Of a stretch of DNA of 64,000 nucleotides, positions 1 through 64,000 are shown piece by piece. The stretch lies in assembly GCA_001179505.1 (NCBI GenBank), contig CDMY01000791.1, positions 186,001-250,000 of the forward strand. Reading direction: 5' to 3'. A model generated the notes under the pieces. That model made no database searches, had not been told where the DNA came from, and saw nothing but the letters and a program-made list of their open reading frames with translations. The first letter of the stretch is position 1, and each line of letters starts with the position of its first letter. The position numbers and the translations under genes are program-made. The stretch is from Vitrella brassicaformis CCMP3155 (lineage: Eukaryota; Protista; Chromerida).

Positions 1-78
1 CATACGAACAGATGGCTGCCCTCCGACCGACACACGCACCACCCATACACACCCAGCCCAACCCAAGCGTCCATCACA

Positions 79-3000
79 TCACCGCACGTCCCCCTCGTTG
101 CTGCCCTGCCCCCTGCTCTGAGACTCCGCAGAGGGCGAGCCCCACTCTTGAGTGCCCGTCGTCTGAGCACCAAACCGGACCTCGCGGCTGGGGCTGTCGT
201 CCTCTCTTTTGGCGTATGGCCGGTGATGCAAGCCGACGTCGATGCGCATCCCATCCCACCCACTGGGTGCCGATGGCGACCATTCCTCGGCTGCCTGTGG
301 GGGAGGGGGGGCCGAGCGGTGGACAGCTGCTGGAGCTTGCTTGCGCACGCCCGTTGCCATCAGCTGATTCACTGCATTCTCCAGGGCCTCCTGCATTTAG
401 ACAAACATATTCATGATCATGAGCAAGCGGCTGGGCTGCTCGCGGCGCTTGGGTGGGAGGATGATACCTGGTCCGCGTGAATGGGCGTGTCCTCTGCGTG
501 CTGCAGGTTGCCCGCGTAGAAGGTGTTGGTGAGCTCCACCAGGTTGCTCCTGTACTTGACGAGGCTGTGGAGGTCTGCCTGCAGCCGCTTGACGTCCTCG
601 CTGTGCCTGAGTGGTGGAAGGACACACAGACAGCAGAGTGGGGCGGTGCGTGGCTGTGACATGGCTGTGTGGGTGAGTAGGTGGGTGGCCCTGTCCCTGT
701 TCGACCGATCGACTCTATCCCATCCCTCACTTGTGCTTGGAGTCGCTGAGTGCCATCTGCAGCCTGTCGACAGTGGATGTGCTGGCGGCGAGCAGCTTTG
801 CGTATCCGTCGATCTCGCTCTTGACCTTGGCCAATGTCGCCTGGGATCGTTCGCTCTGCTCCTGATCGGTAGGTAGATGAGACGGATATTTTAACCAACC
901 AAGCCACACATACACCATCCATCTCGTCTCGTCTCGTCTCGTCTCGTCTCGGCCCTGCTACCTTAAGTGCGTTGTGTGCCTTCCTGGCCTCGGTCTTGTA
1001 GTACTCAAGCTCGTCTTTAACGCTTTTGAGCTCGCCCTGTGTCCACACACATGCAGCCATCCCGTCACAACTTACAAAAGTCACCTGTCCAATCCAATCC
1101 CGACAAGTGCCCAGGTGTCACTGACCTTGGCCTGGATGACTTGTGCCTCTAGCTTCTGTTTGTCCCGGTCGTCTCCGTTGAGCATTGGCGTCCTGGCCCC
1201 CTTGGACAGCTGGGCGATGGCCGATTCGAGCTGGGCGTTCTTGACCGACAGCTGACGGATCGTCTGGGTCCGCACGTTGATCTCGCGATTCAGACGCTCC
1301 ACGTCACTGCCCCAGTCGAAGTCTACGCATAAGCCCACGCGGACAGCCAAGCAGACATGCAGTGCAGGGAGGGGAGGGGTGTGTTGGTGCGTGCGAGGCT
1401 GAGGACAGCGTCGTGAGCCCGGTGGCCTACTTGTGGACACTTTGCCCATGTCTCGCAGGCTTTTGTTGGTCGCCGCTTCACTCGCCTGCAGGCACGTGCG
1501 CACGGACCACAGGGGGGCGGGTGGGGTGAAAGGACTGAGGGTGTGTGTAGTGTGCCCCTGTGTACCTGTAGTGTCGCCACCACACGCTCCAGCCGCTCCT
1601 TTTCGGCCACGGCCGCCTCGTGCTGCAGCCATCCATCCATCCATCCATCCATGCCGCCACATCGGGCACACCAGATGCAATTCACCACAGTGCCCTCCCT
1701 TCCTTTGCTCATTTCCTGTCAGTCCAGTCGCCCCCCCGTACCATTTTGATGGCTCTGTTTTTCTCGGTGACGGCTTCCTCCAATTTGTGCTTCATCTCAT
1801 CATGTGCCTGGTTCATCTCGCCGGCCACCTCGCCCTCCATCTCCCCGCCGGGCGACGACCCACCCTCCACCCTCACCATCTGCAGCTCCTCTGTCAGATT
1901 CAGCATCTGGTCCGTCAGCTCCTCTATCGTACGGTCCTTCTCGGCCACCTCACCACGGAGCCGCTGCACCTCGCTGGCCGTGTCGGTGTCAGCGGGGCCG
2001 TGGGCGTTGGGCAGTGGCTGTGTGCCCTGCTGCTCCCGTAGAGTGCGGAGCTGCTCTTCGTACGACTGCACGACCTTGCGCCTGGTGGAGGCACACGAAG
2101 GGAGAGAAAGAAGGCGGTGCATGATTTTGCGTCTCGCGCTGTGCGTGTGTGATGAGGTCACATACATTTCTTGTTGGTGGAGCTGGTCCTTCTCGTCGAG
2201 CTTTCGCTGCCATCTGAAGGCCTCCTTGCTGTCCGGCTGAGAGGGATCGCTGCCGCCGCCCATGCCGTGCCTGTCAAAAGGGAGAGCGACATAGATACAC
2301 ACACACACACACACACACTGGCGCGTCCACGCCGTCTTTGTGAAGTGAGTGCCATCGCTCACAGCTTTGTCGTTTGTAGCTGCGCGCTAAGCTCCTCGAT
2401 GCGTGCTGACCTGAGAGACGTTCGTCAAATGAAGAGCACGTGTGTATGGAATCGATGTCGGCAGTGCAGGAACGGCTGCTCACTTGTCGCTGTTGGCCTG
2501 GCGCAGCTCCTCTATCTCTCGTTGCAGCTCCCGGATGGCCCTGGAACATTTAACAGGAGAACAAGTGCCAGCTGATCGTGTTGTGTTGTCTGCCTGTCGA
2601 CAAGGTGGGATGGCGGGCCCTTCCCTACTGCCTTACCCCGGCTCCGGTGCAGCACCTCTGGCAGACAGCCATCCCCAAACGAGTTCAGTTCAGTGGTCGG
2701 TCAGTGAAAGGCTGAACGTCTTGTCTTGCTGGTCTTCTTGTACTGTGGGCAGCTTACGTGTCATTGCGTCGGAGTGTTTCGTTCTCGTCCTGGAGCTGTT
2801 TGAGCTGCTCCTCCAGGTCAGCCACCTGGTCCTGAAGCGACGATATGTCCCCACGCCTGAGCACATGCCACACACACGGGTGCGGAGACAGCGATCGGTC
2901 CCTGTGCCTGTGCAGTGCAGTGCAGTGGGCATCCCCCATGGCTATACGTACGTACCTGGGGTCCTCATTCAGCTCGTATGCCAGCTGGTCCTCGAGCTTC

Positions 3001-4252
3001 TTGACCTGGTCACGAAGCTTCGCTATCTCCTCCGCATCACCACTGTTGCTCACAACACACACAAGCCACAGAAATACAGAAAAAAATGACATGAATGGAT
3101 TGGCTGGTATTGCGCCTGCCTGCCAGCCTGCCTGCCTGTGTAGGCACCTGTCGGTTGTGGCTGCGTGTGCTGCTGCGGTGCTGGCGGCGAGTGCAAGCTG
3201 CAGTTCCTTGACCTTGCCCCGCTCCCTCTCCAGCTCCCCCTCGAGCGCCTTGTCCTGTGCCGTCCCCTGCGCCAGCTGCTCCTCCAAGTCAGACACCATC
3301 TCACGCAAATGTGCAACCTCAGCAGCACTGTTTTAACCAACAGAGAAAACAGGAATCGAATCCATCGTGTAAGTAAAGGTCGTGTCGCTCGCTTCTCGTA
3401 TGTGTTAGTGGGTGGTCGCGTCGCAGACAGTGACTAAGTAAGTACCTGTTGCCCTCCGGACCAGCGGACAGCGCTGCCTGAGACAGACGATTGTGACAGA
3501 AGACGGATACCTGTTTGTGTACGAGCCGCGGTTGTGCAGTGCACGCCCACCTTTAGGTTGTCCCGTTCTCTGGTGATGGAATTGAGCTCCTCGCGCCTGG
3601 TGGACGGAGGGTGGACGATAGACAAGAGAGTGCACAATCACGATCGCCTTCCTGGCTGCTTGGTGGCTCCGGATACCTACCTCTGTTTCTCGCTGTCTTC
3701 ATTTTCCTGTAGCAGGCGCTTCAGATGCTGACTCTCCGCACGCAGCATCTCGAGCTCAGACTCATGCTCACTGACAGACAGATGGATGGACAAACGCACA
3801 CATCACATCGCACATTGGGTGCTTGGTCTGCTTGCTCTCTCGCCTGTCCTTACTTACACAGATCTGGTGGATGCTTTGTGGAGGTGCTCCATCTCTTTGT
3901 TGAGGCTGCCGACGAGCTTGACCTGCTCCTCCAGGAGCGTCTTGTTGCGCGCCGAAGTCTCGCGCTGGTCGTCAAGCTCCTCCTGCAGCGCCTGATTCTC
4001 AATCTGCAGTTGCGCAACGAGATCTACCCAGCACACACACAGACATCACCACACGAAGAGCAAACACGTCAGCCACTCCGACGAATGGAGCCAGATGTCC
4101 GCCCGCCTACCTTTTGCTTGTCGCAGGTCGCCGACTTCGCTGTAGTTGACCGGTTCCGACACGACGGACATGTCATCCTTGATCGTGACGGTCTTCTTGT
4201 CCTTCTTGCTCGACGACGAGGTGCTGAACAACTTCATTCCTCCAAGGTTCAT
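79..4252 (-). CDS. Multi-exon (about 18 exons) long coiled-coil protein of unknown function; 3' end uncertain and may run off the window
   Basis: Successive minus-strand exons with heptad-rich E/Q/K/L sequence (e.g. LVAQLQIENQALQEELDDQRE, EVQRLRGEVAEKDRTIEELTDQML, VERLNREINVRTQTIRQL) separated by GT-AG introns; first ATG at 4252 (MNLGGMKLFSTSSSSKKDKK). Confidence 0.75.
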
Positions 4253-4553
4253 CTGCTTATTGCTATGACGCGTTGGGTCCAAGATCTGCCAGTCCGGCTT
4301 AAATTTCCAATGTCTGTGTCTGTCTCTCCGTTTGTCCTTCCTCCTCGTTCTCCGACGAATAAGCTCGCAGAGAGGAAGAGGTTAGAGAGGGCGACACGAA
4401 ACGGAAGTGCCAACCGCAGGAGAATAGTGGCCCCGCCGTTATAACTGCAGTCGAGCGTTTCGAACATCGCCGCGCTCCAGCAAAACAGCCTGCCGCCAAG
4501 CTTTCTTTCTCTCGAGAATTTTCCTTCACCGCACACAGCCGCTCTTGATCGTC
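4253..4553. promoter_or_regulatory. Putative bidirectional promoter containing AGCTCGCA (4362-4369)
   Basis: About 300 bp between divergent start codons. Confidence 0.5.
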
Positions 4554-6414
4554 ATGAAGGTCTTGGCGCTGATCCTCTCCCTCTGCCTGAGCGCCGCTGT
4601 TGCCCAGCAGCAGCAGCAGCAGCAGAGCTCCACCGCTGAGAAGGACCCTCACGCCAGCTGGTGCCACGAGTGGGTGTCTCGCGCCGTGGTGGAGGTGAAC
4701 CCGAAGGCCAAGGTGAACAACCTCAAGCTGCCCAAGGAAGCCCACAAATCCCCGCACGCGTGTCGCCTCGCCTGCGCTGAGGCGGAGGAGTGCTCCTTCT
4801 TCGCCTTCAGCCACAAGGAGGAGCAGTCCTGCGCCCTCCTCACGAACGCCAAGGGCAGCAAACTCTCCTTCGGGGGAGAGGGCATCGTCGGACCCAAGGA
4901 GTGCACACGTACGTCAACCAGCCACGGACAGACAGGCAGACAGACAGATGTGTCTCAGCATCATCGTACACGTGTCTCTCTGGTTATGGTCCTGCCTGTC
5001 TGCCTGCCTTTGTGTTGTGTCTGGTGCGGTGCAGTCATGAGCCACCAGCCTCCAGCTTTGCCCCTCATCGACTCGTGGGACTTCGAGTTCACCAACCCCT
5101 TTAAGGGGAAAATCTCTGCCCGCCTGGAGTACTTGGGCCCCGAGCACGAGCAGAATGGACCCAAGCAGGACGACGAACCCGACGGCAGCAGGATTGCCGT
5201 CCGCAACAAGTGCGGCTCAACCACCGTCAGCTTCGTAAGCAGCCATCCAACCATACATACCATCCAACACACCACGAAACACCACACCAACACGTCAGTC
5301 ACATCACATTCCTTTCTTCCTTCCCCTCTCTACTCTTCCCTTCTTCCTTCCCCTCTCTACTCTACCCTCTCCCTCCCTCCCTCCCCCTACAGGCTGTCCG
5401 CGTCACCATCCAGGACAATGACACGCAGTACCACCTCGGTAAGCTGGCCGGCGGGCAGGCGGGAGGACATCACATCCACCTCTTTACTTACAGTTGGTCT
5501 GGCTGCTGTGCTGCCATGTGTGTTGTGGGTCAGGTTTCTTCCGTGTCCGGCCGGGTGAGACTCGTGTTGTCGACGTTGTGGAGGGCGATGGAAAACGAGT
5601 CGTCGTGTGGTTCGACATCGGTGGGCAGCCAACACTCGACACAGACCCCAGCCCCCAACCCCGCCATGTCTGTCTGTCTGTCTGGTGTCTGTGTGTCTGC
5701 TGTCGTGTGCCTGTGCGTTTGTGTCTGTGTTCGTGTCAGCGGGGGATCGTAAGATCGGCGATGGCAATAACGTGAGCAACGGCATCGGCGACACGGCCAT
5801 CCTGCTCGAGCGGGGTGGCAGCGACACGGACAAAATCTGCGTGGCCCAGCCTTTCCGCCCCTACAACATCGCCCGTGGCGCCTTTCCAAGGGACTGTCCC
5901 GGCAGAAGGTAGGCGGCACTACACACAGCTGTTCGGTGCACAGCATATCGGTGCTGCATGTGTGTTGTGCGTGTGGCAATAGGTTCTGGGGTCTTGGCAT
6001 CCCTCCGTCGGAGGGGACGTGGTTCAACGGGTTCGACACGGATGGGACCATCGACCAGTGCACACTCCTCACGGAGCGCCGGTGCACTCTGCTTGCGGTG
6101 AGGGAGGGAGGGAGATAGGGAGGGAGGGAGGGAAGGAAAGGCAGCCGAGCCGGCCACAGACAAGAGGCAGGCACCTTTTCATCTGCTCTGTCACTCATTT
6201 ATTTCAGGGCGACCCCGGATTCGTGGACGGCGCCGAGTTTGGGCTGGGCAGGTCAGTGATCAGACACACACACAGAAACAGGAGGGCCTGATATGGCTTC
6301 GTGTGTGCGTGTGCGTCGTGTTGTGTGGGTGGAAACAGAAATAACAGAGCCCGCATCACGCTGGGCCGTGATGGCACCGTTAGCGACCCCGACACCTTCG
6401 ACGAAGACTGCTGA
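4554..6414 (+). CDS. Secreted PAN/Apple-domain protein (signal peptide, polyQ, PAN domain, uncharacterised C-terminal region)
   Basis: MKVLALILSLCLSAAVAQQQQ signal peptide; Cys pattern WC...SPHACRLACAEAEECSFFAF...CALL...GIVGPKEC typical of PAN/Apple; later exons splice in frame to ...GRNNRARITLGRDGTVSDPDTFDEDC-stop (6412-6414). Confidence 0.75.
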
Positions 6415-7566
6415 GCCACCCCAGGCATATCCAACGAATGCACCCCCATACGTACAGGCAAGCATCGCAACTACGCCCATCAAAGACCTGCACGCCCATC
6501 TGTCTGTCTCTTCTCTCTTTGCCTGCCGGCCGTTGTCAGATCGGCAGCTACCTATCGCAATGATCGCGACGCAATCAAATGAGATGCGATATTTGTGTCT
6601 CCCTCCCCTGTTGGTGTCCACACACATATATAGACACACACACACACAGAGCATCCACACGGGTGGGCTACACTGGGGCCTTCTGGTCTTACACACATCT
6701 CAGCTCGGCCACCGGATGCGCCCATTTTCGTCAGAGGGCTCTGGTGGTTGGGTACAGTACTGACAGCATGATAACTGACTGCCTTGTGTGTGTGCGTGTG
6801 TGTGGTGCATCCGTACTTGCCTTCCCTTTTCATAGATAGATAGCATCTGTCCATCCCATCCTGGTGGCAAAGTCTCTTTCCTGTGTACTGCTGCTGCTGC
6901 CCTTTGCAATTAGCTGTCTGTATTTGTCTTGTCCGTCTGCATATGTATGTAGTGTCTGGCTGGTGTCGGTGATTTCGCACGCAGACAGCCGCCTTCCCCC
7001 CGCCCGCCCAGCCAGCCAGCCAGCCAGGAGGAACGAATTTTGGGTCTTCGTTCATCGCATGCGAATGTCTGCATGTGTCTGTAGGGATATACCGCTGTAT
7101 ACACACAGACAGGCTCGTCGTTAGCTGTGTGCTGTTTTTGATGGGTTGAATGAATACATCAGCTGTCTTCCCACCCTCCCTCCCCTCCCAATTTTCGCAC
7201 TGCATGGTGAACGGGTACCGTAGACATTCATTCAACGCGGCTTCGGTCGCCCAGTCAGTCGTGCATGCGATGCGTCTTCCCTCCCCAATTTGTGTAGATA
7301 GAGAGGTCTTCATTTCATGGACGGACGAGTGTGTATATATCTTGTGTGTGCGAGGAGACGGAAGAAGAGACATACCTATGAATGAACGAGGATCGTGTCT
7401 ATAATATGTCGACGAGCATTGAATTCCACGCATTCATCACCATGGACCTAGCTGGTCAACCAGCAACGGCCATCCATCCATCCATGCAGCATGGCATGTC
7501 TGTGTCTGTCACATGAACCACACGTCTGGATGCTCCCCTGGTCCGCTGGCTGGCGAGGTCAGTCGG

Positions 7567-8713
7567 TCAGCACGTGGCGTCGACGAATATGTGTTTGCGG
7601 TTGAGCTTCTCCAGGTCCTTCTCTATCTGACCCAGCAGACTCTCAAAGTGCTCCTTCCTGCACAACACACACACGCACACACGCACACATCGCCTGGCTG
7701 CAGGGCTTGTCGGCTGGACGAGACACTGACTGACTGACCGTTTGATTTTGCCGACGGTGTCGAGTTTGGTTTGGTGGCTCATGGCCTGGTATTCCCTGTT
7801 GACCTGCTCCCACTTGGCCTTGAATCCCCTGATGAGCGCCTCCTTCTCCTCTTCACCCATCAGACGCAACTGCTGATTGCGGGACTCCAGCTCCTCCTCA
7901 TGCAGCTGACATAACACACACACGTGCATGACAGACATCATTCCCACCACAGCACAGCACATCCCCCCGCACCGGATGCCCACCTCACCTTTCGGACGTA
8001 TTCGTATTCGTTGGCAATGTCTTGCTTGACTTTGTGCAGGTAGTCGGGCGTCATGCCGTAGTCAGCCTTCTTGAGGAAGTCCTGCGTCGGCGGCAGCCTT
8101 CGGCGGGGTGGAGCCAATATCACGTCCACCGCATTGGCCGTGATGAAGTTCTTATCCGACACCAGGTTCATCACCGGCTTGTCGTTCGCCGCCGGCACCG
8201 GTGGACGAAGCTTCTTCTTGAGCTGGCTGGGCTGCAGCTTCTCGGGCGCTGTCTCCTTCAAACTCCTCACTGCATGACGTGAGACACACACACAAGGACA
8301 GACAGAGACAGGGAAGAGAGGAAGACCGATCAACCATGCGCACATGGCATACGAGAGGGCCTGCCTGCCTGCCTGCGTGTGCGTGCGTGTGGCTGCGCAC
8401 GTGGCGCGATAGGCTTGGCATGTGTCTGTTTCTTGAGAAAGGCGTACTGGTCGGGCCTGCTGAGGCCCGGCGACTTGCCGAAGGTGGCGCCGCCCTTGCT
8501 GAAGTGGTGGTTACTGCCCGCCGGCTCCTCGATGGAGCCGCCCAGGTTGTTGACCCCTGGCTTGCTGGTCTGTGCGAGTCCGAAGGTGGAAGCGGTGGGG
8601 CAGGTGAAGGGGCTGTGTTTGGAGCGGTAGACGGGAGGCTTGACGGGAGGGGGGACCTCTGCAGGGATGATCTTGTAGATGCTCTCCTCCTCGTACGGCG
8701 CCGCACCCTCCAT
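7567..8713 (-). CDS. ENKUR: Enkurin (flagellar microtubule inner protein), 4 exons
   Basis: EESIYKIIP, PPVYRSKH, KNFITANAVDVIL, DFLKKADYGMTPDYLHKVK, LKAKW-like FKAKWEQVNREYQ, LGQIEKDLEKL motifs match the enkurin family. Confidence 0.9.
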
Positions 8714-8935
8714 ACCTGGCCTTCTATCAACCAAAACACTGCAGATAGACACGAGAGGGAACTTCAAGACACACAGAGGACAGAAAAGACTGTGAAAATG
8801 AAGCCTGTGCCAGCTCCTGAGAAAAGCAATGGAACCGCCCTTCTCTCACCTTGGGATTTGCAGTGCTCTTGTCGTTCGAAAAGGCCGAGCTCGCAACCCC
8901 CCCCAGCCCCCAGTCTCGCAACTAACGGACGAGGA
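8714..8935. promoter_or_regulatory. Putative bidirectional promoter containing AGCTCGCA (8888-8895)
   Basis: 222 bp between enkurin and V-ATPase-G-like start codons. Confidence 0.5.
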
Positions 8936-9847
8936 ATGAGTGAGGAAGAAGCATCGCTACCTTCACCAGCAAAGCCGCCAGCGTCGGCATCGGCATTGGC
9001 CAGCCGCTCCCCCCGCAAGTCGCTGTGCCCCTCGTTCTTTCCCTTCTCGTGGTGCTGCGGCCTCGAGGCGACCAGCGGGGTAGTGGACAAGGGAGAGATA
9101 GTGTATAATCCCGAGGATGACTCGCGGGCCTTGGTGAGGATGCTTGACTCGGCGCAGAACGAGGCGAGGGACATCGTAGCGAAGGCACGACAGAGGAGGC
9201 GGGAGCTCATGAGGCGGTGCGAGAAGGAGGCGGAGGAAGAGACCCACCACTTCATGTGAGGGAGGGAGCAAGGGAGCGAGAGCGAGGACCAGGATGAAGT
9301 CATTCGTTCGGTTTGCATGCTGTGCTGTGCTGCAGGGACGAGACTCAGAGGAACTTTGAGATTTTTCGCGTCAAGGTGCGTACGTACGGAAGCCGCCAGC
9401 CATACAACACTCACTCACTCTCTCACTGGCATGGGGTGTCTGCATCCACCCACGTCTGACAAACACGTGTGTGTGTGTGATTGCCATGCAGACCAAGTCG
9501 CACATGATGGATGACGCCCAGCTGCACGACACGCGGGCGGAGCAGGACGTCGAGGCCATGCGCAGAGAGGCACCCGCTAGACAACACACGGCCGTCAGCT
9601 TTGCCATAAGTAAACAAACAAACAAACAAACCAGCCGCACACCGCCAGTACCGCCCATGGATGCCGTGTTGTCTGTGTGTGTCTATCAGGTGCAGTGACG
9701 TCCGTCAAGCTGGAGCTTCCCGCGCCGGCCCGAGAGCAGCTGAGGCGGCAGGTGCAGGCCGCTCAGGCAGAGAAGGAGAGGCGGCTTAGGCAGACAGGGT
9801 GCTTCGGCATGAGACGGCCTAAGCGACCCAGGGGCAATCCAAAGTGA
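8936..9847 (+). CDS. Divergent V-type H+-ATPase subunit G-like protein with N- and C-terminal extensions, 4 exons
   Basis: Spliced product contains LVRMLDSAQNEARDIVAKARQRRRELMRRCEKEAEEE and AVSFAISAVTSVKLEL, matching the subunit G pattern (L..A...A..IV..AR..R....EA..E; V..V..EL). Exon phases join correctly via a 40-nt exon near 9337-9376. Confidence 0.6.
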
Positions 9848-10335
9848 GGCAAGATACTCGAGGTGGGCCACGACGGTGTTGGTGGTGTTGGTGGTGGGAG
9901 GTTCCCCACCAGGAGCAATCGGTCGGCCGGGAGGGTGGGTTGCATTCGTTGGTCGTTTTGGTGAAACCAGGGGCGAGATTGCCTTGCTTATTGCCACTTA
10001 CTCGGGCACAGTCTTGCAGCTCGAGTGAGTCCTTCCGCGAGTCAGTCAGTCAGTCAGTCGTGTGTGTGAGGACATTCATCGTCTTTTTGCTCTCGTGTGT
10101 GCATTGGGGGGCGGGGGGTGGTGTGGGGGATGTGTGGGAGGGGCAGGGTAAAGGTGTGTGTACATATTTGATGGACAGTGGTCGACAGACAGGTCTTCTC
10201 AGTGAATGCATCAATCCATACACACATGGACGGACCAGAGTCCTGTCCACCCAACGCACCCACTCACTGCTGCCCCCCATGCACTGCGTTGCACGCACCG
10301 CCTGACTCGTTGGTTGATATACGTCACATCACACG

Positions 10336-13300
10336 TCAGGCAGCCAGGAAGGCCTCATCCATCCGGCCATCTCTGATGACCGCACCCCGCTCCCCTGCCC
10401 ACTGCACCCATGGCCCCCAGTCCCTGGAGTCCTGACGCAGCGTCGACACGTCACCAAACACAACCAGACCTGACACATACACATACACCCACATCCACTG
10501 GCCACACTCGCACCCACCCCTCCAGACACCCAGAGAGCTTTGCTATACATGTCACAGATGTGGTGGCTGACCTCTGCGGGCCCGTGTGAGCATGACGTTC
10601 ATGCGTCGGGGGTCCCTGAGGAACCCGAGCGCGCCGGCGGCGTTGGCCCTGACAGCTGAGAAGAGGATGATGTCCTTCTCCATCCCTTGGAAACCGTCAA
10701 TCGTGTCAACCTGCACACCCGACAAGGCACCCTGCAGCCACGCAGAGGAGGTCGAGATCCCGGCCTGATGCAGGCCGATTGGAATACACCCAGGCAGACC
10801 GAGAGGTGTGCTGTTGCGTGACATTTGTTGTGGTGGTTGGTTTGCCGACCTGCATGTCCCGCAGCGCATCGATGAGCAGACGCTTCTGCGCGACGTAGGG
10901 CGTCAATACGCCGATCTGTGAACACAAACAGATCGGTGCACCTGCGCGGACCCTGCGTGTGTCGCGGTGGCTGACGTGCGTACGTACCTCTGTCGGCTCA
11001 ACAGATCTATGCTCCAGGGCCTGCACCAACACCCGCAGCAGCGGAGCGATCTCCCTGCACACAACAGCGGTGAGTGCAGATGCAGCAAAAGAAACCTCGT
11101 GTCTGTCTGTTTGTGTGGTGGGTGTGGATCTGCATGCCTGCGGTTCGCTCTGGAGGTGCCCGAGGCCTCTTCCCCACAGCCAGCGACATCGACTAGGGCG
11201 ACTCTGCACTGCCCCCCCTGCGGCCAGTGCAGCCCGGCAATGGGCGGACGCTCGTCGTCACCCACACCTACACACACACGGGAAGGAAACGACCATGAGC
11301 AGCATCGACCAGCGAGCGAGGGCATCCGGCTTCCTCCCTCCCTCCCTCCCTCACCGGCATCCTTGAGCCGCCCGTCGTAGAAATGTCTGTTGGGGAAGTC
11401 CTGATACACCCACACCCACACACCGCATACACATGAAATAAACATCGCGCAGACGCACTGCCTGCAGTGCACTGACTGACCGCGATGGATCGGTGCATCC
11501 TCCTCTGTGTCTCTAGCATGATGGCTTCGGTGACGTTGCTGTTGAGCAGCCGCTCGAACAGCGACACCTCCAGACCACGAGCGGCAGCACTCTCGCACAG
11601 GATCGTGGGCGGCAGCTGCTTCTGGTCACCTGAGTTAGGAACGCACAGGCACACATGTGTGGTGTTTGATTGGAGGGCTACGTGCGGGGAGGGAGGTACC
11701 TACCGATGAGCACTATCTGGTCGACGCCGCGGCCCAGCGGGACCAGGCTCGACGGCTCTGAAGCAGCCAGCCGACCGAGTGTGCGTGTGTTGGTGTGCGT
11801 GTTAGGTGGGGTGGGTGCTGACCGATGGCCTGTGCGCATTCGTCGATGAGGACCTTTGAGAAGGTGACTTCATCGAACATCTCGTGCCCGCTGCCGATGC
11901 ACGTCGCTATGATGATCGTGTGACGCCTCACAGCCTGGCATAAGACGACAATGTCACATAAGTGAGTGAGTTGGTGCAGGTAGGATTCCTCCCCTGTAGT
12001 CAGCTGACCTCTTTGATGAGCAGGAATCTCCTGGCGTTGGCCTCCTCCCGCCTTCCCGACCGCCGAAGCTCCACATACTGGTCGTAGCCACGCATGTCTG
12101 TGTATTTCCACCCTCACACAGGCAGCACCCATACTCAGGTGTTGTGTGTGGAGGGGGGGCCGGCGCACTCACCTTTAATGGCATCGTCGTGGAGGTCGCT
12201 GTCTCGGAAGGCCCCCACACGCAGTGACGCAATGCCTGCACAGCAAACACGGGGATGCCATGCATGCAGGTTCTTGTGTTGTGTGGTGTGATTTGGTTGT
12301 GTGAGGTACTTCGTTTCCGCAGGCCGGCCGAGATGTTGTCGGCGGCGATGTTGGAGTCGGCAACGGCTAAGATCCTCTGACCTGACCACACACAGACGAA
12401 GCGAGGGAGCAAGGAAGATCACACACACGGTCCACCCGAGCCTTCTCGTGTGCTCCCTCCGTTACTGCTGTCGAGTCGCTTCCACGCGTCGATGATGGCG
12501 CACGCAGTGTGGGTCTTGCCAGTGCCGGGCGGACCTGCACACACATTCCTTCGTGTCCATCTGTGTGTGTGGGGGGGGGGGGGNNNNNNNNNNNNNNNNN
12601 NNNNNNNNNNNNNNNNNNNNNNNNNNNNNNNNNNNNNNNNNNNNNNNNNNNNNNNNNNNNNNNNNNNNNNNNNNNNNNNNNNNNNNNNNNNNNNNNNNNN
12701 NNNNNNNNNNNNNNNNNNNNNNNNNNNNNNNNNNNNNNNNNNNNNNNNNNNNNNNNNNNNNNNNNNNNNNNNNNNNNNNNNNNNNNNNNNNNNNNNNNNN
12801 NNNNNNNNNNNNNNNNNNNNNNNNNNNNNNNNNNNNNNNNNNNNNNNNNNNNNNNNNNNNNNNNNNNNNNNNNNNNNNNNNNNGGGGGGGGGTGCGTATG
12901 TACCTTGGACTAGAGTGAGTCTATTGGTGAGTGCGGACTGCACGGCCCGCTGCTGTGGCTCCGTCAGCGGCATGCTCACTCCCAGATTGCGCAACAGACC
13001 CTCGGGGCACTGCAGGGGAGCACCCTCGTCCGATGCTGCTGCTGCAGTCGAGGCCTCCTCATGTGTAGCCAGGTGGTCGCTGATCTCACTGGCCGCCGTC
13101 TGCATCTCCTTGCCGGCCTTGAGCGTCTCCCTGCGAGTGTTGTTGTGCATGTTCTGCCACAGCTGTGTCTCGAAGGAGGCGCCGTCCTTGCTCCGCCCCT
13201 CCCAGAAGGGGTGGCCCCTGAAACCCTCGTACGACATGTGCTGACGCAGATCCTCGGGCATGCTCACACCTACACACGTACGCACAGATGCACTGATGGG

Positions 13301-16300
13301 TGTGTGCGAATGTGTGTGTGGTGCAGGGACCTAGGTACCTACCTTGTGCGACGGTAGGTGCGTGTTGGTGTGTGGGAGAGAGGAGCAGGAGGCGCATCTC
13401 AGGCTGATAGCGGAAGGGCGGCTCGCCTTGCTGCACGCACCATCGGACGGACAGAGGCAACATACATACAAAGGGGATGTGCCAATACACACAGACACAC
13501 AGGTCCGTACCAGTGGCGGCATTCTCTTGGCGGCGAGTGCCTTGATGGCCTGCGTCATGCGCAGCCACGAGACGTGCGACGCGATGTGGTACACACTGTA
13601 CTCGTCGTGACTGATGAGGGCAGGGTCCCAGAATGGCTCCTCTGACGCACACTTGAGGTTGACGACCAGACTCCCGCCGTCCTTGACCAGAGATGTCACA
13701 CGACAGAAGAAACACGAACCCTGACATACACCACACACACACACAGGCAGAGAGGAGCCATGAATGACAGACATGACGGTTCTCTCGCTCACCCATGGGT
13801 CTTGTGTCTTGGCCCTGGTGGGCATCAGACACAAAATGTCTCCCTCCTGCACACACACACACAGACACACAGACACCATGCGCATGTCACATACACGGAT
13901 GTACACGTGTGCAGTCAGTCATCGCTACGATACCCTGAGTGGTTGTTCGGCGAATTTCCTGAGCTGTGTGCCGTCCTGTATGAATGTGTGCAGCCGCACC
14001 ATCGGATACACCGCCTCCTCGCAACTCATCACCAGACAACTGCACACACGCGCACGCACACGGGAAGTGATAGACAACGCACCGGAGATGCACGTAACAT
14101 GGCTCGCTCACGCGTCGGGGTAGAAGGTCCTCTTCTCGTCAACACGCTGAGCGAATGCACACACGCGGAGCATGCAGCGACATGAATGCAGAACGAGGCG
14201 TACGTACCTGTTGCAGCTCCTCGGTCCTCTCGAAGGCCATCAGCCCCCTCATAGAACGGAAGTAGTCATCTGTGGGACACACACACACACACACACGTCG
14301 GGCCGGGCTGGTATTGTATTGACTGCCCCCATGCGCCTTTATCTATCTGTCCGTACATGCGTGGAGGTCAGGGAAGCAGTCGGGGGAGAACGGCACGTGC
14401 ACAAGCTGGTCAAGCACCTGCACACACAGACACACAGCCACACATTCATACAGTATGGCAGACCTCCACACACTCCTGTCCGTCCACGCTGCTGTGACCC
14501 TGTTTGCCAGCGAGGTGCTCCTGGCCGATATGGCGGGGCATTCGTCCAGCAAAGACTCCCACACGTCCACTCCCATCACACGACCACCGTCACCTACACA
14601 CACACACACACACACACACCCCGGGATACTCACACCTGCCGATTCATTCCTGCCTTGTCTCGATGCATACGGTCGTTTGCGGCCGTCTTGATGGCGACCA
14701 TGACGTTCTGCACCAGCGGTGGGAGCGGTCCGTTGGGCAGTGCATCGGCCTCCAGCAACGACACGTGCGCCAGCAACATCCGCCACACCTGCAGGCAGGC
14801 TTGTTGGTGCGAGTATGAGTCATATGCCGTCCATCCCTGTGTTGTGTTGTGTTGGGGTTGCGGCGTACGTGTGGTAGGAAGATGGCCCAGGTGTGTGGTG
14901 GGCTGCCGTGGATGAGGCTGCACGTGCGGTTGACCGCATCGGCCATGTCCTGATCCAACGACACACACACATTTTTTGCCTATCTACGGGCCACTCGCAC
15001 TAGCCCACTTGTCTGAGCAGTGCCTCCTTTATCGCCGTCGCCTCTGCACGATGCTGCGGGTCGATCGCCGCCTGCAGACCTGCCGACACGCACACACATA
15101 TGAAGACCATGTGCACAAAAAAGAGAGAAAAGGCTCCGTCCACGCGCACCTGTTTGGTGCAGCATCTTGATGGCTGCCTCGGCGCGCGCCACTGCTTTGG
15201 AACCCCCAATGCCTGACGCTGTCATCTGCCGCACACACAACAAAGGGGTGTATGCGTTTCATGAAAGTGCGGCCTGCCTGTCTGTGTGTATGTCGGTCAC
15301 AGACTGACTGCGTTGGTCCTTCCGGCGAGGTTTTTCCACTTCCACTCGAGGAGGGCGCGGTAGCCGGCGTCATGGGCAACCTCACTCCACACAGGCTGAT
15401 ACCTCACACCACATTTGGGTGGGTATGCACAGATGGGGCCTGGCCCGCCTGTGTTTCTTTGCCTGCCTGGTCTATGTATGTTACCTCAATCTGCAGCCTT
15501 TGTGTGATGAGCTGGTGCTCTTTGTTGACCTCACCGGCGTCCTTCCTCGACAGACGGGAGGGGGATATCCCGCTGCTCAGACTGGCCGCATGCTGATGCG
15601 ATTCACACACACAACACACACAACACACATTCCCACAGACAGACACAGAAATGGGTGTAAGTGTGGAAGCCTTGTGTAGTGTCGTGTGCGTTCGTTTGTG
15701 TGGTAGGCATGCTTCACTCACGTTGGCGGCCTTCCGTGTGGCCTCCTGCCGCATCCTCTCCTCCTTGTCTGCCGTCTGCCGCACCGCTATGTCACTCAAC
15801 ACCACACTCTTGAACTGAACCCACCGACCGACAGCAACCAGCCAGCAACACGAACAAAAGCGATAAGTACCTCATCCGCTGTGTGCCCCTCCCTCCCTCC
15901 CTGCCTCCCTCCCTCCAGGCGGCCCACCTTGCAGGCCTGCATGTACATGTTCTTGAGAGCCTGGACCTCCGCATCGCCCGCCGTGGTGCCCTGGCCGTGG
16001 GCCTCCAGCTGCCCCAGCCCCTCGTCTGCCGTCGGGATGCGCCACTGCACGCGACACACGTGCTGACCCCCGCTGATCTCACGGTCCTGGGTCTCCTCGG
16101 CCCGCAGCCGCAGACGGAGGTTGTTGGCCATCCATCGGGTCAACTGGGATAGCTCCTCTGCCTCGGGCTCGCACCCCTGCATGCGCCATGTCCTGTGCAG
16201 CACCTGCCTCGCCGCATGACGACGCGCCTCGCGCTTGTTGGCACCCTCGCCGCTCACCTGCACTCACCACAACCTCTTCTCCCTCTCTGGTTGATGTTTT

Positions 16301-16786
16301 CATGTTGATTCACTCACTGACCGCAATCTTTTGGTTGGCCCGCCCCGTGATGTGCCACGTAATGGTGTGTGTGAAGCCGCCCCTCCGCCCCTTGTCCACC
16401 CTCTCGTGGGCCTCCACAGCCAACACACCGCCGCCCCGGCCGCCCACACCGACACCCACATTGGCCTGCAGGCACTGCAACCGGATCGTGTAGGCCACCA
16501 AGACGTTCTCGACGTCGACGGCGCATCGGTACATGGCCTCCAGGTCAAACGCAGACGAAAGAGGAGTGGCAGCAGGGGGAGTGGCGACATCGATGCCGCT
16601 CGCAGATGGGCGTGTGAGAGCTGCAGGGGAGGGGGGCAGTGGCGGCAGCTGCTGCTGCTGGACAGAGGAGCTCTGGTGGCGGCGGCCGCGAGTGCACCAC
16701 TGGAGAGCGGGCCTGGCTGCTCGTGCTGACAACTGATCTGGGGAGAAGAGGTCTCTGAAGGCAGAGAGGATCGCCCGAAGCCTCAT
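10336..16786 (-). CDS. UPF1/DNA2-NAM7-like superfamily 1B helicase with three N-terminal dsRBD-like domains; in-frame upstream ATG at 17011 is an alternative start
   Basis: Motifs QGPPGTGKT (I), AVADSNIAAD (Ia), IIIATCIG, VLIDECAQ (II), LIGDQKQLPP (III), SLFERL, QRRMH, YDGRL, IGVLTPYVAQ, TIDGFQGMEKD (V), RMNVMLTRARRG (VI). Upstream exons carry G.G..K..A...AA..L signatures. A 300-N gap lies in one intron. Confidence 0.85.
12584..12883. other. Assembly gap (300 N) inside a poly-G run; equal-sized gaps at 44279-44578, 51090-51389, 52623-52922 and 56365-56664
   Basis: Directly visible; identical length suggests placeholder size. Confidence 0.95.
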
Positions 16787-17105
16787 AACGGTAGCAGAGC
16801 AGCCCAATGCAGAGATCTCCCGCAACTGGACATCAAAAGACAGATCATCACTTCCGATGAGTCCTTTCGATGTGTACACCGCATCTTGGTTCACCTGCCG
16901 GAACGCGATGAATCTGAAGGTCTGCGAGCTCAGCTTCAAAGCTCGCAAAAGGACAACGAAGGAGGAGGAGGGAAAACCACGGCGCGCGTGTGGCCTCTTG
17001 GCGATCGGCATCTGCCTTGATATAGACTCCAGTACTGCGGCTTTCCAGATGAGAGCAGAAGGCCGCTCTTTGGTGCCTGTGACAGCGCCGCCAGATCAGC
17101 GCAAC
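16787..17105. promoter_or_regulatory. Putative bidirectional promoter with the motif in both orientations (16923-16930, 16940-16947)
   Basis: Between divergent helicase and membrane-protein starts; depends on ATG 16786 being the real start. Confidence 0.4.
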
Positions 17106-18015
17106 ATGGGAGGCGGCGAGCAGCAGCTGGCGCCCTCCAGCCCTCCACCAGACACCAGCAGCACACACAGCGGCGCAACCGACCCGCTCGCATCATTCCC
17201 ATGGGACCCCGCGGAGATGGGTAACTAACTACTCACTGACACGTACACCGCCCGCAAGGAGCATACCACGGTGTGGTGACAGCGTCGCTCGGTGTACGGG
17301 CGTACTCTGATGTGCTGTGTGCTGTGTGTGTGGTGTGTGTGCAGAGTATTTGTCGTTGGACGACACTGGTGCGACTTATCCCTACGGCCTTCGGTGGCGA
17401 GTGCTGATCCCCAGCCTGGTGTTGATCTGTGTGGGGTGCGTCATGTTTGTCAAGGCGACGGTGGACCAGCACTACGCCGACACGTTCCACAACTGGAACG
17501 TCTACGGCATCCCCATCCCCCACGCATTCCTATTCCCCTTCCTCGCAGTCGTCAGCGTCGTCGTCTTCGCAATGGCCATGGCCCACCTCTACTACAAGGT
17601 GGTCCTGCGGCCCACACTCGTGCTGCGCCCAACCTTCGTGTGTGTGCCGTCACTGCGGTGCTTCCTGAGGGTGCGGGTGCGGGTCGTGCACTTCAACACC
17701 GTCATCAGCATGACTCGCCTCAGGCGGCGGGGCACCTCCTGCTTGGGGCTCAGCCAGCGCATCGAGGTGGCCTACAGGAAACCCTCCACATCTGTCCATT
17801 CGCCATCCACCTCTTCCAACATCCTCTCGCACATCGGCGGACTCACGAGCGGGTTGGTGGCACCTGACAGCAGCGAGTCGAGTGTGCGCGACCGTGTGAT
17901 GATCGACTCGCTGCAGCTGCCGTCTGATAAGGATTTCGACGACGTGTGGAGCTTTCTTCTGTCGCAAGCCAACCCGCAGAGGGAGGAATCGAGACTCACT
18001 GCCAGTGACCCGTGA
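17106..18015 (+). CDS. Small membrane protein with two transmembrane helices, 2 exons, unknown function
   Basis: ATG 17106, intron 17221-17344 joins in frame (M|E YLSLDD); hydrophobic segments VLIPSLVLICVGCVMFV and AFLFPFLAVVSVVVFAMAMAHLYY; stop 18013-18015. Confidence 0.6.
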
Positions 18016-19200
18016 GTGACCGATGGTCGCGGCAGTGAGAACTGTGTGTAATGTATGTGAGTGAGAGTACTAAGTGACGTACGTGCCTGCTTGTTGGTGG
18101 CACGGCACGTGTCTGTCTGTCGGTCAGCCAGCCAGCCAGCCAGCAGCCGGCCAGACTGAGTATGTGGGTGGCGGGGAAGGTAAGGTAGGTACCTTGGGTG
18201 TGGTGTACAGCTAGCTGTGTGGTGACTTTGTGGGGCGGCCCTTGGTGGTGTCCGCCTGGGTGAGGTCAGGTGAGGTGAGTGCGTCTTTTTCTGTGGCATG
18301 CCGTCGTGTGTGTTATCATGTGGTGCCGAAAGACTCATGATCAGGACGAGTGATGCGACTTGGTCTGGTGTGAATCATGGCCAATGCATTCATTCACTCC
18401 ACGGCACACGACTCGCACCTTTAAAGACGGCGTGTAGGGCCAGTAAGTACCACGACAGGTGGTTTCGTTCATTCATGTCACACGAAGGTCTGTACACACA
18501 TCCATCCATCCACGCACCCATCAGGAAGCACACGCATCGAAATCCACACCACGCCCACGCCTCGTGGAGGCCACACACTGGCCACCCATCCATCCAGCCT
18601 TGTCCATCCAGCCAGCCGTGTAGATACGTGCCATCCATCCGTCCATCATGCGGCTGCTCTCTCACTCAGTGTGTGCGATGTATACATACATATGGATACA
18701 CTTCATTGCCAGACAAACAGACGGACAGACCGTTGGCCGAAAATGCATGGATGGACACACAACTGCAAGCAAACACAGGCCGGGCGCTGTGTGTCCATGT
18801 CCTCCCTCCCCCTCTGGTCAAAAATTCATCCGGTGCAGCTGCCTTGCCGCAGTCACATAGGCCACACACCCACACTGATGCAACCCTCCATCCAGCCATC
18901 CATCTCTCTGTGCGTGTGTGTTCACATAGTCCATTCCGCAGTCGGTCGCGTGGGGCTTGGCCCGGGCGGTGGGACCATGCATCCATCCATCCATCCATGG
19001 ATGGGCTTGCTCCCTCATTGCCTACAATGTACATGGCACGGATGACCATACACCAAGACAAATGGGCTATCTCTCGCTGATAATAGAGCTCGCGTTATCT
19101 CACTCTCTCACGCTCTTGGGTCGAGTGGGAACGGCCTCATCTTCGAACCTGGTAACCCCCTGCACACACGGAGAGAGACGGAGAGAGACATCAGAACCGC

Positions 19201-20675
19201 TCATGACCCCCTGACCACGGTTGCATACCTTCCCCCTGGCAGCAGTCCCCTCTTCATGGCGAGGCTTTCGTCCGGCTCCTGCTCGCCCTTGCGCTTGGCG
19301 ATGAATGCGTATGGGACCACCTTGAGCTCCCGAATGCTGCCGACCTTGGTGTCGAGCTTGACGACCCCCTTGCGCTTCACCTTGGCCACCTCGTCGCCCT
19401 CAACGCCCAACAGAATGCCCGTCTTGCCCTTGTCGGGACCTGGAAAGGGACACGCCAACACATACGGTATGTCTGCAGGTCGGCTGTGTTGGGTGTGGTG
19501 TGGGGCGCAGGCTGGCTGGCTGGCTGACCTCTGAGGAGTAGGACTTGGTCCCTGATCTTTGGCGGGTCCCTCAGAGGCGGGACGTACACCAACTGTGAAT
19601 CCTCCACACCCTGTCTCCACACACACACACACACACCCAACCATACATCAAGAATAGCAGTAAGTAACAGGTGCACCAAGGACGTCTGTCTGTCTGTCTG
19701 TGCATCTGTCGCGTCGTTGCAACCGCTGACTTCGAAGAATTTCTCGGTTGAGATGATGGGGTCGTAGACCTCATACAAATCGCCAGCCTTCAAATACCTA
19801 CACACACGCCCATAGACAGACACCATAATGGTCAGTCAAAACATGCCCTCCCGCCCGGCGGTATGCCATGCCATGCTGTGGTTCGCCGCACCTGTCGAAT
19901 GAGACCGACATGGCTGCGAAGGCCTCCTCGGTCTCCCGCACGTCCTTCTTGTCCACAGCGCGTTTCAGACGCTCAACAGATCCGAACAAACGACCCACCT
20001 GCATGACACACACACAGACAACAGGAGGCCACGTGACTGACAATGGTGCGTATGTCCAGCCCTCACCCACCTCATATCTGAGTGCGAATCGTGTGTTCTC
20101 GTCGACAGGGTCCTTGCCGGGGAAGGCCGAGTCCGTGTACTTGGTGAAGATGGGCACGTACGCCCGCAGCTGCTGCGGATACGACGCCAAGATGTCCCAA
20201 TCCTATAGACCGACCGACAAACACACCAACACACAACAACACAACATCCACACATGCACTGAACACAGACAGCCCGTCGCTGGCTGACCTCGTCGTAGAT
20301 GTCAGCCTGCAGCTCATCGAGTACAGTGGCGATTTGCCGTATCCTCGGGGCTATCTTCTGAGCCAATGCGGTGTTCTTGGCGGCCTCCGACGGCAGAGGG
20401 ACGCCTCCGAGACTCAACAAGCCCACGGCAGCCGGCGTGGCCAGCCACCTCCAGAAATGGGCCCTGCGGCTGTCATCACTGTCATGACTTGCGGACATCT
20501 GCAGCGCCTCATGTGAGAGGGAGGATGGCCGATGCCGCCTCGGCGTTGTCGCTGACATGAGCTGATAGAGTTGTCGATGTGATGGTCGTGGAGGGGAGAG
20601 GGGCTGGAAGGCATGCGCCAGGCCTATGCAGAGGGCGACGCACTGCATCACAGGCGATGAAGGGAATGCCATCAT
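19201..20675 (-). CDS. Plastid (probably thylakoid lumen)-targeted PsbQ-like four-helix protein with C-terminal KOW motif
   Basis: Signal peptide ending AHA-F, S/R-rich transit peptide, RR...hydrophobic...SEA lumen-type signal; DWDILASYPQQLR and GRLFGSVERLKRAVDKKDVRETEEAF resemble PsbQ helices; DQVLLLRGPDKGKTGILLGV is a KOW motif. Confidence 0.65.
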
Positions 20676-20844
20676 CTTGAGCTTGACACGGAGAAGTCAG
20701 GGAAAACTCTTCCCTTTGTCGAGATCTTGTTTCTATGTCCTCGTGCTGCCTCGCTTGCCCCGCAGCTGGGAAAATCCCCGTTGACAACTTAAGCTCGCAC
20801 TCTGAGCTTAGCTCGCAGGTGTGATTCGCTTTCCTCGCATCATC
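20676..20844. promoter_or_regulatory. Putative bidirectional promoter with two AGCTCGCA copies (20792-20799, 20810-20817)
   Basis: 169 bp between PsbQ-like and RPL15 start codons. Confidence 0.55.
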
Positions 20845-21816
20845 ATGGGCGCGTACAAGTAAGGGAGACCACAGGGAAGACAGCTTGACGGGAGATCTTG
20901 AGGATCTCTGTCTTGTGTGTGTCCTGCAGGTACCTGGAGGAGCTGTGGAAGAAGAAGCAGTCGGATGTGCTCCGATTCCTTCTCCGCGTCCGCACATGGG
21001 AGTACCGGTGACCAACGCACACAGGGAGGGAGGGAGAGAGGGGGGCACGGGTGCTGACAGACAGATGCGAGCGCAAGACAGCTCTGACGAAGGCAGGCAG
21101 GCAGGCAGTCAGATAGCTCGTGTGACCACCGCTTGTGGATGTGTTGTGTCTTCTGGCTGGCGTTGTGTGTTTGGTTTGGTGTGCTGTAGTCACCTGCCTG
21201 CGGTGCACCGTGCGTCCCGTCCGACTCGTCCTGACAAGGCGCGTCGTTTGGGTTACAAGGCCAAGCAGGGGTTCGTCATCTACCGCGTCCGTGTGCGTCG
21301 TGGGGACCGCAAGAAGATGGTGAGCAAGGGCATCGTCTACGGCAAGCCCAAGCACCACGGTATCCGCAAGCAGAAGAGCACCCGCAACCTCCGCAGCGTC
21401 GCCGAGGAGCGGGTGGGCCGCAAGGTGTGCGCCGGGCTGCGCGTCCTCAACTCCTACTGGGTGGCCCAGGACGCCACTTACAAATTCTTCGAGGTCATCA
21501 TGGTCGACCCCTCCCACAACGCCATCCGCAAGAACACACGATACAACTGGATCTGCGACGCCACACACAAGCACCGCGAGCTCCGCGGACTCACCAGCGC
21601 AGGTCGGTAGAGATAGATGATATCGCTACACAGGGAGGGAGGGAGGGGGACCCACTATACACGTGTGTACCGTTTCTCTCAATGTGTGTGTCACATGTTG
21701 CAGGCAAGAAGTATCGTGGTCTGCGGACCAAGGGCGGTGGTGCGGCCCGGCTGCGCCCCTCGCGGCGCGCCACCTGGCGCCGACGACAGTTCCTCCAGCT
21801 CAGGCGATACAGATAA
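20845..21816 (+). CDS. RPL15: 60S ribosomal protein L15 (eL15), 4 exons
   Basis: [31 protein letters not shown]...[29 protein letters not shown]...[27 protein letters not shown]...[18 protein letters not shown]; 14-nt first exon. Confidence 0.98.
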
Positions 21817-22532
21817 ACACACGACAATGCCCACACCCGGACGCCTCCCCCCCCTGCACCAGTCAGCCTGCCGCCTCTTGTCGTGCGTGCACGTGTTGCC
21901 GCTTTGGTCCGTCTGCTCGCCGTGTTTCAACCGAGATGGCGGTGGGCGGGATGGGTAGGGAGGGAGGGGCCTGGGCGTGTTGGCAGGAGGGACGATGGTT
22001 GGATGGACGGACGGACGGGGTGGTGGCGATTCTCGTGTGGTGCATGGCTGTCTCGTGACGTCAGTGTGCGTGAGAGCGTGAGGAAACTGTGCCTCTGCTC
22101 AGTCAAACTTGCCATGGTTTACTTGGTTGGTTGCCTTGCCGCGTACCAATGCGTTCACACACACAGACACACACACACACACACACACGACAGGTCGCAA
22201 TGCCTGACACGTGCACAGGTCACATGAGAAAGTCCCATCCCACTCACGTGTGGGTTCCCTACACGTCTCCAGCCAGCCAGTGGGGGGAGCGCTACAAACC
22301 CTGTCCTCTCCTTCTCTCGCAATCTAATAGATAGATAAGACGAGAAAAATACACGTCATCGATACACACATGTATACGTGGGCAGCATCGGTCAACGGAG
22401 GAGTGTCCCTCCATCCATCCATCGATCCCGACTCCGTCTGTTTTTTTGTCTGTCTGTCTTGATTCAAATCGTCAGTCCACTGGAAAAAAGGTAAGGCATC
22501 CCTCCTATCCACGCAACCGTCCGTCAGTCAGG

Positions 22533-25500
22533 TCAGCCCCACTGGCTGGCCGAGGTGAGCTGCATCATGAGCTCCTTGCCCTCTTTGGACGTCCTCGTCG
22601 ACGGGCCCCCCAGCTGGTCGGCCTCCTCCAGGATGTCGGGCGACAGCTGCTCGATCGGTGCGTCGTCAATCTCGCCCATCGCCCGGTCGGTGGCCTGCAG
22701 CGCCCCCATGATGGCGGCGATCTGCTGGCGGAACTCCTCCCGGCCCTTCTTCTCTCGCAGCAGGTTCTGGTCGATGGTCGTCATGTGGTGGGCCAGCTTG
22801 TGGCTGTCGTCCCGGAGGCTCTCGGTCTCGTTCAGGAGCTGCCGCAGCTCGCTCTCCTGCGCGTTGAGTCTGCGGCAGAGCTGCGCACGGAGTGTGTTGG
22901 ACTTGTCGACGAGGTAGTGGAGGGCCTCCTTGGCGGCGGTGAAGGACGCCTCGAGGAGGCGGACCTCGGCCTTCTTCTTCTCCAGCTGGGCCTCGATGTC
23001 AGTCACCTTGGCCTGCACCGAGGACACCTCCTCGGTCTTCTTGTCTACCTCACCATCGGCCTGGCGGCACAACGCCTGCAACTCGGCCGCCTTGCGCACC
23101 ATCGCCTCAGGGTCACTCTGACACATACATACACAGAGAGAAAGAGATGAGATGGGTGCATGTCTGTTCGTCTGTGATGTTTGCCCATCCATCCATCCAT
23201 CCATCCACCTGTAGAGCGAGTTGCTGCTGGAGGTTCTGCAGGTCAGCCTCTAGTCTCTTGACCTCCTGTTCGATCTGCTTGTGCTTGTCCTGCAGCTGGC
23301 GGATGGACCGCAGCGTGTCGTCGGTCCTCAGGGGTTGCATCCGCTGGCGCACCCAGTCCATCTTGGCCTTGATCAGCCGACGGAACTCACGAGACGTCTC
23401 AGACGCGTCACCTGAGGCCGTCATCAAAGCCTGCACCGACTCGTCCATGACCAGAGACGGGATCTTGGCAGCCAGGGAGGCGATCTTGGCGGCATTGCCC
23501 AGCTCCTCGGCTGGCTCCTCCTGGGAGGAGGAGGAAGGGTGACCGTGGGCCGTATCGGCGGTGGATGCAGCAGCTGCTGCTGCCGCGGCGGACACGTGTG
23601 TGAGATGGTGAGCTGTGTTGGAGGGGCTGCCGTCGCCGGTGCCGTCACCCGTGCCGCCACCCGCTATGCGGCTAGATGAGGCCGGTGCGTGCGAGTGGGG
23701 GCCCTCATCCTGACTCCCAAAGAAGAACTGCTCGTGCTCCTGCACACGACACCACACCAAGACAGCCCAGACGACAGACACATCACATGAGTGCATGTTT
23801 CGATGCGTATCTGTGTGTGCTGGTCCCTCCCTCCGCTCCCTCCCTCCCTCCCTCCCTCCCCACTGACCTCGAGTGCCTGGTCGCGTTGCCTGTGCCGCAC
23901 CCACTCGTCGTATTCCGCCTCGATCTCCTTGAGTTTGGTCAGGGCTGCGTCGTACTCGGCCCTCTCGGCGTCGTTGTGGGACGACTGCTGCCTGAGGGCC
24001 GCCAGCTGCCGCTCGTGTGCGTCCCTCTTGTGTCGGAGCGTCTCGAGCTGCTCCTGGCGGTACTTGACCTGCTCGGCCAGCTGCTGCTTGCGCTGGGGGG
24101 CGTTCTCGATGAGCCGCTCGACCTCCATCCACTTCTCGCGGTGGTTGGATGCCTGGTTCTTGACGATGCGGAGGTTCTCCTGGCTCTGCTTGAGGATGCC
24201 GCTCGCCTCCAGCAGCGACCGCAGCAGGGCGTCGGCCTCACGCTTCCGCTCGTTGAGCTCCTGCTCCTTCCGAACCGCACCCTCGTACTGCGTCTCGATC
24301 TCCTTGGCGTCCTCCTGGATCTTACGGATCTCAGACGCAAAGTCCTCGGCATTGACGTTGAGCCCGCCGCGAGTCAGCCCCTGGGCCTCCAGCAGCGTCC
24401 GCATCTGGCCCACAAAGGCGCGGGAGGCCTGTGCAGCCTGCGAGAGGGCCTCCCTTTTGCCTTCGAAGCGCTCAAACTCCTTGAGGAATTCGTCGATGCG
24501 GTCGAGGGACAGCGCCAGGCCTCTCGTGCGGTCGACGACGAGCTCCTCCTTGGCCTTGAGCCGCTCGTTCTCGCCCTTGAGCAGCTCCTTGTGCACATCG
24601 AACTGACGCTCGGCGTGCTCCAGCAGCACCTTGGTGATCGTCAGACGCTGCTGCAGCAGGTCCAACGACAGCGGGAAGGACGGGCACGCAATGGACGATG
24701 CCGCCTTCTTGTCCACGCCGCCACGAGACACCACTCGCATGCTGGCCGCGGCCGCAGAGGCCCCTCCGCCAGTGCTGGAGCTGCTGGCCATCGAGTTGGC
24801 CCGTGTGCCCATCTGTGCGCGGGAGGTCGGTTGGGCTGACTGCTGCTGGTGCGTCGGGGGCACCGATGGCGATGCGGGAGAGTCCTCCTCGCCCCAGGGC
24901 ACGTGGAGCAGAGCGACAGCTGCGAGGGTGCGGACCATGTCGGTGGCGCCCCAGCTGAGCTGGTGCTCGATGGCCGGCAGCAGGCCGTGCTTCACCACCA
25001 GCTCCGCCACGTCTTCACGGGGGCTGGGGGTAGACGGGCCCCCACCAGCAGCGGCGGACCCCGCCTCGTGTGACGATGACGCCGCGCCACTAGCTGCTGC
25101 TGCTGCTGCTGCTGACGAGGGCTTGTCTGTGGTGGCCGCTGCCGCCTTGGTGACGAGTACCGACACGAACCAGCAGACGAAGAACGTCACTGCAGGGATG
25201 GCGTCCTCGCCCTCGGGCTTGTCGCCACTGCTGGTGACGAGCTGGGCGATCCTGGCCATGTTGTTGCCCTTGCACACGAGCCTCAGCTGCCGATACTCGA
25301 GGCCTGGCGGCGAGTTGGGACCGCTCTGTAGGTCCTTTGGCAGCAGCTCCAGGGACATGGCTGCCCGCTGGGCCGTCTCGGGGTGTGTGAAGCGGTGGTG
25401 CTTGAGGAGGGTGGCGATCATGAGGCCGCTCAGCAGTCGGGCGAGTGGGTTTGGGGACTGGTAGAATGCCGCCAGGACCTCCATGCCGATGCCGTCTGCC

Positions 25501-27429
25501 TCTGAGAGGGCGCTCTGGATCTCGGGCAGCGCCATGGCGAGCCAGAGCAGCAGGGCCAGGAAGTCGTGGAGGGTCGTGTACTTGGGGTCACGCAGCAGAC
25601 GCCGGAACTGCACCATCCCGCCGTCGTTACGGAAGAACACCAACAGACTCGTCGGACCTGCCAACCAAAAAAAGGCCGGCATGGCCTGCTGTGAGAATGA
25701 ATGTGTGTGTGCTCACTGTGTTCGACGAGGGACAGGCAGAAGAAGTGGGCTGACGACACGAGGGCTGCCGGGGGCTCACCGTCTGCACACGGAGAGTGTC
25801 TACCAGGAATTCTGCTGCCCATTATCATAGCTCTGCCTCTGTGAGCGCTGACCTCCGATGTTTTTCTCGAGTATTGAGATGACGACTGACAGGGCACTGA
25901 ACTCAATCAGCAGCTGACGGCTACCTGATACCCGACAGCGTACACATGAATGGAATGCACATGGTGCCGTCCCCCGTGTCTGTGGTGATCTATCGGAGCG
26001 GACCTTCTTTGGAGAGGAGCTGCTTTAAAATGGTGCACAGTCGAGTGTGGAGATCACTGTTGTTGGTGTCCCCCTGCACACAGACAAACAGCACAGAGAA
26101 AGGAGGTGACGCTGATGGCCGTTGCCGGCATGGTTGCATGTCTTTGCTTGACTGACCAGGTCGAGCAGTGCGCTAAGGACAGAGGGGTGACAAATACGAA
26201 ACAGATTCACTTCGTTGGCCGCCAAACTGAAGTAACAAACCCATGGCATGTTCACATCGCCTGCCCCGCTCTGTGTGCGTGCGCGTGTCTACCGCTGCAG
26301 ATGTGAGACGAGCGTGACGGTGCCATCGGGCTCGCGACAGCACTGTGACCAACAAGCAGCGACGTGGCTGTGTCTTGTGTGTGTCGGTCATGTCTGTGCG
26401 TGTTTGTTACCAGGAATCTAGCGACGACCACTGTGGCCTCCTCTGCGTCAAGAAAGGTCCATATGTTGCCGTCGTTGATCACCGCATCAATCTTGAGCAA
26501 ACTCTGACCGATCAGCCAGCACAGCAAAAGCGACACAGACACCCAGCCGGTGACCCCACCCCCTCTGCACCACATTCATTCGTCTCTGCAGTGGCTACCT
26601 GGAGGTATTGTTCGAGTGCCTGCCTCCGCCGCTCCACAAAGGTCAGATCCAGATTGCCAAACAGCTTCTTGGCAGGCAACTGATCAACACAACACAGACA
26701 GCATCATGCCGTCAGTCATTGCGTGTGGAAGAGGGAGCATCTCTCTCTCTCTGTGTGTGTGTGTGTGTGGACCTCTGGGAGTCCCTCGATACCAAGACGG
26801 CGCAACTGGACACAACACACGCATGAGCCAAATGAAGCAACCACTCCCTATTTGCCCTCGTGCTGAGCTGCTCCTCCCCCTCCCTGCCATACCCGTGCAT
26901 GTAAGTCGGCGAAGTTCTTGAATCGGCGTGTGGCCGTCGTCACCTTGCCGCAATCTTCAAGCTCGATGATGTAGTCCTGTCGACACGCACAGGCGCACAC
27001 GAAATCCCTCAACAGCGTGGCCACATGCACCTAGATGTGCGCACGCACCGTGTGTTTGGCTCCAAACGTGTTGCTGACGCAGCTGGTTCGCGGGATCCTC
27101 GTCGATATGGGCTGGTCATCCGCACTTCGCCTGACGACGCTTGACGCTCCTCCCGCCTCATGACCTGCGACGGGCGTCTGTTGATCGTACTCAGACATGG
27201 CCACAAGATAAGATTGGTGCACTGGCCGACTCAAATCGCTAAGTGGTAGGTCACTCAGAGAATCAGCGTCGAGGTTGGTTGGCCCTCTCCCGGCTCTGCG
27301 AACAGTTTCACGCAATGGTGCGGCGAGCTCGTCTTTGTCGAGCGAGGACGTGTGGCTTGCAGAGGGCCGTGCCTGCGGGTCTTGCTCACCCGGCTCGTTC
27401 GGCACTTCACGTAGCTTCGTTTGCACCAT
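22533..27429 (-). CDS. PX-domain protein with helical (ARM-like) middle region and long C-terminal coiled coil
   Basis: Exons DYIIELEDCGKVTTATRRFKNFADLH and LPAKKLFGNLDLTFVERRRQALEQYLQ are PX-domain hallmarks; long exon to about 23866 followed by heptad-rich exons; stop 22533-22535. Confidence 0.75.
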
Positions 27430-27595
27430 CTCGTGGCGACAACCGAGTGTCGCGCGCTGCCCTTGGCATCATCCGCAGGCACAACCCATCACAGGTGAGA
27501 AGCAATGTCAGACGAGTGACCTCCAGGCCGTCAACATGCCCTCCCTGTCGTTTGTGTGCCATTCAGGTCATAGTGCTGACCGCTCTCGAAAGAGC

Positions 27596-27794
27596 ATGTC
27601 GGACGCGGCGTCTGCATCGGCTGACGGCGGTATTGATACACAGGTGGGCCACCCTGTGTATCATGCACACGGCAGTGTCCAATTCTCTCCGCTGTCGGAA
27701 TATTCCAGGATTGGCTCTACATCCAGGATTGCCCCGCCGGGCTCTGTGCGTTTCCGACAACCAACGACTTGAAGTTCCCGCCGCAGGTGCGCGC

Positions 27795-27839
<45 letters not shown>

Positions 27840-29416
27840 CAGACAGACAGACAAGCCACACATGAGGGATAGTTTCTGGCGGGCATACCAGCGCATGTCG
27901 TGATTTGTCGTTTCGATCAGGAGGAGATGTATTTCGCGGGTGATGACCACAACGAGTACGTCCCTCTGCGTGCTGGGGACATCCTCCTCCTCGACCGCAA
28001 GATCGGCTGTCTCTCGTACCTCAACAGAGTCCCGGAGGGCTACGACGCCCCCACGCAGCCCCAGGGCCTCCACTCTGCCAGAGGCAAGCCCATCCCCTGC
28101 GTCCGCTTGCGCCCCCCCGGCTGGCCTCCGGGTGACTCTGCCTGGACCAAGAAGATCGTGATAGACCCGCAGGAGCTGCGCGGCCCTTCGGCCATCCCCG
28201 GCCGCGCACCCACCCTCAACGAGCTCCCAGACGTGAACAGGATGCTCGGCGATGCACTGGAGCACGCAGTAGGTGGGGCGCTGCGGTCAGCGTTCAGCCA
28301 CGAGCAGCTGACGGACATCGCTCTGCTGGTGTGTGCCCGCGATACGGTGGTGAAGGCCCACGCCATCCTGACCGCCGAGGTGCCCCCCATCTCTCCGCCC
28401 ACCCTGCTACCCGATGGACATATATCTGATTTTTTTGACTCGAGCATGAGGCTGACCAGGGTAGGTTTCCAGTGGGTCCACACCGCAGCCGACGGCCAGG
28501 AGCAAGTGGTGGAGTCTTTCCCGTTCCGAATGACGAAGGTGGAGGCCAGCAACATGAACGCATCCCTCACGGCCGCCCTCATCACCCACACGCCCCCGCC
28601 CCCCACACCCAGCACATCCGTCACCCCGCGCACCATCAAGCTGCCCATCCCCTGCATCACATTCACCACGTCGACGGCCAAGCGGGCGACCAACACGACA
28701 GGGAGATCCGCGCACCTCACACCGACCACCCCTCATTCGACGGGTCCAAGTGGGCAGTGGGAGGCGGATATGCTGTCGGCCCGTCTTGCTCCGTGGCGCC
28801 GGAGGCCCTTCTCCTGCGCCACATAGCCCCCGCTGACCCAGCCACCAACAACCAGCGGCTCAACAGGTGGGGATTCGCGGGCTTCTGCGGGGGCAGCTCC
28901 GTCTACGCTGTCGCTCTCGCCCTCCCTGCGTTGCTCGTGGGGGCGCATCAGCAGTACAAGCAGCGCTCGCCAAGGGTCCGCTGGGCTCGCGAGCCATCCA
29001 ACACGCCGTCGTCGTCGAATGCTGGGGAGGCACAGAGGCAGGATGTGGGCGGCGTGGTGGCGCGCATCGCTGCGTGCTACGACCTGGTGGATGGAGATTG
29101 CCAGGATGATGGCGATAGCGACGAGAGCGACGGAGAGGATGGTGACGAGCCGGATGGGCCGGACGCACAGGGAGGAGGGCAGCCCAACGGAGATGGGACG
29201 GTGTTTGAGGCCATCGTGCGGTGCGTCAACGAGACCAGGGCGGCCTTTCGGCGGGCCGCCGAGGGCAAGTCCGTCGCCATTCGCGAGACCGTCGAGAGCA
29301 TCTGCAAGAACCTGCTGTGTCTGCGCCCCGAGGACCGACCAGTGGACAAGCTGCTGCTGGTCAAGACGGACATAGACCAGAGTTTGCAGACTCACTACAG
29401 CGTCACTCTTCGCTAG
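27596..29416 (+). pseudogene. Lineage-specific family member with a frameshift near 28660 (pseudogene or sequence error); start approximate
   Basis: Homology to 39660-39850 (EQL.DIA..VC..D...KA..ILTA..P) and to 54700-55560 (WGF.G.CG.S.VY, LRPEDR) continues across a switch between ORFs 27900-28826 and 28472-29416. Confidence 0.55.
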
Positions 29417-29770
29417 AGATAGACGGATGTGTACATCGATGCACACAGGGAGATGTGTCGGTGCTCTGGGGGTGGGGCTGCCTGTGGCTGTGGCTCTGTG
29501 CATGTGTGTACAGGGGCTGGCTGGCTGCCTGGCTGGCTCATTGATGGTAGTTTGGCTGGAACGAATGGCCGCGTGTTCATATGTGGTCTGTACCACTCGA
29601 TGTTGACTGAATGCGGACTCGTGGATGGGTCAATCTTTCATGGGTCCATCGCGGGAACATCACTTGAATCAATCACTGTCTGTATGTACTCACACGTCGG
29701 CCCTCACTCACAACTCCCCACCAAAGCTAACTCAGCACTCAGCACTCCGCGGCTGTCACCGAATGCACTC

Positions 29771-30415
29771 TCACCGAAGAGCTACGTCCTGCACAAATAC
29801 ACATACACAGCACGCGGATGACATCAGCGAATAGATACCCCGCGTGTATCCATACCACCACTCGGCGAGTTGGAGTGATTCGAATCTTGCCGGGAAGCCC
29901 GAGACTGTGCCGACCTGACCCAGCTGAAACGCCACGTGTGCCCCAGCTAGATGGTCGATCGTCAGGCCGTGTTCCGCCGCCTCCTCCCGCCTGGCCTTCT
30001 CGATGACGTCTCGCAGACCCACACGCTGGCCTCCCACGCCACCGATGACGAAGCACTTGCACTGGTCGAGCTGCTGCTGGAGACTCCACCCGTTCTGCGC
30101 ATTGCCGCCACTCCCCTGCCCGCCAGTCTGCTGCACCACTGCTCGATTCGTCGCCACGAAACGAACGAATTTGTCGATTGCCTTCTGCACACGACGGCCG
30201 AACAGTGTCCGTGTTGTGAATGGGAGATGGGCGGGGGGGATGTCGACCAGAAAGTGGCCGATGAGTGATTCCACGCTGATCAAGATGTCGAGGGTGCTTG
30301 CGGGCTGGTTGGTGGCCTGGGTGTTGGTCTGGGTGTTGGTCCGTATGGCCATGTGGAAGGCAGCCACGGAGCCGAGCGATGCCTCAATCAGGCTCTCAGC
30401 ACGGGTGAGCACCTG
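29771..30415 (-). pseudogene. Orphan C-terminal exon of the ankyrin-like lineage-specific family
   Basis: FGRR, FVIGGVGGQR..LRDVIEKARREEAAEHGLTID match 63650-63960; begins at an AG acceptor with no recognisable upstream exon. Confidence 0.5.
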
Positions 30416-30993
30416 ATGGCACAGACACGAGATAATCATGGCCGGACATGCAGGTAGGAGTGAGATGCATGGGTGTCTCCTCAGGGCTACGCCTGTCTAT
30501 ATTTTGTATTAGGTCCACTCCTTCCTTAACTTACGCGCACCCCTCTCGCCGAGGTGTCGGCGAGAATGGGCGGGTTTGTAAGTATGATGGGCCACCGGAA
30601 AATGACTGAGGAGACACGATGACGCTCACTGCCTTGCTTCCCGCTTCTTTTATGCAGGCAATCGCTGACTACATTTTATATCAGTAGAGATGTACTTCCG
30701 GGGTACGCGCTACCATGTCTGCCAAGCGGTAAACGCAGGCCACGAATGCCCTGATCTGGGATGGTACCAGACGTGCTTCTCAGACGCGGACAAGACCATG
30801 ACGGCACCCAGGCGCCTTCGGTGATAAAGACTGGATAGCCCTTTTTATCGAGTACCCTTCCTTCGTGGCGCCGCGCCAGATCATGCCAGCCAACGAGCAG
30901 CCCTTCCCCATCAGCCGTACCCTCACACCCCATATTCGACAAAACACCGATGCCGTGAAGCGCTCATCGTCGGAAGATAGAACAAACACCACG

Positions 30994-31851
30994 ATGGAAG
31001 CAGGTGACACACACAAACACAAGGCAGCGAGCGGGAGGCGCCATCAACAGTGATTGTTCTCCGTGTGGCAGTTGAGTGTGATGCTGGTGGCAATGGTGGC
31101 AGTGGATCATCTGCGACTCGTGTGCCCGGCAGTGCCACTAGTGCCGCGAATCAGCAGGTCAGCATCAGCCTTCACCAGTTGCATTTCGTTGCAGCGACGT
31201 GTAGCCTGTGTGATGCAGGCTGTCAGTGATAGTCGCTTTCATCGCATGCGGGAGCAGTTGGATCTCATGCGCGACATCGCCGACACACTACAGACACAGG
31301 TACGTGTTGTACAGACATTATGTAGCCCTGGTTGCTTCCATGGGCAAGTTAACTGCCGCCTCTGTTGGCTGTGTTTCGTGTCAGTGCGTGGACCTGTCGA
31401 CAGCACAAGAGGACGTGTCTGAGCGGCTGTCTGATCGGCTGATGCGCATTGAGTCGGACCTCCACCACATGGAACAGATCCTCGAGAGCTCACAGGTGCG
31501 CATATCGATGGGTGCGGGATGTGAGTGCACTTTCGTGAGCTCGCGTGGTGTGCCGTTAGGTTGGTGTTGGCGGGGCGATGGCTGTAGACGAAGAGGCAAG
31601 TGAAGGACCTGACAACTCCAAATCGGACAAGGCTGTGCGAGTGGACGGTACTTGAAGAGGAAACGGGAGAGAGACCGTCATTGACGGCTGGCAATCCCTT
31701 CCATGTGTGAATGCAGCTACTTGCAGCCGTGAGGGAGAATGATTCCCCTGCTTCTGCGGCTGCTAGTGCTAGCAGTAGCGCTGCTGCTGCTGGTGGTCGT
31801 GATACGGAGCGACACAAGGATGAAACAGCGACCCGCCACATGCGCCAAGAG

Positions 31852-31897
<46 letters not shown>

Positions 31898-33280
31898 CTG
31901 CGTGTGTGCAGGTGGTGTGTCGGAGGACTTTGAGCAAGGAGAGAGCAAAGGCCAGCAACAGCTTCAGGAGGTCAGTGTGTGAATGCACTGCCAGACATGG
32001 CTCCCGGGATTCATTGCTCTCACTCCCCTTGTCCGTCTGTCTGTCTGTCTGTCTGTCAGGGTGTCGGCCCGCTGGGTGTCGGCAGTCTGACGAGTGAGGC
32101 GCTGTGCGAGGCGACGTCATCAGGCTTCTTCCTCACCAAGATGAGCTCACTGCCGCCCGGCGGGATCGACAAGGGGCCGGCGGAGATGACAGAGGGCAAC
32201 CACCACAACACGATCATCGCACCCCGTGCTCTCGACCAAAGCGCCAGCCACAGCAGAGGCCGCTCGTCATCCCTTCCGCCTCGAGTGGTGCCCCCGTCGC
32301 TGCATGATGATGCCTCACCATCTTGCCAGCGCAGCTCCGGCGGACAGGTGAAGCACGGTCAAGCAGCCCCTTGGTGGCAGCATGCAGTGTCCATATCTTT
32401 CTCCCCCGGTCTAACAGGTTCGCATAGGGGATTTCGAGTTTCTGCACCAGCTGCTTGTGCAGGTGTGGCGATGGATGGGAGGCAACACCGTGCATGAGTG
32501 TTGTTCATTCCCTCTCTTGTGTGTTCCGTGCCTTCAGAACCACGCGGTAGCTTGTATGGACGCCTCTCAGCTGCCCAACCAGGTCAGTCGGCGTCCCGTC
32601 CCCACAGCCACGGTGGTCGTCCACAGGTCAGGCTGCGGTGCATGTGTGTTGTATGTGTGCTGGTGCAGAGTCCCATGACGCTGAGGACCACGCGTCGGTG
32701 AAAAGAGCCCTGCAGGCAGCGAGGGACGCCCTGTGGACGGGCTTCGGGAGCCTTCAGAACATCAGATACCAGGCAGGCACCTTGGCACGCACAACGACAC
32801 ACACTGCTATACATTGTATCCCTGCGGCACGTCTGTGGTGTGGCATGTGTGGTGTGTGCAGCATGACCCACAGCTCGAGGGCAACGAGTTCCACCTGCAC
32901 GAGAGGGGCAGCATGTCAACTTGCAACGAGGGACCGGTAGGTAACCACCAACGCACAGAGAGGAGCGTATCTGCACTGTCGCGCCGCACTCCGTACCTAT
33001 CTGTATGTCGATGGATCACCAGGCTCAATTCCGCGTGTCATCGCTCGAGCTCGCCCACGTCATGAGCTTGTTGCCTCCGTGGGACCTCGGCCGCCGTCTC
33101 CTCAGCAAGGACCTCTCCTCGCAGTCACTCCCCCGCTGCGGACGCTATGTCATCGACTGCAGTGACCCGGCAATGCGGTCTACGTGGGAGCGCATGCCGT
33201 CGGACGTGGCCCGCAAGCTGGGGCGGCGGCTGGTCAATCTCACATGTGGGTGCGCCTCGTTGAGGGTCACATGAAGGGCC
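30994..33280 (+). pseudogene. Degenerate multi-exon gene with F-box-like motif (lineage-expanded family)
   Basis: Exons MREQLDLMRDIADTLQTQ, ERLSDRLMRIES, HDPQLEGNEFHL, SSLELAHVMSLLPPWDL...RKLGRRLVNL; paralogous to 33700-34400 and 44600-45228; truncated after NLT. Confidence 0.4.
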
Positions 33281-33699
33281 GTAAGGAACAGGCGAGAGAG
33301 GAGGGACAGCGGCAGCCCAGCAGCAGAGGTGCACCCACAACACGTACTAATGTCGGGTTCGGGCACGTCTCAGGATGACGACACCACTGACCAGGTGAAG
33401 CACCAAAGGCTTTCTGACGGCCATGGCCATCTCTTCCTTCTCTCTAATTCATCCAGAGACCCGCAGTGCATCTCGACGAAGTCCATCTCCGGCCATCGCA
33501 GGTACTGATCAGTCACGCTATGCACACTGGTGAATCTGAGCCTGCCCGGCTGCGTCTGTCAGAACAACGATGATGAGTACAGAGCGCCGAAGACGGATCC
33601 CTCAAAGGTCGACGACACATCGCGGCCAGCTGGGAGCTCGTAAGCATCGACGCTCGGTCTCACGTGTGTGTGTGTGCGTACCTGTGTGTGTGTGTTTGT

Positions 33700-34611
33700 A
33701 GCTCATCGAGCGATGCAGTGAGCGCACGGCTGCCATCTGACGCCCGTGTCGGCATCCCGCCTGCGACGGAGAAGGACAGCCCGTTGGTGAATCCTGGAGA
33801 GATGCAGACCATCAGATATCAGGTATGAGATACCCTTACCCAGCGGCGCATCGACATACATATGTATGTATGTGTGTGGTGCTGTGTGTGGTGTGCGCAG
33901 CACGACCCGCGGATTGAGGGCACCTTGTTCCATCTGGACGAGAGGGGCAACAAACCACCTCGCAACGACGGACCGGTGGGCTACCGACACACACACAGGG
34001 GAACATCGATATTGTGCCTCACACCCATGCGGCTGCGTGCGTCTGTGTGTGCGTGGATTGGTTGTCAGGCTGCGTCTCGCCTGTCGCCTCTGGATCTGGG
34101 CAACATCATCAGCTTCTCGCAGCCGTGGGACCTCTCCCAGCTGTGCTTCAGCACAGACATCGCCAGCCAGGCGCCCATACACCAATGCGCATACCTCGCC
34201 ATCGACTGGAGGGACGCGTCCACGCGAGATATGTGCCAGCGGATACCCATCCCTGCGGCCCGCCGGCTGGGGCGGCGGCTGATCAACCTCGAGACGCTGG
34301 TGGTGCGCTACCCCATTGGCAGCCCCCTCTGGTGCTTCGACGTGTGGGTCAGTATCGTTGAGGGCCACTTGGAGGGGCACGACGCACTAGCGAGAAAGGA
34401 TAATGGCGCACCACGCGCGAGGGACGATGCTTCATCGGCGCGCTTTGGGTGTATCTTTGTGTGTGTGTGTCTGTGTCTGTTTGCAGGTTGTCGACTGATG
34501 CCCAGGTTGGCCATGATACTCAACCAGTCGAGGAAGCCACTTGGAGTAGACCCATACGCCTCAGAAGGTCAGTGGTGGGAGCGGGAAAGCGTCACGGGAC
34601 CGTTCCCTTAA
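33700..34611 (+). pseudogene. Tandem paralog fragment of the F-box-like family
   Basis: HDPRIEGTLFHL, RLSPLDLGNIISFSQPWDL...AARRLGRRLINLETL align with 32860-33250. Confidence 0.45.
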
Positions 34612-36415
34612 CACTATCTTCCTTCAACAGATTATCGGTGCCTACATTTTATATTCGTTGAGCTTTTTCTTCCTTGAGACCTGCACTGAGTTGCCCGCAG
34701 CTCTTCCCCCATCCGGACTCTCTGTCCTTCGGCATGAACGGACATTCAGTCTTTGCCACCTGCCCATTCGTAGGGCCCTTGTTGGTTGCAGGCACTCCAC
34801 CAGTTGCTCCAGCAGGTGAGCAGGCAGAACGACTGCGACGATTCTAAACTTGTGATCGCAATGCCGTGCTGTTGCTGGTCTACACTGCCTCTTTGTCAAC
34901 AGCTGGGTACAGTGGCGCGCCTGAACTCCTCGCAACTCGCCGACAAGGTCGCTGGCAGAAAGTCCATGCTCGTGACACAATCACGTTATACTCTGTGTGT
35001 GTGGTATGTGTTTGGTGGCGTAGTCTCCCGAGACACTGGAGCGGAGCGCCCACCAGCGGCTGAGAGACCGCTTCAGGACCGTGGCAAGTATCCTGTTGGG
35101 CTCTGCTCCCGACCTGCAGACTTACAGCACCACATGCACAGACGTCAACAGTCAGCCACCGAGCACACACACGGTGGGCATGGATTAATTCAATGCTTGC
35201 TCTGTGTGCGCGGCTCATCGGGTACTGAGATGGATTCCCGGCGTTCTCAAGCTCCTCAGGCAGCTGACACGCGTCGACCAGATCAGCCACTTGAGACCAG
35301 CCTGTCATCCCGGGGCGGTGTCGAGGACACGTCCAAACAGCATGGTGCGCGCTGCATGGGAGGGTCCCTGCCGCATGAGATTGGCCACACCCCGCATCTC
35401 TGACCAGATGGAGTCAAGCCAGCTTACGACCGGCTTTTCTTCCCGCTCCAATCCCCTGCTGCTGCTGCTGCTGCTGTTGTTAATGACGATGCGTCTCGTC
35501 GTGGTGTTCCTCATGAGTCAGTCTCCCCACTAGTGCCTCATGAGGTCTCTTCCCATCGCTGGTGCGTCGATGCCGGCTGCCGGCAGTGGAAGCTGCAGCA
35601 ATAGTGGAGGCCAAGACGTGCACGGCCCCGCCACCGGCCCCTCGCACGACAACCCTTCCCTGTTTTTCCCGCCAGCCTTATCTTCAGCCGGTATGCGTCT
35701 AGCGAAGATATTGAGCTGCTCGGTGCTGGCCGGCCTGCGAGGAGGCATTTCCACTTGGAGTAGACCCACACGCCTCAAAAGGCCAGTGGCTGGAGCGGGG
35801 AGGCGTCACGGGACCGTTCATTCCACTGTGAGGCATCTGCTCTCTTCTTTGAATTGGCTGATGGATCCTTATCGGTCCCCTGTCCGACCGACTCGACCAG
35901 GTGAGTCAGCACAGCCCCAGCAATAGGCGTGGCAGGGTGGTCACATAAATGGGGTACCTCTTTGTTTTGTGCTGTGGCGTCCTTCAGTCGGCCGTGGTTT
36001 GATCTCACCCACTGGCCGGTCTCCCCAGCACAGGCCGCAGTATGATGCCCAGTGGCGGCCGCCCCCGGACTTGATGGCAGTTCGCCCACCACATGCTGCT
36101 GCGCCACACGGCCCTCTACCACATCCAGTGTTTCACACCTGTCGCGTGAGCCCTCCAAGTATCGCGGATTCAGGCACCGATCAATGCGCTTGTTTCTTGT
36201 CACAGGCACCGGAAGCACTAGCAGCAGCAGCCGGACGGCCCATTGTCGCCTTCCCTCTGTCGCCACGGAGCCAAACGTGACCACCCCTATCACCACGTGC
36301 CCGCATCGTGGTTGTGTATGCACCTGCCCAGCTCCCGGCCACGGTCGCCCACCCCCCAGCCAATGCCGTCGTCAGGTGACCCACCGTCACAGCCACTGCT
36401 TAGAGTGGCAGTGAT

Positions 36416-37414
36416 ATGCATGGACTGATGTGCGTGTGTATCGACGCAGGCGACTCATGCGCCCATGTCAAGGAAAAGGTTTCTGTCAAGGAGAAGGTCT
36501 TCTCTGGGTCAACTGATCGAGGCGTCATGAACCGCCATCCTTCGAGCGTCGGCGAACTACGCATGAAGTCCATGGAACCGGTAATCTCACTGCATTGGCA
36601 TCCAGGCATCCATCGACGGACGTTGATTGCACCATTCCGTGTGCAGATGGAGAAGACTATAGCTGCGTCTACCGAGCCAGCTGCCTCGAAGCCGGGTATT
36701 ACGGGCGAGTCATATGCAGCGCGGTGCGTGGAGCACGTCGTGGAGCTCTTCACCCACTATTATGCTTGGTACTGGACCCAGCAATGGGCCTCGCCCATCC
36801 CTCCCGTTGGCGGTGCTTGTGATGGTGTGGGTACAATGCCGATTGAGCCCGGCTTTGGGCCGCAGATCCAGAGGACCTTCTGCCTGCAGCCGTCCGTCAG
36901 TCTAAGGCCCAATGGACGGCATATCATCAGGCGCCATATGAGGGGCAGGAAGAGGGAGACGATAACGAGGATGAGGCCGCGGACGGGAAAGAAGAGGTAG
37001 GGAGCATAGCATTCAAACGTGCCCTTGCCTCTCTTCTCCTTTGTGCAGGACCCAGTACATGACGAGTGCCTTGCGGGGCAGCCGGTGGACGACAGGCCAT
37101 CACGTGACGCATTCATTGCCTTCCACATAAGAGGCAGCGGTGTGGAACAGCAGCTCCCTGAGAAGCTGATATATCTGGCGGGCAGCAAGCTGCCGTGCGG
37201 CGAGGTGCTGGTGGGAAGACGGGACGAAGCAAGCACTCGTGACATCCACGAGGACGCCTGTCACCTTCGTGCGGCTGGATTCGTCAAGTTCGTGCAGGCA
37301 ATGAAGATCCACCTGTTCAAGCACCTGATAAAGAATGTCTCCATCAAGGTAGCGCTGAGCGAAAGAAAGAGATGCCGCATCTCTTCGAATCCTGTCTCCC
37401 TGCGACATCGGTAA
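36416..37414 (+). pseudogene. Fragmented ORFs of lineage-specific family modules
   Basis: ORFs 36416-37000 and 37019-37414; 36885-37050 is nearly identical in DNA to 39930-40095. Confidence 0.35.
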
Positions 37415-37649
37415 GAGAGAAGTGCCATGTGCCCTCCCTGCTGTCTGTCTCAGATATACGGCTGTCTACATTTTGTATTGGTCGAGATATTTGCCGAAGA
37501 ACCACGATCCAGCCCTGGCGCATTGGACGGAGCACCGCACCTTCGGCGGTGCTCGAAGAGACGCACCCCGAGTCGGCCAATTCTTTCTCGACAACAACGA
37601 AGTGGCGCTCATCGACAACAAGGACATGGCCACTGTTTTACAGCAAGCA

Positions 37650-38630
37650 TCACGACGCTGACGAGCTCATGAAGGCGGGGGCGCGACCTGCTCGGTGGGA
37701 CCTCGACAAGGTGGCCGGGTACGGTGACATGAGGCTCTGGCATATGTTGGCGTTCACGCGCACTTCGCCCCCGGGCAGTGCACGAGCTGCCTCGCGTCCG
37801 CCATCAAAACTGGCGCAGTCAGCATGACGCGTGAGCTGATGCTCAACAGAGACGCGATGTCCGTCGCCGCCGAAGCCCTCTGCGTGGCCCTGGAAGCCCT
37901 CTGCGTGGCCCTGGAAGACGAGCTGGACGACGAGCTGGCCTCGAGCAGGCATCGTTGGAGGAGCGGCAGCGGCTGTGCAGCCCCCTCCAAGCCAGCCGTC
38001 ACTGAGCAGCCGCGCCGCAGCCAGGCAACTGTGGCGGCTGCCCGTGCCGGTGAGTCGAAGCGAGAGGCACCGGCCGCAGAAGGAGCGTCGTCAGCCCCAG
38101 CCCCAGCAGCGGCCACACCACCCAAGCTCTTTCTCCCTCCAGCAGGCCCCTTGGAGGGAATTGGCCGACTGATAGATATGCTCGAGAGCGCCATCAGCCA
38201 GGTCCCACAAAGTTCCTTCGGCGGCATTGCTTCAGTGGAGTGGGGGCGGGGAGGGCTCATGCCAGCGTCGGGTGTTTCGGCTCATCCGGCTGCTGTATGT
38301 GCTCGACATGGATGGCGACTGGGCGGGCAGTGCGGAGCTGATCCGATTGGCAAGCCACTATCGCCGGATCGAGGGGCCGCTGCCCATGCAGCTGACGGCG
38401 GCGGATGTGCAGCACGCGGGCAGGAAGGCGAGAGTCGACAGGCGCCCGGCGAGCATGCGCCAGTACTTTCCCTTGGGCCACCGGCTGGGGACGGGCATGA
38501 CGCTGACACGTGGGGGGCGGGGCAGAGACAAGCTGGGCGACGGCATTCTGGTGGTGCACACTCGCGAGACGGTGCCCGATGCATACAAGGATGGATTCGA
38601 TGACGACGACCCTGTGTGTGGCATCACTCA
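37650..38630 (+). pseudogene. Chimeric ORF region built from several family modules
   Basis: 37650-37975 is about the same as 41220-41530; 37980-38110 resembles 55550-55720 (inverted); 38160-38190 equals 39675-39700; followed by RLIRLLYVLDMDGDW module in another frame. Confidence 0.4.
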
Positions 38631-39599
38631 CTGTAAGTCGGGGGGACCAGACAGCAGAGGTGCGGTCGTGTGTGCCACGTACATAACCGTTCTCTTTGTC
38701 AATTGGTCTGTCTGTCTGTCTGTCTGCAGTCAATCCGTATCTCCATCGTGGCTTCCTCAACTTGGCGACCAATCGGTGGGTATACAACCTTCGAGCACAG
38801 CAAAACACAGGGCAGCAAGCTGTCATCCTTTTGCCTCTTCCCTTTTGCCATTTCATTCAGGATGATCCAGACCACATCAAGACAGACGTATGCAGCCAAC
38901 ACATCGACCAGAGCAGGCAGTGTATCGCATTCTCTGTTTCCTTCCTTCAACACCTTCAGAGTGCACTGTGTGACAAGTGTGGAGTATCTCCAGTGCCATT
39001 CGCCCGCTGCCTATGCCCTCCTGGCCCAGCAGGGGCAGCTGTGGGGCCACCGCACCATCATCGACGACCGACTCAACAGCCGGACAGTCATTCTGTGTGG
39101 TGACAAGCCTGGCGACAACTTCGCGGCCCACATTCGCATCAAGATAGACACCATCCTGTCGGCATCCATCGCGCTGTACAGCATTGAGGAGCGCCACGGA
39201 AATCGCAGTGGTGTGGCGGGCAGTCCGTTGGCAGCTGGCGTCGCTCGTCGTGTGATGGGCGGGGATGCATGGGTGATTCTGCCAGGTATGAACGAGCATG
39301 TGGAGGGGTGAAAGGGGTGGGAGGGTTGAACTCATGTGATTGAGTCCATCCCACCTCCGTGTTCCTCAGGTTGTCCCAGTCCTAGTGGTGGTGGTGACGG
39401 TGATAGTGATGTGGCGGCGGTGAGCCACAGATGCCACCCTTCAAGTTCGCCCATCGAAAATGGTCAGCCGCGGCCAGCCACTGTTGATGGATTGGGTTTG
39501 GTCAAACAGCTGCGGGCAGAGGGCAGACACACACAGCCAGCTGCTGATCAGACAGACGCTCTCCATTAATGTTTGTTGTGTACGTTTGTCTCCTGTCTC

Positions 39600-40542
39600 T
39601 TAACGCAGAAGCCCCCAGCCCCAGCTCCGAGGGCGCCAAGCCTGGGAGAGGACAAAGAACTGGCCGAAGCCATGGACATGCTCGAGAGCGCCATCAGCCA
39701 CGCCGACTCCCTCAGCGACAGTGGCTACCCCAAGGAGCAGCTGATGGACATTGCCGTGATGGTGTGTGTCATCGATGCACTCGAGAAGGCCTACTGCATC
39801 CTCACGGCCAACATCCCCCGATTCGACTTCGAGAAAAGAAACACGCCAGCTCAGAAGAAGCTGATGGCGCCCCTCGTGTCAATCTCAACCTTATCAAAGC
39901 GGCGGACGCATGGCTCGAGGAGACACCCGTGCAGCCGTCCGTCAGTCTAAGGCCCAATGGACGGCATATCATCAGGCGCCATATGAGGGGCAGGAAGAGG
40001 GACACAAGAACGAGGATGAGGCCGCGGACGGGAAAGAAGAGGTAGGGAGCACAGCATTCAAACGTGCCCTTGCCTCTCTTTTCCTTTGTGAAAGAGGTAG
40101 TGCTGTCTCCATACGACTTCCATCTCTCTCTCGATGGTGCAGGCAGTGCGGAGCCGCCGGACCAGATCCCATTCGACCGTATGTACCACATGCTCAAGTA
40201 CATCATGGGTGGCAAGATCTCCATCCCAAGTGTGTGCCATCTCTGGGACTATCTCTGTCCTTCCTTTCTCCTCAGTTTTGGCGTGTCAACGGTCGTCTCA
40301 ATCAAGACAGCAGCAGGATGCTCTACCCCCACGACCCACTAGCACTGGACAGCGAGGCCTCCTTTGCCACTGCCAGCACCGATCGCATTCGATTCACCGT
40401 CGGCAGTGACGTGTACGCAACACAGAGGGAAGAAGGACGCGAATCGAAGTTTTCGTCTGCTTTCATCTGTCAGGTGGAAAGTCCCTCGCTCCTTTTGGTG
40501 GCGACGGCTCTTCTGCGCGGCCGGCCGGCGGCATCGAGATGA
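39600..40542 (+). pseudogene. Fragmented paralog of lineage-specific family
   Basis: AMDMLESAIS...EQLMDIAVMVCVIDALEKAYCILTANIP module, then duplicated block shared with 36885-37050; ORFs broken across frames. Confidence 0.4.
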
Positions 40543-40689
40543 GATCATCGGTAAGGGGACATGTCATGCACTATCACAACTCATCACCGGTGAGCTGCAA
40601 CGATGAGGCTGCGATAGGACGCCAGAAACAGCCTGACTTTTCGTCCTTGTTGGTGTCATTCAGGCTTTGCCGCGAGAGGATGCAAATGT

Positions 40690-41950
40690 GAGTGAGCGAT
40701 GCGGTTCGTCTGCCCAGTCCTGGCGGAGCAGGCGTATGCACCGCCATCGACGTGGGTGTCGGCTGTGGTGACTGACAGCGATCCTACCTTCCTTCTGCAG
40801 AAGGGCATCACCGACCCCATCAGGGCTAGGCGAATATGGAACACCATTCTCCTCTGCAACGGCCTTAGCCACCGTTTCCTCACGGCAGCCAAGACGGCGC
40901 AGCTGGTAGAGGCGGGAACCGATTCTGCTGCGACAATTGTCACAGCACTGAGTTTGGTCTTCCGCAATCTGGACCGATGGCGTGGTGGGCGGCGGGAGGC
41001 CATTCGCGTCATGGGCGCCCTCATCAAGGGCGGGGCGGCAGGGCGGAAGCTCTCTCCGTACCACGCGAGTGCCTTCTCTCTCGAAGACGACGACGTGCTG
41101 GACGATCTTCTGAGCAGTGGCTGTGTGCAGCTGGGTCGCGGCTTTCCCATCCTCAGTCCATCCCTCCCCGCCGACCCGCCACATGACGGCTACGACACCC
41201 CCCGTGCCGTCGCGGAGCGGGCGAGGGCGGCCAAGCTCATGGAGGCGGGGGCGGAGCTGCTCGGTGGGACCTCGCCAAGGTGGCCGGGTACGGTGACATG
41301 AGGCTCTGGCATATGTTGGCCGCTCACAAGCGGTTCTTCCCCGGGCAGTGCACGAGCTGCCTCGTGTCCGCCATCAAAACTGGCGCAGTCAGCATGACGC
41401 GTGAGCTGATGCTCAACAGAGACGCGATGTCCGTCGCTGCCGAAGCCCTCTGCGAGGCCCTGGACGACGAGCTGGACGACGAGCTGGACGATGGGACCCT
41501 CGAGCAGGCATCGTTGGAGGAGCGGCAGCGGCTGTACGGCGGCACGAGCGAGGCATTCCACCTGGTGGTGGACATTGACGAGACAAAGCAGGCACGCTCC
41601 CCTCACCTGTTGCCAGTGGTGAATCAGCGATTGGAGGGCGCATACCAGCACTATCTCAACCAGGTGAGAGTGGGACACACATAAACCGAAGGGCACACAC
41701 TCTCACCCACAGTCCTTCTTCTCCTTGACGGTGTCAGGTTCCTCTTCGTGTGAAGCGTGCGGCCAGGGCGGCCCTCCGATCCCTCACCGCCATCCTATCC
41801 TCTCCTCTGATGCCCGTATCGCCCCCACTCTCGGCCCGCTGCTCATCGAGGAGGCCCCCCGACACATCCAGTTCCCGTCGACAGATTATCGGTGCCTACA
41901 TTTTATATTCGTTGAGCTTCTTCTTCCTTGAGACCTGCACTGAGTTGCCC
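40690..41950 (+). pseudogene. Ankyrin-like lineage-specific family member with broken reading frame
   Basis: LVEAGTD, KLMEAGA, LEGAYQHYLNQV|intron|HRHPILSSDARIAPTL parallel 62273-63620; frame change near 41260-41300. Confidence 0.45.
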
Positions 41951-42539
41951 GCAGCTCTTCCCCCATCCGGACTCTCTGTCCTTTTGCAGACAACTGACCA
42001 CCCTTTCCTGTTTAAATGTTGACATCCGTGTGGTTGTCTGTCCACACTCAGAGTGTCGCATAAGCACAACATTCATCGAATACGAACCTTCATTCAGTCG
42101 ACACGCACCATCGAACCCCCCCTCTAGTCAATTGAATGAAGGCTAGTTAACACACGACAGTGACACATCTGTCCATCCCCTGTTTGCTTGCGCCTGCCTG
42201 CCTATCCATCGATCCATCTGGATGAGTGTGCCGTTCCAGTCAATGCTGGGGTTCATCAATGAGCTTTCCTGCCAACGGATCTCAGCTCTTGCTGCTCGGC
42301 TGATGATGCCACAGCACATTCACCGACCAGGCATCAGCGTGTCGCTGACCACGCACTATCAACACCAGCTCGTGATGACTCGCCGTCGGCATGTCCTCCT
42401 CTCATCTACAGCGTCTCCACACAGAATGAGTCGGATGTGCGCCTGACGCGCTGCATTTGTGTGTATGGTGTTGTAGCCGTCAGACATCGTTTCTCTCCAC
42501 CACAGAGAAAACGGAGAGAAGGGAGACTGCAGGCAAAGA

Positions 42540-44278
42540 GAGAGAAAGGAGAGGCCTTGATCTGATCTGGCTCCTTCATGTGTCGTGTGTGTTTGTAACT
42601 GCCTGCCTCGTCGAAATTGGAATCAGCTCTGCATCATGCTGGTGTGAAAGGCTCTCGCAGCTGTGTAATCAGCGATTGGCAAGGGATCGTCAGATGCAGA
42701 TCCTTTGCGGCATCGAGATGGAGAAAAAGGCTTCCTGGGCGCACTGATGAAACGACACATCGATCGCCAGGAGGAAAGTGGGCTGCGTGGCACACTATCA
42801 GTTTGTATGACATACGTTAACTCATAGCGCAACGGCAGGCAGAGTCTGCCGGTCTCTCATGAAATGAACTGCGTCAGCATCGACCAACCCTCAATCATGC
42901 GACAAACTATCAGTTTGAGTGGCGTGGAGGTTCACCTGCTCAGCCATTGCTGCTCAGTGCCTTGATCACTACCGTGATGCGATGCTCCCGCCTCCCTTTG
43001 TACCTCCCGCCGTCAGTCACTGAGATGCGATCGATGCTGCCATGAGCTGAAAGGAACAGAACAGATAGCAGAGTGGCCACGACAAGCGTTATTGCTTTCG
43101 GTGCTGAAGGCCCTCGCTGCTTTCTCACATCCACCTCACACATCTCATCTCACCTTTGGCACTTAAGTCCTTCGAGTGCGACGCATCCTTCGCCAGTAGC
43201 CAAGAAAACAGGAAGGTGATCTCCGAGCTTTGCAAGCTCAAGGAACCAGGGCGAAAATCGCTTTCTCGGCTTTGCCCAGCCAATTTTCCTCTCTGAATGT
43301 GTACGAGGCGACGCACTGAAGGAACTCAGCCGATAAAATCAGAAAACGAATTTGCCACTGTTGAGAAAATCAGCCGTTCGATCCTCACTCGATCGGCTTC
43401 TGCGGCCGCTGCCGAGGGCCTGATGGGCTGCCCGAGGGGCTGGGCGGCCTCTTGACGGCCGCCGTGACCGGTCCGCGAGGCAAAAAGACGAAGGCAATGA
43501 GTCCCCTTCGCCATCAGCACACTCGGCTGGGGTGAGTGGGTGTGTGAGTGCGGTGGCGTCAAGTATCGGCACGTATGCATAGCGCCATGCAGTGCGGTCA
43601 GCACGGCGGAGGTCTGGCAAGTCACGCTAACACAATGAAGACAGCACAGAGTACAATGGGCGACATGGTGTGTCTTGGAAGGATGGAACACACTGAGAGG
43701 GAGATACCTGTCTGTCTGTCTGTCTGTCTGTCCGATGACACAGCGAGGCGCCCGTCATCCGCCCGCCCACCTATCCGTCCATCTAAGCCATTGGCAGCAC
43801 ATCAGCGACTCATCAGCGTAGTGGAAAAAGAGGCATGACATCCAGACGGCCCGACCCACACACAGCTGGTGTGTATGTATCCCGCTCTCCAACACACCCA
43901 TAGGTATCATGTGTGTGTATGGTTGAATGGACGAAGCGGCCTGCCGTCCAATGCAGTGACGCGTGGGTGGGGCACTGCCTGAATGGCAATGCCATACACC
44001 ACACATACGGCCAGTAAACGACACACTCCCATCGCAACGCAACACTTACAGAAACTCTCTCTCTCTCTGTCAGTCTGGCGCGTATCTGTCTGTCAGTGTC
44101 CGAGGGGTCAAAGCAGCCACACGAGTGGACCGGATCGGTGGGCCAATGTCATGTGGCCGCACCGAAGATGCGCACAAATGGGAAAAGAATGGCATTCACC
44201 CGATGCAGTCAGTCGATGTGGTCGAATTACATACAGACGGATCTACACGACCGAGTGGGCCAGCCAGTCAGTCAGTGA
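42540..44278. repeat. Non-coding segmental duplication, copy 1 (direct repeat of 48520-49657)
   Basis: Long near-identical tracts, e.g. 43340-43800 vs 48880-49330 and 44020-44278 vs 49380-49657; 42540-42720 matches 48530-48770 in shuffled order. Confidence 0.85.
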
Positions 44279-44599
44279 NNNNNNNNNNNNNNNNNNNNNN
44301 NNNNNNNNNNNNNNNNNNNNNNNNNNNNNNNNNNNNNNNNNNNNNNNNNNNNNNNNNNNNNNNNNNNNNNNNNNNNNNNNNNNNNNNNNNNNNNNNNNNN
44401 NNNNNNNNNNNNNNNNNNNNNNNNNNNNNNNNNNNNNNNNNNNNNNNNNNNNNNNNNNNNNNNNNNNNNNNNNNNNNNNNNNNNNNNNNNNNNNNNNNNN
44501 NNNNNNNNNNNNNNNNNNNNNNNNNNNNNNNNNNNNNNNNNNNNNNNNNNNNNNNNNNNNNNNNNNNNNNNNNNNNNNCGTCAGATGTGTCGCTTGCCT

Positions 44600-44975
44600 C
44601 TCCTTCTACGCCACTCGCCTCGCCAGCACCGACCTGAGGGCACACCACACCACACGAAGCCATGCAAGTGCACCCACATCCCGCACATATGTCGACGTCC
44701 GCACCTGTGAGCTGTCGATGATTCGCCTCATGTCGTCGACTTGCGACTCGATGCGCATCAGCCCCTCAGACAGCCGACCAGAAAGGGCGTCTCGGGTCGC
44801 CGACAGATCGACGCACTGACACATAAGAAGCCAATACATGAGGCACGTGCTTACGGAAGCGACCGGGCGCATACCTGTGTCTGCAGTGTGTCGGCGAGGT
44901 CACGCATGAGATCCAGCCCCGCCCGCATGCGATGGAGTAAGTCACGATCACTGACGGCCTGCACGACATGAGCGC

Positions 44976-45007
<32 letters not shown>

Positions 45008-45228
45008 CACACACGTGTTGGTGCGACAAGATGAGCCCGGTGCTGAGTGCCCACCTGATTGTTCGCGGCATGAGTGGCACTGCCGGGCAGACGAGTCGCA
45101 GATGACCCACTGCCAGCACCACCACCGTCACGCTCACCTGCCACACAGACGGACAAGACAGCCATGGCTGATGAATGCCCGCCTGCTTCCCTCCGCTTGT
45201 GTGAGTGCACTTCACCTGCCGCTTCCAT
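44600..45228 (-). pseudogene. Inverted paralog of the 5' exons of the gene at 30994
   Basis: MEAAGEVHSHK, HLRLVCPAVPL, HRMRAGLDLMRDLADTLQTQV, CVDLSATRDALSGRLSEGLMRIES match 30994-31500. Confidence 0.55.
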
Positions 45229-46920
45229 CGTTAGGCCCCGGTTGTCCTGTCCTACTCTCCGCCGATGCCAATCGCTTCCATGGTCACACGAGCAGCGATG
45301 TGGGTGCCGCTGTCGTCGTCTTCTATCGTCCGCCGCTGACCACCTCTCTCACCATACGCAGCATGGAAAGCAGGATCATCCTCCAACGATTCGGACTCGG
45401 TCTTCGTCCTTCCCGTTTCGCCTGCCGCTAAGAAAACGTCACGGAAGGCATCTCACTCGCCTCAGAGAGAGCGCTTTTTTTGCGAGCTTTTGAAAAGTTG
45501 CATGCATTTCGAGCTGACATGGCATCGCGGAGGGTCGTTGTGCAGTCAAAGGATGGCCGTCTTCACGCACGCAATGAGCGAGGTCGGCTCAAGTACAAGA
45601 GAAAAAAGCACCGATGATTGACTGATGCATGCTGTTTCTGCTTCAGATGATGGAAGTGATCCCATTTCACTGCCTCAGATCACAAGGGCAGTGCTGCGGC
45701 CACTGCTGCCAAGATCAACAAACTGCTTCACAACAGCTGCCAAGATGGCGAACAGCACTGGGTGCTGTTGATCAGTGAAGCGCCATCTTCATCAAGTCGC
45801 TGGACGTGCTCTCTTTAAGAACGCTGTACTTTCAGCTGAGGTACTGACACGACACCCATCTACCATTCCGCTCAGGTGCGACACATGGCGAATTTCCCCT
45901 GTCCAGGTGTTCTTGTGAGATCCAAGTGCTCCGCAGTGCCCCTGCACCCCCTCACGGCAAATGGCCATTGCCGGCGGTGTGATGAAGTTCCTTTCTTTGC
46001 AACTGGTTGCCAACGACGGGTCCCACCGACTCTACTTTGATGTCGGAATTCACGCCGCACATTCAGACACCCGGACATCCACCTCTCTGTCTCCCTCTTT
46101 GCTTGTGTGTCTGTAGGGTCGATCTCTTGAGCGGCAGCTGGACCTTCTCGGCGTCAGTGTCTGCATCGGCGGACAGACCCCCACAACCGGCCACTAGGTA
46201 CCTCCACGCGCACGAAACTGCACACACATGCACCCCATCGCTTTCTGTGGTGACTTGGCGCCCCTCCCCAGTGTTGTTGTCGATGCTGCCCGGCCGCATA
46301 GTCTCCCTCTGTGCCAACACGACCACCAGCAGGCAGGCAGCAGCACAGGGCGAGGAGGGGATGGACGGCCGCAGTGTGTGCACCGTGTGTCGCTGCTATC
46401 GATGAGTTTGGCTTTGTCGTTTTCTTTTTCTGCAGCGTGTTGGGCCTCCGTCGCGCACCCTGCGGCGCGCGAAGAGACAGTCGCGGGGTGGCGGGGCCCC
46501 GTCTTGCGCACAACGGCACGCCCGTTGTATTCCCTTGCTTGTCGAGATTGGCTGCTGGTTGTGCGGATGGCTGACCGGACGACTGGCTGTCTGTTTGTCG
46601 TGCCTGGCTGTTGTTGGCTTCTTTTTGGCTGGGCCATTCGCTCGACGACTGTTTGACAATGAGGGCTGGAGAGGGAGGGAGGGAGGGAGGGAGGGCCTTC
46701 TTACACAGCCGATCGCTGTCCGCATTTATATCTGACTGATTTGGTCCTTTGAGAAGATGTCACGCTGCCTGGCGAGTGATTCTGGCTTAGTGATTGTGGA
46801 CATCGAGAGTATCGCTAAGCGTCTTTTGTTCATGGGATTCGCATCAAATGGATCGTTACGCCGTTTGTCGCTTTGGAGTCTTCTCACATTCATGCACACG
46901 ACTCAACAACATGGATACAC

Positions 46921-48252
46921 TTACCCCCGCTTCATGGCCCGATTGACCAGCCCCCCGCGCGGTTGGTCTTCGGCCTGGTGCACAGCCAAGTACAGACAAG
47001 GGCACTCGTATCTATCAAGTGTGTTGTGCCTCTGACCCAAATCCGCATAAGTACCGTGAAGTAGTAGTGCTCCTGGTTGTGGGGGGCAGTGCTCTTCTCT
47101 GAGAGCTGGTGGGCGAGCTTCTCCTTCCTGCGAAAGAAGAGACAGGAACATGATAATCAGTTAAAGCCTGTCGTCTCAGGTCTGCGAGTGTTATTGGTGG
47201 CCCACTGGGCGGCAAACTCCTCCTCAGACATCCCCACCCCGGCCAGCAGCTCCGCCTCGACTTCTTTGATGGCCTACACACACACGGGGAGCGAGTGGGT
47301 GAGTGTGTGAGTGCGTGTCATTGTATTATGTATATGTTTGTTGTCTCCTTGCTTGAGGGAAGTATTGATCCAATGGCCTTGTGTCCCCCCCGTCCCTCCT
47401 CCCCCACAGCTCATACGCCCTCCCTATGTACCTGTGTGACAGACACACACAGACAAATGGGAGGAAGGCAGGGAAAGAGAGGAATCGGTCGGTCAATCAG
47501 TGTGTGGCCCCACGGACAGTTTAGCGAATGTGGTGTCGGGTGGGTAGTTGTGGCCCCCTCCTGATCCCTCGCCCCCTCCCCCCTCTTCCCCTCCTCCCTC
47601 GCCCTCATCTGACGAGACATCGGAGAGGAGACACACAAGTCCAAATGACAGGCAGTCCGGCCGTTATATGTTATCCCACCCTCTTCCATGTCGGCCCCCT
47701 CCTCCTGCTGCTTCTCATCCCTGAAGGGCATAGAACAGACAAGCCACACCAGGTCGACAGACAGGCTGCATGAGCGGGTCGATCGGCTTGCTTCTCACTC
47801 TTCTTCCTCTCCCTGCTCCTGTGCATCCCTCGCCGCCGCCCTGTCGGAACAGTCAGTCAAACAGAAAACCGTCCATGTGAGACACGATGTGTGTATGTGA
47901 AGACAGCGGCCGTTTGTCGTGCTCCGCCTTACGCTGCCTGGCGCTTCTTCCTCCGGCTCGCCTTGCTCCTCTTCTTCTTCGACGAGTTGTTGACGCCCCT
48001 CGTCGCCTTGTTGAGCTGCTGCTTGCTCTCCGTCGCCCTCAGCTCCTCCTGGGTGTGGGCATACGGGCACTGCACTCGGGAGGAAATGAAGAGACAAAAG
48101 TACACACAGCATGGGCCACAGTGCGTGCACTCAGGCAACTGGATCCTCACGTTTGCGTCGAGGCAGCCCCAGGGGCTGTTGATGTACTGGCACATCCTTG
48201 TCTTGTACTTGGCGGCGGCGAGACGCCTGTCCGATTGATTCGTGTCGAACAT
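46921..48252 (-). CDS. Single CCCH zinc-finger protein with basic/acidic tail; downstream exons uncertain
   Basis: KYKTRMCQYINSPWGCLDAN|intron|CPYAHTQEELR matches the TIS11-type YKT.LC...C...C..AH...ELR pattern. Confidence 0.55.
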
Positions 48253-48519
48253 TGCCGCAACACTTACTGTTCAGCTGCTGCCTTCGCTTGCCACTTACGG
48301 GGTTTGATACTTGTAAAAGGCGGGCGCTACCTGCAGAAGAAGATGGAAGCACAGCCCGTAGTGTAATGCACAAACGCCCGCAGCGTCCGCCTCGGTGGTC
48401 GTCTGCTTACCGTCCTCTGGCCGCTGCTCGCCATCTCAACCACACTGCGATACTTCAGCGGATCGCAGCAGTCTCACTTGGGGGAGGCCCCCACATCGTC
48501 TCCGAGTCGATGACGCGAC

Positions 48520-49657
48520 AGCTCTGTAATGGGGGTCGTCAGATGCAGATCTATCCGAAGGAGGTCTTGTGGCTGCAGACTGCAGGAATATAGAGAGAAA
48601 CGAGAGGCCCTGATCTGATCTGGCTCCTTGTTCATGCACCCCGTTGACAACGTCCTAAAGGCAGGCAGGAAAATCAGGCAGCAGAATCGCAGCAACTCTG
48701 CATCATGCTGGTGTGAAAGGCTCTCGCAGCTGTGTAATCAAAGGCATTGAGATGGAGGAAAGGCTTCAGGCTTGCGAGCTGAAAAAATGGCCCGGATTTC
48801 CTTTGCTCGGCTTTCGGTGCGGTTTTCTCATCAGATCCGTTAGCGCAATCACAGAGAGAAGGCATCTGGCCAATAATATCAGAAAACGAATCTGCCACTG
48901 TTGAGAAAATCAGCCATTCGATCCTCACTCGATCGGCTTCTGCGGCCGCTGCCGAGGGCCTGTTGGGCTGCCCGGGGGGCTGGGGGCCTCTTGACGGCCG
49001 CCGTGACCGGCAAGAAAGGCAAAAAGACGAAGGCAATGAGTCCCCTTCGCCATCAGCACACTCGGCTGGGGTGTGTGAGAGTGCGGTGGCGTCAAGTATC
49101 GGCACGTATGTATAGCGCCATGCAGTGCGGTCAGCAGGGCGGGGGTCTGGCAAGTCACGCAAACACAATGAAGACAGCACAGAGTGCAATGGGCGACATG
49201 GTGTGTCTTGGAAGGATGGAACACACTGAGAGGGAGATGCCTGTCTGTCTGTCTGTCTGTCCGATGACACAGCGAGGCGCCCGTCATCCGCCCGCCCACC
49301 TATCCGTCCGTTTAAGCCATTGGCAGCACATCAGCGTAGTGGAAGCATGACACCGAGCAAAACGGGCCACTCTCATACAGCCAGCAAACGACACACTCTC
49401 AGCCATCGCAACGCAACACTTACAGAAACTCTCTCTCTCTCTCTGTGTCAGTCTGGCGCGTATCTGTCTGTCAGTGTCCGAGAGGTCAAAGCAGCCACAC
49501 GAGTGGACCGGATCGGTGGGCCAATGTCATGTGGCCGCACCGAAGATGCGCACAAATGGGAAAAGAATGGCATTCACCCGATGCAGTCAGTCGATGTGGT
49601 CGAATTACATACAGACGGATCTACACGACCGAGTGGGCCAGCCAGTCAGTCAGTGAT
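48520..49657. repeat. Non-coding segmental duplication, copy 2
   Basis: Direct repeat of 42540-44278 with indels. Confidence 0.85.
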
Positions 49658-50452
49658 ATTATGTACACCGCACAACTGGATGTGTGTGTGTGTCTTCCCG
49701 GCGCCTTTGCGGAGACGACAGCACAGCACAGCACCGCAGATGGACAGACAGACAAGGCAGACAGGCACCGGAAGGAACGTATCAGCCAGCCAGCGATAAT
49801 ACAACCAAAACAGCCTCGTGTGTGTGAGGGGCAGCTTCATCAGTGTGTCCCTGGTGGGTATGAGCGACGGCAGTTTACAAAGCAGAGAGAGTGCGGCAGG
49901 GCAAAACAATTCAGCAACTCGGCAGGAAGGTCAACGTACCCACACAGAATGAAAGCAATGGGTCATAAATCGACAGCATTGTCTGGTGGGTGGCAGGCAA
50001 TGCAGTCCGCGCGCTCAGTCAGCCGCCACCAATTGACCCTCCAACACACAACACCACACACCACGAGATGCAAAGATACCTGGCTGACGCGGGCGAGAAG
50101 TACAGATGAGATGAGTGAGTGACTGAGTGAGTATTGGCAGCCGGCCATGTGTGTCGACACAGCCGCCCACAGGTAATTCACCAAGTGGCGGACGGGATGG
50201 GCAGGCAGCTCCCCGCCCACCACATCGATGCAGTCAGTCAGCGTACACACGAGGGCACATAATACATAGAGAGGTACGAATGCAGGCCAGGCCAGGAGAG
50301 GGCCATTGTGTGTGTGGATGCGATCGATGGCTTAAACCACACGTGGACCTCTCTCCCTCCGCCACTTCCACACGACCCAGACGAACAGCACACACATCGA
50401 TGTATATGTGTGTGGCTGGCGGCTGCGAGAGAGAGAGAGAGTGAGTAGAAGT

Positions 50453-53400
50453 CCCTGGTGCACTGCAGGTGCCTCCCTCCCTCCCCCCTCCCCCCTCCCA
50501 CGCCACTGGTGCCGTTGTCAGTCATTTCCCTCTGGCCTTTGCACGACGACAGGTGGGCAGACTGACTGACAGACACAGACAGACAGGGAGGGCTGAGGGG
50601 GGGCGAGTAGCTGACAAATACACGCATCCATCCATCCATCCATCCATCAGTCAGTCAGTGTGGGTCCTTCACTGGTGCACGTGAACATCGGATCGGTCGC
50701 CGAGGGCAAACACACTTAAACCATTGCTGGCAAAGCAGCATAGGGAGGGAGGGAGGGAAGCCATACATCCACAGGTCGTGTGAGTGACTGACTGAGTGAG
50801 TGAATGGCAAGTCGTCCTATCGACAGATGATTGGGGCCGCCGCCGTCGGCAGAAAGACGGCGACCCCTCAGCCCGACACAAATAACACGACAGACAGCAA
50901 GGAAGCGGCAAGAACGGATCAAAACTTGGCTGCCTGGCGTCTGTCCAGGTCATGAGGCAGCTGGCCTGGACGACCTGTGTGTGTGTGGTGAGATGGATGA
51001 GCAACAAACAAATACATCCGGTGGGTGGGAGTATAGCAGAGTGTTCATACAGACAGACAGCCACACTGACACACACAGCTGGCGGCACANNNNNNNNNNN
51101 NNNNNNNNNNNNNNNNNNNNNNNNNNNNNNNNNNNNNNNNNNNNNNNNNNNNNNNNNNNNNNNNNNNNNNNNNNNNNNNNNNNNNNNNNNNNNNNNNNNN
51201 NNNNNNNNNNNNNNNNNNNNNNNNNNNNNNNNNNNNNNNNNNNNNNNNNNNNNNNNNNNNNNNNNNNNNNNNNNNNNNNNNNNNNNNNNNNNNNNNNNNN
51301 NNNNNNNNNNNNNNNNNNNNNNNNNNNNNNNNNNNNNNNNNNNNNNNNNNNNNNNNNNNNNNNNNNNNNNNNNNNNNNNNNNNNNNNNNTCCCTGGTGCA
51401 CTGCAGGTGCCTCCCTCCCTCCCCCCTCCCCCCTCCCACGCCACTGGTGCCGTTGTCAGTCATTTCCCTCTGGCCTTTGCACGACGACAGGTGGGCAGAC
51501 TGACTGACAGACACAGACAGACAGGGAGGGCTGAGGGGGGGCGAGTAGCTGACAAATACACGCATCCATCCATCCATCCATCCATCAGTCAGTCAGTGTG
51601 GGTCCTTCACTGGTGCACGTGAACATCGGATCGGTCGCCGAGGGCAAACACACTTAAACCATTGCTGGCAAAGCAGCATAGGGAGGGAGGGAGGGAAGCC
51701 ATACATCCACAGGTCGTGTGAGTGACTGACTGAGTGAGTGAATGGCAAGTCGTCCTATCGACAGATGATTGGGGCCGCCGCCGTCGGCAGAAAGACGGCG
51801 ACCCCTCAGCCCGACACAAATAACACGACAGACAGCAAGGAAGCGGCAAGAACGGATCAAAACTTGGCTGCCTGGCGTCTGTCCAGGTCATGAGGCAGCT
51901 GGCCTGGACGACCTGTGTGTGTGTGGTGAGATGGATGAGCAACAAACAAATACATCCGGTGGGTGGGAGTATAGCAGAGTGTTCATACAGACAGACAGCC
52001 ACACTGACACACACAGCTGGCGGCACAAACAGGGGTATCTGTCTGTCTGTCTGTCTGTGTCGGCACATTCGGCCGCCCCGTCGCCCTTTGTTGTGGGGGC
52101 CCGCCAGTGCGTGAGTGCTCAGGCAGACAGGCAACGAAGGCTGTGGTGCGTACACACCCAGACAGACAGACAGACAGACAGGTTTGTATGCATGTCCGTG
52201 AAGCGCATCCACACACTTGTACAGACAGACGGCTGGTGCCACTTCGCCTGTGGGTCGGGGGCACGTGCACTCGCTGGCTGCCTCGGCGGGGGATGTGTGT
52301 ATGCTCAGAGGTACATGAGATGTTGGAAAACGGGACAGAGGCCGTCCGATCGATCGATTGACATGATGGGATCTCTCTCTCTCGCTCGCTTCACTCTGTC
52401 CTCGAGACCCCCCACAACAGCCAGCCACACCAGCCAGCCAGCCAGCCACACCAGCCAGCCAGCCTCCCATCGGTTGTGTATGAATCGACCAGCCTGTCAG
52501 CAACGGCACTGTACTGCCGGCACGACCGACCAGTATCGGTGCGCATCTGTGGACCAGCCAATACGATCCACATCCATCCATCCAGCCATCCATTCATCCA
52601 TCGGCCACAGCAACAAGGCACANNNNNNNNNNNNNNNNNNNNNNNNNNNNNNNNNNNNNNNNNNNNNNNNNNNNNNNNNNNNNNNNNNNNNNNNNNNNNN
52701 NNNNNNNNNNNNNNNNNNNNNNNNNNNNNNNNNNNNNNNNNNNNNNNNNNNNNNNNNNNNNNNNNNNNNNNNNNNNNNNNNNNNNNNNNNNNNNNNNNNN
52801 NNNNNNNNNNNNNNNNNNNNNNNNNNNNNNNNNNNNNNNNNNNNNNNNNNNNNNNNNNNNNNNNNNNNNNNNNNNNNNNNNNNNNNNNNNNNNNNNNNNN
52901 NNNNNNNNNNNNNNNNNNNNNNGGATCAAAACTTGGCTGCCTGGCGTCTGTCCAGGTCATGAGGCAGCTGGCCTGGACGACCTGTGTGTGTGTGGTGAGA
53001 TGGATGAGCAACAAACAAATACATCCGGTGGGTGGGAGTATAGCAGAGTGTTCATACAGACAGACAGCCACACTGACACACACAGCTGGCGGCACAAACA
53101 GGGGTATCTGTCTGTCTGCCTGTGTCGGCACATTCGGCCGCCCCGTCGCCCTTTGTTGTGGGGGCCCGCCAGTGCGTGAGTGCTCAGGCAGACAGGCAAC
53201 GAAGGCTGTGGTGCGTACACACCCAGACAGACAGACAGACAGGTTTGTATGCATGTCCGTGAAGCGCATCCACACACTTGTACAGACAGACGGCTGGTGC
53301 CACTTCGCCTGTGGGTCGGGGGCACGTGCACTCGCTGGCTGCCTCGGCGGGGGATGTGTGTATGCTCAGAGGTACATGAGATGTTGGAAAACGGGACAGA

Positions 53401-53700
53401 GGCCGTCCGATCGATCGATTGACATGATGGGATCTCTCTCTCTCGCTCGCTTCACTCTGTCCTCGAGACCCCCCACAACAGCCAGCCACACCAGCCAGCC
53501 AGCCAGCCACACCAGCCAGCCAGCCTCCCATCGGTTGTGTATGAATCGACCAGCCTGTCAGCAACGGCACTGTACTGCCGGCACGACCGACCAGTATCGG
53601 TGCGCATCTGTGGACCAGCCAATACGATCCACATCCATCCATCCAGCCATCCATTCATCCATCGGCCACAGCAACAAGGCACACACGGACGCCAAATCAG
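50453..53700. repeat. Microsatellite-rich block present in overlapping near-identical copies on both sides of N gaps (probable assembly redundancy)
   Basis: 50453-51089 repeats at 51391-52027; 51856-52622 repeats from 52923; each copy ends or begins at a 300-N gap. Confidence 0.75.
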
Positions 53701-54059
53701 ACAGAAGGGCCACAAGAGAGAGACGGCAAGGAAGTCGGTCAAGGGACGGTAACTGGGTGGGTGAGTGAGTGTGTGTGGAGGTATGTACACCCGGGGCGAG
53801 GAAAGGCAAGCCAGCCAGGGAGGGAGGGGAGAGAGAGAGGTTTCTGTCTGTCTGTCTGCCAGTCAGTCCATCGCACCATCATCGTCCCTCTCCCCGCCCG
53901 CAGACAAACCACCCAACCCAGTGCTCCTCCCCTCTCTCCTCCTCCCCTCCCCTCCAGCAGCACCAAACGAAACAGCCAGCCAGCGAGTCAGTCAGTCAGT
54001 GAGGCCACCCACACACGTCACTTGTACGGATCAATGGATAGATGGGTGTGATGCATCTG

Positions 54060-56364
54060 AGTGAGTGAGTGAGTGAGTGTATCAGCCGGTGGCAGAATGG
54101 TCCTCCCCCCCGCCGGCAACCCAGGACCACTCGCCGCTCCCAGAGGCAGCAGCTGGAGAGGGAAGGCAGAGGACACAAGCCAACCATCCACCGATGGATA
54201 ACGGCTGACTGACGTGAGTGACTGCAGCGCCTCCCTCCCTCCCTCTCTCCTTACCGGCAGCCGCAGCGCTCGCCGACGGCTCGCCGGTCTCCTCAGCCCC
54301 AGCCGCGCCGTCACTGCCGCCTGGGCCGACGCCCCCGCGGGCCTGCCAGTCTGATGATGGACGAAGGCCAACCAACCAACACAACACAACACATCAGTGG
54401 TCGGATGGCTGGCAGTGAGTGGTTCCATCCCTCAGTCCGTTCGTACCGTCCTGGAGGGTCTGCTGGATGGCGAGCTTGTCCTCATCGACGCCCCCCGGGG
54501 CCGCCTCAACTGAAGGGCAGAAAGCGAAGCGCACATAGAGCGGGGAGACAGACAACCAGACGGATCCACACGTGTGGGTGGGTGTGGGTGTGGGGTCTGT
54601 CGGTGCAATGCGGTTCCTCTTACGCGCGAGCTGGCTGTCACGGCTCTCGCAGGCGCGACCATGTGCTTTCCTCCGCAGCTCTTCTACCAGCTCGGCACGC
54701 GCTGCCTTGTCCACAGATCTCCCCCTCACAATCGACACGTGATACTGCTCCAGCAGGATCCGCACCAACTGCTCCTTGGCCACAAGCAGCTTGGAGGGGT
54801 CGCGATCCTCAGGCCTCAGCTGGAGCAGCACATCACACAGAACCCGCACAGCCTGCCGGAGGGCCGGCGAACAGCTGGCTGCATCGTTGTGGATGGTGGT
54901 CTTCAGTTTGTTGAGGCGCCCCCGGAGGAAGCCCAGCACTGTGCCTCGTGGTCCGCCTTCTTGTTCTGCCGCTCCCACAGTCCGTCATCAAAGGACTTCT
55001 TGATCTTGAAGGACTTTGCCATCCTGCCAAGCAAACCATCGCTGCCCCCACCCCCCGTGGCCGCACTCGACGCAGCACCCGACGCACCTGCTGCCCTCTT
55101 TGCTGAGTTCCGCGACCTCTTGTCGTCTTTTTTGGTCTGCGGCACGGCTTTCTTCTTGGACAGGGCCTTGATATCGAGAATCACCTTGTCGCTCCACGGG
55201 TGGGCGTCCCTGTTGTAGTTGCGGCGCTTCCGAACGAGCAGGACAGCAAGGGCAGGGGCCAGGGAGTAGACATCGCTGGCGCCGCAGTAGCCCCTGAAGC
55301 CCCACTGGGTCAGCAGTGAGTTCATGGTCTCCTGATGCCGCAGGCAAAGCTCCTCATCCTCCCAGCTCTGATCCACCGCCTTCCGCATCAGGAAGGCCTC
55401 TGGCGCCATCGAATTGCGTTTGCCGAAGCCCTCATTATTGTCCCATCGCTTCCACTCGATGGTCTTGCTGCCGGGCTGGTCCAGGATCTCGTCCTCGGGC
55501 TCCCACCCTGCGTACCCTTCCAGCTCAATCACCACCAAGCTCAGCACAGGCAAGGAGATCTGTGTGGCCGCCGGGGCGGATGACGCTCCTCCCGCGGCGA
55601 GTGCCCGCTGCTCCGACTCAGCAGCAGGGGCATCAGCAGCAGTAGGCTCCTCGTTGGTCCCAGCTGCCTCGCTGCGGGGCGACGGCTCGGTGACGACTGA
55701 CTTGGAGGGGGCCGTAGTGCCTTGCTGGGCGGCTCGGGGGTCGACAGAGGGCGCCTCGATGCCTTCCTCCTCTGCGGCCTCTGACGGGCCGGGCAATGGT
55801 GGCGACTCCTTGGTGGCCGCGGGCCCCTCTCTCTCGGGCAACGCCGCCTCAGCAACCACCCCCCCCTCCCCGCCAGCCGCGGGCTCGTCTCGCCCACTGC
55901 TGCCGCCACCACGTGCCCCATGCCGCACACCTCCCTCGAGCGTCAGAGGGGCGGCCTGGTGTCCATCGCCCCTCTCAGCCACGCCGTCGGTGCCGGCGGT
56001 GGTGCGCCCAGACCTGACGCCAGCGATGTGGCCGACGTGCAGCTGTGGTCCATGTTGGCCAACAGCCGGTGATGCTGCTGCTGTTGCGAGTGAAGGGGGG
56101 CTGGGGAGGATGCCATGTCAATGGATGAGGGCGGGGCGTCACGCGAAATCGGCTGCCAGCATAAGCAACAAAGGAAATGTTTTTGAGTGGATGGATGAAT
56201 GGGCATAGCAGCTCACCTTTGGCAGTGCGGTGGGCGGCATGGGCTGGCTCTCCTTCACCTCGCTGCCCATCGCCATGTCACTGGACGACTCGCCTGAAGC
56301 AAACAAACAACGCATAGACATCTTGGCATACATCATCATCTCTCCCATACCAGGTTGTGGGTCC
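54060..56364 (-). CDS. Lineage-specific family protein (5' end in gap); long exon 54394-55982
   Basis: Long open frames with APEAFLMR, TQWGFRGYCGASDVYSLAP, LLQLRPEDRDPSKLL motifs shared with 28740-29400. Confidence 0.5.
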
Positions 56365-56664
56365 NNNNNNNNNNNNNNNNNNNNNNNNNNNNNNNNNNNN
56401 NNNNNNNNNNNNNNNNNNNNNNNNNNNNNNNNNNNNNNNNNNNNNNNNNNNNNNNNNNNNNNNNNNNNNNNNNNNNNNNNNNNNNNNNNNNNNNNNNNNN
56501 NNNNNNNNNNNNNNNNNNNNNNNNNNNNNNNNNNNNNNNNNNNNNNNNNNNNNNNNNNNNNNNNNNNNNNNNNNNNNNNNNNNNNNNNNNNNNNNNNNNN
56601 NNNNNNNNNNNNNNNNNNNNNNNNNNNNNNNNNNNNNNNNNNNNNNNNNNNNNNNNNNNNNNNN

Positions 56665-58560
56665 CACAGGTCGTGTGAGTGACTGACTGAGTGAGTGAAT
56701 GGCAAGTCGTCCTATCGACAGATGATTGGGGCCGCCGCCGTCGGCAGAAAGACGGCGACCCCTCAGCCCGACACAAATAACACGACAGACAGCAAGGAAG
56801 CGGCAAGAACGGATCAAAACTTGGCTGCCTGGCGTCTGTCCAGGTCATGAGGCAGCTGGCCTGGACGACCTGTGTGTGTGTGGTGAGATGGATGAGCAAC
56901 AAACAAATACATCCGGTGGGTGGGAGTATAGCAGAGTGTTCATACAGACAGACAGCCACACTGACACACACAGCTGGCGGCACAAACAGGGGTATCTGTC
57001 TGTCTGCCTGTGTCGGCACATTCGGCCGCCCCGTCGCCCTTTGTTGTGGGGGCCCGCCAGTGAGTGAGTGCTCAGGCAGACAGGCAACGAAGGCTGTGGT
57101 GCGTACACACCCAGACAGACAGACAGACAGGTTTGTATGCATGTCCGTGAAGCGCATCCACACACTTGTACAGACAGACGGCTGGTGCCACTTCGCCTGT
57201 GGGTCGGGGGCACGTGCACTCGCTGGCTGCCTCGGCGGGGGATGTGTGTGTGCTCAGAGGGACATGAGATGTTGGAAAACGGGACAGAGGCCGTCCGATC
57301 GATCGATTGACATGATGGGATCTCTCTCGCTCGCTCGCTTCACTCTGTCCTCGAGACCCCCCACAACAGCCAGCCACACCAGCCAGCCAGCCACCCCAGC
57401 CAGCCAGCCAGCCTCCCATCGGTTGTGTATGAATCGACCAGCCTGCCAGCAACGGCACTGTACTGCTGGCACGACCGACCAGTATCGGTGCGCATCTGTG
57501 GACCAGCCAATACGATCCACATCCATCCATCCATCCAGCCATCGGCCACAGCAACAGGGCACACACGGACGCCAAATCAGACAGAAGGGCCACAACAGAC
57601 GGCAAGGAAGTCGGTCAAGGTACGCTAAGTCGGTGGCTGAGTGAGTGAGTGAGTGTGTGTGCAGGTATGTACAGCCAGGGCGAGGAAAGGCAAGCCACCC
57701 AGGGAGGGAGGGCAGAAAGAGAGGTTTCTGTCTGTCTGTCTGTCTGCCTGTCTGTCTGTCAGTCCACCGCATCGTCCCCCCCTGCCCGCAGACAAACCAC
57801 CCAACCCAGTGCTCCTCCCCTCCCCGCCAGCAGCACCAAACGAAACAGCCAGCCAGCGAGTCAGTCAGTCAGTGAGGCCATCCACACACGCCACGAGTAC
57901 GGATCAATGGATGGGCCTGATGCATCTGAGTGAGTGTGTGTGTGTGTGTATCAGCCGGTGGCGTCCTGGTCCTCCTCGAAGTCTCACACCTCCTCCAGCG
58001 GGGGCAGGCCATCGTCGTCACGCACGGACCACTCGCCGCTCCCAGAGGCAGCAGCTGGAGGGGGAAGGCAGAGGACACAAGCCAACCATCCACCGATGGA
58101 TGACGGCTGACTGACGTGGGTTACTGCAGCGCCTCCCTCCCTCCCTCTCTCCTTACCGGCAGCCGCAGCGCTCGCCGATGGCTTGCCGGTCTCCTCAGCC
58201 TCAGCCGCGCCGTCACTGTCGCCTGGGCCGACGCCCCCCCGGGCCTGGCAGTCTGATCATGGACGAAGGCCAACCAACCAACACAACACAACACATCAGT
58301 GGTCGGATGGCTGGCAGTGAGTGGTTCCATCCCTTTGTCCGTTCGTACCGTCCTGGAGGGTCTGCTGGATGGCGAGCTTGTCCTCATCGACGCCCCCCGG
58401 GGCCGCCTCAACTGAAGGGCAGAAAGCGAAGCGCACATAGAGCGGGTAGACAGACAACCAGACGGATCCACACGTGTGGGTGGGTGTGGGTGTGGGGTCT
58501 GTCGGTGCAATGCGGTTCCTCTTACGCGCGACTTGGCTGTCACGGCTCGCGCTGCGACTG
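56665..58560. repeat. Diverged direct duplicate of about 51710-54700, including 3' exons of the minus-strand genes
   Basis: Colinear similarity with substitutions and indels (e.g. 57930-58560 vs 54040-54650), so not only an assembly overlap. Confidence 0.8.
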
Positions 58561-61500
58561 GTGGATGACCCGCCTGGCGGACGAAAGTGACACGGGTGTG
58601 CACTGCACATGCCATACATGCGTGTGTGTACATCTGTATGTTCTCACTCTGGCCAGACGAGCCCGACTGCTCCCTCTCCTCCTTCTGGCCCTCACTCTGG
58701 CCAGACGAGCCCGACTGCTTCCTCGCATCCTTCTGGTTCTCCACCTCCAGCTTGATGGCCTTCAGGTCTGGACCCCACACCTACACATACATGCATTCAC
58801 ACATCACATCAGACACGTGCACGGATCGCGTGGGTACTGATGTCACATCACTGACCTCGACGTCGGTGACGTGAGCGGTCAGGGAGCAGTAGGCCTCCCC
58901 CTCCTGCTGCCTCTTGCTCGCCGCCTGCTTCCTTCGCACAGCATCGTCCTCACCAGCGGGCTCCTCAGCAGCAGCCACCGTACTGTCGGCCTCGTCCGGA
59001 CAAGTCAGAGCGAGTTGCTCGAGCATGAGGATGATCTGCGTGGTCAGCAGGGGGCTGAAAGAGGCACCCTTACCCTGTTCCACCAGACGGAGAACAAACA
59101 GGATGGTCTCATCTATGGTGTCTGTCTGTCTGTCTGTCTGGTGTCTGGTCTGGTGCGTGTCGTCCGCAGACCTACCGCTGAGGAGTCGTCCGCACCGGCG
59201 GCGGCCGACTGCTGAAGGTCCACAGAGAACAGCAGGCACAGGCATGTGTGTGACCTTGAATCAGTCAATAGACTGTGTGCTCTCATCCGTGCGGTTACGT
59301 GTACCTCCTTCTGCGCCTCCTGATTCGATTGGGCAGGACAGACACACCAAACAGCCGACATACCAATGGGAGTCTGTGCGTCGGGCTGTGCGCGTGCTGT
59401 GCATCCATACCTTGAGCTCCCTCTCGGCCATTGTCAAGGCGCCCTCCCAGTTGTTAGGCCTCAGTGCCGCGCTATACGACCGCCGCGTGCCCCCGTTGCT
59501 GTCCTGGGTGTCCAGCTGGATGCGCTGGGGCTGCACCTTCAAGTGCATGACACCGCCGCCGAGCAGCGTGCCGTCGATGTAGCCGCCCCTGCTGAAGGTG
59601 ATGACCAGCATGTTCTGATGCGGGTAAGGCTGGACCCGCTCGACGTGGACGTCGTTGACCTCATTGGCGCGATGAAAGCGCTCTCGCACGGCTCGCCTGC
59701 GCAGGCCCTTAGAGATGGACTTGCCCCAGCCCACCTCAGCTTTGTATGTGGACCACTCGAAGATGCCGTATGCGGGGGGGGCGTTGGCGTAATTGGCGTA
59801 CGTCTGGTGGAGGGGGAGGATCCTGGTGGTGCAGAGGTGGGGGGTGAGGGCGTAGGTGGACTTTCGGGCCGTGCTGAGCAGAGTGGTGGTGCTGGTCCTG
59901 AGGGCGGAGAGGTTCTCCTGCATGACGTGGTGGGGGCCCTTGGTCTGCTTGTACTCCTGGTAAGCGGAACCCAGCTGGTCCACCGCTGAACAAACACGCA
60001 CACACGCACAGCACAGCACAGCACAGCACACCACACCACACACACATCAGTGACCGACACACCACCAATGCTGCATGACCTCCCCCCTCCTGGCATACCG
60101 GCGACTGTCTGCTCGACTTGGCGATAGATCTGCAGTGCTCTTGCCGGCCCTCTCAGCAGCACGATGGCCTTCCTTACCGCGGATGAGGACAACGCCGTCG
60201 GAATCCTCAAGGCTTTGAAGAAATGTGGCGGTTGGTCCTCGAGGTCGACCTCGTCGATCACCATCGCCTCTGGGCTCTCTTCCACCCCGCACCGCCCATA
60301 CTCGGCTTCCGTCATGCGATTCAGGGCAGTGAGAGACTCGGTGAGGTTGTCGATGTGGTAGGAAAAGATCTGGAAGTTCTGCCCCTTCCCGGGCGCGTCG
60401 TCCCCTGTGTCGAGCCAGGCTGTGATGCCATCCACTGTGGGGGGGCGGCTGCCCCACCAGAGGGACAGGTACAGCTGCCGCCTCTGGTCCGCCACCCGCT
60501 CATCGGCCCTCTCCAAGACATAGTCGGGCTCGTCGGGGTAGTGGCGGTTGAGGAACGCCAGTTGCTTGTCCCTGAATGCCTCCAGCGACGTGTCGACAGT
60601 GTCGAGGTCCGACAGGCGCACCACGGTGGCATGCACAGGGATGCCGCATCCCCGCACCTGGCTGTAGAGGACGCTCACGCTCACGTCGGTGACCACCGAC
60701 GGTGCAGGGACCACCAGGATGGTGGTTTGCGGGTGCTTGAAGAGGTTGGCGATCGCCCTCACGTCGTCTGTCCCGACCTTGGCGAAGTCGGAGCGGCTGC
60801 TGCCGAACTCGTAGAGCTGGGGGAGGCACAGGCCGTACTGGTATGAGAAGCGGCCGTTCTCGAGTGCGATGGGGTCGAGTTGGATGTTGCGCGGGAAGAT
60901 GAGACTCCTGTCCTCCAGCATGAGCAGCACGCACTCCTCCTCTAGGAGACCCCCCTGTTGCGGCCCACAGCACGCCCATGCAGCTCGTCCCTAGCACCGA
61001 GCTCGCGGGGATCGTTGTTCGACGACCTGACCCATCGCCCCAGCAGGATCGTCCGGTTGTCCTTCTCCTCGCGCAGATGCGCGAACAAGGCGTCGCGCGC
61101 GCGCCGTGTAGCGAGGGGCTCGAGGTCGACGCTGGCAGGGAAGAGGATGGCGCCGAACGCGTCTGGGACGCCCTTGATGGACGAGCAGGACTCGAGGACC
61201 TCCTTGTCGGTATCCGCAAGGGGGCCCTTGAGTGCCCCCGCCAGAAAGACAAGCCTCTTCTCCACGTGGTTCCTCAAGCGCCGGTGGCTACCGAACGCCT
61301 CACCGCTGATGAACCGCCGCAGCCCGTCAGGTGTCATCTTCTTCACCCCTGCCGCATCCACGCAGAGCACCAGGTGCTCCACCTCGATCATCTTCTGACA
61401 GTCCTTGCTCTTGATCGCCGCGACGTCGTCATGCATGTTGATGGTGTGCTGGACCGCTTTCTCCACGTCCATCACGCCATCGCCGATGACCTGCTCGGCG

Positions 61501-61646
61501 TTGTACACGAGCAGTGTGTCGGGGCTGCAAAGAACCTTCCGGAATAACTGGCAATCCTTGGTGAGGGCGTATGGGTCGGTCTGGGTAGCGGCGGCAGCGG
61601 CATGGCTGGTGGACGGCGGCGAAGAGGACAAGGCGCTGGGCTTCAT
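57940..61646 (-). CDS. Large multi-exon protein of unknown function; frame break or short intron near 60940-61010
   Basis: Consecutive long ORFs 60942-61646, about 60070-60930 and 59410-59990 with coding-like composition, then short exons ending in the module shared with the 54 kb gene. Confidence 0.55.
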
Positions 61647-62272
61647 GGCTGGCGATGATCACCCGCACCTGACCGAACACACACGAAGGAATCACCCGCT
61701 GCAGGTGCACAGTGTCTTTGGCGTGTGAAGCTCTTAGTGTCTCACCTTGTCAGCGTGGCGGACGACGTTGGCTGCGCCGCAGAAGACGCCACACGACCGA
61801 AAACACTGCCTGAGGGCACATCAGAGAGGCAGAAGACACATCCAGTGCGCATGCATCCTCCCCTTTCGCCAACTGTGCACTCACGCGCTTACCGGACAGC
61901 GGAGGTCCTCCGGCAGCGCCGCCCCTCCTCTCCCGAGTCGCCTCTCACACCGACTGCCTGGAAGGCGCTGAGGAGATCTTCTGACCTACAGGTCAGAGAT
62001 CAGTGAAACCTGACGCCTGGCAGACAGGCATGAGCACAGCGAGACCCTTGAACGCCTCAATGCGACAGCCTGCGAGCTGCAGCAGCGGTTTCAGGGAGCA
62101 CCCTAGGTGGCCTGACGGCCAAGTCCCCTGTCGGTCTGTCCAACAGCCTGCGAGCTTAGCTGCGCGCTTTGGAAAGGTGAAGGCAGCGATGAGCTTTGCT
62201 GTCGGCTGTGGCAAAGTGTGTGTTGGCGGGAGTTGAGTCGGGTATGGCTTGATTGAGTTGTGCATGCCGGCC

Positions 62273-64000
62273 ATGAGCAGCCCTCAGCAGCGGTGCTGGG
62301 AGTGCTCTCCGACAGGGCGTTTCGTCGATGGCGTCCGCCGCCGCTCTCTTCGCTCCAAGGAAATGCTTCAGCTTCTATCGGCCGGAGCCGACCCCAACGC
62401 GCCGGTCGTTCGGGAGAGTCACTTCTCGCGGTCAGCTGGCAGCGAGGGCGGCTTTGCAGCCGTCGTCGAGGTGTTTGCGTGGAAGGCCGGAAGCCGCCTG
62501 GCGCCCCCACTGGTGGATGCGCTCATCCCGGCGCCGACCTCTCGTTTCTCTGCCGCCGATTCCCGCGACCAAAGCCGAGGCGGCGCGACCGCGTTGCTTC
62601 CTTCAGCCGGGACACGGACACCCTCTACGAGGCATGCCGCCACCATGACGTCATCGAGGGCGCCATTGACCGTGCAGTCGAGCGGCTGGACCACCACATG
62701 GTCCGCCAGGTGATGGCCATGAGCGACATATCGTCTGTGTCGCTGCGGCCGAGCTGGGCGACACTCATGGCGACGGCGATGCAGGTGTCCGCCAATCAGC
62801 GGTACGACGGCCCCCAAGCCGCTGCGGTGCGTCAAATCGCCGAGGCGTTCCTTCCCCCGTCAGCCCCTTCCTCTCCACCCGCCCCCCCTGCCGCTGAGGT
62901 CCGCTGCCGAGAGGAGCGTCGGTGGGTCTGTTCGTCTCTGTCCAGGTCGCTGAGTCGCCACCGGGTCCACCTGTACAGTGGTGACGACTGCAGGGGTGCG
63001 GACCACGTGCTGGTCTCAGCGGCTCGCTATGGCGACGTGGCGCTTTTCCAGCTGGTGATGGACAGGGGAGGGCGGCACGAGTGTGAGCTTGGGCAGATGC
63101 TGAGGGCTGTGGGTGGCGTGGTGGAGGTCACTTTGAGGACTTTGGCCAAGGAGGCGATTCACGCCGGATCGACGGCCATAGTTCGCCATCTGGTGCTGCA
63201 CGAGGGGGCCGAGCTGCCGGCCTCGATCATCACAGCGAAGTTCCCATCCGCGGCCCCCACCCGCCAAGAGACCAGCAGCCTCACCGAGGCCATTCGTCTG
63301 GGGGGCGACATGGCCGTGCTGTGGCCAGAGGCAGTCAGGTGGGATCGCATCACTTCCTCCAAGCAGAGGAGACAACAGCTCCGATTGGTCTACCAGGGCT
63401 ATCTGAATCAGGTTGGTGGGCTGGCTCACGGAGGGAGGGAGGCAGTGAAGGGATGGTCCCCTCCCTTGATCCGATCGATCCGTCTCTGATTTCCTCTCAG
63501 GTGTCTGTTTGTGTGGAGCGAAGGGCCAAGGCGGCCCTGACAACGCTCTCCTGCCTCTATACGGCCGCCCACAGCCATCCGGTCCTCTCAGCCGACGCTC
63601 AGTCCGCCCCCACACTCGGCCCGCTGCTCATCCAGCAGCCCCCCCGCCACCTCCACTTCCCCACATCCACGCCATTCGGCCGCCGCATCGCCATCGCTCT
63701 CAACCACGCTGTCAATTCAGTGGCCATGGGCAGCACGGAGGGCTCGGACCATCAGCAGGGTGCCGCAGCCACATGGAGCATCACTCACCAGCTGAGTCGG
63801 CCGCTGTTTGTGATAGCTGGGGTGGATGGCCGGCGTCTGTCGCTCTATGACGTCATCGAGAAAGCCAGGCGAGACGAGGCGGCCAAACACGGCCTGACAA
63901 TCGACGAGAGGGCCGGCAGCGACACGGCTTTCGATTGGGCGGACGTGGGCTTCATCGAGGACCGCCGATTCGTGTCGCTGCGTCTCGACAGAGCCGTCAT
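62273..64000 (+). pseudogene. Ankyrin-like lineage-specific family member with about 2 frameshifts; runs off window
   Basis: LLSAGADPNA, LI/GADLSF (frame switch about 62530), VSAARYGDVALFQLV, YQGYLNQV|intron, second switch about 63630, YDVIEKARRDEAAKHGLTID. Confidence 0.55.

What the first reader, a model, noticed from the sequence alone, without database searches (positions are those of the whole stretch)
10336..16786. UPF1-like SF1B helicase fused to three dsRBD-like domains with an organelle-type presequence
Seen in sequence: a complete SF1B helicase core preceded, on the same strand and spliceable in frame, by three segments with the dsRBD alpha-beta-beta-beta-alpha ending. These are GFTHTITWHI...VSGEGANKREARRHAARQVL (about 16200-16400), VCRVQWRI...EAHGQGTTAGDAEVQALKNM (about 15940-16060) and PVWSEV..YRALLEWKW...MTASGIGGSKAVARAEAAIKML (about 15160-15400). 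The N-terminus from ATG 16786 (MRLRAILSAFRDLFSPDQLSARAARPALQWCTRGRRHQSSS) is R/S/A-rich like a mitochondrial presequence. Established knowledge: UPF1, MOV10/SDE3 and SEN1 lack dsRBDs, which are typical of SF2 helicases such as DHX9 and of Dicer partners. Inference: a distinct dsRNA-handling helicase, possibly for organellar RNA (myzozoan mitochondria have fragmented rRNAs) or for RNA silencing. Motif QRRMH replaces the usual QYRMH.
Basis: partly seen in the sequence, partly recalled or inferred. Interest (0 to 1): 0.8.

Follow-up and report, generated by a model that had tools for sequence, protein, structure and literature searches.

The report
Triple-dsRBD UPF1-like helicase, probably mitochondrial
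This is one real, expressed 31-exon gene of the alga Vitrella brassicaformis for a 1,249-residue UPF1-type RNA helicase that carries three double-stranded-RNA-binding domains. It belongs to a barely studied family shared with malaria and Toxoplasma parasites and dinoflagellates, and the family most likely works on mitochondrial RNA.

Summary
A public 3,928-nt transcript contig and two spliced RNA runs join every piece into one minus-strand mRNA of 31 exons with a 3,750-nt coding sequence. Its translation is identical to the public protein CEM33748.1 (UniProt name "DRBM domain-containing protein").

The N gap at 12584-12883 lies inside intron 18. The mRNA reads straight across it, from LVQ-G into PPGTGKT.

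All three N-terminal segments are dsRBDs.
- **D1:** a family profile hits solved dsRBD proteins at E 9e-11.
- **D3:** the same test gives E 4e-5.
- **D2:** it is degenerate, but profile comparison relates it to D1 (95%) and D3 (93%), and it folds alpha-beta-beta-beta-alpha.

The helicase core is complete and closest to Upf1, but it lacks the Upf1 zinc-knuckle domain.

The architecture is not unique to Vitrella. The same D1-D2-D3 plus helicase layout occurs in Toxoplasma, Eimeria, Plasmodium (the PF3D7_0703500 family), Babesia, Theileria, Rhytidocystis, Perkinsus and dinoflagellates. I found no paper that notes the dsRBDs.

Mitochondrial action is likely but indirect. Relatives have Arg-rich, acid-free leaders, and PF3D7_0703500 co-purified with the mitochondrial protein PfRAP21. 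A role in RNA silencing is unlikely.

The scan had not noted this family on other DNA.

The parts
10336..16786 (-). Coding sequence: 31 exons, 1,249 codons plus TGA. Exons (high..low): 16786-16322, 16257-15928, 15814-15722, 15592-15485, 15395-15309, 15225-15150, 15079-15009, 14949-14869, 14788-14671, 14593-14499, 14417-14357, 14269-14208, 14146-14112, 14039-13934, 13846-13793, 13720-13511, 13430-13343, 13269-12904, 12534-12466, 12381-12310, 12235-12173, 12097-12009, 11934-11823, 11757-11704, 11629-11481, 11400-11355, 11267-11138, 11054-10988, 10915-10850, 10764-10572, 10469-10336.
   Evidence: Transcript contig L001 against the window, splice-site resolution, and identity to public protein P0138.
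10156..16765 (-). Extent of the public transcript contig L001, including a 180-nt 3' UTR (10156-10335). The 5' end is not reached.
   Evidence: RNA runs X1 and X2 give the same joints.
16664..16786 (-). Residues 1-41. A basic N-terminus (8 Arg/Lys against 2 Asp in the first 40 residues) that looks like a mitochondrial presequence.
   Evidence: Composition and leaders of relatives. Targeting was not tested.
16183..16507 (-). dsRBD 1 (residues 94-180), split by intron 1 (16258-16321). It has a 12-residue Gly-rich insert and keeps a basic patch (KREAR) at the start of helix 2.
   Evidence: Pfam dsrm scores 23.0 bits against a cut-off of 23, E 1.2e-4, on P0138. The family profile against PDB hits Staufen1 at 9e-11 and TARBP2 at 1e-9.
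15806..16152 (-). dsRBD 2 (residues 191-268). It is degenerate and has no basic patch at the start of helix 2.
   Evidence: AF2 model of exon 2 has pLDDT 66 and alpha-beta-beta-beta-alpha order. Foldseek best match is Loqs dsRBD3 at E 0.016. VIA gives Z 6.7 to Staufen dsRBD5. hhalign to D1 gives 95.4% and to D3 93.4%.
15075..15544 (-). dsRBD 3 (residues 313-388), spread over exons 4-7. It carries the GxGxSKxxAR signature.
   Evidence: The family profile against PDB hits TARBP2 at 3.9e-5 and Staufen1 at 3.5e-4. The D3 HMM scores 1.2e-25 on P0138.
13616..13951 (-). Barrel-like accessory region before the core (residues 591-649).
   Evidence: Only a weak SEN1_barrel match, E 0.02.
11598..12967 (-). 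Helicase RecA1 half (AAA_11, residues 815-999). Motif I GPPGTGKT spans intron 18 (12512-12904), motif Ia is at 12350-12367, motif II DECAQA at 11827-11844, and motif III is at 11607-11704.
10447..11573 (-). Helicase RecA2 half (AAA_12, residues 1008-1213). QRRMH is at 11493-11507, motif V at 10672-10704, and motif VI at 10576-10608.
   Evidence: QRRMH is invariant in 33 orthologs.
12535..12903 (-). Intron 18, which holds the 300-N assembly gap (12584-12883). Its true length is unknown.
   Evidence: The joint 12532->12902 appears in X1 and X2. L001 crosses it with no unaligned letters. It is a GT-AG intron.
11055..11137 (-). Intron 27, the only GC-AG intron.
   Evidence: and a loose end of an X1 contig at 11137.

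Best explanation
The gene encodes a nuclear-coded, ATP-driven SF1B (UPF1-like) RNA helicase with three dsRBDs in front of the motor.

Proposed mechanism:
- D1 and D3 keep the dsRBD signature and part of the basic patch. They dock the enzyme on A-form RNA duplexes without reading sequence.
- D2 has lost the basic patch. It more likely serves as a protein-contact or spacer module, as the third dsRBD does in TRBP and Loquacious.
- The motor then loads on an adjoining single strand and moves 5'->3', as its relatives Upf1, IGHMBP2 and Sen1 do. It would unwind the duplex or strip proteins from it.

The most likely place of action is the mitochondrion. There the protein would help to process, stabilise or clear the many small rRNA pieces and the precursor or antisense RNAs typical of myzozoan mitochondria, together with RAP and heptatricopeptide proteins.

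Shown here: one gene and one mRNA, the domain order, intact motifs, and family membership. Inferred: RNA as the substrate, the polarity, the roles of the individual dsRBDs, and the mitochondrial location.
For: - **One mRNA and an exact gene model:**
- **Complete motor:** AAA_11 at 3.7e-39 and AAA_12 at 2.9e-51 on P0138. All motifs are present. For the core of ortholog P0002, the nearest solved relatives are Upf1/NAM7 at 4e-68, then SMUBP2, Sen1 and DNA2.
- **dsRBDs:** (22 of 33 orthologs reach dsrm at E<=0.01, best 6.9e-8). AF2 of the Rhytidocystis ortholog gives three alpha-beta-beta-beta-alpha units, and the top Foldseek hits are TARBP2 at 2.6e-8, Loqs-PB at 1.4e-7, R2D2 and MLE.
- **Conserved family:** D1-D2-D3 HMMs hit all the apicomplexan orthologs tested, and at least D1 or D3 in most Perkinsus, dinoflagellate and unnamed relatives (P0038-P0077, P0115; all three domains in about a third). 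They hit none of P0078-P0114 or P0116-P0123. On a tree of the helicase core alone, 33 of 34 dsRBD-bearing rows fall on one side of a branch with SH-aLRT 99.
- **Location:** most dinoflagellate-type relatives begin with Arg-rich leaders free of acidic residues for about 20-47 residues, with no signal-peptide-like stretch apparent by eye, leading into D1. The first acidic residue is at position 63 in Toxoplasma, 46 in Besnoitia, 56 in Rhytidocystis and 96 in P. malariae. PF3D7_0703500 was reproducibly enriched with mitochondrial PfRAP21 and is predicted to be mitochondrial (PMC8917122). Perkinsus has the family; from my own knowledge it has no plastid genome.
Against: - Nothing in this family has been localised by experiment, as far as I could find.
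- The Vitrella leader has Asp at positions 12 and 17, and its start codon is not covered by RNA. The frame stays open upstream to 17095, with an ATG at 17011.
- The authors of the PfRAP21 pull-down themselves call for validation. Their mitochondrial prediction rests on MitoProt II.
- PF3D7_0703500 was also found in the mRNA-bound proteome and in UPF2 pull-downs, though in a control too (PMC10449492).
- Plasmodium orthologs have a hydrophobic stretch near residue 15-33 that could be a signal anchor.
- The AF2 models have modest confidence (mean pLDDT 51 and 66). The VIA Z of 6-7 is below the tool's own caution line of 8.
- Substrate and polarity are inferred by homology only.
Confidence: 0.55

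Rival explanations
1. It is a cytosolic mRNA-surveillance or decay helicase. This would be a one-chain version of the Staufen-UPF1 partnership: the dsRBDs find duplexes in mRNAs and the UPF1-like motor remodels the mRNP for decay or translational control.
For: The core is closest to Upf1. The D1 profile's best solved match is Staufen1. PF3D7_0703500 is in the mRNA-bound proteome, and its peptides appeared in UPF2 pull-downs (PMC10449492).
Against: The UPF2 peptides were also seen in a control, and the authors judged compensation for UPF1 unlikely. The protein has no Upf1 zinc-knuckle domain. Acid-free, Arg-rich N-terminal leaders in many independent relatives are not expected for a cytosolic protein.
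Confidence: 0.2
2. It is a plastid (apicoplast) RNA helicase that handles duplexes formed by polycistronic and antisense plastid transcripts.
For: Plasmodium and Rhytidocystis orthologs have a hydrophobic stretch followed by an acid-poor region, which resembles a two-part plastid leader. Rhytidocystis even has FVAP after that stretch.
Against: The Vitrella and dinoflagellate-type leaders have no signal-peptide-like hydrophobic core. The family is present in Perkinsus, which from my own knowledge lacks plastid DNA. The Plasmodium partner PfRAP21 is mitochondrial.
Confidence: 0.1
3. It is an RNA-silencing cofactor, a Dicer or RdRP partner like SDE3, MOV10 or Hrr1.
For: dsRBDs are typical of Dicer partners. 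The three-domain model's best fold matches are TARBP2, Loqs and R2D2.
Against: The family is retained in Plasmodium, Babesia and Theileria, which from established knowledge lack RNAi. A mutagenesis study cited by McHugh et al. suggested it is essential in P. falciparum. The leaders look organellar.
Confidence: 0.05
4. It is an annotation or assembly artefact: two neighbouring genes, a dsRBD protein and a helicase, wrongly read as one.
For: JGI's gene caller split transcript L001 into two ORFs. RNA contig depth is lower over the 5' exons in run X1.
Against: The split comes from a 10-N scaffold join with a 9-nt duplicated overlap; the genome is continuous and in frame there. Depths are similar in run X2. 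A complete transcript ORF from Rhytidocystis and gene models from more than 30 species have the same order.
Confidence: 0.02

Closest known systems
PF3D7_0703500 family of Apicomplexa ('erythrocyte membrane-associated antigen' in Plasmodium, 'AAA family protein' in Toxoplasma, 'regulator of nonsense transcripts-related' in Babesia and Theileria)
   Same: Orthologous family. It has the same D1-D2-D3 order, the same middle region and the same UPF1-like core, with invariant QRRMH. The core of the Vitrella protein is 56% identical to that of Toxoplasma.
   Different: The Vitrella protein is short, with only about 90 residues before D1. Plasmodium has about 640-860 residues there and a long insert between D2 and D3. 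The published work calls the family a helicase only and does not mention dsRBDs (PMC10449492, PMC8917122, PMC4630921).
Upf1/NAM7 (nonsense-mediated decay helicase)
   Same: It is the nearest solved helicase core (E 4e-68 for the ortholog's core). The SF1B motifs are the same, and there is a barrel-like insert before the core.
   Different: There is no zinc-knuckle CH domain for Upf2. Motif IV reads QRRMH instead of QYRMH. Three dsRBDs are added. McHugh et al. place the family in a clade separate from Upf1.
DHX9 / MLE (RNA helicase A)
   Same: N-terminal tandem dsRBDs feed duplex RNA to a helicase motor. The MLE dsRBDs are among the best sequence and fold matches.
   Different: Those motors are SF2 DExH enzymes that move 3'->5'. 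They have two dsRBDs rather than three and are unrelated in the core.
TRBP / Loquacious / PACT (three-dsRBD Dicer partners)
   Same: Three dsRBDs, of which one is degenerate and used for protein contact. They are the best fold matches over all three units.
   Different: They have no enzymatic domain. In them the third dsRBD is the degenerate one; here it is the second.
SUV3 (mitochondrial degradosome helicase)
   Same: The proposed role is the same: removing or remodelling duplex RNA in mitochondria.
   Different: SUV3 is an SF2 helicase without dsRBDs. The likeness is functional and inferred, not tested.

Membership tests
UPF1-like SF1B helicases (Pfam AAA_11 + AAA_12) | Both RecA halves match above the curated cut-offs | tested here: met
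   On P0138, AAA_11 scores 135.5 bits and AAA_12 174.3 bits against a cut-off of 27. The halves are also found exon by exon in the window.
UPF1-like SF1B helicases (Pfam AAA_11 + AAA_12) | Motifs I, Ia, II, III, IV, V and VI are intact | tested here: met
   GPPGTGKT, AVADSN, DECAQA, GDQKQLPP, QRRMH, TIDGFQGMEKD and RRMNVMLTRAR are all located.
UPF1-like SF1B helicases (Pfam AAA_11 + AAA_12) | 5'->3' translocation on single-stranded nucleic acid | not testable with these tools
   Inferred from the nearest solved relatives.
Upf1 proper (NMD factor) | N-terminal Cys/His zinc-knuckle (CH) domain that binds Upf2 | tested here: not met
   No UPF1 zinc-binding family appears among the Pfam hits of P0138 at E<=0.05. 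McHugh et al. report the same for PF3D7_0703500.
dsRBD (Pfam dsrm, PROSITE DRBM), domain 1 | Sequence match to the dsRBD profile | tested here: met
   P0138 scores 23.0 bits, exactly at the cut-off of 23, E 1.2e-4. Toxoplasma scores 24.0 bits. The family profile against PDB gives Staufen1 at 9.1e-11, and 57 of the 59 matched sequences at E<=1 are dsRBD-containing proteins. UniProt names the protein a DRBM domain-containing protein.
dsRBD (Pfam dsrm, PROSITE DRBM), domain 3 | Sequence match to the dsRBD profile | tested here: met
   There is no single-sequence Pfam hit. The family profile hits TARBP2 at 3.9e-5 and Staufen1 at 3.5e-4, and every listed hit is a dsRBD protein.
dsRBD (Pfam dsrm, PROSITE DRBM), domain 2 | Sequence or fold match to dsRBD | tested here: met
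   The direct match is weak, Loqs at E 0.011. hhalign to D1 gives 95.4% (E 1.8e-8) and to D3 93.4%. The AF2 model of window exon 2 has alpha-beta-beta-beta-alpha order, and dsRBDs lead the Foldseek and VIA lists.
dsRBD, RNA-binding type | Basic patch (KKxAK) at the start of helix 2, and actual dsRNA binding | tested here: inconclusive
   D1 has KREAR, where the family consensus is KKxAKK. D3 has SKAVAR. D2 has no basic residue there. Binding itself cannot be tested with these tools.
Mitochondrial matrix proteins with a cleavable presequence | N-terminal amphipathic, basic, acid-poor leader that is recognised and imported | not testable with these tools
   Only composition could be examined: 8 Arg/Lys against 2 Asp in the first 40 residues, with clearer leaders in relatives. 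No targeting predictor or localisation data were available.

The most novel reading that the evidence does not exclude
The fusion is an ancient invention of the myzozoan ancestor: a mitochondrial helicase guided by dsRNA. On this reading it is a core, essential part of the machinery that lets these organisms live with a shattered mitochondrial genome, meaning dozens of rRNA pieces, recombining or inverted-repeat DNA and abundant antisense RNA. It would work beside RAP and heptatricopeptide proteins and do a job that SF2 helicases such as SUV3 do elsewhere.
Probability: 0.35. Interest if true: 0.7.

Novelty: new variant of a known kind. Interest (0 to 1): 0.5.

Why it matters
How apicomplexans, chromerids and dinoflagellates make working ribosomes and mRNAs from fragmented mitochondrial genomes is an open question, and few of the enzymes are known.

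This family is a named, testable candidate. A mutagenesis study suggested it is essential in P. falciparum. It has no close human counterpart with this layout. It can be tagged and depleted in Toxoplasma or Plasmodium.

It also shows that an SF1B motor can be coupled to dsRBDs. So far that coupling is described only for SF2 helicases and Dicer-type enzymes.

For Vitrella itself the result is ordinary annotation: the public gene model is correct.

Tried and rejected
- **Self-joined protein.** Exons were searched by reference. The spliced sequence was taken only from public records, L001 and P0138.
- **Search with exon 2.** The representative search gave no self hit and one real relative, P0002. 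The other three hits were low-complexity chance matches.
- **Word search with the ortholog's N-terminal region.** It found only the query itself.
- **phmmer of the ortholog's N-terminal region against PDB.** It found nothing useful. Family profiles were needed.
- **MAFFT of short exon pieces against the ortholog.** It misaligned them, so that alignment was not used for folding.
- **Weak Ketoacyl-synt_C hit on D2** (E 0.002-0.009). Rejected as chance: it is below the cut-off, covers 29 residues, and fits no context.
- **TgmRHel, a Toxoplasma mitochondrial RNA helicase in a 2026 preprint.** It is a DEAD-box protein and not this family.
- **Experimental location for the Toxoplasma ortholog.** The hyperLOPIT supplement lists TGME49_211690 as 'AAA family protein'. 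I could not show that this is the ortholog, and the classification file is cut. No claim is made from it.
- **My first hand-made exon model.** It was wrong at three junctions (exons 9-11). The transcript corrected it.
Full report
**What is there**

The minus strand between 10336 and 16786 holds many short open pieces separated by GT/CA-rich stretches. Scanned exon by exon and by reference, the 3' two-thirds match the two halves of UPF1-like helicases. AAA_11 matches several exons. AAA_12 matches at E 2e-21 on 10555-10902. Among the 5' pieces only one gave a weak dsrm hit, E 0.079, on the helix GEGANKREARRHAARQVL.

**One gene, and the gap**

I laid two spliced RNA runs (X1, X2) and two DNA runs on 11101-17100, a stretch of 6,000 letters. 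This gave eleven joints with CT..AC ends on the plus strand, which are GT..AG on the minus strand. One of them is 12532->12902, seen in both RNA runs, and it jumps over the N gap at 12584-12883. The gap is therefore intronic.

The word search later returned P0026, a 1,028-residue protein that is 100% identical to window exons. Its contig, L001, is a 3,928-nt transcript from a JGI data set. L001 maps from 16765 to 10156 in 31 collinear blocks, nearly all at 100% identity. No transcript letters are unaccounted for at the gap.

JGI's caller split L001 into two ORFs. The cause is a scaffold join inside exon 2, 10 N followed by a 9-nt repeat of the preceding letters. The genome is continuous and in frame at that point.

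Resolving the block overlaps by splice signals gives 29 GT-AG introns and one GC-AG intron, mostly 59-129 nt long, and a CDS of 3,750 nt.

The cluster of P0026 also holds P0138. This is CEM33748.1 of Vitrella brassicaformis CCMP3155, 1,249 residues, which UniProt names 'DRBM domain-containing protein'. P0138 is identical to both L001 translations and to window exon 1. The first 21 coding bases and the 5' UTR are not covered by any RNA contig I saw. A different transcript contig ends at 16960.

**The helicase**

On P0138, AAA_11 scores 3.7e-39 and AAA_12 scores 2.9e-51. No Upf1 zinc-knuckle family is found. Motifs I to VI are intact. QRRMH in place of QYRMH is real and is invariant across 33 orthologs. 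For the core of the ortholog P0002, the nearest solved sequences are yeast and human Upf1 (4e-68 and 5e-64). SMUBP2, Sen1, DNA2, ZNFX1 and Aquarius follow.

**Are the three segments dsRBDs?**

*Single sequences.* These are borderline. D1 reaches 19.5 bits on the transcript piece and 23.0 bits on P0138, exactly the Pfam cut-off. D2 and D3 give nothing.

*Family-level evidence.* This is clear.
- Twenty-two of 33 orthologs reach dsrm at E<=0.01, the best at 6.9e-8.
- I cut D1, D2 and D3 out of 25 family members and aligned each set.
- The D1 profile against all PDB sequences hits Staufen1 (9.1e-11), TARBP2 (9.8e-10), MLE, Loquacious, DGCR8, ADAR2, R2D2, DHX9, PACT and PKR. All but two of the 59 sequences matched at E<=1 are dsRBD-containing proteins.
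- The D3 profile hits TARBP2 (3.9e-5) and Staufen1 (3.5e-4), again only dsRBD proteins.
- The D2 profile reaches only Loquacious at E 0.011. Profile-profile comparison nevertheless relates D2 to D1 (95.4%, E 1.8e-8) and to D3 (93.4%, E 2.5e-7).

*Fold evidence.* This agrees, at modest confidence.
- AF2 of residues 295-600 of the Rhytidocystis ortholog has mean pLDDT 51, and about 55-76 over most of the three units. It gives three alpha-beta-beta-beta-alpha units.
- The best Foldseek matches to that model are the three-dsRBD proteins TARBP2 (2.6e-8) and Loqs-PB (1.4e-7), then R2D2, MLE, ADAR2, NF90 and PKR.
- AF2 of window exon 2 alone has pLDDT 66. It gives the last helix of D1 and a full alpha-beta-beta-beta-alpha D2.
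- The best matches to D2 are protein-contact dsRBDs: Loqs dsRBD3, DRB7.2/DRB4, Staufen dsRBD5 and the TRBP-Dicer interface. Foldseek E is 0.016 and VIA Z is 6.2-6.7. Both values are below the tools' comfort lines, so I count them as support only.
- A language-model look-up also put dsrm clusters first, at score 0.86, which is only a lead.

*Basic patch at the start of helix 2.* D1 (KREAR) and D3 (SKAVAR) keep part of it. D2 has none.

**The family**

The only relative found with the N-terminal exon was P0002, a complete 1,555-residue transcript ORF of the apicomplexan Rhytidocystis pertsovi. It aligns collinearly with the window from D1 to the C-terminus.

Searching with its middle region and core returned orthologs in Neospora, Besnoitia, Cyclospora, Eimeria, Toxoplasma, nine Plasmodium clusters (six named species), Theileria and Babesia. 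The next tier came from dinoflagellates, often with a C-terminal WW domain, and from Perkinsus.

HMMs of D1, D2 and D3 hit every apicomplexan ortholog in the same order. They hit at least D1 or D3 in most of the P0038-P0077 tier (all three domains in about a third) and in P0115, and none of the other lower-ranked helicases.

A quick tree of the helicase core alone puts 33 of 34 dsRBD-bearing rows on one side of a branch with SH-aLRT 99. Vitrella sits unresolved beside a well-supported apicomplexan clade. The tree is unrooted, several rows have long branches, and many rows are of unknown taxon. I take it only as consistent with one origin of the fusion.

**Where it acts**

I could not run a targeting predictor. 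By composition, the Vitrella N-terminus has 8 Arg/Lys and 2 Asp in its first 40 residues. The comparative picture is stronger.
- Most of the 19 dinoflagellate-type and unnamed relatives examined begin with leaders that are Arg-rich and free of acidic residues for roughly 20-47 residues. I saw no hydrophobic signal-peptide core in them by eye. The leaders run into helix 1 of D1.
- The first acidic residue is at position 63 in Toxoplasma, 46 in Besnoitia, 56 in Rhytidocystis and 96 in P. malariae.
- In P. falciparum, PF3D7_0703500 was one of three proteins reproducibly enriched with the mitochondrial RAP protein PfRAP21, and it is predicted to be mitochondrial. The authors ask for validation (PMC8917122).
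- McHugh et al. found PF3D7_0703500 as the second-best UPF1 hit. They report no CH domain, that a mutagenesis study suggested it is essential, that it was identified as mRNA-bound, and that it falls in a clade apart from Upf1 (PMC10449492).
- A survey lists it simply as 'Helicase' (PMC4630921).
- None of these papers, nor four further searches, mention dsRBDs in it.

**Reading**

The best-supported mechanism is a duplex-RNA-docked 5'->3' SF1B helicase acting on mitochondrial RNA. I put this at 0.55. The architecture itself I put above 0.9.

The rivals are a cytosolic role like the Staufen-UPF1 partnership (0.2), a plastid role (0.1), RNA silencing (0.05) and an artefact (0.02). RNA silencing is unlikely because lineages without RNAi keep the gene.

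**Novelty**

The gene and its domains are already in public databases, and the Plasmodium ortholog has been noticed as a UPF1-like helicase and a candidate mitochondrial protein. What I did not find described is the three-dsRBD plus SF1B layout as a conserved, myzozoan-wide family. I rate it a new variant of a known kind, of moderate interest.

The same scan noted an XRN nuclease with two dsRBDs elsewhere in this genome (s1-248691). I did not test that finding.

Noticed in passing
window 44279-44578, 51090-51389, 52623-52922, 56365-56664: Four more 300-N assembly gaps lie in the window.
   Followed up: no
L001:504-529 (window about 16190-16198): The public transcript contig has 10 N plus a 9-nt duplicated overlap inside exon 2. 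As a result JGI's gene caller split the ORF, and the database protein P0026 is truncated to 1,028 residues starting at a GTG.
   Followed up: yes
window 11055-11137 (-): A GC-AG intron, the only non-GT donor among the 30 introns of this gene.
   Followed up: partly
window 16960-18015: A separate, more abundant transcript contig (X1 record 4, 1,305 nt) ends at 16960. A plus-strand ORF at 17317-18015 looks like a membrane protein. The two genes may be head to head and share a short promoter region.
   Followed up: no
window 16786-16894 (-): An out-of-frame upstream ATG at 16894 opens a 33-codon ORF whose stop overlaps the main ATG. Separately, the main frame stays open upstream to 17095, with an ATG at 17011. 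Whether either lies in the mRNA depends on the unmapped transcription start.
   Followed up: partly
window 11406-11423, 13732-13880, 14415-14444, 15270-15294: Short CA/GT-rich intronic stretches attract many DNA contigs from elsewhere in the genome, with depth up to about 190 against about 23. They look like dispersed simple repeats.
   Followed up: no
P0039-P0060 (dinoflagellate-type relatives): Many relatives add one or two WW domains after the helicase. Perkinsus P0045 and Effrenium P0115 are joined to unrelated domains (CwfJ, isocitrate lyase), possibly through merged gene models.
   Followed up: no
P0002 residues 20-38: The Rhytidocystis ortholog has a hydrophobic stretch followed by FVAP, a motif I recall from dinoflagellate plastid transit peptides. 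This may be coincidence.
   Followed up: no
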